64,000 nucleotides of DNA from Hormiphora californensis (lineage: Eukaryota; Animalia; Ctenophora), in the NCBI GenBank assembly GCA_020137815.1, contig CM035360.1, forward strand, positions 62,001 to 126,000, in the 5' to 3' direction. Each line of letters opens with the position of its first letter. Position 1 is the stretch's first letter. This document shows, one piece after another, positions 1 to 64,000 of this stretch. Position numbers and translations under genes: made by a program. The notes under the pieces were generated by a model. That model searched no databases. It saw only the letters and a list, made by a program, of their open reading frames with translations, and was not told where the DNA came from.

Positions 1-2504
1 CGTCATCTGTCTTGCTCTTAGTGACGTCATAGGATTTGGTTGTGACGTCACACGATGTCAAGTCATCACGTGTTGAGTAGTAATCTGAACTGGAGGGAGA
101 TTTAGAACTGGGAGATCTCCCCTCAGTTTCCTCAGTTATAACGTCTAGTTTGTTGTTAGTTTGTTCAGTTGGTATCTGTATCACAGTGTCAGGTTTTGTT
201 GGTACAGTAGTAGTCGGTCTGAAATGGTTGGCAGTGTCAGTAGTAACTTACAATGTGCAGTCAAACATTTATTAGTAAATCAAACAATCCTTGGTCTTTA
301 TCCGCAGCTTCATTTGGAATACTTAGTTTTGTACTCAGCCCAAAATTCAAACGAGCGACAAGGGTTCGGGTATAATAGACACCTTTGACCGGTTCAAACT
401 GACGTATTATACTTTATCACGGGGGGAGGGGGTGAGGGTGGCGGTACTTACTGGTTGTTAGGGTTGTTAGGGTGGCGGTACTTACTGATTGTTAGGGTGG
501 CAGTACTTACTGGTTGTTAGGATTATGTATAGTTCCGACGGAGTGTCGTTGAGATGCAGACTTGACACCTGACCTTGCTTCTGTAACACTTTTCCTGGGA
601 GGTCGATGGGAGAGTGTTACTTTTACTGAGGGGGGAGGGGGGTGTAATACAGTATTTGTATGAGAGAGGTTTATTGTTACTATGCGAGAGATTAGTATTA
701 TGATATGAAGCCGACACTATTGGAGGTAGGTGTGGCAGTAAATAGGCGACTGTTATACATACAGCTACTATATGTGTGCATTTAGACATCCTAATTGAGT
801 AAAGATAGGAGAGAGAATGTTACCCAAAGTTACTAAAAAGATTTTGGGAGTGGATGAAGTCTATATCTTACCACACCCCTCAACAACTTGGTGAATACAT
901 TACTGATTACGAAGAGACGTCTAAAGATAGCTTTTAGTATCACCCTATCAACTACAAACCTATCAACTACAAGTTACAACAAACCTAGAGATGGGTGTCG
1001 AGGGAGGGGTGTTACAACAAACCTTGAGATGGGTGTAGAGGGAGGGGTGTTACAACAAACCTTGAGATGGGTGTAGAGGGAGGGGTGTTACAACAAACCT
1101 TGAGATGGGTGTAGAGGGAGGGGTGTTACAACAAACCTTGAGATGGGTGTAGAGGGAGGGGTGTCCTTGACAGACAGATTCACAATCTGTTCTATGGTCC
1201 GGCTCTCCTGTTCATCTCCAATACTGGTGCCAACCCCACTAGTACTCTCTGTCATCTCCCCACTTAGAGAGGTCTGGAGGGGGAGGAGGGATAAAGATTA
1301 AAGAGGTCTGGAGGGGAGGAGGGTTAGGGGGAGAGAACTGGGGGGGGGGGACTGTGTGTTAGGGGAGGGGGTGTTCATCTCCAATACTGGTGCCAACCCC
1401 ACTAGTACTTTCAGTCATCTCCCCACTAAGAGAGGTCTGGAGGGGGAGGAGGGATAAAGATTAAAGGGGTCTGGAGGGGAGGAGGGTTAGGGGGAGAGAA
1501 CTGGGGGGGGACTGTGTGTTAGGGGAGGGGGTGTTCATCTCCAATACTGGTGCCAACCCCACTAGTACTCTCTGTCATCTCCCCACTTAGAGAGGTCTGG
1601 AGGAGGAGGAGGGATAAAGATTAAAGAGGTCTGGAGGGGAGGAGGGTTAGGGGGAGAGAACTGGGGGGGACTGTGTGTTAGGGGAGGGGGTGTTCATCTC
1701 CAATACTGGTGCCAACCCCACTAGTACTCTCTGTCATCTCCCCACTTAGAGAGGTCTGGAGGGGGAGGAGGGATAAAGATTAAAGAGGTCTGGAGGGGAG
1801 GAGGGTTAGGGGGAGAGAACTGGGGGGGACTGTGTGTTAGGGGAGGGAGGGGTCTGGAGGGGAGGAGGAGGAGGGGGTGTTAGGTAGGGATATAGGGTGT
1901 GTTAGGGGAGGGATGGGGAATGGGGAGGGGTCTGGAGGGGAGGAGGAGGGCAGTTTATCTTCTTACATTAGATTGCTTTGTAACAATTATCTGCTCTTTC
2001 TCCCTCATCAGGAGGTGGTACACTGCGGATATCCAATCCAATCTGTTATCATCCACAGCCTTCCTAATGTCGCTTTGGTTTACCTTCAATAGCCGTGATA
2101 TCTGCTGTATCACCTGGGGGAAACACCATGGTGTTAGGAGGTGAGTGGGGGGGGGGACACCTGGGTGTTAGGAGGTGTTAGTAAACACCATGGTGTTAGG
2201 AGTCGTGTTTCAAAATATCGTATTTCCTTGTAATTTTGTCAATCGCCGGAAACAGATGACACGAAATGGGATTTAGTTGTCAAATTTCTCAAGATAGGCT
2301 TTACTGCCAAATTTTACATGTAGCCTCTTCCTTCCTCCCCTCTCTCACTCTCTCGCCTAGCTAGTACTAGGTCACAGTCTCTTTCTATCTCTCTCTAACC
2401 CTCTCTCTCTTTGTCTCCATCATATTTTTCTATCATGCACCTGCCACATATTTTATCTGTATATCATGCTTGTGAAATCATCTTCGGATTGAGAGAGAGA
2501 GGGG

Positions 2505-2581
<77 letters not shown>

Positions 2582-4009
2582 GGAGAGGGGGAGAGAGAGC
2601 GAAAAAAGAGGGAGTCATGTAGAGAGTTTAAATTATACGGCCTTGGATTCAAACTCGCGTGTCAAAAAAAGAAGCTAGAATCTAATTATGCAACAAATAT
2701 AAAAGAGGGGTGTAAGATGGCAAGGGAGGCTAAGAGGGCCCGGGGGAGGTAAGAGGGGGGGGGGTGTGCGGACTCTAGTGCTAAAATCACCAAAAGCGAA
2801 CTCGAGATTTCGGCCGTTAGGCCGGAAACGAGAGTTTGCTGTACCTCTATACTCATTTAGAAGTGTTAGGGCCGTTATTTGGGTTCGAGGTTAGGGGTTA
2901 GGGTAAAGGTTAGGGTTAGATATAGAGTCCTCCTTGGGTTTAGATATAGAGTCCGTTAGCACTAGAGTCCGCCCACCAGAGGGGGGAGGTTTATTATACC
3001 CGTCCCTTGTTTTGTTCAAACCGGGGCGCGGGGAGGGTAAGAGGGGGGAGGTTTATTATACCCGTCCCCTACCCCAGGAGTATATTCTCAGGATTTAACA
3101 AGTCAATCACCTGGTTTTCAAGCTTCTCATTGGATTTAGGTTGAATGTAGGGGTAGAGAGGCCAGGTGCCCTTATTAGTAACCCAGGGGTGTTGCATCAC
3201 AGCTGTTAACTTCAACCTTTGTTGGGATCTGGTTGTAGCATTCCCTTTATCAAACTCATACACGCTGTGGGAGAGAAACGTACACATATTAGAAATAGGA
3301 ATCATACTGTGTACTATAACACACAGTGTGTAGGTACTATGTGGCGTTAGAAACATACATATTAGAAATATGGATTGAGTAGGTGTTACTCTTCTAATTT
3401 AGCTGATCAGAACTATGAAATACCAGTAAGAGGGTAATCACTCAACTTCAAATGTTAATTATCTCAGCTAGATAATTAACAATCGACAGGTAATTAATTA
3501 CAATTATCTGGACTTACAAGGGTGAAGATGAGCGGCATCATTTTCCTGGTGAGTCCCCAGACCCGCCGTTATCTGCTGTAACAGCTTGGCTCGAGGGTTG
3601 CTATGGTTACGGGAACTCCTAAAGGGAAGTTTACCCACCAAGCATAGCGTACATATTGACACCTAGACTCCACACATCAACCTGTCAGAGGAGGTGGTGT
3701 GATGAGTCAATATCAGGGGAAACTCTATGTACTGCCTACAGAGAGAATACAGAGAAAGAACCATCACTGTGGTCCATTATCAGTTAGAGTTTTACTGTTG
3801 ATGGGATCCCATTAATGGGATGCCATTCAGTTAGAGTTTCCCCTCAGGGGGGAGGGGAGGGAGGGGCTGATATAAATCATCAGGAAATGAGAGGGAACTG
3901 GAGCACTATACCTTAGCACCGTATTGTCGTCCTGCTACGAAGAGCTCTGGGGCAGCGTATTCCGGTGAACCACAATGTGTAGATAACAGTTCACCGGTAT
4001 ACCATGTTC
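1..4009 (-). CDS. HUNK: HUNK-like (AMPK-related) Ser/Thr kinase, C-terminal half (activation loop to tail), with apparent frameshifts
   Basis: Minus-strand exons 4009-3912 ([32 protein letters not shown]), 3681-3518 ([18 protein letters not shown]), 3266-3111 ([26 protein letters not shown]), 2113-1967 (UBA-like) and 1274-1138, with GT-AG boundaries. [13 protein letters not shown] is HUNK-like. One-base shifts at about 3640 and 3220. The 3' end of the gene is uncertain. Confidence 0.75.
968..1860 (-). repeat. Tandem duplications of both boundaries of a kinase exon (37-bp donor echoes, ~160-bp acceptor echoes)
   Basis: ACAACAAACCTTGAGATGGGTGTAGAGGGAGGGGTGT about 5 times; TGTTCATCTCCAATACTGGTGCC...AGAGGTCTGGAGG unit 4 times. 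Confidence 0.9.
2763..2977. mobile_element. MITE with ~21-bp TIR and internal TTAGGG-like repeats (short copy)
   Basis: GCGGACTCTAGTGCTA...TAGCACTAGAGTCCGCCCACC; flanking AGAGGGGGG on both sides; same family as 38314-38893. Confidence 0.85.
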
Positions 4010-6730
4010 TCTCTGTTTGGTATCGCATCCTTCATCCTCTGGTGAGTCACAAGGGAGCGCACACACTAAGACCGGGGGAAACTGTTCGATGGGGGAAGAC
4101 GGTTCAGGGGGACGTAGCCATTATTTAGCTCCTATGTCTCATGGGCACTGATCATTTTATGAGTGCGAACTGATCTAGTGGTAATTCATCTGCGATCCTT
4201 ACTACCTATATCTCTCACCAGCTATCCACTATCATATCCAGCGCTATACTTATTATCCTCCTGTCAGGTACACGAATGGTTTGCTGCACAACCTCGCTGC
4301 GTTTGTTATTGCCACTATTAAACTGCTTTTAGTTCTGGTCTGGTTCCCTCTTCTCTTTTACTGGGAGAATATTATGGCAACATTCATTGGGAGTTGTGTG
4401 GTTTGGGTCGCTAACGGAGTCACCATGATATTCTATGCAGGTTCAGTACAATTAATCAGCAGGTCTAATTATTAGTTAGCAATGGCGTTGAACCATGTCA
4501 ATATCAATTATACCTTGGCCACATTGATGCCTGAGTGAGATCGATCTCACATCTAGGCCTCCGGTCCGTTATTGATTTTAGAGCAAACTTTTTCAAAGAC
4601 CTGGCTGCAAGGAACTACTGAACCGATTTGCATCTCGTTTGTTGCTCCTGGCAGATAATTGTCTCTAGTTTTACGGAAAATACCCGCGAGTATCAGCATT
4701 TGAGGAATAGTGGGTCAAAATTGACGCTAAACATGAGCAATTCTTTAAAGACCTGGCTGCAAGCTCCTACTCAGTCCTGGGACAATCTGCGGGTACTGGG
4801 GGAATCGTCATGGCCTTATGAAACCCGATAGTTTTTTTTTAACAAGATAAACAACGATATAATGGTACTAAATCAAATAAATTGACAGAAGCTTTCGAGA
4901 TCACTGTGTATCACGTCTTCAGCTAACCCGATAGTTGATTTATCAGTCGTTTGAAGATTTTGCGCGCTCATGATAACTGCTAGCTGGGGGATTTAACACC
5001 CTGCTCGCTATTTATCAGACCAGTGCCCTTTTTCACGCGTTTCTCTTCATTTGAATAACATGCGTGTAAAATTCTAAGTATTGAAAATGTGTGTAAACAC
5101 ACAGTTCTGTCAACAAAAGAAAGGGGAAACATGTCTGCAACACGTTTCAATGTTATCTCTCTCATAAGGAGTGAAAAGAATCACATTCCATTCATTTCTC
5201 TCTCTCATTGTCTCTTTTACTGTTCACTACCTCTGACAGTGTGTATTGCCCCTAATCTTTCTCTCTCTTTCTCAAACATGTTAGGAACAGTAGACACTAA
5301 GTCTACACACATTTTCAGGGTGTCTGTTAACTATTTGCCAGCAGTCCTAGTGTGTTTCACCTTGTGTTGTGTCTCTTATTTGTGTGTAATTACTATCGGG
5401 TTTCATAAAATATGAACGTTTGTTAGCCTATCGCGTTATAGGTTTAAATCACCTCCCCCTCACCCTCGGCTGGCGCCTCGGGATCGGCGTCGGGATTTAA
5501 ACCAGTTTAATCGCCCTGCCGGGCGATTAAACTCCAGTTGGCTGTCCCCAGCTCGCGCTGGGAACAGCCAACTTCATAACGCGCCAGTCTACAAACGTTC
5601 ATACTTCATATGAAACCCGATAGCTGATTTAACAGTCGTTTGAACATTTTGCGCGCTCATGATAACTGCTAGCTGGGGGATTTAACACCCTGCTCGCGTC
5701 TTAACAGTCCCGCTCTCTTTTTCACGCATTTCTCTTCATTTGAATAACATGCGTGTAAAATTCAGAGTAATTAAAATTTGTGTAAACACACAGTTCTGTC
5801 AATAACAGAGAGCGGAACACATCTGCAACACTTTTCAAAGTTATCTCTCTCATAAAAAGTCAAAAGAATCACATTCCTATCTCTTCTCTCTCTCTCATTC
5901 TCTCTTTTACTGTTCAATATCTCTCACTGTGTGTATTAGCCCCAATCTTGCTCTCTCATACTCAAATATGTTAGGAACAGTTGCAACCAGGTGCCAGTTA
6001 GTCTACACACAGTTTGGGGACTGTCTGTTGACTATTTGCCAGTACTCCTTGTGTGTTTTACCTTGTGTTGTGTCTCTTGTTAGTGTGAAATTGCTATCGG
6101 GTTTCATAAACTATGAACGTTTGTTAGCTTGTCACGTTATAGGTTTAAATCGCCTCCCCCTCACCCTCGGCTGCGCCTCGGGTTCGGGGTCGTGATTTAA
6201 ACCAGTTTAATCGCCCTGCCGGGCGATTAAACTCCAGTTGGCTATCGCCAGCTCGCGCTGGCGACAGCCAACTTGATAACGCGTCAAGCTACAAACGTTC
6301 ATAGTTCATGTGAGTATGGGAAAATACCCGCCGATTCATCACGATGCGAAATGAGGCCATAATTGACCTTTGAGTAGTGCTAGGTCAGCTGAAAAGGTCT
6401 CCAAAAACGGTCTATCACGCGTGATCTGCTGAAAACGTGCTTTATATCGCGCGCACGTGAGTTCTTGCTCTCAACGGGCCGGGATCCTATTATTCGCGGA
6501 GCGAGAATAGGATGCGATGGATCCAAAATTATACCTAGATTATAGATTATAAAATTGGAAAGCTATGTCCTAGAACGACGTTGATCCTCATTCATCAGCT
6601 TGTTTCCCTCTCAGGAATGTTTCATCCTAGTGGTATGCTACTGATCCCGGAGCAGATTTGGGTTTCCTACCTCTGTGTGTGGATGTATTTCCTTTGGAAC
6701 GACACCTCTAACAGCGACCTGCCGACCTGA
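4004..6730 (+). CDS. TspO/MBR (translocator protein)-like membrane protein, N-terminally truncated
   Basis: Exons 4004-4041, 4268-4440 and 6615-6730 splice in phase to [46 protein letters not shown]...GMLLIPEQIWVSYLCVWMYFLWND*, which resembles TSPO helices 2-5. Confidence 0.7.
4925..6310. repeat. Diverged ~690-bp tandem duplication containing a multi-hairpin inverted-repeat element
   Basis: AACCCGATAG at 4925 and 5614; each unit has ATGAACGTTTGT...ACAAACGTTCAT arms enclosing short GC-rich hairpins. Confidence 0.8.
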
Positions 6731-7073
6731 TCTCAATATGTGGAGATATGATCTGTTTCGTTCTGTTTCAAGAATGCACAGCCCCGGGGAATTGGTGATG
6801 AGACAATATCAGGAGTGTGATACAATGACATGCTGAAATTCAGAAGCCAACTTTGAAAGTGAAAGTTTCGCGTTTCAGTTTCACTGCACTGAAACTGAAA
6901 CGCGAATCGATCATTTGTACGGTTGAATTTGAACTTAATTCGCGATTAAGCTTAATTTATGTTAAAATACATGTTCTATGGAAAGATATGCATTTATTGT
7001 AGAATTCCAATTGTTAAATTGTTCATGTTTTTAAACCCTATAAATAATAAATGAACACAGAGGCTAGTAGCCT

Positions 7074-7462
7074 GGCTACAACAAAACGATGCATGCTGTC
7101 GTACCGTACCATTGTTGCCATGGTGACCATTGTTTGTTTGATTTAGTACCATTATATCGTTGTCTATCAATTGTTAACATTGTTGCCATGGTGACGAAAG
7201 GCCCTTTTTCGGATGATAATGAGGTGATGATACCGCGGTGCGACAACACATCTAATTTAGGGTCGTACTGTTACACAATAGTACTGCTATGGCTTCGTTT
7301 AAAGATCCTGTCATTGGTTAAAACCGTATGGGAATGTGTTTAAACTATGGTGTGCTGTCGCACCGGGCCGCGGTGATTATCATCACCTCATTATCCTGTA
7401 AACCCCCTTTCGTCACCATGGCAACAATGGTACGGTGCAACAGCACATTGTTTTGTTGTAGC
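7074..7462. mobile_element. Foldback/MITE-like element
   Basis: GGCTACAACAAAAC...GTACCATTGTTGCCATGGTGAC is inverted against GTCACCATGGCAACAATGGTAC...GTTTTGTTGTAGCC. Confidence 0.75.
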
Positions 7463-8240
7463 CTCTATAATAAAAAACACCGCCCAATACAGATGTACTT
7501 TCGCGCGCGGATTTTTAGGTGCACGATCCGACCGTCAGTAACGCGCAAAGTCGTGTCCAATACTACGCGCAACTACGCACCGCGCGCGAAAGTATAATTT
7601 TTTGCGCATCATTCACTCATATCAACTAAAGTCCATTTTTATTCAACTGTTCACCCCTCAACTCGTGCGCGTGCGATATTTTAATTTACGCTGCGCGCGC
7701 TACACGTTAACATGTGATAAACGCGCAAAACAATTCCGCGCACGACTTTGGGGGGTGAACAGTTGAAAAAAAATGGACATTAAACTCATTTAAATTTTCA
7801 AGACTGACTTTTTTTTGTTACTTTCCTAAGTCCTAACCCTCGCTTCGCACCGGGCCGGAGGCCCGGTGCGGCTCCGCGAGCCGGCGAGCGGAATCTGACA
7901 ACGCGTAATCTGACAAACTTTTTTACAGTTTATTAATTATTAATTTAAAACAGAAATCCCCAATCCGACAATTATCGGGTTCCAGTTTCCACGATGGAAA
8001 CGAGTGTACTCTAGGCACTTCGGTGTTGTACCACGTTGTTGTTTCTCTGATTTGTGGTTGCTGGGTGCGATTATAATCTGGGTGCATTGCAGCCTGTTTA
8101 CAGGTGCACGCAGGTAAAAATAGTCCACTTAACCGATCATACCCCTAAACCTTAACGGTTAGGACCTAACCTGACCAGACCCTAGCGGGCAGCCCTAACC
8201 CGTCTCGACCGCAAACATCGATGAATTGTTAGCAATGGTA

Positions 8241-8659
8241 ACTGAAGTTGATACATCGCGCATTGAGATCTCAACTTCGTGACACACACTGAAGCTCGAA
8301 GTTTTGCTGAAATATGGAATCAACCATCTTTGAATGAGAAATCATTTGCAAGGGGCTAATGTCTTTACTAGTATATCTTTCGAGGTTTCCTTTATCCATA
8401 ATGAGTGAATTTCAATGTTTTTTGGCATTTTTGGTGGATTGGGATCGGATTGATTGATTAGCCAGATCTGCGAAAAACGCCAAAAACGGTGAAAGTGTAA
8501 AAAACACCTCGAGATAAGCACCAGTAAAAAATTAGCCTCTTGCGAAGTTACAAATTACTTCTCAGTCAAAGATTGTTGGTTCCATGTTTCCGAGCTATAC
8601 TTCAAACAGTGTGTGTGTCACGAGGTTGAGATCTCAACCTGCGATATATCAACTTCAGT
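8241..8659. mobile_element. Foldback/MITE-like element
   Basis: ACTGAAGTTGATA...TTGAGATCTCAAC.TCGTGACACACAC arm is inverted at 8608-8659. Confidence 0.7.
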
Positions 8660-9350
8660 GTGTCTCCTCCCTATACCAACACCCACCCCCAAATAGGCAA
8701 ATTAAAAAACAATGACTTATTGGCTAAAACACTTCTCTATAGAAAATGCACTGGAATTATAGGCGGCTAAATCTTCCTCACAAAAACTTTCTTTGCGCGG
8801 TTTGAGCAATACAATTTGTCACGTGACTTCGCCCCCGACTTCCTACCCCCTGTTATAGCCCAAGACGCTTGCTAATGGAGTGTGGATAATTTTATATTGG
8901 CACTTCCATTTTTGTCGGTCGTTTGAGAAATACAGCGTGATTTGAGCAGGAATACTTGACTAAACTACATCACTTATTACAGTCCCTTTTTGATTAGTGC
9001 ACCCCCAACGTTACCTTCTTATGTTTGACTGTTTGCCATTCATAAGTAAGTTTAGAAACTTTCTCCCTCCCAATTTGCTGCACGCGTCATGCTATGTATT
9101 TGTGCAGCGTCTGAGTTCACATTGTGTATGCCTTAACACCTTCTCTCGTCACACTTGGTCCAGCTAAAACATTCCTTAACATTCTCTCCCTAGTCGCCAT
9201 TATAGCAGTTTACTATAACACTTTACCTTTACTGTAGATGTCTAACACCTCCCTACCACCGTCCACCGGCATATTCCGTATAACAAACATTATGTACAGT
9301 GCGAGCTATTAGACGATCATCAACGGCCGTCAGTTGCTTGTTAGCAATCT

Positions 9351-9406
<56 letters not shown>

Positions 9407-9785
9407 TTACCTTTTGTGGTCCAGTAATGACTGCAATCATTAGCTCGGTAGTTTACTTCAAATTATCACACATAGTAACTGCGTAGTCAAATGTTACTCC
9501 AAATAATAATGGCCTGACACTGAACAATTCAATTCCAATCAGTATAACGATTCATACAATGACTATACATGATGCAGTCATGTCATGTCTTTAGACGCTG
9601 CATCATGTATAGTTAAACACTTGTTATCTTAAATTAAACTGTCTAGAACATTACCGATCATAGCTGTCACTGTCATTGTGTTTTAGCACTGAATACATCG
9701 CAACTGCAATACCAAGTTACAAACCCATGTTCCCCCACTCCTTGATACCCCATGTACCCTACGAACACTAATCTCCTGTTGTACT

Positions 9786-10122
9786 CTACTAACTCCCTAC
9801 TAACCCCCTACCAATCCCCTACCAATCCCCTACTAACCTCCTACTAACCCCTACTAACCCCAGCTATAATAGGTAACCCCTTAGTAACCCCAGCTATAGG
9901 TAACCCCCTACTAACCCCCTACCAATCCCCTACCAATCCCCTACTAACCTCCTACTAACCCCCTACTAGCCCCAGCTATAATAGGTAACCCCCTAGTAAC
10001 CCCAGCTATAGGTAACCCCCTACTAACTCCCTACTAACCCCCTACCAATCCCCTACTAAGCCCCTACTAACCTCCTACTAACCCCCTACTAGCCCCCTGC
10101 TTACCCCTATAATAACTAACCC
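9786..10122. repeat. CCCCTACTAA-type minisatellite
   Basis: Degenerate 11-12 bp units with higher-order duplication. Confidence 0.85.
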
Positions 10123-10222
10123 CCTGTGTTCCCTATTTAGCAAGGTCTGGGAGGTACACATACAGATGTGGAGGTCATGTCATTAGCAATAGTGTTAGGG
10201 TGAACCAGGTCGGGGCGAGATC

Positions 10223-10357
10223 ATGTCGCGAGATTATAGGCATGAGGGATCCAAGTCTGTCAAGTGTATTGGACGCTATGTTCTGTGCAGCAAGACTTTG
10301 GGAAAAGGAAACTTCGCTAGAGTCGAACTGGCTACCCACTCCCTGATCAGTAACAAG
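10223..10357 (+). CDS. First coding exon of a HUNK/AMPK-related kinase (Gly-rich loop)
   Basis: MSRDYRHEGSKSVKCIGRYVLCSKTLGKGNFARVELATHSLISNK followed by a GTCAGT donor; GxGxFA loop; not listed in the ORF track. Confidence 0.85.
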
Positions 10358-10525
10358 GTCAGTACTTGATGGAGACCTTATACAACTATGGCTCATGCAA
10401 CTATGGCTCATGGAATTTATGAACCATAGATGCATGAGCCATAGTTGCATGACCCATAGTTGTAGGTAATCGTACTTGATTCTTTACCAATTATCGGTGG
10501 GTTGGTATTTCTAAATGTAAAATGA

Positions 10526-10844
10526 GGGGGGGGTTCAACCCTAAAAATTTCCATTGATACCCACTTTTTTGGCAAATGGAAATTTTATATTGGAAATTTT
10601 TAGAAATTTTTAGAAATTTTTGGAAATTTTTGGAAATTTTTAGAATTTTTTGGAAATTTTGTTTTTGTTTTTACCCCTTTTGGCCCTGGTTTTTGGTTTT
10701 TGTTGGTTTTTTGGTTTTTGTTTTTTAAATTTTTGGTTTTTTTTTTTGGTTTTTCGGTAAACCCCCCTTTCCCAAACTCTGACGGTTCTTGCTTTTTCGC
10801 ATAAGTAGTTTTTCCCCCCCATCCAAAATTCCCCCGATCTGCTT
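10526..10844. mobile_element. Poly-G-ended element with 10-bp subterminal repeats, truncated by the gap
   Basis: GGGGGGGGTTCAACCCTAAAAA followed by (GGAAATTTTT/AGAAATTTTT)n. Confidence 0.55.
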
Positions 10845-10944
10845 NNNNNNNNNNNNNNNNNNNNNNNNNNNNNNNNNNNNNNNNNNNNNNNNNNNNNNNN
10901 NNNNNNNNNNNNNNNNNNNNNNNNNNNNNNNNNNNNNNNNNNNN
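10845..10944. other. Scaffold gap (100 N placeholder)
   Basis: Run of exactly 100 N. Confidence 0.99.
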
Positions 10945-11466
10945 ATGAGAGAGAGGCGAGATAGTTAAATTGAGCTGTAATGAGATCCACTCAGTTATAC
11001 AAACACCCCAGGGATACTACATGTGTTATTATATGCTGCCCAAATGTGTTATTATATGCTGCCCAAATCTTTTCTTTCTCGACCCTCTCACACCGGATCT
11101 CGATATACAGAAATATAATATATAGAATATATATATATATAGAATATCTCTAATATCAATTATGTTCTCACACTTCAAAATAATAATAATGAAGTTGATA
11201 TTGGTTTCCATTTATCTGTCTGTTGGATGATTGTGTGTTATTTACAGTGCCGAAACAGCACACACATATATTGCAATAACATCTCCCTGTATGTTGTCAT
11301 GAGACAGAGATAGGAGAGATAGAGAGATAGTGAGACTGAGAGATAGTGAGACTGAGAGATAGTGAGAGTGAGTGAGAGAGTGGTTGAACAATAAGAGGAA
11401 GGAAAGGATCCAGCAATGTGGAGAGATATTTCCATCTTTCAAACACAATATGCATGATAATTGTAC

Positions 11467-12830
11467 CTGTTTTTGGGAGAATTAGCAGGAGTGTTATCCC
11501 CATGTTCCGAACATAACGTGTTCACTTTGTGCACTACCCAATCAAATAATCGCCCATACAGCGTCTTAGCCAGACCATCTCGTGTAGACTCACACTTTTG
11601 GAGCGAGAAGTGCTTCTGTATAGTCTCACCTGTAGATGGGGATAGAGGGGGTGTTTAGTAGGGGAGAAGGAGGTTTTAGAGCGTGGTTTTAATTGCTAAT
11701 TAATAATTACGGCGCCTACCCAGTGTTGTTGCCATACCACTAAGTTACTTAGTGAAAACTGGATAGCTATAGAATCTACTGCAGACTTGGCTGGTTTTAG
11801 CATTTCTGGAAAACTAACTATATTAACTCTGGAGATGCAGCTGTTAGAACTCTGGCTGCTGCAGTTGGAAGGCTAGCCAAACAATTTTAGCATTTCAAAT
11901 TCTCTTCCAACTATTTACTACAGAATATCCCTCCATAGCAGGTGTGACAAATGAGGTCATCATGAGATGAGGGAGGGGTGTGGTGATAATATACACTTCT
12001 AATTTGTTTATCAACAGATCAGAATATATACCTGATCCCTGTGGGAACTAGCTGAACTGATTGAAGTACCGGGGACCGTGTGTCAGTCTGTGTGTGGGCC
12101 CACTGGGCAGTGCCACTGGACATGATCAGTATGTGTCGGTGCGTTCATGTGACTACAGTAACGTGTTGGCGGGTGTGTGTTTGGTATCAATTCTACAGTT
12201 GAGTAGTATAGCAGATAGCTACAGCACCAACCCTTCTGACCACGTTACCAACTACATACCCTAGTTGCCCACCATACCAACAACTTCCCATCTAGTTACT
12301 GGTTACTCTAGTTACCTACCCTAGTTACCATGTAACTTACCTCGTGTTATGGAGATTACAGATGTTAGGGCGGATGTTAGGACAGCTTCACTAACATTCA
12401 ACAGCATACACACTGAAAATAAAGTCTTGTTAGTACAAATAACCAATAAAATACAACTTGGAGTCTTGTTAGTTATACTACAAATCACCAATAAAATACT
12501 GCGGAGACCTAATTTTCCAGATATTTTACAAGATACCCGGGTGTATCTATCTTTCCGCGGAATTCAGTCAAAATCATATTAAATTTTCTACACCACATGT
12601 CCCACACAAGTAGTGGACAATGTATGTATTGTCCATCTGTAATGCATGGACAAAGAACCCCCCTTTCTTTCTCTTTTTATCTTTCTCACTCTCCTTCTAT
12701 ATATCTCTCTCCCTCCCTCTCTCTTTATTATGTACGCATGTCACTAGAAACAATGGAATAGATATCTTTAGATTGTATCTCGGAGCCATGATATCGGTGT
12801 AAAGCTGAAAAAGATAGGGAGAGAGAGAGG

Positions 12831-12876
<46 letters not shown>

Positions 12877-15800
12877 TAGAGAGTGAGACGGATGTAGTAA
12901 GATGTAAGAGGAAGGCTAGGACAGCTTGTACTCTGACAGGTGTCCACTCCAATACAGAACCATGTCGAAGTTGGAAATCTCTACCTATAGCTGTCCTTAA
13001 ACACACTTCCTTCCACATAACTCTCTCTCTCCCTCTTACTTTAATGTCATTCTCTCTCTTATTCTCTCTCCTACGGAAATTCTAAGCGAGAAACAGACAC
13101 ACGAACACTCCGGTGCTGATATCAAAACAGACTGATCCCGCCTACTAATATACCTCCAATTTTGCTCAAACCAACCACACTTTGAGACCCATTACAATAT
13201 TTTAAAGGATATTAATACCTACCGGTGTTTAGGACGGTTGGTGTACGGACAGTGCATCTCTCTTGCTCTCCATCTTCAGCAAACATTATATCACCAATAT
13301 GAAGGACTGCAGCTAACACTCTCCACATCTTGGATACCTCCTGATGAGAGATAGAACAGGGGGTTACAGGGAATAGGGGGTTACAGGGGTGGCAGGGGAG
13401 GTTACAGATATGGGGGGGGGGGTTAGACATGAGGGAGATACTAAGGGCGTCATTTAGGGCCCCAATATAGTCCCCCATGAGGTGCAGGGACGTGTACAAT
13501 ATGACATCATCACACTGTGCTCCTCATTACGTCACTGCGTGCCCCAGTAGTTGTAGTACTTGGAGCATTTCCTGGTGTACTTAGTACCCACTAGTAGTAG
13601 TAGTGGGCCACTACCCACACACTCTTAGAGTCTTGTGGTCCTCCTCTTTGAAAAGAGAGAGAGAGAGAGACAGGGATGGTATTTACAAAGTACCCAGGGT
13701 ACTTTTTCTTCGTTCTACCACTATTTACAGACTCTATCAAACGAAGTTTAATTCACGACGTCTTCACAGATCATTTATCAATAGGTTTAACTTTGTGTTT
13801 ACCAGTCTGATCAGGCAACTCCAGAATGTAACCATCTCTCTCCATCAATTAACTGAGCACTGGAGTACATAATCATAGGCAGATAATTAGTGATTAGGAT
13901 TATAATTCTACTCCCCTCTCTCTCCCTCTCTCTTCTCCTTTCTCTCGCTTTATTCCTTCTCCTTATCCTCTCTCTGTCTCTCCCTTCAAGGAACATACAG
14001 CACAACATATGAAATATGAAGGAGAGACATTGTTCTTAAATAAAATGATTTCAAACGAGAATTATCTTTTGCATACGAATTATGTCTCTTTCTCTCTCTC
14101 TCTCACTCATTATATTATTCTCTCTCTGTGGGTCTAGAAACCTGCCATAAAATGAGCCGGCATATGACCTGTTATCATAACACACACAATACATGTTATC
14201 ACACCGCTGTGCGGCAAGGTGTGACAGTCTCGGAAAGATTATCAACAACTTGGAAAACTACATGAAATCAATATACCGTTATCGCCCAATAATATGTGGG
14301 ACAAGGTGGTGCTATATTTTCACCTCGGAATGTGGTCTAGCACCACTCACGAGAATAATAATACGGGGGGGGGGGGGGGGGGTATTTTAGAAGTTCGGGA
14401 AAGAGAAAATATAATATGAGGAAAACAGTGTAGAGACCGTGTTATACTTGAGTTATAATAACGGAATCGTAATCATCCCTAAACAGGAACGGAGTAAAAT
14501 TCAATAGGTTTGCTACCCTTGTTGCAAATGGTAACCCCCCCCCACCACCGGACTGAATGGTAACTCCAGATTACATTATGTGCTAATCACACACACATTC
14601 ATGATGATGTATCATACCTCGTCTGTAAATCCAATGTCCCCCAGTGCCAGTACAAACTCTTCAAATAGAACAGCAGGGGTACCAGATATGAGATACTGCT
14701 CCACTCCAGGCGTATCTTTCAGGTATCTGGTATGAGAGAGAGATATTATCATAGAGATATCATTTGAAGAAGGGTGAATAGTTTAATGTCTGACTACATG
14801 GTTCGGAATATGCAGCGAGACTCTAACCGATCTATAATCACTCCACGGCAGGCAAGACAGTGAAAGCTGTCACCTCAGTGATTATCTTTACTACTGTTTT
14901 ACTACTGTTTTACTACACTACTGATACTATTTTCTCCCATAGGAAAGATCACGTTTGATGATGAAACTGAAAAGGTAAACAACTAATATTTGTGTTGGCT
15001 GCTGATACAGTGCAGCAGTGTGTCTGACACAGTGCTACAGTGCACAGTGTCTGCTGTTACTGGATGTCTCTAGCGTCTCTGCTGTTATATCTTCACCCCC
15101 GATCATGGCTATAAATAGAACAAACTCACACACACCATCTATCTTCTTCTCTCCCCCCACATGCACACACAGTTCATGCCACCCTGCAGGAAAGTGTGCT
15201 CCTCCGCAGCAGCACAATCACAGTAACACACAGTCCCTCCCACACAAACCCTCCACTACCAGCCAAGCAAAGCACGGCAGAAGCAACACAAACCCACACT
15301 TCACAACAACTACAGTGTTCCTCGCAAGAATTACTGGAACAGAGCCCAAACAGAGAGAGACACCGTGTACCTGTGATTGGTAGGGTTGACTAGGAGTAGT
15401 TTCAGCAGTTCCGCCCGGGGTAATCCAGCAAAGAGGTAGTAGAAGATATGAAAGTTGAAATCCCCCTCATTCCGCATCACTATCCTGCTGCGTTCCAGTA
15501 TGTAGTGAGATACGTGTACTGAACGGGGAGGGAGGGGGTCACATTTTGTAGCAGGGGATGGGGATTTTATGAGGGCGAGAAAGGAGCGACGTGCAGCACT
15601 AAATCAGGGGTGTGATTCAAGATTGCAAGGAGGGGTGGGCTCTCTGTCAATAGATGGGGTGTGAATTGGACTTGTAATATGGAGTAGAATGAGTTATTTA
15701 TGGAACATTTTTATAGGATATTATAAGGGGATATTATTATGGGAAGATATATCGGGTTGGGAAATTGTTAAAAATACAGGACTTCTTAAAATATAATCGC

Positions 15801-17431
15801 ACTTCGTGTACCAGGTACTGTTTAATGAACAGTGTTCTTACCCAGCGGCAGCTGTATGTGAGTGAGAAAGAGTCTGAACAGTGCACTGTACAGTGTTAGT
15901 TCTATTTCAAGTTATTTTGATGAAGAGAGGGATAGAAAATCAATCACTATAATATAGAAAATGAGGGATCAGAGTAATAGATTTGAAAAGAGGGAGAAAG
16001 AGAAAATATGTTATTTAGAGAGAGAGATAGAGGCAATTGAGATGGGGGATGGCATTTCAAAGAGACTCAGTTGGCTTGCATGAGGTGTACCACAAGGGGG
16101 GCGCGGTATGTCCCATCATGATGCATCACTAACAGCCTTCTAGAGACATACAGTGCATATTATATGTAAAACATCACTTGGTGAATATTAACCCTCTACA
16201 TTACATCAACAAATAACACTGGTTGGACAACTAAACTTTGTCATGTTCCGGGGCACGGAGAGAGAGAGAGAGAGAGAGAGGGTCGAACAAGGTAAAACTA
16301 AAAGAAACCAAAACTTACATCCGGTTACTACTCCATCTGGCTCACAGAACAGTTGAATATACTTTCCAAATCGTGATGAATTGTGGTTCATAACCGTCCT
16401 GGCGTTACCTAGTGCCTCCAGTATAGGATTCACCTGTGGGGTATTGTGGGGTATTGTGGGGTATTGTGGGGTATTGTGGGGTATTGTGATGAATTGTGGT
16501 TCATAACCGTCCTGGCGTTACCTAGTGCCTCCAGTATAGGATTCACCTGGGTAGAATAATGGGGGTTCAATAGTAGGGTTCCAATAGGAACCATTGGGGT
16601 TCTGTGACATGACGGTAATTCTAGGATTGATCGGTGATCCCTCTCCCATACGCAAGTGAGTAATGTAGCTGTCTGAAAACACTATAAGGGATTTACGGTT
16701 TACCTGTGTAACAATATCCTGTATCCAGGCCCGTTTGTGTCGTGAAACACGTAGAATGTGCTGCAACACTAACTTAGTGCTCTCTGTCTTCCCCGCACCA
16801 CTCTCTCCAGATATCAGGAAACATTGCCTCTTTCCTGGATAGGAGATAGAGAGGAAGTGGGATTAAAGTAAAGGAGAGGAGATTGGAGGATTTAGAAAGG
16901 TTTAGAAAGCATTGTCGCTTTTCTGGAGGAGATTGGAAAGTACAAGTGTAATCCTAATATTAATAGAGAGAATAATTACATCATTGCAAAATTACCTGTT
17001 CTCTTGAGACTCTGGTAAGCCTTGTCAGCGAGTGCGAAGATGTGAGGGTCCCTACTAGCAAGTCCAGGGATGGATGTATAATCAGAGGATGTTGAGGGAG
17101 AATAGAGATCAAGTTTAGAGTAGGGATTAACAGCTACCAAAATATCAGCTACATATGTCTGAAAGAGATCAAAATTAATTACTATTGTAGGACTATACCG
17201 CTCTACAGGGGACTTGAAAACAGTTGAAATCACTAAAGGCTTAAATCAATTTGTTATGTTCTAACCCGTGTTTCACCGTGCATTGTGCAGGGTGAAACAG
17301 GGTCGAACAAGGCAAAAATTTATTTCCTGTGTCTTACTCACATAAATCTGGTTTTGATGGAATCTGCACTGTAGCTGTTCAAGAAGCGTTGTTTCACTGA
17401 GATTGGGCAATCTTGCCAAATCACAAGCCAT
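11467..17431 (-). CDS. Unconventional myosin motor domain, N-terminal part (9 exons visible; remainder not seen before the gap)
   Basis: Exons encode [37 protein letters not shown], the P-loop [58 protein letters not shown] and [17 protein letters not shown]. The switch II DIFGFE motif was not found. Confidence 0.92.
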
Positions 17432-17929
17432 GACATCGCCCTATCAAACAATTCAAATTTAAATTCAGGCTGGGTGGATCTGGGCGCTGCACACAAGCGG
17501 CTGCTGAAGGATCTCAGTGGCTATTCGCGTATTTTTGAAGGTTTTTAAGTGCACGGTATCGGATTAACAACTGAGGGATGGGGTCATGACAATTGATAGC
17601 AAGCTGTAAACCGCAGACTCAAAAACTGAAGACAAAAAACTGAAGACAAAAAAACGACAACAAAGTCAGATTTATTTTGTACGTGATCTGAACGTCGCGT
17701 TGCGCGGCGTTGAATGATCCGCGCGGCTTGTTTGTAAAAGAAACGTAACGCGCGAATAATTTTGTGTTATGCGATGCATTTGATTTCGGAATTTTTGAAA
17801 ATTTTGCAATGCGAAAAAGTCTCGAAATTTCAAAAACTTCCTTGCGTTTCGTTCACGGTCTCACGGAAAAGGTTAAAATCTGGGTGCCTTTCAATTTTCA
17901 TTGCTAACAATTCGTAGTTTTGGCGCGCG

Positions 17930-18147
17930 CGACGGGTTAGGGCTATCCGTTAGGGTCTGGTTAGGGTTTGGTTTGGGGTTATCGGTTAGGGCTATCGATT
18001 CTCTAACTGATACCGTTTAGTTTACTCAAATCGGCCATGTGTTTCCATGGCTATAGCCGTTTGAAAAAAGTCGGTCTAAGTATACTCTTTTGGTAGCGCG
18101 CACCTGTAAACAGGCTGCAAGGCACCCAGATTATAATCGCGCCCCGG
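17930..18147. repeat. Dispersed repeat with TTAGGG-like segment; inverted relative at ~8063-8205
   Basis: CACCTGTAAACAGGCTGCAA.GCACCCAGATTATAATCGC is the reverse complement of 8066-8106. Confidence 0.7.
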
Positions 18148-18616
18148 TCTCACCAACTTTTAAAGTCGGATTTTTTGAAACTGTCACCCCCTGAAATAAC
18201 AAAATTTGTCATATCTCCGGTTACTGATAAGGTAGAGACTTGAAATTTGGAGGTTCGGAAGAACATAGCAAGATCTTCGTAACCTCCAAATTTCAAGTCT
18301 CTATCTCATCAGGAACCGGACTTATGGTCATTTAAAGAAATTTGAAAACCCTAAAAACGACAGTTATTTAAAATCCGACTATACGTCCACCGGGCACCGC
18401 CCTCTAGCAACTGGGCACTGTTATATTGTTACTCCACTTACTATCTATTATTAATTTAAGTCTGTGGTTTTGTCAGGTGACATAATTGTTGTCACTGGGC
18501 TTTACTCCCGCCCATCACTTTCCTCCAGCCTCCTGAGACCTGTCACCTGACGAGGGTCGAATTTCGACCGTCGAAAAATGCTTTAATAATCAGTTTAAGT
18601 ATGTAGGAGTCTATGT

Positions 18617-20291
18617 AGTTTACAAGTTTACAAGTTTACAATTAAAGTTTTATTTATAAAGAAACAGGCCTTCCCTGAATGGGTCCACCTAAATAATATC
18701 AAGTTGAAAAACTATCCCTTCACACTCACACTCATCAGCACAGCACAGCACATTGAGGCGAAAGGTCATTAGGAAGTGGCGGGTACCCTCTGACTGGAGG
18801 ACGATCGTGAAATCCTGTCAAGTAATTGCCCAATGATGATTTGAACTGATTCAAGCTCACACAAGAATTGACAGCAGCAGGTAGAGTGTTCCATAAATGA
18901 GCTGCTCTTGGACCAAATGAGCAGTGAAATTGATTAGCTCGTTTCGTTTCTGCTCTATAGGGGTAAGGTGGTGGGACTATCCGCATACCCAGTCTAGCGT
19001 GCTGTTGAAATACTAGGTTGGCAGAGTTAGGTACAAAACCATGAATCGTCTTCCACACATGAATCAGAATGTAGCGCTGTCTCCGACGCTGAAGGGACAT
19101 AATATTGAGCAATTTCAGTCTATCCCAATAGTCATGACCCTGCATACCATCAAGACGTCTGGTGAAACAACGTTGGACATTCTCAATAGCCTTGATATCA
19201 CCAGCCTTGGAAGGGTTCCAGACTAGGCAACAGTACTCAAGAATAGGCCTGACCAAGGACTTGAAAAGCTGTACCATAACCTCCGGAGAACGGTCCCGAA
19301 AAACGCTGAATATCCAGCCACTCATGAGGGAAGCCTTCCGCACTATGATAGAAATGTGCCTCGTCCATGACCCATCTGCAGACATCTGGACACCCAGATC
19401 ACGAACATCAGGTTCGGGGGTCAACTGCACACCTGAGCTTGTAGTATATGAAAACACTTCAGCTGCGAAAGGAAACTGTCTGAGGATAGCAGACTTATTC
19501 AGACTATAGCTCAAGAGCTGAAATTTATCCTCATGTAACTTCATATTGTTCTTCTTTGCCCATTCTGCCACTCTTAAAATATCCGAAATAGCTTTTACCA
19601 ACTTAGTATCGTCAGCAAAAGTTAGACACATGCTACCGTCTAGCACTGACTCCAGGTCAAGAATATATATGAGGAAAAGAAGTGGTCCGAGCACACTACC
19701 CTGGGCAACCCCACTAAGTACCTCGGCCCAGGGTGACCTCACTCCATCCACCATTACACACTGATTCCTGCCCAGGATCCACGCACTGATCCACTGAAGG
19801 AGTTGACCTCCAATACCATATCGCCTCAATTTAGCTAGCAATACATTGATATCCACGGAATCAAATGCTTTACTAAAATCTAAGTAGATAGCATCGACTT
19901 CCTGATCACCGCATAGATCAGATAGGATGATGTCAACATGGGTTAGTAGCTGTGTCATGGTACTGCGCCCCTTCCTAAACCCATGCTGAGTGTCACTCTG
20001 CAACTCCATCTCGTCCAAGTAGTCACTGATCCGTTTCCTCACCAGCCGCTCAAACACTTTAGACAGGTGACTTGTTATAGACACTGGGCGATAGTTCACA
20101 GGTTTCGATTTAGCCCCCTTCTTGGATAATGGTGTTATGAACTGTTGCTTTAAGCAACTAGGGACAGATCCGTCTTCAAATGACCTGTTCCACAACATCC
20201 AAATCGGGTATGCCAGGCTACTGCTGCACTGTTTCAGAACAAAAGAAGGAATGCAGTCAGGAGGGGATGCTGAGAATGGTATGTTCTGCAA
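18617..20291 (-). mobile_element. 5'-truncated non-LTR retrotransposon (CR1/L2-group LINE), reverse transcriptase region
   Basis: ORF 18735-20291 with NYRPVSITS, QHGFRKGRST, LDFSKAFD, GVAQGSVLGP, FADDTK and VRPILEY; 3' AATAAA plus (TGTAAACT)3 microsatellite tail; no endonuclease or ORF1. Confidence 0.95.
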
Positions 20292-20831
20292 TGAAGAATC
20301 TGGGTGCGTAACCTTTGAGAGAAGGCTGATGCATATTGTTCTCGCCTATCACTTCTTTTTGAGCAAAATTTTGCATCAAAATGTAATATAATCATTTATA
20401 TATACCACTTTATAGTGTAAAATAATGGAGCACGCACCAACAGCCTACACTTGACATACTCGCTCACTTTCAAAAGTGGCATCACTTTCCTGTTTCCATC
20501 TTTCTCCGTAATCGCATCACCATTGTTCCTATCGTCCCTTATTATTGCTGTCATTGTAAATTATTGTTGTCATTGTAAATAGAATTCTTGAAGGCTTTAC
20601 CTTTTTCCTGGAGACCTCACCTCCCACTGTCAATTTATTGTTTCAGTACCATTATATCGTTTTTTATCTTGTTGACCCACCTCCAGACCACCAGTATCAC
20701 CTATTGGGTAAAGATAGAATGGTCCAAGTATCAAGTTTCACGAGTTAATCTAGTCAAATTCGTTTGTTGTTGGCGAAGACCTACGTTTACAGGATCCTAT
20801 TTGATATTTGTGTATTATCACGATTATAATA

Positions 20832-21740
20832 CAGTCGGACCCCGATTTAGGGACAGCCTCGGGGGAAAGGGTCTTGTCCACTAAATCGGGGTGTCCACTA
20901 AATCGGGGTGAGCCATATTTGACCCATAAAAACCTATTTTATGCCCAACATGCTATATTATTAAGACTAAAGACACCTCTAACTGTTATATATATATATG
21001 CAATATATATATGCAATATATATGCAATATTCATATATTGATGACATGATCATTTCTGATTAGAAATAGGAAAATATAAAATAATTTTTTTTCAAAAAAA
21101 ATGTGGAAAAATTTTCTAAGTTATACCAGCCCGTCCGATTTGTGTTTCGAATCAGTGCAGCTTACTGGATGTCCTGTCTAATTAGCGGGTTCAAAACGAA
21201 CCGATACGTGATACCATGCCGAATCGGGGCACCCTAACCGGGTTAGGAAGTATGAAAATTTCAAAATAACTTTTTCTCTCAAAATTTATCGGGAGCACCG
21301 ATCAAAGCATTGACAATCGTACTGTAAAATTTTGCAAAAAAGTTGTAAAATTTTTTAAACGTATACCAGCCACGTCCGAATCATGTTTTGAATCGGTACA
21401 TCTTATCACATGTCCTGCTGCTAATTAGACGGTTCGGAACGAATCGAAAAGTGATCCCCATCGAATCGAAATTTTGACGCTTGGTGAACTTGTGATTCAA
21501 TGGCCGCATGGGGATCACGTATCGGTTCGTTCCGAAACTTCTAATTAGCAGCAGGACATGCGATAAGATTCACTGATTCGAAACACGATTCGGACGTGGC
21601 TGGTATCTTTTTGAAAATTTTTCAAAAAAATTTCACAAAAAATTTCACAAAAAAAATTCAAAAAATTTTTGGGGGAAAAAAATCCTGTCCCTAAATCGGG
21701 GTGTCCCTAAATCGGGGGTCCCTAAATCGGGGTCCAACTG
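20832..21740. mobile_element. Non-autonomous Tc1/mariner-pogo-type element (TA TSD)
   Basis: TA|CAGTCGGACCCCGATTTAGGGAC...GTCCCTAAATCGGGGTCCAACTG|TA; internal ~110-bp module 3 times (two direct, one inverted); short relative at ~40589-40662. Confidence 0.88.
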
Positions 21741-23153
21741 TATAACATTTTATATGCGCGTTTTTTGTTTCGTGTAAATTTAAATGCTTATGTATTCAGA
21801 ATTAGCAATAATATTATGCTTCCCAGTCTTGCTCAGGCTTTGTTACATTTAGGTGTTTTACAAGTTTACTTCCCCTTGATTCTAGGTTAGTGGATATGCA
21901 ATGAACTATCATCCAGGACCCCAAGACCAGGTAAAATACCCACCCTCTCTGCTGTACCTACCCACCCTCTCATTTCACACAGTGTGATATACCCTCCCTT
22001 TCATATCACACAGTGTGATATACCCTCTCTCTCATTTCACACAGTGTGATATACCCTCATATTCATATCACCGCGCTGGCAAGCACCCCGGGGCCAATCC
22101 CAGGCTCTCTCTCATACCTACCTCACACATATCTTACCGTGATATATATACCGATTTGATATCCTGGGATAGGCCCTGGGGCGCTTGCCAGCGCTCTGAT
22201 AGTTAATTCAAGTACGTCTGTTGTTATGTTTTGTTGCAGTGTTACTATTATTATCGATTACTCATTTTACCATCACATTGTGTGACCAGTAATTTGACCA
22301 ACTACTGTTAAACTGTGTTGTAATATGGGGGGGGGGGTGGTGTTAGGTTAGTTAAATCAGTGCATTAATTATAGTAGAAGTATTAAGTACATAATAAGAT
22401 CTAAGTATCACGAGGGATTATAATAGTAGTGGCAGAGCAGGATGTTGCTGAACTAGAGGACACACTCTACATTGCACACATACTTTTTTAGATGTTTCCT
22501 AGATGTTTTTGTTGATAAGGGGAAACAAGATCTAAGGCTGGGGGACTGGGGTCCTTGTGTAACTACTAACTATCCACTAATTCTTGTGTGTGGAGCGATT
22601 GTGTAAACAGAGAGTGGACTAATGAACAACACTTAGAGTCCATCATGGGGGTGGGGGCATGTGGGACTTAGAGCTATTGGGGTAGGGGCGGTGAACAAAG
22701 TTAGTAGATAAAGAGAGAGACAGAGAAGGTGCTATCATACCATCATGACCTGTGACCATGATAGTGAGATATACAATGATCAGGTGTAAGATGTTTTATA
22801 GAGAGATATTTTATAGAGAGATTTGGAGAGAGTATAGCACCTGTTGGTAATTTTATTAGGGTTCAAATTCAAAATACATTTTCTTCAAATCTACTTGGAA
22901 ATTTCATAATAAAGACGTCCTCTCAAATAAGATATTTCGTTCTCTAGTTTCAATTCAATAATAGAGGGCTGTAACATTAGAACTAATTGCATAGTAAGTT
23001 CGTTAAGGTTGCACTGTGTGTGTAGTTCTTGATTTTAGTACTGCAGCAGAGGTGTCATAAAAGAAATGTGTCACTATTCAAAAACACACACACTTCTTTC
23101 CTCCTTATGTCAAGAAACTACATTTCGACAACCGAATGGTATCTTGAGTAATA

Positions 23154-24448
<1,295 letters not shown>

Positions 24449-25035
24449 AGCCTAGGAAGGTGACAGCTTTATCCGTTTCTACGTGTTCTGTTTTTAGCTG
24501 TATCCCATTTTAGAGCGGCTACTGTGACATTGCCACGCCGCTGCTGCTACTGCTTGATTTCTCTATCTCTCTCTCTTTTTCCTCCTCCTCGCTCCTCCCA
24601 GCGCCCCGCGCTCTACCAATGTTGTTGCATTGAATCTATGTAAGCCTCTCCCACCGCGCGCCTGTTGGTTTCAACTCCAAGTGGACACCCTCCCCTCAAA
24701 CGCCCCTCCCTCTCCCAATCACATCCCAACTCCAAGGTGTTGAATTAGCTGTCAATTACACCTCCCCCGTCCGGTGAATGATCTCGAACCCTAACCCACA
24801 GGTTAGAGGCTCTAACACCCCCTCCCTGACACCCCTCTCTCTAACACCCCTCTCTCTAACACCCCTTACTCCTTCTATCTCTCTCCCTCTAACAACCCCC
24901 TCCGTAACACCCCTCCCTCCCTAACACCCTTCTAACACCCCTCTCTACCCCCAGAGTGTGCCGGTGCAGAGTGTGCCCCAACCTCTAACACCCCTCCCTC
25001 CCTAACACCCCCTCCCTCCCTCTAACACCCCTCTC

Positions 25036-25091
<56 letters not shown>

Positions 25092-25276
25092 ACATCCCTA
25101 TTTCTCCACAGAGTGTGCCGGTACAGAGTGTGCCCCAGCCTCCCTCCCTCCAACACCCCTCCCTCCCTACCACCCTCTCTCCCTCCTCAGAGTGTGCCGG
25201 TACAGAGTGTGTCCCAACCTCTAACACCCCTCCCTCCGTAACACCCCAACCTCTCTCCCAGCCTGCAACACCCTTC

Positions 25277-25689
25277 TCTAGTTGGATGAGAGGTACTTGT
25301 AGTTGCTGGGGGTCTAGTTGGATGACAGGTACTTGTAGTTGCTGCGGGTCTAGTTGGATGAGAGGTACTTGTAGTTGCTGCGGGTCTAGTTGGATGAGAG
25401 GTACTTGTAGTAGCTGCGAGTCTAGTTGGATGAGAGGTACTTGTAGTTGTTGGGAGTCTAGTTGGATGAGAGGTACTTGTAGTTGCTGCGGGTCTAGTTG
25501 GATGAGAGGTACTTGTAGTTGTTGGGAGTCTAGTTGGATGAGAGGTACTTGTAGTTGTTGGGAGTCTAGTTGGATGAGAGGTACTTGTAGTAGCTGGGAG
25601 TCTAGTTGGATGAGAGGTACTTGTAGTAGCTCCGAGGTAACTAGCTAGCTGAGAGTGTTCTCTCTAGTTGGATGAGAGGTACTTGTAGT
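25277..25689. repeat. 36-bp minisatellite
   Basis: CTAGTTGGATGAGAGGTACTTGTAG plus an 11-nt variable part, about 11 copies, flanked by a ~50-bp direct duplication. Confidence 0.92.
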
Positions 25690-25863
25690 ATAGGATACTC
25701 AGCACCCTATAATGGACCCCTCCCTCCGTAACACCCCAACCTCTCTCCCAGCCTGCAACACCCTTCTCTCTCCCTCACACCCCCTCCCTCCCTAACACCC
25801 CTCTCTCTCTAACACCCCTCTCGCCTCCCACAGAGTGTGCCGGTACAGAGTGTGCCCCAACCG

Positions 25864-27606
25864 ATGGCCCAACACCCTATAATGGATCCAAGCTATCTCC
25901 CGGCCATGTACTACACCTCAGCTCTCAACTCACCTCCTGCAATGTCTGCCTTCCCTTTTATCAACAACAGTTACGATAATCTCGGGCTATCAGGAACTTG
26001 GTCAAATGCTGCTTTTGATGGACAGTATAATCAACTGCCCACATCCCAGGGACTTCATGATTTTAGGGATTTTGGTGGAGAGCAGCACACATACCCTGCA
26101 TCCCCTACTCTAACTTCTAGTTCCTATGGACAGCCCAATATGCCGGTTTATTTCCCTCCTAGTAGTACGAATGATTATTGCTGGACGACTGCTGGGCTGC
26201 CACCTAATATGGGTCACATGCCAGGTTTCAATTCCTTTAGTTCCTTCCAGCCCATGGGGGCTCCTTACCAGGGCGCCCAGGACGGGAAGGGAGGGAAGAC
26301 AGGGGGGACTGGGGGGACCAGTAACACGGAGTTGGATCATGTCGCTGAGTCGTTCAACAAACTCAGTACTGACGAACCACCCCCACCTGCCCCTGCTGAA
26401 ACTGGTGTGAAATCTTGGGCTGCTATTGCTAGTCAGCCGGCCAAACCAAAGCCTAAACCTGAGCCTGTTCCCTCTGCTCCATCTCCCAATACCTTTGGAC
26501 ATGGCATGAAGCCAGGTCCTCCTAGTATGAGAGGTGGGCATGTGAGGTGGTCTAGGTCCCGTGGACAATTCGGTCAGGATCCATCCTACCCTATCATTGA
26601 CCCCAGGCCCCCTCCTCCCCCGGCTGTACTTGAGAAGTTGAAATCTGAAAATCAGTACAACCCAAAGGACTTGACTCTGGACTTGAAAAACGCTCGGTAT
26701 TTTGTAATCAAATCGTATTCTGAGGACGATATCCACCGGTCAATCAAGTACAATATCTGGACGAGTACAGAGCACGGTAACAAGAGACTGAATGAGGCGT
26801 GGAATGAGAGCAAGGGACCCATCTATCTTGTGTTTAGTGTGAACGGTAGCGGACATTTTTGTGGTGTTGCTGAGATGATCTCTGGTGTTGACACCAATAT
26901 CTGTACTGGGGTGTGGTCGCAGGACAAATGGAAGGGGAAGTTCGATGTGAAGTGGGTTTATGTCAAGGATGTCCCTAACAACCAACTGAGACACATCAAA
27001 CTGGAGAATAACGATAACAAGCCTGTTACTAACTCCCGTGACACCCAGGAGGTTCCCAGGGATAAAGGGATCCAGTTGTTGAGGATTCTACACGATTACA
27101 AACACTCCACCAGCATATTTGATGATTTTGGGCACTATGAGAAGAGGCAGGATGAGGACAATGCCAGGAAGGTGAATAACACACAGGGGGAGTAGAGGGG
27201 TGGGTAGAGGGGGGTAGGGGGAGGACAATGCCAGGAAGGTGAATAACACACAGGGGGAGTAGAGGGGTGGGTAGAGGGGGGTAGGGGGAGGACAATGCTA
27301 GGAAGGTGTGTAACAAGGGGGAGTAGTGGGGTAGAGATAGTAGTGTGGGGGAGAGACAGGAGAGAGAGTAGGGGTAGTGGGAGTAGGGGGTGATGGAGAG
27401 GGGACAGGGGGAGAGAGTATTGAGGGAGGGACAGGAGTAGTGGCATGGGGAGTGGGGTAGAGGGGAGTAGTGTGCTAGAGAATAGAAGGGGGTCCAGGAT
27501 TCAAATTACTGAATTTTAACCCATTTCTCTCCTCTCTCAGGGTACCGATAGGAAACAATGGGCCACGGAGCCCAAGGACTCTGACAGCACTAAACCCAAA
27601 AACTAG
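25864..27606 (+). CDS. YTHDF: YTH-domain m6A reader (YTHDF family)
   Basis: Low-complexity N-terminus, [12 protein letters not shown] motif, and YTH domain ([49 protein letters not shown]); large exon to 27171, last exon 27541-27606; start codon uncertain. Confidence 0.96.
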
Positions 27607-27688
27607 TCTCTCTCTATCTCCCTCTCTATTTCTCTATCTCTCCATCCTTCTCAATGTATCTCTTTATTTTGTGAATGTGTTAGTGGGT

Positions 27689-28983
27689 GGGGGGGGGCCC
27701 GCGTGAATTTAATATCCATGTCCTAAATAAACTCGTCTGACTTTAATGTCCCTGGGACATTAAAGGACATTAAAAGACATTAAAAGACATTAAAGGACAT
27801 TTAATTAAAACATGAATTTACAGCTATTATTAAACTAAAATGGTGTTTTCAACCACTTAATATTTACTTCTAATGTCCCCTCTATCGATTCCAACCAATA
27901 CCATAGATGTTGGGGGTGATTAAGCCTCATTTTAGGGTGGCCCTGTACCTCTAAGCGAACCCCGGAAATTTTGAAGTTTTGGACTAAATGTCAAGGTTTT
28001 AAAGTGAAAATAGCCCCGATTTTGATGAAACTCAGTCAGAATGGTCTTTGATGTCTAATTAGAAGTCAAATCCTAAATTTAGGTTTTTTTAGGTTTTTTA
28101 GGTTTTTTGGCTTTTATGGGTTTCAGGAACGTCCTAGAACAAAATAAATAGAATCATCTTTCTCAGCGTGAAATTATGCATCGATCATAGTGGCTGTAAA
28201 CCTTTCTATGACGTAGTCGTAAGGTTCAAGAGTTATCCCAAAAAACCAAACGGGTATGATTCATGTGGTAAGGTTTTTTAGGTTTTATTCGTTACACAGA
28301 CATCGCAGATCAATATACGTCGATTGAGTACCTATAACATGCTGTTCTGACAAGAGGTTCGCCCGTTAGCCTAAAACATGTACCCGCCCCTATAACATGT
28401 ACCCGTTTGGGATAACTACGTCATAGAAAGGTTTATAGCCACTAAAATCGATACAGAATTTCACGCTGAGAAAGATGAGTCTATTCATTTTGTTCTAGGA
28501 CGTTCCTGAAACCCATAAAAACCTAAAAATCGTAAATTTAGGAGTTGAGCACTAAATTTTTTTTGACACCAAACACTATTCTGACCAAGTTTCATCAAAA
28601 TCGGGGCTGTTCTCTCTCACTCTAAAGCCTTCGGTGTCTTTTCTACTCGTTTCATAAGATGATTTTGAGATATCGTCTAGGCTTGAAATATGCATGTATG
28701 TAAAAAAGGTACCGCACCCACGCCCCACGCAAAAGCAAGCCTAATCACCAGTGAACATTTATGACATTCATTGGAATCGAAAGATGGGACCTTTAGTAGT
28801 ACATTGGTGGTAAACATGTTTGGTAACACATTTTGGAATGGTTTATGGAAGTTATAATTTAATGTCTTTTAATGTCTTATAATGTCCTTTAATGTCTTTT
28901 AATGTCCTAAATAAACACGGACAATTTAATGTCCCAAAAATCGAGGGACATTAAAGGACATTTTAATACGCGGGCCCCCCCCC
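27689..28983. mobile_element. Poly-G/poly-C-ended TIR element with internal foldback
   Basis: AGTGGGT|G9CCCGCGT...ACGCGGGC9|AGTGGGT; TTAAAGGACA 10-mers near both ends; internal inverted arms ~28012-28245 and 28400-28610. Confidence 0.85.
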
Positions 28984-30304
28984 AGTGGGTGTGTTTATCA
29001 GGCTCCCCTTCTCAGTCTCCGATCCCCGCCATTCCCCTCCGACCCCCCATATCCCTCTGTTCCCTCCCCAACATGGACCAGATCGGAGTGGAGAGGGGGA
29101 GAGATCCTGGTATATATCTGGTTTATGAAGAAGAGTAATGATTGAGTTGATCTATGTGTTGTATGTGATATGTTGAGAGTATACCATCTTGATTCTGGTT
29201 TTACAAAGAGTGAGAGAGGAGTGAAGGAGAGAGGGTGAGTGTGAGGTGTGTGAGAGACATGTGTGTTTTGGTGTGACTCACACCAAATCACACACCGTGT
29301 GAGCGAGGTGTGATGTGTGTGTTTTGGTGTGAGCGAGGTGTGATGTGTGTTTTCTCAATATACCTTTTGATTCCTTTAACACGTTGTGTTAGCATGGGGT
29401 GAGTGAGTGTGAGTGGTGTGACGTCATAACAAAGTGACGTCACACCATCTCTCTCATGTCCCCCCTGCTACTACAACAACTCTACAAGTACAGTGATATA
29501 TTGATGATATGAAACTACACATGATTCTACACATGATATGAAACTACACATGATTCTTCCTTTTTTGTTCCACTTGTGAATTGAGCCGTGTTTTATTTTG
29601 GGGAGAACGGGGTAAAGGGGACCAGGGTGGGAGACATGGAGCCGGAGAGGGATGGGGATGTCAGTGGTCAAAATAAAACGCACCATATCTAAAGGAAAAG
29701 TTAACTCTACTTTAATAAGATACAAGGGGATACAAAATACATACACTCAAAATAATCTCTAAATAGTTCATTTCATAGCAGAAAGCCCATAGTAATAATC
29801 TCTTTACATAGCGACAAAATATAAGATAAAATAAGATACATTGTAGTAAATAAAGAACTAAATAGGACCACTGTATAGAATTCAGTCCAGTGTCCACCAA
29901 ACAACTAAACCACTACCACACAGCCTCACATAACAGCACCTCATGCTCTAGTCAGCCACGAGCCGTGCAATACTCTCTAGTCAGCTACTAGTCGAGCATT
30001 ACTCCAAGCCGTCCTAATGACTTTCTCAACTTTGTGTGCTTCAGGGTGAATTAGCTCGTGTTGGGATGTATCCTCAGGTTTCGAGTCTCCCTGATCTCCC
30101 GCATACACAATCAGTTCCTGGAAGGGAGAGGTGTGTCAGGGATATCATACAATGGGGGGACTCTCTTGGCATGCTCTGTTTGGGGCAAAGTACAAATACA
30201 ATCCAGCAGGGTGCTTCTTTTTGGGGGAAAACAGAAGATTTGAAACGAAAAAGATTTGAAAAAGGGGTGCTGGGCATTCACACGCAATAAAGTAGCAAAC
30301 TGCA

Positions 30305-30545
30305 CTCTCTCTCTGCTAGCAACACATATATAGCAACCACTCTCTCTGCTAGCAACACACATAGCAACCACTCTCTCTGCTAGCAACACACATAGCAACC
30401 ACTCTCTCTGCTAGAAACCACTCTGCTAGCAACCACTCTCTCTGCTAGCAATACACATAACAACCACTCTCTCTGCTAGCAACACACATAGCAACCACTC
30501 TCTCTGCTAGCAACACACATAGCAACCTCACCCTGCTAGCAACAT
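30305..30545. repeat. ~31-bp minisatellite
   Basis: CACTCTCTCTGCTAGCAACACACATAGCAAC units. Confidence 0.9.
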
Positions 30546-30574
30546 ATAATAGCACACACTCGCTCACTCACACA

Positions 30575-32584
30575 CTACTCCGCCACAAGTCTCGCATTGC
30601 TCCACGCAGTTCGAACTATCGTCTCCACTTGGTCGGCCTCAGGATGAGCCAGAAGATGTGCGGCACCCCATGGTTGTCCCATTACCGGGGCCTTGTCATT
30701 CTCTTCATCATGTTTCTGGGCCAGCCCCTCCGCCTTTTGGTCCGCGAACATATGCAGTTCCTGTTGGGGTCACACACACTCACAGTTCATACATTGTACA
30801 CAAGGGAGGGGTGCTTTAAAGGAGGTCAAATAAGGGAATGCAAAGCAAGGAAGTTTTAATGTGTTGTTGTGTCGTCTGTTTTGCTCCCTCCAGCATCCTT
30901 TGCGATACTGTACGTATTGTCATTGTCATGTGATTGTGGTCTGAACTTACGTGAGATTGACAGAAACAGGCACAGTTGTTCTTTGTTCGCAGTTCAATGT
31001 CCTTCAGGAACCGGAAATCAATGTATTCCTGGGTCACTGAAAATTGAATGGAATTAGGGATCTGGGGGCAATTAGGAAGTTGGGGGGCAAATTAGGGATT
31101 TGAACCTTGATCAATTTCAAATCGAATGGGGGTGGAAAAATATTCCCACGGACTGGGTTCTACCGCGCGCGGTCTATACACACTCGCGCGACTACCATTA
31201 CATCGACCACACCGCGCGTTACTACTAAGTAATTCAGGCACTACTCGGCTCCGTGTGTTTACAGACCGGATACACAGTGCTAATTTGCAAAAGCAGCTCT
31301 TTCTGGGTGTGCAGTGTGTCGCCAGGCAGATTTACAATACACTTGATAGGAGACGGCTCATTGGTCTACTATTATTACTCTGTAATTTCTGAACAATTCA
31401 AAGAGAATATTTCTTGACGAATATACCTCACACAATGCATCCCTGTATATTTCCCTCCCCTACTCCAATACCTCCCCTCCACCTATCCCTCTACAGTCCA
31501 CACCCCATACCTCCCATGTACCTGTGTTGCACCCCCACCTCAACTCCCCCACCCCCTACTTATAATACCTGTGGTGAACCAGCTGCAGGGAGGTACGATC
31601 CTATAGAATATTCCCTGTCCAGTAATCCCACCTATCCCTCTACACCCCCTCTATAACACCCCCCCCCTCTATAACACCCCACCCCTATAATACCTGTGGT
31701 GAACCAGCTGCAGGGAGGTACGATCCTATAGAATATTCCCTGTCCAGTAATCCTCCATTGTTTCCTGGTAATACAACATGGACAACAGATTCTGGCACAA
31801 CACTGACCACAGTCCTCGCTGTATTGCAGACCAGGGGCGGGGGTCTCACCTTGCCACAATGTCGCCATCTTATCTGACTCAATCTAAAGGGGGGGGGGTA
31901 CCGTCAGTGAGTAGTCTAGAGGGGACGAGTGGGTCCACAGTTTGGGGGTATTCATGTTTGGGGCCAACATCATGATCACAGTGTGGGCTCCACAGTGTGG
32001 GCCCCGCGATGAGTTGTGAGGAAACTGTACCTTCTTTTTGCGGAGTAGTTTCAGGTAAGATAGGACCATGAGCCTATCTCCAATAACATTCACCCCCATC
32101 TCAACCAGATTGGGTTCCTCCAGCATCAGTAACACCTAGATTGACATTAGATGGTGGTATCATGGGGTCTGAGGGTTTGTGGAAATGATGAAACGATGAT
32201 TAATGATTTGATCGATCTGTCCAATATCCACTGCAGTATGATACTATCGTGGGTATCTGTGGTGACGAATGACCAACCTTTCCATTGATGTTGTTAACTG
32301 TAAAATTCTCAATGAGATAGTGAAACTGGCACCGTTCCAGAAACTGACTGCACACCTCCGCAGTAGTCCATTCTGAAATACATTTGATAATAACCAGCAT
32401 GCTATAGTAGCGTGTCGAGATAGATATAGGTCCTTCAAGCTGGTCAAAGGAAAAGTGAAACACGGTGATTTTATTGTTTCAAGTGATGCTACTTACTTCC
32501 AATTTCACTGGGATCTAGGTGCAGAAGGTATTCCTCTATCTCCTTAGTGTTAGTAGGGCCACCAGGTTGAGATGTTATCGTCAT
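30575..32584 (-). CDS. Uncharacterised SAM-domain protein with Cys-rich C-terminal region (6 exons)
   Basis: KWTTAEVCSQFL..FTVNNINGK-VLLMLEEPNLVEMGVNVIGDRLMVL is a SAM pattern; then CGQCCARICCPCC, IDFRFLKDIEL and ..TAWSNARLVAE*; all introns GT-AG and in phase. Confidence 0.8.
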
Positions 32585-33201
32585 ATTGTCTATAGAAGGA
32601 ATTAGTAAGGTTTGTGGAGTTATTGTCATACTGTGTGTCTCTACATTTACATAGAAGGAATTTGTAAGGTATGTTGCGACGGGGTATTTTATGGGGGTTA
32701 CAACCTTTCAAGCTACAACTAGGAATGGGATTTGATTACCTTTTAAGGGAACTGGGATACCTCTAAGTACCGAATATTGTATTGGATTAGGCCTCAGCTA
32801 TGTGCTGTCAGCAGCTTCTATGTTAAGACACCAGTATACCCCCCCCCCCCCCCCCGATCTAGACGGGTCCAGACAATGGATAACTACTTGACAAGCAGGC
32901 CCCCAATATACAGGGCCATTATATTCAGAGCGATGGTCTCATGTGTCCCAATTGTGGGTCGACCCATTGTTTAAATCTTTAGTGTGAGATAGTCGGAACA
33001 AGATAAGGCCACGACACATTGTTCTATTCATAACCACCAACTAGTTATAAAGGGAGGTCTCATGTTATAAACAGCGTGACAAAGGGAACAGGCCACTAGG
33101 ACGCTATAGAGCCAACATTGTTCTATTTCATATCCTTTGTCTCTCTCTCTCTCCCTTTCTTTCTCTATCTCTCTCTCTCCGCCGACTGTCTCCCCATCAC
33201 C

Positions 33202-33208
33202 TATAAAA
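33202..33208 (+). promoter_or_regulatory. Putative TATA box of the chitinase gene
   Basis: TATAAAA about 40 nt upstream of the ATG, with no AG acceptor in between. Confidence 0.5.
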
Positions 33209-33242
33209 ACACCACTCTCACACCATCACACACACTCTCGTT

Positions 33243-36200
33243 ATGTTTTGTTTACTATCACTGCTAGTGGCGGTGGTGCCAATTATATCTGGTTTTGACT
33301 GTCCCACACCTAATGGCAGATTTACAAACCCCGCTGACTGTTCCAACTTCTACAACTGTGGTCATGGAGTTGCCTACCTGACCCCCTGCCCAGCTGGGAC
33401 ACTTTGGGATGATTCACTGAAAAACGTAAGTATAACTATTTAGAGTATCTTTTGTGGAATTTAATTGAACTAGCCGCTAATGTAAATTAATTGCTTCCAG
33501 TCCTTGGCAACCGAACTTGATCTGTAACAGTAAAGGAAATCCGGGCACTGGACAGTTACAATTAAAGTTACAACAAGCAATGATCTAACAAAACGCTTCA
33601 AAAACAACAAGTATCTAATGATTATTTACACGTGCTTGTTAGCCTGAATCAGCTAGTTCTATACCATGGTGTGTGTCAGCCTAGCAAGGAATAATATGAA
33701 ACATAGCAGACAGATACACTAAAAAAACAGGAAGATTAGTGGGATTAATGACAATATTAGCGTCATTAATGACAATATTAGTGTGATTAATGACAAGATT
33801 AGTGGGATTAATGACAATATTAGCGTCATTAATGACAATATTAGTGTGATTAATGACAAGATTAGTGTGATTAATTACAATATTAGTGTGATTAATGACA
33901 AGATTAGTGTGATTAATTACAATATTAGTGTGATTAATGACAATATTAGTGTGATTAATGACAAGATTAGTGTGATTAATGGCAAGATTAGCGTGCTATA
34001 ATGTCATTCAGAATAGTCGAACCCAACTAAGTCTGTGCTGCTGATATAGGGGGGGGGTCAAAGTGTTACATAGTGTTACAAAGTGTTACATAGTGTTACA
34101 TAGTGTTACAAAGTGTTACATAGTGTTACAAAGTGTTATATAGTGTTACAAAGTGTTACATAGTGTTACAAAGTGTTACATAGTGTTACAAAGTGTTACA
34201 TAGTGTTACAAAGTGTTACATAGTGTTACAAAGTGTCACAAAGTGTTACATAGTGTCACAAAGTGTTACAAATTGTTACAAAGTGTTACAAATTGTTACA
34301 AAATATTTACAAAATATATAAGACGGTTGGTGAATAAGTAATTTGAACGACTTTGGTGTCTTTCTAGAACACATCTAAAAGTTTTAAATCATTTCTAGGG
34401 TTAAAAAATACACTTTTTTACTAATTTGCGGATGTTTTGAGCCTCTGATGGCATCGACTGTGGAAATCAGGGCTGAAATAGTGCATTTGGTAAAGAAAAA
34501 TATGAACTTTAGACAACGGTAAAGTTTTTAGAGTGATATTAAAAGTATTGTGCCTCTCAGAGGCCCCCAATGTGCTGAGTCACCTGTGAGTTGTGACCCA
34601 ATCGACTTTTTTTTCATTGGTAATCGATTCTTTGTACTTAATAAGATGATATACAACGTTTCTGTTGGAAAAAGAAATAAAACTTTTCCAAAATCAATTT
34701 TTTGGTCAAAGATTGAAAATTTGCTTCGCTACAAATCCTTGTGTTTTTGTAAATATTTTGTAACAATTTGTAACAATTTGTAACACTTTGTAACACTTTG
34801 TGACACTATGTAACACTATGTAACACTTTGTAACACTTTGTAACACTATGTAACACTTTGTAACACTATGTAACACTTTGTAACACTTTGTAACACTATG
34901 TAACACTTTGTAACACTATGTAACACTTTGTAACACTATGTAACACTTTGTAACACTTTGTGACACTATGTAACACTATGTAACACTTTGTAACACTTTG
35001 TAACACTATGTAACACTTTGTAACACTTTGTAACACTATGTAACACTTTGTAACACTATGTAACACTTTGTAACACTATGTAACACTTTGTAACACTTTG
35101 TAACACTATGTAACACTTTGTAACACTATGTAACACTTTGTAACACTATGTAACACTTTGTAACACTATGTAACACTATGTAACACTTTGTAACATGTAA
35201 CGTGCACAAAAAGTTTTCTGCACATGTTACAAAGTGTTACAAAGTGTTACGTGTCACCCCCCCCCCTGATATAACAACTGTCATTCTCTTCTCTATTACA
35301 TTCACACCTCCCAAGGCACATGTACCATCCGTTGAAAATAATATTTCATCGCTTTTCTCTAGCTCACAAACCTTTCTTCAACCCTCTCTCAGAACATAAC
35401 AAACCCTCTCTCAGAACATAAAAAACCCCCTGTTTTCTCTAAATCACAAACTCTGTTTCAGTGTAACTGGGAAAGCATGGTAACTTGTGAAACTGATGAT
35501 GGTTCTGACGACGGATCAGACGACAACTCTGACGATGGAAATGATGATGGTAAGTCGGTATACAATTATATTCATTCATTCAAATGTGTGCTTCGAAATT
35601 GTTACCCCATCGGCCACCCTGGGCTGGCCCCCACTATTTCCTTACAAAGCTGAGCTGTAACTCAAAACTGTAACAAAGATATAAATCATGTAATGTGAAT
35701 ACACTTCCAACTAATTCTATCCAACTCTACATGGAAGTGGGACTGCCACATTTGGAGGCGGGTTAAAGTTTCAACATTACAGGTTCTGATGACGGATCTG
35801 ATGATGGTAACGAGGATAACTCTGATGAAGAGGATCAGACTCTAACATGTCCCAGCGACTACGGTTTCTATGCCCATCCCTCAATGTGCAGCGATTACAT
35901 TCAGTGTGCCCACGGTGTTGCTTACAAGAAGACATGCCCAGTGGAAACTTTGTGGGACAAGAGCACCGGTTATGTAAGTTATACCTGGCAGGGGGGGGGG
36001 GGGCTACCAATGGGCAATGAGTAAACCTGTTATACACGGCAGGCAGCAGGGGCTTTCAATGAGTAAACGTGTCAACTTTTGTGACAGACATTTTAGTTGA
36101 CTTTTCTCACCTGTCACCTGTATTTCAGTGTAACAACGCTGATCAAGTAAACTGCGATGAGAAGGCTCCTACTGAGGGCCCGCAGCCTGATCCAACGGAT

Positions 36201-37829
36201 CCCATGCCAACCGAGAAACCGCAACCAGACCCAGAGCCCACAGAGAAACCAGCCCCCACGGAGGAGCCAGCACCCACTGGGGACAAGGATGTGGTGTGTT
36301 ACTTTATCAACTGGGCGTGGTACCGGACCGGCAATGGGAAATATTCAGCTGATGATGTTGACCCTACCCTGTGTACTATTGTGAACTACGCCTTCACAGT
36401 AATGACCAACAACAAGCTGACTGTCCATGACTCCTGGGCTGATATTGATGGAGGCAAGTTCTTCCAGAAAATAGTGGCACTGAAACAGGCAGCTGGATCG
36501 AAAGTTAGGAAGGTACTTGTGGCAATAGGTGGATGGAATGATAGCGCTGGTACCAAGTATTCAACCTTTGTGGCCTCTCCCTCTCTGAGAGCTGCATTCA
36601 ACTCTGACGCACTGGCATTCATCCAGAAGTGGGGATTTGATGGTTTAGATCTGGACTGGGAATATCCAGCATGCCCCCAGGGATCCTGCAACTCTGCCGC
36701 TGACAAGGAAAACTTTGCCACCTGGGTCGGAGAACTGAAGGCTGCCTTTAAACCTCATGGCCTACTAGTTACCGCTGCAGTATCCGCATCTCCTACCATC
36801 ATTGATGCGGGGTACGATGTCCTTTCCCTGGCTCAGAACCTTGATTATCTGAACATCATGTCTTATGATTTCCATGGGTCCTGGGAGAGTGTGACCGGCC
36901 ATAACAGCCCCCTGTATAGTTGTGGAGATGGGGATGTGACTAATACAGATACCGCAGTGAAGTACTGGATCAGTAAGGGGTTCCCGGCTAACAAGATTCA
37001 GATGGGTTTGGGTATATACGGGAGGTCATTTACCCTGTCCAACTCTGCTAACAATGGAATCGGAGCTGCTGCCAGTGGTGGAGGAAGTGCAGGTAATTAC
37101 AGTTAATTAATTAGTAATTATCTGACATACCACCGCCTTTCCGTCAGTGAAGTGTGGAAAATCTAGTTCTGCCTGGTTATGATCCTTACTTGTAGACGTA
37201 AATACAATTAAAAACCATTTCCCCTATCAGGTCAGTGGACAGGCCAGGCAGGGTACATGGGTTATCATGAGATCTGTGTGAACATCAAGACCAATGGGTG
37301 GACCAAGGTAAAGGGATCTGACTGTACAGTGGGACCCCACGCCTACAAAGGGAACCAGTGGGTCGGATTTGATGATCTGGAGACTGTAAAAACCAAGGTA
37401 ATATTAGATTGAGGCAACAGATAGATAGAGGACTGAAAACAACATGATAATAGAAATTGTACAAAATTAAATGATCATGTTACAAAGGATCGTGGAGCAC
37501 AGAGCACAGAGCACATCTGTGCTCCGTGCTTACACACATGTACCTATAATGTGGTGTCCAGTGTCCACCATTTGGAAAGAGAGGGCGAGATAAATAAGAC
37601 TGTCGATTAGATCATTATGACATCTCGTAAAGCCCATTTTACCACTTACTGGTTACCCCCATTAACTAACATGCCCCGTACTATATTTCAGATGGACTAT
37701 ATCAAGGAGATGGGTCTAGCTGGTGGTATGGTGTGGGATGTGAGTATGGATGACTTCAGGAACCTCTGTGGGGATGGAAAGAATCCCTTCCTGACCACCA
37801 TGATGACGGAACTTAACGGTGCTCAATAG
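33243..37829 (+). CDS. Secreted GH18 chitinase with two N-terminal CBM14 chitin-binding domains
   Basis: Signal peptide; two 6-Cys CBM14 modules; acidic and Pro/Thr linkers; VVCYFINWAWYR, VAIGGWND, catalytic FDGLDLDWEYP, MSYDFHG and GGMVW; 6 exons. Confidence 0.95.
33733..33995. repeat. 21-bp intronic minisatellite
   Basis: ATTAGTGTGATTAATGACAA(G/T) about 12 times. Confidence 0.95.
34049..35266. mobile_element. Poly-G/poly-C-ended foldback element with inverted 10-bp arrays
   Basis: TGATATA|G9...C10|TGATATA; (AGTGTTACA[A/T])n on the left and (TGTAACACT[A/T])n on the right. Confidence 0.88.
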
Positions 37830-38138
37830 ATGGTCCTCTAGTCCCTGACGTGGCACACATACCCCAGATCCCTGTCAACATCAACTCAGCTCTAGTCTGA
37901 CACATGCCACTGAGAACTATTCTCCTTGGTGATCTTGTTGAATATTTGAAGATTTGTTTGTGATTGAACCGTTCCTACCAGGGATCGCGAGGGAGACGAA
38001 CAGTTTAAATATGTGAGAGAGACCTCAGGTCCGATATGTCTCAGAGAGACAGTTGTAAATATTATAGTGATGAGATTGTTTTTAGTGAGTGAAACATTGT
38101 AAAAACTCCCCTCAGCATTTTAAATCTCGTTATATTAA

Positions 38139-39279
38139 TTAGCAAGCAATTAAATACACATCACTAGCCAGTTTCCCTCCATTGCCTCCCTTACACCCTT
38201 TAGAGGGGCCATACTTGGCATAGGTTTCAATCGCATTAAATCCACCATAGCAAGCGCCACCCTGTACAGCGATCACAGACGAGCCTGAAAGGGGGGAGAG
38301 AGGTGGCAGAGAGGGTAGGCGGACTCTAGTGCTACACTCTAAGTCTACAGTGGACTCTATATCTAAATTTAGATTTAGATAAAGAGTCCAAATAAGTCTA
38401 AACTCTAGGAGGACTCTATGTCTAAAAAGTCTACACAGGGCGGACTCTTTATCTAAAAAGTCTACAAAGGGCGGACTCTATATCTACATAAATCTAAATT
38501 AGACATAGAGTCCGCCATTCTCAGCGAACTCGAGATTTCGGCCGTTAGGCCGGAAACGAGAGTTTGCTGTACCTCTATACTAATTTAGAAGTGTTAGGGC
38601 CATTATTTGGGTTCGAGGTTAGGGTTAGGGTGATGGTTAGGGTTAGGTTTTGGGTTGGTTTAGGATTTTAGACATAGAGTCCGGGTTGGGGGATTTGGCG
38701 CCAAAATGTACCAGGGGACTCTATGTCTAAAAAGTCTACACAGGGCGGACTCTATGTCTAAAAAGTCTACATTGGGCGGACTCTTTATCTATACTTTTTC
38801 CAAAGTCTAACTGCAGATAAAGAGTCCGCTTTTAGGTATAGAGTCCGCCTTGAATTTAGATAAAGAGTCCGTTAGCACTAGAGTCCGCCCACCGGCAGAG
38901 AGAGGGGGAGAGAGAGAGAGAGGGGAGGGGAGTTGGTCCACCCCTGCACCACCTCCTATAAGGGACAGGTAAAGGAAAATAGTTCTCGAGTTTTGTATTG
39001 TAATATTGTATTGACACTGTATCTTCGTATATACTGTGGAGGAAGGAAGAATAAGTACGCAGTAGATTCGGGAAACTAAAAGATAGAGGGATTACCTTTC
39101 TTTTTTGCAGCAGCTCTGCATCCATCCAGACCTCCCTTCACCTTCCCTAGGGATGGTACAGCCCTGGCCTTGGCGTTGTCCTTCCAACAACCCACAGACT
39201 CAAGGCATTTGTGCTTCTTAGCCAGTGCCATAACCACCAACACTGCACATACTACTACAAGGCTGCTGAACCGCATCAT
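38139..39279 (-). CDS. Small secreted cationic protein with a single WSC-like domain (~110 aa, 2 exons)
   Basis: Exons 39279-39096 and 38284-38139: signal peptide, GCWKD..RAV, C.AAA.KKG.SVIAVQGGAC, TYAKYGPS.GC.GG.GG..ASDVY. Confidence 0.8.
38314..38893. mobile_element. MITE with 9-bp TSD and internal telomere-like repeats
   Basis: GGCAGAGAG|GGTAGGCGGACTCTAGTGCTA...TAGCACTAGAGTCCGCCCACC|GGCAGAGAG; many GGACTCTA subterminal motifs. Confidence 0.92.
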
Positions 39280-39519
39280 GTAAAATATAGGACACAAAAT
39301 AGAGAGAGAGGGAGGTGTGAGACTGAAAATGATACCACCTACTGTATCCTGCAGTCTCCACCGGCCACCACGGTGAGGACATGATACCCCCTACAAGCTA
39401 CAACATGTTGCAACATATCTAAACCGTCATGCAGTATGCACTACATATTATACATGTTGTACATGTCAAACAGATAAAAGATAGCCACGATATCGTCCAA
39501 ACCCCTAAAATTACGATTT

Positions 39520-40098
39520 GGGGGGGGGGGTCCAGCCCTAAAAAAAGCTAAGCCATCTGCCAAAATCAGGGTACCTTTAGCTTTTTTTAGCTTTTTTTAG
39601 CCTTTTTTAGCTTTTTTAGCTTATTTTAGCTTTTTTTAGGCTAAAAAAAGCTAAAAAAAGCTAAAAAAAAAGCTAAAATTGAGTTTTTAGTGGATTCATA
39701 TAGGTTCGAATCCCGCTGATGCCAAATTTTTTAAACTTTTATTGTAACGTTTTATAACGTTTTTTTGAACTTTTTTAAAACTATTTTTATCAAATTTGAA
39801 TATTATTTTTATCGAAAAAATGTCTCCAGAAAATGGCAGTAGGGGTGGATACAGAAATTGCTATGTATGGACATAAACGGTAGATTATGGTAAAAAAATG
39901 TGCAGGAAATGAACAAATGCAGTCAATAGACGTCCGGAAGGATGAAAATTTAATGGAAAAGTGTCAAGATGAATGCTGAAAAAACATAAAAAGTAGGGCT
40001 AAAAAAAGCTAAAAAAAGCCAACATAAAAAAAGCCATCGACCAAAATCAGGTTACCTTTAGCTTTTTTTAGGGCTGGACCCCCCCCCCCCCCTCCCCC
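39520..40098. mobile_element. Poly-G/poly-C-ended TIR element
   Basis: G11TCCAGCCCTAAAAAAA...TTTTAGGGCTGGAC(C)n; CGATTT flanks; (TTTTTTAGCT)n 10-mers. Confidence 0.85.
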
Positions 40099-40427
40099 GA
40101 TTTATACGTTCTAAGTTCTAACACACTGGTACCACTAGCCTCATTGGACTGTTCAATGCATTGTGTACTGAATGTATAACCTAACCCCCCTCATAGAACC
40201 CATTCGAGCCCATCTTGCACACACTTGCTATGTTCTAACCCTCCCGAAACACAGTCTAGCCAGGCAAGTACACACAGTTTCTCTCGATATTCCGCCAGTC
40301 TTCTTTGTATTTCACAGCATTACCCATGACCCCAAGATACTACTGCAGCAGCACACTCCTTCACAGGGTACATCTCCCTTTCTACTGCAGAAACCTGACT
40401 CCGAAACAGATAACCATTTTCCTTGCT

Positions 40428-43400
40428 ATGTTTCTCCTGTTGCTTGTCCTTGCAGTGGGGGGTCATGTGGGGACTGCTGCTGCTAGTGGTGCACCCCCGG
40501 GACCCCCTAATGTTGTGATCATGCTAATGGACGACATGGGGTGGGGTGATATTGGGGTCCATGGTGAGTGGAAGCATTGTAGACAAGTACAGTCGAACCC
40601 CAATGTACCGGGATGATTATTGCTAGGGGAAGGGTTTTGTCCGGTGAATCTGGGTCCGACTGCAATTTAATGTTATTATATCCGTAGGTTGCCCTGCGAA
40701 GGAAACTCCTAACATTGACAAGATGGCGAGAGAGGGGATGTTGTTTTCTAACTTTTACTCTGCAGCTCCCATCTGTTCTCCCTCCCGGGCTTCTATCATG
40801 ACAGGTATAGTGGGATCTAGTGAAATATGTTGTGAACTAGTTAGATCAGTGATCTAGTGTAGGTAAACTCGTAGGTAAACCAGTAAAATCTGAGCACAAC
40901 TTGCAATGTTCTAATCAATTGAACCAATATCAGGACGTCTACCGATACGGAATGGGTTCTATACGACCAACAGACATGGTGTGAATGCCTACACGCCACA
41001 GCAGATTGTAGGGGGAATTGATGAGAGTGAAATACTACTTTCTGAACTCCTCAAAGAGGTACTTGAAACTGTTGTGCCATCTAGTATAATTCAAGTTGAT
41101 TAATTGTCATCTCGATCGGATTCTTTAGTTTATTCTCTAACTACAATCCAATAGAGCAAAGTACATCCCAATCCCAGGCGGGATATAAAAGCAAGGTCAT
41201 TGGAAAGTGGCACCTGGGGCACAGACCTCAATATCTCCCCCTGAACCGAGGCTTTGATGAGTTTGTTGGATCCCCTGACTGCCACTTTGGACCATATGAT
41301 GACGTCAAAATACCCAATCTACCGGTATGAAACATCCCCCCTGCTTTGTCTGTCTGGTATTACACTGACCAAGCTGTTCTTGAGTGTGAACAAGAGTGAA
41401 GCTAAACGAGTACTCAGGTATTGGACAGACATTGTTATTGGTTACCATGGTAACATCTCTGCAGGTATTTCGAGATGATAAGATGATAGGTCGATATTTC
41501 ACCAACTTTACGATACAAAACGGGGTATCAAACTTGACTCAGCTGTACATCAAAGAGGGGCTAGACTTCATCGACAAACACGTTAGTAACCATTGTCACC
41601 ATGGTGTTACTATGGTGAAATTGAAAAACTCAATCTGATAATGACACACTGTTTATTCACTACCCAGGCAAAATCTGAAACCCCGTTCCTGCTCTACTGG
41701 ACTCCTGATGCCAACCACCAACCCCAATACAGTTCTGAGATGTTCCATAAGAAGAGTATAAGAGGTAAATGCAGCTAATATTTGATACAGTACACATTAG
41801 GTACGCATATATGACTAGGTAATCTAGTACAAGTTGCCACATGCCGAAATCAGACATGTACAATAACAACAAAGGCAAAGAGCTGGGCGGTGAGACAACT
41901 GCAGATAACTGGCTTGCTAATTGCGTTTCCTCTTTCTAACACACGTACTAGGTGTATTTCCTACACAGCTAGCTAGCTTTGTTAGCATTCCCACAAAGTT
42001 TCTTTAATTCTTAGATGAACTGTTTCTCCTGTTCCTGTAAACAAAACAGGACCCTGATGAACTCTGGTATCAATCTTACTAACTGTTTCCCTGCAGGTAC
42101 CCGATACGGGGACTCAGTAATGGAGATAGACTACGGAGTGGGACTGATCCTCAGAAGGCTGAAAGACCTGGGAATTGATAAGAATACATTGGTGGTGTTT
42201 ACTAGTGATAATGGGGCAGAGACACTCATCAAACAAAAGGGTATAAACTAAAGGTTGCACGGGGATAATCCAAAAAACTATAGTCTACACGTGAAATCAG
42301 CTGGGAGGTCCTCTAGTCCATCCCCTTCAGTATGAATTAGTCGACTCTGACTTTATTGGGACTAATATTGCGCCCAAGCTCTTTTCTAGATGTTAAAATA
42401 TGTCATATTCCTGTAGACTTACCCATGAATCATGAGAGAGATGTAATGAGCTAACACACATTACACACAGGTGGTAGTAATGGACCACTACTGTGTGGTA
42501 AGCAGACAACATTTGATGGAGGAATGCGGGAACCAGGAATCTTCTGGTGGCCAGGTGAACCTCACAATTTGCTTCACCACCATTTCACCACCATATATTG
42601 CCTTCTTGCTTCATCTCAGAGAGCAACTAAAACCCCAACTAAACCCCATCAGGTGTGATTGCGCCGGGGCAAGTAACCCATCAACTAGGAACCACAATGG
42701 ATATCTTTGTAACCGCTGCCCAACTAGCCGGACTAACACTACCCTCTGATAGGTGATTAGTCATGATGTGTCCATTATATATGGTCAATTAGTCAAGATG
42801 TGTCCATATATGGTCAATCAGTCATTATGTGCCCTTATATGGTCAATTAGTCAAGATGTGTTTCCATATTTGGTGTTATAATACCCATATCCGATAGGCA
42901 ATACGATGGGATTGATTTGTGGCCCGTGCTAAGTGGGGAAGTAAAGAACATTGATCGAGCTGTATGGTTCTACAGGTAAGAAGGGTACTAAATATGTACT
43001 AATAGGGTTACTATGGTTAGAGCGGTCAAAAGCCTGAGGAAAAAGGATCGAGATGTACCACTCGAGTATAACACTCTGCTATTAAGTCGCTGGAATGCAA
43101 CCATCTAGTCGTATCGCAACTCTAAGCAAAGCCTGAGGAAAAAGGATCGAGATGTACCACTCGAGTATAACACTCTGCTATTAAGTCGCTGGAATGCAAC
43201 CATCTAGTCGTATCGCAACTCTAAGCACCACCCTCCCCCAATTATTGTAATTGTTAAATCCATACACAGGGGTAACGAGATGTTTGCAGCCCGGGTTGGG
43301 AGGTACAAGGTGCACTATTGGACGTGGTCACATGAAAAATATGAGTTCTGTCCTGGACAGAGGGTATCTAACCTAACTACACCCCATCAAGTAGGAACTA

Positions 43401-43986
43401 TGTAATAACCCGCTATAATACCCCAAGTGTTATAGTAAACATGTGAACTATAACACCGCCATTACACATGAACTGCCCCCCCCCCTCCGGCCTTGCATAA
43501 CCAAGTTCATATTCAATCTCGAATACTAGCACAAATAAAACTCCCCTACTTCTAACCAGGTAAATAGGACACTGGACCCGATTGTTATTGATATTGAGAA
43601 GGACCCGGGAGAGAAGTACTTTCTGGGAGGGGGAGCCCGGAAAGCGGGGCTGAAACTCGTGCAGCCCTGGGTGGATGAACACAAGGCAACTTTAGTACCA
43701 GGTAAATTAATTAATTAACTACAACCCTCAAGTACCGGCCCTTTAGTGATAAACGTCTTATTAAATAAGACCCCCTAAAACCCCCTGCCTTGTTCAACCC
43801 TCTCGGCTCTCTTCCTCCGCACCCCACGTTAGAACTTAAACTACTGTATTCCCTTCAGGAGAGCCATCACTAAACTACTGTGATAAGATGGTAATGAACT
43901 GGGCGCCTCCCGGATGTGAGGATATAGATTACTGTCTACCTATACCTTCTACCTCCAGCATTAAACTGTGTGATTGGGACCATTAA
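40428..43986 (+). CDS. GALNS: N-acetylgalactosamine-6-sulfatase
   Basis: Signal peptide, [15 protein letters not shown], formylglycine motif [58 protein letters not shown] and C-terminal [13 protein letters not shown]; multi-exon. Confidence 0.95.
43028..43226. repeat. Perfect 99-bp tandem duplication in a GALNS intron
   Basis: AAAGCCTGAGG...CAACTCTAAGC twice. Confidence 0.9.
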
Positions 43987-44028
43987 AAAACACTGACTTC
44001 GGGATATGGTTAAAAAGAAATAAATAAA

Positions 44029-44547
44029 TTAGTTAAAAATGTCAATCTGTGGTTTGCTTTTCTCCTTGTCAAGACCCTGTAACTCTGCCAATGCCTGTAC
44101 AATTAATTTTATCCTCGATTTGATATCACAACTCTTATCAGTCATTTTCTCAGCCTTCACCGTCAGTTGGTCGATCCTCTTCTTTACAACCCTAGTAGCC
44201 TCCTCAAATGTGCACTGGACATGAAGTCCCAACCCAACATCAACAAATATATAATCAGTGTTTTTCACTTCAGCCTGCATGAAGTATTCACACCCAATGT
44301 TCACTTTAGATTTGATCGGCCGCTTCTTTATCGGTAGGACTCGGTCGATATAAGTTTGCAGCTTTGTGTATTCTGATATCTCCTCATAAACAGCGTCTCT
44401 CTGCTCCAAAACATACTTCAAATCATTTTTCAGAACTTCATTCACGAACTCCTCATATTTCTGGATTTTCTCAGCCACTGCATCGGAGGATTGGACCTCA
44501 GACTGGTTCACTATAACACTCTCAGGATTGTAATCATAATACGCCAT
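44029..44547 (-). CDS. UXT: UXT, prefoldin alpha-like subunit (intronless CDS)
   Basis: EKIQKYEEFVNEVLKNDL..VNIGCEYFMQAEV..IFVDVGLGLHVQCTFEEA..LAELQGL. Confidence 0.9.
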   Translation of the reverse strand: MAYYDYNPESVIVNQSEVQSSDAVAEKIQKYEEFVNEVLKNDLKYVLEQRDAVYEEISEYTKLQTYIDRVLPIKKRPIKSKVNIGCEYFMQAEVKNTDYIFVDVGLGLHVQCTFEEATRVVKKRIDQLTVKAEKMTDKSCDIKSRIKLIVQALAELQGLDKEKSKPQIDIFN

Positions 44548-44899
44548 GTACCTGACCTAATGGGAGAGTGTGTGGTAAGGGGCGGGCACAAGAATCAACA
44601 TCAAAGATGCTGCACCCGCGGGTAGGCGGTAGCCGGAAAAAAATAAAGAGACCTACGACAGGTATACGGGGTACGGTATATGAAGGTTGTAGGTGAGACC
44701 TTAATAATAATAATAATATACATTTGATATACCGCTTTTATGCGTTATAAATGGAGGAAACAACTAAAGAACCTAATGGCTAGTGTTGTATGAACATCTC
44801 TCCACCGCGACTAAAGCGGTCGTCTTGGAATAATAAAATAAAAAGCTATGCTGGCCCCCAGGGATAAGGCAGCGCTTTTCAAGGTGAGCCTTGGCCTAT

Positions 44900-45121
44900 T
44901 AGTGGAAGCTCTTACGGTAATTCCCACGCCCCGTGGGAAAGTTTTTGAGCGTGAGAAAGTTTTCAAACCGTGGGAAAAGAGAGATACATACAATAACATA
45001 CAAAAAATAATTATTTTTTTAATGTTATTGTATGTATCTCTCTTTTCCCACGGTTTGAAAACTTTCCCACGGTCAAAAACTTTCCCACGGGGCGTGGGAA
45101 TTACCGTAAGAGCTTCCACTA
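44900..45121. mobile_element. Near-perfect palindromic MITE
   Basis: TAGTGGAAGCTCTTACGGTAATTCCCACGCCCCG...CGGGGCGTGGGAATTACCGTAAGAGCTTCCACTA. Confidence 0.9.
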
Positions 45122-45502
45122 TATGCTAAAGTCAAATTTTTTATTTAAGCGACAGGCCGCCGCGCATCAAAATGCAGCGCTTGAAATCGATTTCCAGTTC
45201 CTGATGAGCTAGCGACTTTTTCTTGGTGCCATTGGAAAGATAAACATTTTATCTTTCCAACGCAACCAGGATCAAGTCTTTATCTTATCAGGAACCGGAG
45301 ATATGACCAATTAACTAATTGTGTGTCGCTTAAATAAAAAATTCGACTAAAGTTCGTTTCAAGCGACTTGACCCGTAATTCTTGGAATTCGGCGCATCGC
45401 GCGTGTATTTACAAAGGGGAAATCCTGAATTTCCAGGAATCTCAGGTCAAGTCGTTTGAAACGCACTTTATACAGTAGGGTTATCTATTTGCGCAACGAA
45501 AG

Positions 45503-45541
45503 TCAAACTTTTCAACACTACTTTAAACAAATTAATTTGAG
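45503..45541 (+). other. Genomic copy of the ctenophore spliced-leader exon (retroposed, no GT donor after it)
   Basis: TCAAACTTTTCAACACTACTTTAAACAAATTAATTTGAG matches the Pleurobrachia SL as recalled; followed by TTTTAGG, 46 nt before an ATG. Confidence 0.85.
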
Positions 45542-45587
45542 TTTTAGGATAAAGCTGATGTAACAGCCCACGAGGGGCAGAAAGAAA

Positions 45588-46607
45588 ATGGTAAATACGG
45601 ATAATGAAGAAGAAGCAACTCCTCGGATTTACCTGGTAGCTCATCCTGGGAAACCGGCTACTGATATTGATAGGAGGAATGTCAACGACTGCCAACATGA
45701 TACAGTATATTGGGTAAAAGACTTGTTGTCGGAGTGTTCAGGGTTTGGATACAGTAACCCAGAGGCAGTGAGATATGGAACTGGTCCTCCACCAAGGTCT
45801 ACCTGGGATGATTTGGAGGTTCCGTCTGCGAGCAAGCTTAATACGCTGACGAAGAAAAAGCTGTTAGATTTTACTAAGAGGGCGTGTGGTATTTTGCTTG
45901 AACAGACATTCCCACTAATTCAAAAGTTGCGTGACAAGGGTTGTGAAAGTATGATGGTTAGAGAGTGCAAAGAGGAGCTCAGACAGCACGGAAAGGAGCT
46001 AATTAAAGCTCAACGAGACCTAGTAGCGGCACAAGAGGAACTACTCAATATCCAGAGGCAGTTGCTTGAAAAGAGGGAGGTTGAGATTACAGCTGTGCAG
46101 TCAACGGCACAGCAAGAAATGAAGAGCTTCTCCTCCGTTTTGAAGGAAGAATGTGCCTCGGCGCTGGCGCCAAAGAAAATTCAATCAGCTATTGTGGCAG
46201 CCTCTGAGGACCGTGGGTGCAACATCATCATCCATGGCCTGGAAGAGTCAATAAATAGTAGCGTGGAGCTTGAAACTCAAGTAGAGTCTCTTCTTGTTGA
46301 GCTAGGAGAGACTCAGAACGTGAAATCAGTGGAGCGCTTGGGAAGGCAGTCTTTAACTGTCAGACCAGTGAAAGTCGTACTGAAGAGCAGAGACGCTCAG
46401 ATGTCGATCCTGTCGAAAAAATCCCGACTAAAAAGGACCGGCAAGTTCGATAAGGTCTTCATTTCGCCTGACAGGACTTTGGAGGAACGAAATGAGAGAA
46501 GACAGCTTGTTGATCGACTGAAGGAAATGGTTCAAAGGTATCCTGGAAAACACTACTTCATTCGTGGGAAGGAGGTGGTGGAAGCACCAGGGACCACTGA
46601 GAATTGA
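45588..46607 (+). CDS. LINE ORF1-like protein (coiled coil, RRM-like domain, C-terminal domain), 339 aa
   Basis: Heptad region followed by NIIIHGLEE..VERLG..RPVKVVL..VFISPDRTLEERNERRQLV..LK, typical of CR1/L2-group ORF1p. Confidence 0.85.
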   Translation: MVNTDNEEEATPRIYLVAHPGKPATDIDRRNVNDCQHDTVYWVKDLLSECSGFGYSNPEAVRYGTGPPPRSTWDDLEVPSASKLNTLTKKKLLDFTKRACGILLEQTFPLIQKLRDKGCESMMVRECKEELRQHGKELIKAQRDLVAAQEELLNIQRQLLEKREVEITAVQSTAQQEMKSFSSVLKEECASALAPKKIQSAIVAASEDRGCNIIIHGLEESINSSVELETQVESLLVELGETQNVKSVERLGRQSLTVRPVKVVLKSRDAQMSILSKKSRLKRTGKFDKVFISPDRTLEERNERRQLVDRLKEMVQRYPGKHYFIRGKEVVEAPGTTEN

Positions 46608-46933
46608 AATTAAATTTGTTGAGTTTAGAAGTGATGAGCGAGGAAAGGACAGTTGAGTTGAAAGGTGGTCATTTGTTTGATAGCCTCAATTATTTTTCAA
46701 GTTTCAAGTTTCAAGTTTCAAGGAATGTTCGGGCGTCCAGCATGATGACCAGGGGACTTAAGGGGTTCAGAGAATCACTTGCGCGTAGGCAGCAACCCTG
46801 TGGGCGAGCCGTACGGGCCGATAGTTAATAATAGTTTTTTAAAGTTTTTAAAAGTTAATAAAAGTTAAAAATGCGCGGCACCCTGAAAAGCCGAAAAAAA
46901 ATAACTTTTTCAGGGTTCCGCGCATTTTTAACT

Positions 46934-47571
46934 ACTAGTAAGCCCGCTCGCCCTACGGGCGAATGTCGGGGATGGTCAATGGTCATACAGTAAACTAAGC
47001 AAATAGTGTAGTATCATTTGAAATTTTTTAAATCAGTAAATTTATCAGGTAAATTAACCACAGCGATTCTTTCGACAGAAAAACCACGGGTCCTCTTTTG
47101 CCAGGTCCTGAAGTATTTTATGAAGGAGCACATTTGCAAAATACTTTCACGTATTACTGCCATTTCTTATTAGTGCCATTGATACTTTGTTATTACGTGT
47201 GTTGACAACATTTTTTGAATAATATAATCACCTCTTTTTTAGGATTCTATCACGTAGTCTATAGGCGTCAGCGCCAGTTTGGGACATATGGCTCCTCCAA
47301 ACTCGCTGGCGATTGTGTTGAAGTTGAGTAGTCATGTTCACGAAACGTGGTGAACAGGGGGTGAACAGATCAAATCGAGCAAACGATCAATCACACAACC
47401 GGCAGAGAGATGAATCAAGGATGCACGTGCAGTTTAAGGCTCAAGCTGGCAGGTTGCCAGGGTCCCTCTAGGGACAACACGTGCAAAAGGCCATTTCCAG
47501 GAATTTTGTGCCATATTTGGTAAAAAAACCATCACCCATCATTTCCCTATTTGCTTTAATAATAGTATGAT
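46934..47571 (+). mobile_element. Helentron-associated (HINE-like) non-autonomous element
   Basis: Begins ACTAGTAAGCCCGCTCGCCCTACGGGCGA (short hairpin) and ends GCTTTAATAATAGTATGAT; interrupts the host inverted repeat. Confidence 0.5.
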
Positions 47572-47699
47572 TTATAACTTTTATTAACTTTTAAAAACTT
47601 TAAAAAACTATTATTAACTATCGGCCCGTACGGCTCGCCCACAGGGTTGCTGCCTGCGCGCATATGATTCTCTGAATCCATTTAGACCCCCGGTCCTCA

Positions 47700-47926
47700 T
47701 AGGGATCCCTAATAAAGTTGTGACTTGTCACCAAACATGTGGTTCCCGTGGCGGCGCGGCTTCAAAACCCTTGTCAATGCGCGATTGTAACTTGTCACCG
47801 CATGGTTTGCACCGCGCCGCAGCTACGCGCAGTGGGAACCATGTGCGTTTTGGTACGCGGTGACAAGTCACAACTGCGCCTCCGCAAGACTACAGTGACA
47901 AGTCACAACTTTATTAGGGATCCCTA
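47700..47926. mobile_element. MITE nested in the host foldback arm
   Basis: TAGGGATCCCTAATAAAGTTGTGACTTGTCAC...GTGACAAGTCACAACTTTATTAGGGATCCCTA. Confidence 0.88.
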
Positions 47927-48105
47927 TGCTGGACGCCCGAAGTCTCGAAAAGCCAATTCCAAAGATCGATAACCCTCAAAGCCGTGGAAAACGCGCGCAC
48001 TTGGGGCCTGCAGCGCATGCCAAAGGTGAGCCGTGAGACCAAAAATGTCAAATTTCGCGATTGGTGGAAGTTTTTGGAAGGTTTTTAAAATTTTGATTTC
48101 TCTAA

Positions 48106-48257
48106 ATGAGGCCCCTCGGAAATGTTCAAGTCATGCACAATCAAGTCACGCCCACCAATCACAGCTTAGAACGCGCGGAGTGCTTCGCGCGTTCTGAGCT
48201 GTGATTGGTGGGCGTGACTTGATTGTGCATGACTTGAACATTTCCGAGGGGCCTCAT
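48106..48257. repeat. 152-bp palindrome immediately upstream of LIG3
   Basis: ~73-bp arms, nearly perfect; each arm carries CCAAT and CACGCCC. Confidence 0.9.
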
Positions 48258-48720
48258 AAAATCAACATAACAGGCGCGGCGTAGTTCAAACTTCCAATTT
48301 TACAGGAATCGGCTGAAAAGGCGGACAAAACGCTGCATTCGCGCCGCGCTCAGTAAGTTTATGCGACACGACGCCCAAACTTTTCAAGATGGCCGTTTTT
48401 TGCTTCTTTTTTCGTCCTCCCGGTGTGTCTGTTGCCTGTAACTGGCCCCTATTGTCAAGCGTTTTAGTTCCATCCCGTGCATTCTGCAACAAGGTTCAGG
48501 CAGCGTATGCAAGCCACCTGGTTGCAGGTTGACGAGTGTTTGGTGGCCATCAGCGGTCAGCCACACCCTATGGGCATCAAGACTCAGCGTAGACTGACAT
48601 TTTTGGAGGGTTTGTGAGACTAGCGCTCCTTCCAGCTAGCACGAAGTCATCTAAATCCCTTCAGAAAATTTTGATAACTCACGGCTGCGGGCTGACCAGG
48701 TTCACTTCCAGCAATAGCTC

Positions 48721-51700
48721 ATGTCTAGCGATACCCAACTATTATTCCGATGTGATTATGCTAAGACAAACCGTAGTGGCTGCAAGAAATGCAAGGTAAT
48801 ATGTTTGTATGAAGTTGACTCATCAATTGTCTCCAGTATCATTTGTCTATTCATCTAATATTTGGTATCATTTGACAGGAAAAGATTGACAAGGGGGTAC
48901 TACGGATTGCTAAATTGAAGACCAATCCGTTCAGTGATGACGGAGGGCTGATGACAGATTGGCATCATGCTAAATGTGTCTTTGAAACATTCGCTAAAGC
49001 CAGGGTGTGTAGTCAAACATCGTGTCCATACTGTTGAACAAAATCACTAGCACCTTTAAATCTTGCCTAGCTAGACTCTGTTTCGCGTGCCCGCCCGCCC
49101 TCCTTTACAAATTGAAAGGAGGGTTAGAACATAACAATATAAATCACCGTGTTATCCTCCCAAAGGCAACGACGAAGAAGATTGAATGCCCGGAAGATAT
49201 TGAGCATTTTGATACGTTAGAAGATGCTGATAAGAAGATCATTGAAGACCTGATAGCCAACTATCTGGCTACAAGAAAGGATGTCAAATCTAAAACCCCC
49301 GCTAAGAAAAAACAAGCGCCTGGCCAATCTGTTCTCTCTCCGCCTCCTCCAGCCACATCAAACAACAAGCCTGGCACACCTTTAAAATCTCCCAACAAAA
49401 AGCCCTCGTCAGAACCTTTTAGCGTAAGTATTGAGTGTACTTAGGTACATACTGTTGTTCAGAATCAGAAAGTTTTGACAGTGAGTCTACACCGTTTCGT
49501 TTTGCAAGTAAACAACCAATCAGAACTCATTATTTAGGTCACGTGACTGGTTATCAGCCAATCAGGGACCAGTATTTGCTGGTCGGTTCCTGATAGTGAG
49601 TCTACACCGTTTCGTTTTACAAATAAAGATACAATATGATTAGAAATATAATTGTTTTAGGTAATTGTGGGACTGTGTGACAAGCTACGAAAAGAAACAA
49701 GTTACAATGCCAAAAGCGAAATAATTCAGAATTACATCTCCAAGTCTCCACCAAACCCCTATCTCTCCCTCAAACTTCTCATCCCCTCCGTCGATAAGAG
49801 AGTGTACAATTTGGGTGACAAACAGATTGTCAAGGTGCTATCGGTTGTCCTAAAAACGTCGCAAGATGAGATGATAGAACATCTTGAAAAGGGTGACGTG
49901 GGGGCAACGGGACGACACTACTACAAACGGTCCTCACTCCGCAAACCTGACATTGCCATAGCAACCATGGAACAAGTTGACAAGTTCCTGGAAAAACTAA
50001 CTGGTATGACGCGAGAGGATGAGCAGGTGCTACATTTTAAATCCTTTATTCCCCTGTGTACACCAATCGAACTACAACATCTGCTGTACCTCATCAAGAA
50101 GGATTTGAGGATTAACGCTCGAGAGAAACACATCCTGATAGGAGTACACCCCCGGGCATACACCGCCTTTCAGCACTCACACAATCTCCGTGATGTGGTC
50201 GATAAGTTTATCGGAGGAGTATCAGGAGGGGAGTCTAGTACAACAACAAGTAATGTTGGATTACAACTGATGACACCCATTAGACCCATGTTGGCTGAGG
50301 CGTGTAAATCAGTGGCCCAAGCACTTGGAAAGTGTCCGCAGGGAATGTACAGTGAAATCAAGTATGACGGAGAGAGGGTTCAACTCCACAAAAAGGATAA
50401 AGAGTTCCAGTTTTTTAGCCGCAGTTTGAAACCAGTTTTACCTCACAAAGTGAAAGATGTGAAAGAGTTTGTACCAAAAGCATTTCCCACCGGGAACTCT
50501 CTAATTCTAGATTGTGAAGTTCTGTTAGTGGACAACTGCACTGGTAAACCCCTTCCGTTTGGTACTCTTGGTGTGCATAAGAAGGAGCAGTTCAAGAGTG
50601 CCAGTGTGTGCTTGTTCGTGTTCGATATCCTGTATCTGAATGGAGAGAGCTTGGTTGGGAAGACGGTCAAGAAAAGAAGGGCGCTGTTAGCAGATATAAT
50701 CACTGAGATACCAAACAGAATCCTACTTAGTGAGATGAAGGTGAGACAAAAAATAGGAGTATTACATTGATAATCTGATATTTGGATGATGTATAAATTA
50801 TCCGTCGTACTAATTAGTATAGGCAAGTGTAAACTATTTTGACAAGGCTAATATCGATAGTTGCTAACATACCCTCCTTTCAGTTGCTAACATACCATCC
50901 TTTCAGTTTGTCAAGACAGCCAGTGAGCTAGCTGGTATGATATCTCATGTCCTGAGAGAGGGACTGGAAGGTCTTGTACTGAAGGGTGTGGAGACCATCT
51001 ACGAACCTGGAAAGAGACATTGGCTGAAAGTGAAGAAGGATTACCTTCAGGTAACATCGGGAGAGAGGCAGAGAAAGAGAGTAGAGACAGAGTAGACACA
51101 GATACAGACACAGTCCACAGACACAGACAGAGAATCAAAAGAGCGGTACGCATGACCCAACTGCAACCATATAATATCATTATCATCCTCTCTACTACAA
51201 TTATTGCCCCCAGGGTGGCTCCATGGCTGATAGTGCTGATCTGGTGGTGCTAGGTGGTTATCTAGGAACGGGTAACAAGGGTGGTATGTGCTCTGTCTTC
51301 CTCATGGGGTGTTACTGCCCTGTCTCAAAGATGTGGAAAACTGTCTGTAAAGTCGGAAATGGGTAGGTAGCTGTCATGTTTAGTAGCCCTGCCGTATAAC
51401 ATCTGTATCTAAATTCAGATCTCTCGCTCCCTTACCTCCACTTGATATCTAACATCCCTCCCCTATCACCATTCTCCTCTCTAATTAGCTGTCTTACCAC
51501 CCTCTCTAATCAACCCTCTATTCCCAACAGGCACGACGATGCAGCCCTGGAGAAAATCAGTAATCACATGTTAATCACAGCCACCAAGATTAAGGGAGAT
51601 TACTCCCGGAAACCCCCCTGGCTCTCCATTTCCCGGGGTCTCATGCCCGATTTCCTGGTTCCAGATCCCAAATCCTCCCCCGTTTGGGAGATAACGGGGG

Positions 51701-52449
51701 CAGAGTTCAGTCAGAGTTCTGTCCACACCGCTGGTGGGATCAGTATTAGGTTCCCAAGGGTCACCAAGATACGAGACGACAAGGATTGGCAGACCGCCAC
51801 CGATCTACCTAGGTTACAGGTGTTGGTCAGAACGAGTCAGGAGAAGGCAGACGGAGCCATCCAGAAACTAATGCTAAAGGAGGGAGGCGGGAAATTGAGT
51901 ACTCCCAAATCAGTCGGGAAACGGGAAGCTGAGGGAGAGGATGGTAGTAGTAGTAAGCGGGTTAAAACAATGGATTCTGGGAAAACGAAGGTGGCTGGTA
52001 ATGCTTCTGAATTATCAGAATCAGGAAAGAGAAAGGCAGACACCATTCAACCTTCAGAATCAGGAAAGAGAAAGGCGGAAACTATTCAACCTTCAGATTC
52101 CGGGAAGAGAAAGGCTGGAACCCCTGATTCTTCAGGTTCCGGGAAGAAAAGGGCGGGTATCCCTGATACCTCAGACTCTGGGAAGAAAAGGGCGGGTATC
52201 CCTGATCCCTCAGAATCTGAGATCCAGAAACCCTCAACGACACTTCAGAATATTTTCAATGGTGAACAATTTTACGTGTCATCTAAAATCAGTGAATCTG
52301 CAGTGTTAGAACGTTATATCATTGCGTATGGTGGTGAGGTTGTGAAAGAGAGGTCTGTTGCGAGCAAGGTAGTGGTGGCTAGTGGGGAAGGTGGTAAAAG
52401 GGTTACTAAAGAGTGGATATCAGAGCGAATTGGTAGTGCTTTGAAGTGA
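48721..52449 (+). CDS. LIG3: DNA ligase III
   Basis: PARP-type Zn finger (CDYAKTNRSGCKKC..WHHAKC), DNA-binding domain, PMLAEAC, catalytic EIKYDGER, KRHWLKVKKDY, SIRFPRV and C-terminal BRCT (LERYIIAYGG); 7 exons. Confidence 0.96.
49505..49592 (+). mobile_element. Short interspersed CCAAT/CACGTG element flanked by a 24-bp direct duplication; inverted copy at 59610-59680
   Basis: CCAATCAGAACTC.TTATTTAGGTCACGTGACTGGT.ATCAGCCAAT.AGGGACCAGTATT shared by both sites. Confidence 0.8.
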
Positions 52450-53427
52450 TATCTAGTGTTGTTTTTAGATTGTTTAAGTTTTTTATAAAAATTTTAGATT
52501 TAGATATTTGTACAGAGAGTATAAACAGATTATTAATTTTACCTCTCACCCTGTCAAAATAATAAAAAATTACGTCTTTTTAGTAAGTGATGTTGACATC
52601 ATCGATCATCAAGTGGAAGGAAAGGAGCGGTATAGGATCTTTTACTACTTGATGAGCTAACTAAAGATAACAGAATTTGGAACTGCTTCAGAATAACGAT
52701 GGATTGACTTGAAAACTCATCAAGAAGGTATGTAATTATCAGTTTTGTTCGTGCTCTGTCCATTCTCGACTAATTAGTTAATTAATTAATCCTCTCCACC
52801 TGACTGTGCAGGCTGCCGCGACGAGAATCCTTTCTATCGCCCCGATACCAGCGAGTCCGTTACCCTCCGTTTCCATGGTTACCACCGTCGTTTCGCTCCA
52901 GCTACTTGCAATCGTTGTGCGAAATGAGAGGATAGCACGCGAGACGCAGCTCAAGACGAGAGTTTTCGCGAGTTTTCAAGGCCGTGGAATTGTTGCTGAC
53001 TTGTTTACACCATTTGAACTTTATTTTAGGGGAAACCTGCCGATTTATTGCATTTTAAAACGTCGGAGCTTATCGCTTGTCTCTTTTCTTTTTGTGTATT
53101 ACGAACTTGGCGGAAAGAGTCGTGTCGTTGAATATGCGAAAATGCGTAACGTATGGTCTTGGATAAATACAAATGCGAATTCGGCATCTCTCTCTTTCTC
53201 TCTCTTTCTCTCTCGTGTTTCGTTTCTACCGAATTACCTCATCCCCTAAATAATCTGCCTGCGGGCTGGGTGTCTAGACATGTCTAAGTACCCCCCATCT
53301 TTTAAAAATTCCCTGAGCTACCTTTCCAGACCAAATATCCCTCCACTAAACTACAGTCACCCTTGACCCAATGTTATGCCCGAACGTGCCCTGATCCCTG
53401 ATAATCCCGACGTTATGCCCAGTAGAT

Positions 53428-55973
53428 ATGGGTAGCCGAGAGGAAACGAACCGCCTCTTCATCGGTGGTCTCCGACGTATCGTGGACAAAGAAGAACTCC
53501 AGCGGGAATTCCAAAAGTTTGGGGAGATAACCGACACATGGGTTGCGAAGGATTCCCCTGGGTTCGCGTTTGTCGAGTTCTCTACTGTGGACCAAGCTAG
53601 AGAGGCTATGGAGGCGAAACACAAGACTGATTGTTTCGGGACGGAGATAAGAGTTGAATTTACCCGGGGTAGCAAGGGTCCTGGATCTAAATCTGGTCAG
53701 AAACCAAGGTGAGCTGTTTCTATTCGTTAGTTCCGATCTGATTGATTTTCACTACTCCACAACACCCACCCCCCTATGACGCATCCCACCTATCTCCCAA
53801 CAAGGTTCCCTCTAATGTTCTCATACCTCAGGTTATTTGTTGGTGGTATCAAGGACTCGATAGAAAAAGAAGATCTCAAGGAAGTATTTGAGCCATTTGG
53901 AGCTGTTACTGATGTGTGGATTGCACACAATCCTCCTGGTTTTGCTTTTGTTGAGTTCGAATCCATGGAGGTAAGGGTTACCATGGTAACTTCTGTTAAC
54001 TGTTACCATGGTAACTGCTGTTAACTGTTGCCATGGTAACTGCTGTTAACTTTTGCCATGGTAACTGCTGTTAAGGCCAGAGGGGGGGGGTCGACGGGTT
54101 TTTTGGGGTGTTTTTTGAGGTATACGTTATATGAAAGCGCTGGGCAAGGCGGATCGATTAGAACAGACGTCATCGATGTTGCGCGCACCGTTTGGCCAAA
54201 ATTTGGGGGTTAACATTTGGCCTATAATGGATGTTAACCCCTATAAATCAGGATTGGTGGGGTCTAGAACATCCATCATTGTACCAAAGGCTTCGTCTTG
54301 TCTTGATACAACTTCCTGAAAAGTTTTATGTCGTTACTCCAACTACTTCTTGATTTTTTGGGGGTTTACAAAGTATGCGGAAAAAGCCCTTTTTGCCTCT
54401 AATTTTGCTCTTTTTTGGGACATCCTGCCTCACTTCCTGAAATAACGGCTAGGACTCAGACCTTGCCGTTTGGCATAGTTGTTCTAGAGACCGTGTTCTT
54501 CAAATTTGGTGTAGCGATTTTTGATTAAGGCCCCCGTTCAAAAATTATAGGGGTTAACATTTGTTTTGTCCATGAAAATTTTATGTAAACCCCTATAATT
54601 TTTGAACGGGGGCCTTAATCAAAAATCGCTACACCAAATTTGAAGAACACGGTCTCTAGAACAACTATGCCAAACGGCAAGGTCTGAGTCCTAGCCGTTA
54701 TTTCAGGAAGTGAGGCAGGATGTCCCAAAAAAGAGCAAAATTAGAGGCAAAAAGGGCTTTTTCCGCATATTTTGTAAACCCCCAAAAAATCAAGAAGTAG
54801 TTGGAGTAACGACATAAAACTTTTCAGGAAGTTGTATCAAGACAAGACGAAGCCTTTGGTACAATGATGGATGTTCTAGACCCCACCAATCCTGATTTAT
54901 AGGGGTTAACATCCATTATAGGCCAAATGTTAACCCCCAAATTTTGGCCAAACGGTGCGCGCAACATCGATGACGTCTGTTCTAATCGATCCGCCTTGCC
55001 CAGCGCTTTCATATAACGTATACCTCAAAAAACACCCCAAATAACCGGTCGACCCCCCCCTCTGGCCTTAACTGTTGCCATGGTAACTGCTGTTAACTGT
55101 TGCCATGGTAACTGCTGTTAACTGTTGCCATGGTAACTGCTGTTAACTGTTGCCATGGTAACTGCTGTTAACTGTTGCCATGGTAACTGCTGCCATGGTA
55201 ACTGCTGTTAACTGTTGCCATGGTAACTGCTGTTAACTGTTGCCATGGTTACCGTTATCTGCAGTTAACTGTTACCATAGTAACCATCATCTGCAGTTAA
55301 CTGTTGCCATGGTTACCGTTATCTGCAGTTAACTGTTACCATGGTTACCTCTCTGGTTTTCTCACATTATCTCACACACATCAGTCAGTTTGTAACTCAC
55401 TACCCCACACACAGATAGCAGAGAAAGCTGTAGCAGAACTAGATGGGACACAGCATTTTGGGGGAGAGATTAAAGTTCAGATTACCAAAGGAAGCAAGAA
55501 CAGTCGGAGACAGAGAGGTATGTTTTAATTATTAGTTAATTATTAGTTAATTAGCTGTTACTATGTTTAGTCCAACATAATATTTGATCCTCCTTCATCT
55601 AACTTCACTGGTGTTTCTAGGTGGCCATGGTGGGGGTGACGGTGATGGTGACGACAGAAGAAGCAACAGACACCGCCCCAACCCATACCCAGACAGGCGA
55701 CCAGGTGGAGGTGGAGGAGGCTACGGGCCACCACCTCCCCGTGACAACTACTATCCTCCAGCACCCTACTACCCACCCGAATACACCAGGGGTGGGGGAG
55801 ATCCTTATAGCAGGGATCCTTATAACAGGTACCCAGACCCCTATGCAGGGTATAGGGACCCCTACGGAGGGAGTGGTGGGTATTACGGCATGCCAAGAGG
55901 AGGGGACCCGTATAGCGGTGGTTATGGAGCGAGGCCAAGTGGTGGTTATGACAGGAGAGGGTATTATTATTAG
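53428..55973 (+). CDS. SRSF3/7-like protein with two RRMs and a Gly/Tyr/Pro/Arg-rich tail
   Basis: RLFIGG..TWVAKDSPGFAFVEF and RLFVGG..VWIAHNPPGFAFVEF; exons 53428-53708, 53832-53970, 55414-55517 and 55621-55973. Confidence 0.88.
53977..55348. repeat. 25-bp intronic minisatellite containing GTTGCCATGGTAAC, split by a foldback insertion
   Basis: AACTGTTGCCATGGTAACTGCTGTT units at 53977-54074 and 55068-55348. Confidence 0.9.
54075..55067. mobile_element. ~1-kb near-perfect foldback element with TTAA TSD (Kolobok/Sola3-type termini)
   Basis: TTAA|GGCCAGAG9TCGAC...GTCGAC8TCTGGCC|TTAA; ~480-bp arms and ~30-bp spacer; the identical 62-aa ORFs on opposite strands reflect the symmetry. Confidence 0.93.
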
Positions 55974-56324
55974 TGGACTGGGAGGATCAGGAGACCAGGA
56001 GGGTAAAACCAATAACACCATGGTGCCCAAAGAGTGCATTTTGGTTGGAAGTGACGTGTAAGACTGTCTTTATGTTTGATGGGCGAGTTGAGAGGACTGT
56101 AAGATTGTTGGTTGACAGTTGGGCTGTGAAGAGGGAGAGACAGAAAGGAAGAGAAAGTGATTAGAGAGAGAGAGATAGAGATGGAAAGACAGAGAGAGGA
56201 AGAGAGAGAGAGAGCGAGAGAGAGAGGAAACTATAACATTTGTTACAATATCTTTATGTCCTAGTGGATAGTTTTTACAACACATGCCCCGTGTTTCACT
56301 GTCTAATATCTGTCATAAGACAAA

Positions 56325-56484
<160 letters not shown>

Positions 56485-56694
56485 TCCTCTGACAGTGTAA
56501 CACCCCACCTGACACTAACTCCCTCCCTATTTAGCCGATGTCAGATATTTCAGCCGTGTCACTCATCCTTGCCGGATAACATCTTTGTTTTCTACTTCTC
56601 GGACCAGTCTTTTCTCTCCATCTCTGTTTGGCTTTTGAAGTTCTATCGCTAGCTTGAAGGTAAGGGCGCTGTAAAAAGCACACTCACTGCGCAT

Positions 56695-57477
56695 TAGGGT
56701 GTGCTAAGTGAAAATTTTGTCGACTTGGCCAATAAGTTAAGGGTAGATATGAAACTATGGACAATTGTCTACTAAATCCTGAAAACGGAATTGGGGTAGT
56801 GTATGTCAATTACGTGGGCCAGGCGATTAAAAAAGTTTACTTTTTTACCGAAAAAAGGTAAATATGTGTGTTTTACACCAGTGTTTGGCATGTTCTTTAT
56901 ATCAACTTTTTATAGACAGGGTCGTGTTCAGCGGTTTGATACCGATCAGAATGGATGTGTATCATGAAAGTTAGCCAAAGTTCATTTTTGACCTGAAAAT
57001 GTTCATTTTGGACCAAAAATGTTCATTTTTGACTAAAAATGTTCATTTTGGTCATTTTCTTCTATTTTGAGAGCTTTTTCATGAACGGGATCGTGTTCAG
57101 CAGGTCAAAATTAGTCGGTTACAACCGGAATTTGCATTCCGACAAATAAAATCTTAAAAAGTTAAAATTCGTCTCCACTAATACTGCAAAGTAGGAAAAT
57201 GTGCAAGAAAAAAAGATGAAACAAAAAATTTTTCATTATAAAATGGAGTTCTGAAGGTGCAGACTGGAAATAATGGTTGTACTGGTTCTCATGAGGCGAT
57301 TCATATGTGTGGTTTTTTCGAAATAACGCCCCAAAAAACATTTTTTGATATGAATATGCCCATATATGGGCATACATCGGCCCACGTAATTGGGCCAGGG
57401 TAGGACTAACTCATTCTAGGGGTAAACTATGTGAAAATTGGATTTGATTTATGAGTTGGGAAAAATAGCACACCCTA
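56695..57477. mobile_element. Non-autonomous hAT-like element
   Basis: CTGCGCAT|TAGGGTGTGCTA...TAGCACACCCTA|CTGCGCAT, 8-bp TSD. Confidence 0.9.
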
Positions 57478-57628
57478 CTGCGCATCGGACTCCTTGCCTT
57501 CGCGCCGCGCGCGCAAATTGGTGAAAATTGGACATTTCGAACACAATTGAACACCCGTCTCTTCTGTATTTGTTATTTTGAACAAAAATGTTCAATATCC
57601 CAATCACACCTTCTTTTCAGTATTCATA

Positions 57629-59344
57629 ATGAGTGACCACGAAGAAGGGGAGCTGTCCCCGTCATCCTCTCCTGCATCCTCTCCCGAAGCTAAGAAACTC
57701 AAGGTGGAAGATAAAGTTGTCCCAAGGTACGTTAACATGGAATTATATAAGGTTGTCTCTTGATTGGCGAGGGTGTTCTCTGCGAGGGTGTTTCCCAATT
57801 CTCCCCCTCCCCACACTTCACCCACTGTGAAAAGGTTCAGGTCGAAACAAAACATTGGCTGTACATAACTCTTCTCAACTTATAAATCTCTCACCTAATT
57901 CTCTCTCTTCAAGGTCTGATAACATTATTTGGGTGGATCTGGAGATGACTGGGCTGGATCTGAAGAAAGAGCATATCATGGAAATGGCTTGTATAGTCAC
58001 TGACAGGGATCTGAACATACTTGAGGAGGCACCTAATCTTGTCATACACATGGTACGGAGAAAATCCTTAAATTGTTATCATCTTTTTATCAATTTCATA
58101 TGAAATATATTCAAAAGAATTAAGTACCTACCTTGCCTCAAAAAGGTATTTCATTATCGCTCAACAATCAAAATCTTACCTTTTCTTTATTTTGTCTACA
58201 TCGTACCACCTTCTAGGTCTAACCCCCCCCCCCCCTCCCCAGGAAGATAGTGTTCTAGATGGTATGGGGGAGTGGTGTACTAACATGCACGGCAAGACGG
58301 GCCTTACTAAAGCCTGTCGAGAGAGTATCCTCACTTGTGGAGAGGTAGAGGATCAGATGCTAAAATTTATCAAGAAATACTGTGTCAAAGGTATGTGAGT
58401 CTAGAAATACTGTGTCAAAGGTATGTGAGTCTAGAAATACTGTGTCAAAGGTATGTGAGTCTAGAAATACTGTGTCAAAGGTATGTGAGTCTAGAAATAC
58501 TGTGTGTGTGTATATACATACCTCCGTACTTCCATCCACACTGCTGACGTTGGGGATCAGCTAGCCCTTATTTCCGCAGGATCTCCCCTTGGCGCCCACA
58601 CACCGACAACCCGGGCGCCGACCCACACCCCCAGATCAAAACCGCCTTCAGTGTTCAAACGGGTTTCCCCGTTGTCCCCTCCGACAGTGATGACCTTAGA
58701 GATGCAGACCGACAGGCGATCCCACTTAATAAGTTTTTGCATAAATCCTACCTACGACAGCGGATGCACTAACACAAGCGTGTCAGTCTTACGTTCCTGG
58801 GTTGTCCCAGGTGTAGGTAGTTGCCGAACGATAGCGTCGTCTCCATAACTAGAGCGTCTCGCTATTTTTTCACTCCCGCATTGCCTTGTTATGGCTAATA
58901 CCTTGTGGTTTGGGTATAGCGGCAGGGGTCGGTCCACCGAGTCGTTCGCATGCATTTGCATTTGAAGGAGTCGGCCCGTGTGGCACTTTTTGTTATTAGG
59001 TTCCATCTAGAATAGGGGTACCAATACCATATCGCTAGTGGCTGGCGACTTTGCAGTTGTGATTACCGTTTCCAGTACTGTTGCATACCGTTTGGTTTCT
59101 AGAAATACTGTGTCAAAGGTATGTGAGTCTAGAAATACTGTGTCAAAGGTATGTGAGTCTAGAAATACTGTGTCAAAGGTATGTGAGTCTAGAAATACTG
59201 TGTCAAAGGTATGTGAGTCTAGAAATACTGTGTCAAAGGTATGTGAGTCTAGAAATACTGTGTCAAAGGTATGTGAGTCTAGAAATACTGTGTCAAAGGT
59301 ATGTGAGTCTAGAAATACTGTGTCAAAGGTATGTGAGTCTAGAA

Positions 59345-59377
<33 letters not shown>

Positions 59378-60494
59378 AGTCTAGGAGTGTGTTATATTTG
59401 GTTACAAAGTCACTTGGGGGTACAGGCTCTAATCAATGTTAACCTAAACAATGTTCAATAATAATACTTCCCAGGGAAGTGCGAGTTGGCAGGGAACTCT
59501 ATACATTGTGACAGGGCATTCCTAGTAAAGGAGATGCCCCGGTTTGTTGAGTGGCTGTCTCACCGAATTATTGATGTGTCTACCATTAGGAACCTTGGCT
59601 GGTAAGTTTAATCAGGGAATACTGGTCCCTAATTGGCTGATTACCAGTCACGTGACCTAAATAACGAGTTCTGATTGGCTGTCTCACCGAATTATTGATG
59701 TGTCTACCATTAGGAACCTTGGCTGGTGAGCTTATACTGCTACACTAATGCAATGAGTTGATCTTCTGAATATTTTAGTTTGATAATTAATCGTGCCTTC
59801 CAGCTATATTCCCTATTTCTCAGTCATCTTATATCTTGATGAGTTACTATTCACAGGAGATGGTACGGTAAGAAGTTCGAGGACTACAAAAGTGAAAGTC
59901 CCATGGTTGCTCACAGGTAAGTCATTGTTTGAGGATTCCAACCCACAGGTTCTCCCTTTGACACCACATCCCCCCTCATGTCCAGAGCCCTGGTTCCAAA
60001 TTCAACCTCCCAGAGACCCCGCCCCATATTGACACCACATTAAACCACGTCCCCCATATTCAACCCCCAGCAGAGGCTCCACCCCACATTCACCCTTCCC
60101 TTTTATACCACGTCACCCCAGAGCCTCAGCCCCAAATTTCACCCCCAAATCTGAAATCCCTGGCCCCAAATTAACACCACATTCCCCGTTCAGAGCCCTG
60201 GATGATATCCATCACAGTATAAAGCAACTGCGGTTCTTCCGGCAGACCGTCTTCCGATCACCCTCCCAGTACCAGAAAGGGATAGAGTGGCTGGACCAAG
60301 GTATTATCATCCTCCTAACCCTGGCCCTTTCTGTCGCCCTGGGTCTCCTTCTAGTCCCCCGGTATAATATTTTGTTGCCCGTAATTCTACTTTGTGGTAT
60401 ATTTGTGGCCCTGGAGATATGCGTGTGGTTGGGTTGGAGGAGATGGGGTGTGTTCATTTTGTATGTTGTTTCAGTTGTAAAGTATAAAAAGTGA
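57629..60494 (+). CDS. REXO2: Oligoribonuclease (DEDDh) with extended hydrophobic C-terminus; alternative last exon 60693-60910
   Basis: [55 protein letters not shown] and [16 protein letters not shown]; exons 57629-57726, 57914-58052, 58243-58390, 59475-59601, 59858-59916 and 60194 onward. Confidence 0.92.
58374..59343 (+). repeat. 30-bp tandem array of the exon end plus donor site, interrupted by a ~590-bp insertion
   Basis: GAAATACTGTGTCAAAG|GTATGTGAGTCTA about 12 times. Confidence 0.95.
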
Positions 60495-61155
60495 AGTAAT
60501 ATCGTGTTAACAGACCAAACTCTTCAATTATATGTCTTTATTCACATTTCTACTCATATGGTAAAGGCTCCAAATACCTCAATCATGGGGGCGAGAACAG
60601 ATTAAAAATTTCGAAATCGATGTTCATGCTAGTGTTCTTACAGTTACACAACTAGCAGTAACACAAATGTTTTACAACTGAATTCCATCCAGAACGTAGA
60701 CCTGCCCTGCCTCTTGACTACCACGATCTCCTTCGAAGTATGGAAGCATCATATACCAGCCGAAAGAGGACACATTCACAATCTGAAAACCTGGAAAATG
60801 ACAAATCACAAAATGGGTCGAGTAATAGTGAAACGAAGTTGACATTATTTGGTAGTGATTCTGATAATAGTGAAGTTAAGGAGGAAGCACCAACATCACC
60901 AGCTCAGTAGATCTGTCATAGCATTGGCCTGACAGCAGTAGACTGTTTTTCACAACTATAAAAGTTCAGAAATGATAGTTCATGATGGAGTTTATTTGTA
61001 TATTCGATTGTTATTTTTACCGTTCAACAACTTATTTTACATCGCTGATCTTTTACTAAGTTGTCTTTGTCTCCTTGTCCCCATATAATCACAACCTTTA
61101 CCCATCTAGGACATGTCAATTAATGACCACTACCTTTACAACCTATTTCTAGGAC

Positions 61156-63760
61156 ATGTCAATCAATGACCACACAGATTCAGCTAGACTCTTTGTTGGA
61201 GGTCTCTACACCGATGAAGCCGTGGAGAAAGATGATCTGAGGGCGGTGTTTGAGCCGTTTGGTGCTGTCTGTGATGTCTGGGTAGCCAGGGATCCTCCAG
61301 GTTATGCGTTTATTGAACTGGATTCACCTGAGAATGCCCGAACTGCTATGTTAGAGTTGAACAATACAGAGGCCCTGGGGACCGTCATCAGGTCGGTGTT
61401 AGGTGCTTGTTTGAAACAGTGAATTAACAGATTGAATTTGGATTTGAATTATCAAATAAAAATTTAATTACCAATCTCCTCCTCCTCAGGATAGAAAGAA
61501 CGGGACAGAGACGAGGTGGATCTAGGGGAGGTGGAGGACGGGGTGGTGGAGGACGGGGAGGGGGTAGGGGTAGAAGCAGTAGGGGAGGGAGCCGAGGAGG
61601 AGGGAGTCGAGGAGGAGGTGGAAGTAGAGGTGGAGGTGGTTATGGAGGTGGAGGGAGGAGAGGAGGATACAACGATTATGAGGTTAGCACTACTTTCTCT
61701 AGTTCAGTACTTTATCTTTATTCTCTCTCAGTCCTCCCTAGTACGTATGGTTACTATGCCCGATATTATTACCCCTCCCCCCCCCCCTAATCAACCCCCC
61801 CCCCCCATAGGAGGATTACTTTGCCCCCTCCATCTAATCACCCCCCCCCCCCTCTAATCACCCCCCCCCTCTAATCACCCCCCCCCCCCTCTAATCACCC
61901 CCCCCCCCCTCTAATCACCCCCCCCCTCTAATCACCCCCCCCCCTCTAATCACCCCCCCCCCCCTCTAATCACCCCCCCCCCCCTCTAATCCCCCCCTCC
62001 AATCAACCCCCCCCCCCCCCACAGGAGGATTACTATGCCCCCTGCATCTAATCATCCCCCCAGGAGGATTACTATGCCCCCTCCAATCACCCCCCCCCCC
62101 CACAGGAGGATTACTATGGCGGTGGACGGGGAGGGTACGATGATGACATGGAACGACCCAGGTTATATGTTGGAAATCTCCAGGAAGACATTACAAAGGA
62201 CCAGCTCAATGAGGTGTTCAAAGATTATGGGGATATTGTTGATATTTGGATTGCTAGAAATCCCCCTGGTGAGTAGATTAATAACTGATTTACTAATTGA
62301 TTAGTTAATTAGTTAGGGTTAATTAGTCTAATAGTTAATTAGAGTTTAGCTAATACATAGTTGGTACACCAATATTAGTGATAACTCCCCCCCCCCCTCT
62401 TCGTAGGATATGCGTTTGTGGAATTCTCTGAGCTGTATGATGCAAAACGGGCCATGAAGGAAATGGATGGTACCCACCACTACGACTCTACTTTTAAAAT
62501 TCAGATAACACACAATTCCAAGGCCAAAAAGGACAGAATGAGCAGAGAGCGAGAAGGTGAGTCAATAATGCGACAGAATTTAGGCGACAGAATTTAGGCG
62601 CCCTTGTGTATGCTCGATAGACTCCCGCTCGCTACTTGTTGAGTAATGGGTCAACAACTCGCTACTTGTTGAGTACTGGGTCTACCCCTTATTCAACAAC
62701 TCGCTGCACATTGTCATTTCTCATGTCCGCTCAAACGCAGGACCAATGCGATCCCGCGGCGGTGGTGGAAGATCGAGAATTAGCAGGGGTCCCCCGCGAG
62801 ATTACCCACCTTTACCACCACCCCCACCATCGCGGGTTAGGCCCGCAGCCCCCCGTGGAGCCCCTCCTTCTAAACGTGCCAGGTACAGCATGTTATTTAT
62901 CATTTGTTACAGGCGCCAGTTTAAACGCGTGATTTACTAAATCTCACGCAGTAACGCGTTATTGACGTACTAAATATCACGCAGTAACGCGTTATTGACG
63001 TACTAAATCTCACGCAGTAACGCGTTATTGACGTACTAAATCTCACGCAGTAACGCGTGACCTCACGCACTAAATCTCACGCAGTAACGCGTTGTTAACG
63101 TACTAAATCTCACGCAGTAATGCGTTATTGACGTACTAAATCTCACGCAGTAACGCGTGACCTCACGTACTAGATCTCACGCAGTAACGCGTTAAATGTA
63201 ACGCGGTCCATTATATCCCCAGGGCGACAGTGAGGCGCGTTGTCGCAGCAGACCCGTACGGCGAGTATGAAGATCCCTACGCCGAAGATGACCAATACTA
63301 CGCCCCCGCCGCAGAACCATACTATGTCGCATATTATCCTGCGCCTGCCTCGCGCCGAGCCCGCAAGACCGCTGCCCCACCACCACCCCCCGCTGAATAC
63401 GAGTACGCTGATGCGGGGTACGCAGCCCCTGGTACAGCAGCTGCGACAGGGGAAGAGTATTATGAGTATTACGAGTATGAAGAAGAACCCGCCCCACCCC
63501 CACCACGCCGAGCTAGGGGTACACGAGGTGCCAGAGTGGCATACCGGGCCCGCCCCAAACCCGCAGCAGACCCATACTCTGACCCGTATGCGGAGACCGA
63601 CCAGTATTATGTTGATCCATACGGAGCACCGGGGACCGCTGCTGCCCCTGCCCCGCAGTACGAATATGCTGAGGAGGCACCCCCTCCCCCACCAGCCTCT
63701 AGAGCATACGCTCCAACAACTTTTGTAGCGCCAGCTCGACCTGCAGCTGTGTCCGAATAG
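61156..63760 (+). CDS. Second SRSF3/7-like two-RRM protein with RGG linker and Tyr/Pro/Ala/Glu-rich tail
   Basis: RLFVGG..VWVARDPPGYAFIEL, RGG-rich exon, RLYVGNL..IWIARNPPGYAFVEF; last exon 63223-63760 is in phase. Confidence 0.85.
62935..63193. repeat. 33-bp intronic minisatellite
   Basis: TACTAAATCTCACGCAGTAACGCGTTATTGACG about 8 times. Confidence 0.92.
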
Positions 63761-64000
63761 CTCGTTGTCGTGGTTACTCTGGCGTGTGATTCACAGTGTG
63801 AAAGACACTTTGACAGTTTATTTTATCCAAATTATACTTGTATGTAGACCCGCTGTTCCGATCCGCAAAATATAAATTGTATCACTTGTAGCTCGAATAC
63901 AATATGTTGCAAATTCAATGACAACCACCCCCCCCCCCTTCAGTGATAAATAAAGTGTAACTTTTCAGTGAATCGCTGAAGACAATTTCGTTGGAAGTTC

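Follow-up and report, generated by a model that had tools for sequence, protein, structure and literature searches.

The 64,000-nucleotide stretch of the Hormiphora californensis genome analysed here (the window) holds a short retroelement that lies between a prefoldin gene (minus strand, 44029-44547) and a DNA ligase gene (plus strand, start near 48721), amid inverted-repeat elements. An earlier note on this DNA had described, from 5' to 3', a 39-mer with no GT donor behind it, a 46-nt UTR, a 339-aa ORF, a 3' UTR and a (TTTCAAG)4 tail, with no ORF2, and every one of its coordinates was confirmed (Table 1). The tail starts 87 nt past the ORF1 stop, no endonuclease-RT frame lies in between, and there is no ORF2 over 46608-48900, where the longest stop-free stretch on the plus strand measures 82 codons.

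The surroundings (44900-48257) form a crowded nest of inverted-repeat elements, with a near-perfect palindrome of 222 nt at 44900-45121 and a 959-nt element (46742-47700) that sits in the same inverted-repeat arm as the retroelement. The prefoldin-family gene and a YTH-domain gene (25813-27195, plus strand) each consist of a single long open frame. An Rfam scan returned hairpin-type matches only, all below the gathering score and mostly in the flanking inverted repeats, and of eight end regions that were folded none was more stable than its shuffles (z -1.28 to 0.25).

Table 1 Parts of the retroelement and of the inverted-repeat element that it interrupts, in window positions
Feature	Position	Strand	Observation
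Spliced-leader (SL) copy, 39 nt, without GT donor	45503-45541	+	39/39 identity to the published leader
TTTCAA, probable target duplication (6 nt) or microhomology, left copy	45510-45515	+	right copy at 46716-46721
TTTTAG, likely second trans-splice acceptor	45542-45547	+	missing from the second head form
5' UTR, 46 nt	45542-45587	+	46/46 identity with L002
ORF1, 339 aa	45588-46607	+	fold match to LINE-1 ORF1p; dN/dS 0.28 against L002
3' UTR, 87 nt; would hold the recognition site of a partner RT	46608-46694	+	last 59 nt identical in L002 (59/59)
(TTTCAAG)4 microsatellite tail	46695-46722	+	same repeat unit closes L002
Left flank, start of the inverted-repeat element arm interrupted by the retroelement	45477-45502	+	aligns with 47895-47976 reversed
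Same interrupted arm, continuation	46722-46743 and 47701-47731		alignment to the other arm
Other arm of the interrupted inverted-repeat element	47895-47976	-	shows the target site without interruption, though diverged

ORF1 and its relatives

Sequence searches of Pfam and PDB gave ORF1 no name, and Pfam annotation of 30 relatives returned no LINE families. Its fold was therefore sought in an AlphaFold2 model built from a 19-sequence alignment (mean pLDDT 73, pTM 0.37), in which a long helix with a predicted coiled coil (residues 122-192) is followed by an RRM (about 210-295) and a C-terminal domain (298-332). Foldseek, run with this model, placed human LINE-1 (L1) ORF1p at all of ranks 1 to 10 (best E 6e-5). 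VIA-align, a comparison that is not independent of Foldseek, had human L1 ORF1p at ranks 1 to 5, with Z 11.0 and rmsd 2.4 for the RRM (88 aligned) and Z 10.7 and rmsd 3.3 over residues 202-336 (128 aligned), generic RRMs scoring lower, at Z 9.1. From the modelled fold, ORF1 is predicted to be a type II, or L1-like, LINE ORF1 protein, and the claim of the earlier note that the frame is a LINE ORF1 gains support from the place of human L1 ORF1p at the top of both comparisons of the model. The type II layout occurs in L1, CR1, L2 and R1 elements (PMC4120745), so ORF1 does not fix the parent clade.

A profile search with E values up to 0.001 collected 10,109 representatives of the ORF1 family. Relatives of ORF1 numbered 18 among 3925 candidates, at 37-96% identity; the closest protein cluster includes a member labelled Pleurobrachia bachei, and most Atlas neighbours for which a phylum is recorded belong to Ctenophora. 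The long proteins P0075 and P0196 (Pleurobrachia) were rejected as two-ORF relatives, since they are host-gene models that swallowed an ORF1: they join the ORF1 family to nuclease and glycosyltransferase domains of the host and are likely intronic insertions mis-joined by gene prediction. Two distant relatives on 4.3 kb contigs (P0112 and P0247) are candidate autonomous two-ORF elements.

Metagenome candidate stretches encode ORF1 relatives in 4 of 33 cases (L001-L004). L002 (69% aa) carries a 42-nt leader match, TTTTAG, the UTR, the 3' end and the tail unit just as in the window, behind a different upstream flank, and the two copies are identical over the leader (39/39), the 5' UTR (46/46) and the last 59 nt of the 3' UTR (59/59), as compared with 67-87% along the length of the ORF. 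The dN/dS among copies, which the earlier note had proposed as a check, came to 0.28 between the window and L002 (bootstrap 0.20-0.38) at a dS of 0.56, taken over 326 codons in the two segments that flank a frameshift in L002; by region it is 0.65 in the first third of ORF1 and 0.10-0.15 in the remainder. Judged by these codon comparisons, ORF1 is under purifying selection. At the synonymous rate, the chance of the identity seen in UTRs and head is 2e-23, and an unchanged head with unchanged UTRs at a dS of 0.56 argues that the whole head is under selection or was recently exchanged. The pairing of a fast first third (L002:142-200 against window 45588-45970) with identical UTRs may reflect modular exchange of ends or an N-terminal arms race.

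L001 (53% aa) is also ORF1-only, with a (TGA)n microsatellite 188 nt past the stop, on a contig that begins 25 nt 5' of the ATG and so does not reach as far as any head. No leader (best match 15/26) stands in the 5' sequence of L003 (44%) or L004 (39%), which extends over some 110 and 420 nt, respectively. The leader is thus present in the two close subfamilies and absent from the two distant relatives. A short GC-rich hairpin stands just 5' of the ATG in the window copy (45566-45580) and at L001:1-16, and is not significant against shuffles.

As for copy number, many variant contigs cover the ORF in each of four runs (4/4), as in an interspersed multi-copy family, and L002 shares the ends of the element in another flank, both of which uphold the earlier note's claim of a multi-copy family. 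Contigs of the relatives have a median length of 1249 nt, with 42 of 62 at 1.0-1.7 kb and one of 62 above 3 kb (3 of 65 rows are without a length); such lengths fit a short unit and carry little weight, because assemblies of this type are short anyway. Summed depth is higher over the 3' half of the element, through 5' truncation or merely greater conservation.

The earlier note had offered two options, a non-autonomous family or a LINE with ORF1 expressed from an RNA of its own, and the first fits better and the second less well, since in two subfamilies separated by a dS of 0.56 ORF1 is directly followed by the tail. The second option, in which ORF1 is the separately trans-spliced message of an autonomous LINE, may be taken together with the idea that the copies are retrocopies of a domesticated ORF1 host gene. 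Purifying selection on ORF1 would suit either version, as would the 4.3 kb contigs of some distant relatives, which are long enough for a two-ORF LINE, but the microsatellite tail comes directly after ORF1 in the window, L002 and L001, each run holds many variant copies, and the longer relatives include no ORF1-RT fusion (the single match among the longer proteins is a host-gene model), all of which makes an autonomous LINE or a host gene highly improbable.

The leader head and its two junctions

The 39-mer at the head of the element is identical (39/39) to the 3' 39 nt of the 44-nt leader printed for Hormiphora californensis (PMC8527503), in agreement with the earlier note's claim that it is a ctenophore SL. 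Chance matches expected in the window number 4e-18 for the 39 nt and 1e-10 for the 3' 26 nt of the leader, and the 3' 24 nt of the leader, at up to 3 mismatches, has one copy in the window. TTTTAG rather than a GT donor stands directly 3' of the leader, so that it does not have the form of an SL RNA gene; an intronless ORF headed by a donorless leader has instead the form of an SL-relic retrocopy. A search for tandem relics of the leader 5' of both the window copy and L002 gave nothing significant (p 0.07-0.67). Leader identity across copies does not discriminate between readings, since both UTRs are equally identical.

Sequencing runs that contain part of the stretch number 20 of the 24 listed. 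The whole region was compared with four of them (X1, X3, X4 and X8) and the head (45523-45720) with X1, X2, X4 and X15; that the runs are of DNA is a presumption, supported by a far higher depth on intergenic repeats than on the ORF. In X1, an exact 252-nt contig begins at 45546, the AG of TTTTAG, and one contig (depth 303) has a 6-nt gap behind the leader and otherwise no difference, next to long-head contigs at depths of 435 and 443. The same gap occurs in X2 in two contigs (depth 44 of 1247), and the short head is not among the X4 records listed, which places it in two of the three presumed-DNA runs examined over the head. The gap is the exact loss of TTTTAG, i.e., the leader is joined at the next AG, and it is the sole gap of more than 1 nt among the head records listed. 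Of 885 distinct deletions of 1-20 nt possible in the head, two would mimic a leader-to-AG splice. Copies of the element thus start with the leader, whose junction lies on one or the other side of TTTTAG, and the guess of the earlier note that this motif could serve as a second acceptor proved apt.

An X1 contig of 32 nt (depth 98) can be placed so that it connects the short head with a body of the window type (the 252-nt contig, with no difference), so that in X1 both head forms likely sit, to judge by how the contigs abut, on near-identical bodies. X1 and X2 are two samples of a single study, X2 being rich in 1-nt gaps, and the comparison of junctions is not fully independent, since the hint given by the 252-nt contig came before it. 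If X1 were an RNA run, the short head would represent a transcript and not an integrated copy. Leader-bearing RNA was not seen in the single RNA run, X15, whose coverage is confined to 45621-45720, downstream of the leader.

Two other readings of the junctions have to be weighed. According to one, the leader was captured once and is now a fixed head, possibly an internal promoter as in SINEs, at which the RNA starts without normally being re-spliced, and the short head arose by slippage between AGs. The constancy of the long head and of both UTRs at a dS of 0.56 (chance 2e-23) is what this would predict, as is the lack of a tandem relic upstream; an X1 contig (depth 146, with a counterpart in X2) carries the first 35 nt of the head into a different body, so that the same head is found on a third, different body, and a promoter role has been proposed for dinoflagellate leader relics (PMC6050394). 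The sole multi-base gap listed for the head is, however, precisely the removal of the letters from leader end to AG, an outcome given by 2 of the 885 possible deletions, and about 30% of Hydra transposon Iso-Seq reads bear a leader (PMC12220107), so such trans-splicing is common. On balance we consider a fixed head rather unlikely.

According to the other, one or a few masters keep a promoter and an outron with two alternative acceptors, and the leader-headed copies are dead ends. Both heads would then be explained without re-splicing of a relic, and the frameshift in L002 and the ordinary 5' sequence of L003 and L004 are in keeping with it. X1 depths are also unbalanced, with 443 and 98 entering a body contig whose own depth is 206, which means that records are missing and that an outron-bearing master may be hidden; the X1 records are incomplete, and X2 and X4 are known from the records listed, beyond which there are 179 pieces and 4 loose ends. 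In opposition to such masters, all seven X1 records at the 5' end are free of any long non-leader sequence ahead of the UTR (outron form in 0/7), and a separate master, derived from unspliced RNA, would be required for each of several subfamilies that are under purifying selection. An outron-bearing master is, in our judgement, distinctly unlikely.

Target site and 3' end

Contigs join 45509 to 46722 in X1 (one contig, depth 322) and X4 (two contigs, depth 4555), and not in X3 or X8; the intervening letters of the joint are not given, and joints of low likeness can stem from repeats. Read from these contigs, the joint marks an empty site within a repeat. TTTCAA lies just inside both ends of the element, the joint brackets it, and the uninterrupted other arm in the window has a similar motif at the matching position. 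The target would already have resembled the first 13 nt of the leader and the tail unit, and the copy is likely to have used homology at both ends. Since the first 13 leader nt may be shared with the target, only the 3' 26 nt must be RNA-derived in this copy; the view of the earlier note that the whole 39-mer derives from the leader thus stands for those 26 nt, the first 13 (45503-45515) probably overlapping the target. A 13-nt match to the target motif at 48376-48388, ahead of the ligase III gene, was set aside as likely chance.

These joints also bear on whether the element is an assembly artefact or cDNA contamination. No listed contig covers the element with both of its flanks, as an artefact would have it, but the leader-UTR junction is found in three presumed-DNA runs and in an independent metagenome contig (L002) with another flank, and the flanks are joined as an empty site in other contigs, which leaves an artefact a very nearly negligible probability.

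The LINE partner that the earlier note had proposed to look for, one that shares the 3' end and the TTTCAAG tail, was not found in the collections searched, i.e., the window and the prokaryotic and viral sets. An RT-bearing LINE fragment in the window (18617-20345, minus strand, with the RT part at 18735-20345) was rejected as the partner, since it has another tail, (TGTAAACT)3, and no significant 3' match. The tail pattern had no matches in genome contigs and the leader pattern none in viral contigs, and relatives of the ORF were found in 0 of 51 and 0 of 18 candidate stretches. These empty searches for partner, leader and tail mean little, because the collections are prokaryotic and viral. 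As a lead only, five X1 contigs attach other sequence to the element end from 46677 on (the last 46 nt). Microsatellite tails are a feature of LINEs of the CR1 and L2 group. The element has both this trait and a type II ORF1, neither of which is exclusive to that group.

A proposed life cycle through trans-spliced RNA and its counterparts

That the element passed through trans-spliced RNA is very probable. The reading that we favour, with a probability of roughly 0.6, is that of an ORF1-only non-autonomous LINE whose RNA was trans-spliced more than once along the lineage and was copied by a putative partner LINE. Transcription of a leader-headed DNA copy would start either outside it, by read-through, or at a promoter in the head, and a fresh capped leader would then be spliced either at the terminal AG of the old leader, which would rebuild the long head, or at TTTTAG, which would give the short one. 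ORF1p would be made and would coat the element RNA in cis, and such action on its own RNA could account for the purifying selection under which ORF1 is kept. The partner enzyme would bind the conserved 3' end and prime at a TTTCAA-containing site paired with the tail, and the cDNA would extend nearly to the cap and, in the case of the window copy, may have joined the target via the 13 nt common to the 5' part of the leader and the target.

Splice acceptors preferentially end in YAG. TTTTAG looks, by this rule, a better acceptor than the final GAG of the leader, so that constant re-splicing should erode the long head. The long head nevertheless persists in both subfamilies (the window and L002), the chief objection to the favoured reading, which keeps alive the fixed-head and outron-master readings.

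In a bolder form of the favoured reading, an element with neither promoter nor enzyme would live on read-through copies, trans-splicing at the final AG of the relic would rebuild the full unit in every cycle, TTTCAA in the leader would close integration by homology, and many of the roughly 700 Hormiphora leader copies would be such heads. That the leader might serve as integration homology follows from the presence of TTTCAA in both its 5' part and the tail. We put this form forward tentatively, as a possibility that we doubt more than we believe.

A non-LTR element has to retain its 5' end or make it anew, by means of internal promoters or ribozymes. Host trans-splicing would, if the favoured reading is true, be a third way for non-LTR elements to restore it, and the two leader junctions would preserve in DNA the splicing events of the life cycle of the element itself. 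Like NeSL, CRE, SLACS and CZAR, the element is a retroelement beside leader sequence. Those four are autonomous, have their own RT and are inserted inside SL RNA genes. That type was rejected for the element in the window, whose flanks are an inverted-repeat arm, with no SL intron downstream and no RT. Another type that was rejected is HAL1 proper. Its tail is poly(A). The tail of the element is (TTTCAAG)n, and a type II ORF1 is also found in CR1, L2 and R1 (PMC4120745).

ORF1-only LINEs as such are known, namely HAL1 (L1 clade), HeT-A (Jockey) and Ag-Sponge (CR1 clade) (PMC5786205, PMC5753468). As these are described in the available parts of those papers, the Hormiphora element shares with them an ORF1p and no other protein, a LINE-type 3' end, multiple copies and an ORF1 under purifying selection, and differs from them in its host SL head, two junction forms, microsatellite tail and ctenophore host. 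R2, R1, R4 and other LINEs carry self-cleaving ribozymes at the 5' end (PMC5786205). If the favoured reading holds, the element would resemble them in that the 5' end of its RNA is cut from a longer transcript, so that an upstream promoter of its own is not needed; unlike them, it encodes no RT, it has no Rfam match at the gathering score, and the host spliceosome would do the cutting and the capping.

Leader sequence in the DNA of mobile elements has been met before as well. In Schistosoma mansoni, six retrotransposon loci bear a leader (PMC5832876), a flatworm survey set aside 597 leader loci near LTR and LINE elements (PMC12582326), and the authors of both papers took such loci to be integrated trans-spliced retrotransposon RNA. 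In the accessible parts of these papers, the flatworm loci are mentioned in passing, their leaders are partial and no anatomy of a family is given; the Hormiphora element, unlike them, has a near-full leader across subfamilies, is ORF1-only and has a second junction at the next AG. Dinoflagellate relict DinoSL retrogenes carry leader relics, sometimes in tandem, that record repeated cycles (PMC6050394), and there too a donorless leader ahead of an ORF marks passage via trans-spliced RNA. As far as the available part of that source goes, the cycles of DinoSL stack tandem relics on host genes, whereas none was detected on the Hormiphora element, a selfish one, in which a new cycle likely leads to replacement of the leader or to a 6-nt shortening. 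Literature records seen at the level of titles and the openings of abstracts included no ctenophore element of such a kind and no case of copies that differ in their leader junction. ORF1-only LINEs, on the one hand, and retrotransposon loci with a leader, on the other, are thus known, and we have not found their combination with two splice junctions reported.

The Hormiphora genome holds 718 leader copies and that of Mnemiopsis 491, the nature of which is left unexplained in the accessible part of the source (PMC8527503). Trans-splicing of mobile elements would offer a testable account of these hundreds of copies, and a caution follows, namely that genomic leader copies in ctenophores are not all SL genes. 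In X1 and X3, respectively, 22 and 28 contigs run on behind the leader into diverse sequence (agreement 0.45), with a consensus that does not begin with GT, and from these contigs it would seem that leader-headed loci are common. In X1, the first six letters of the consensus behind the leader are those found immediately after the next UTR AG (45555), which may point to a third form of junction or to related heads. Lastly, 35 nt of the head (45546-45580) are followed in X1 and X2 by at least 123-255 nt of an unrelated body, in what may be a second element family with a common head.
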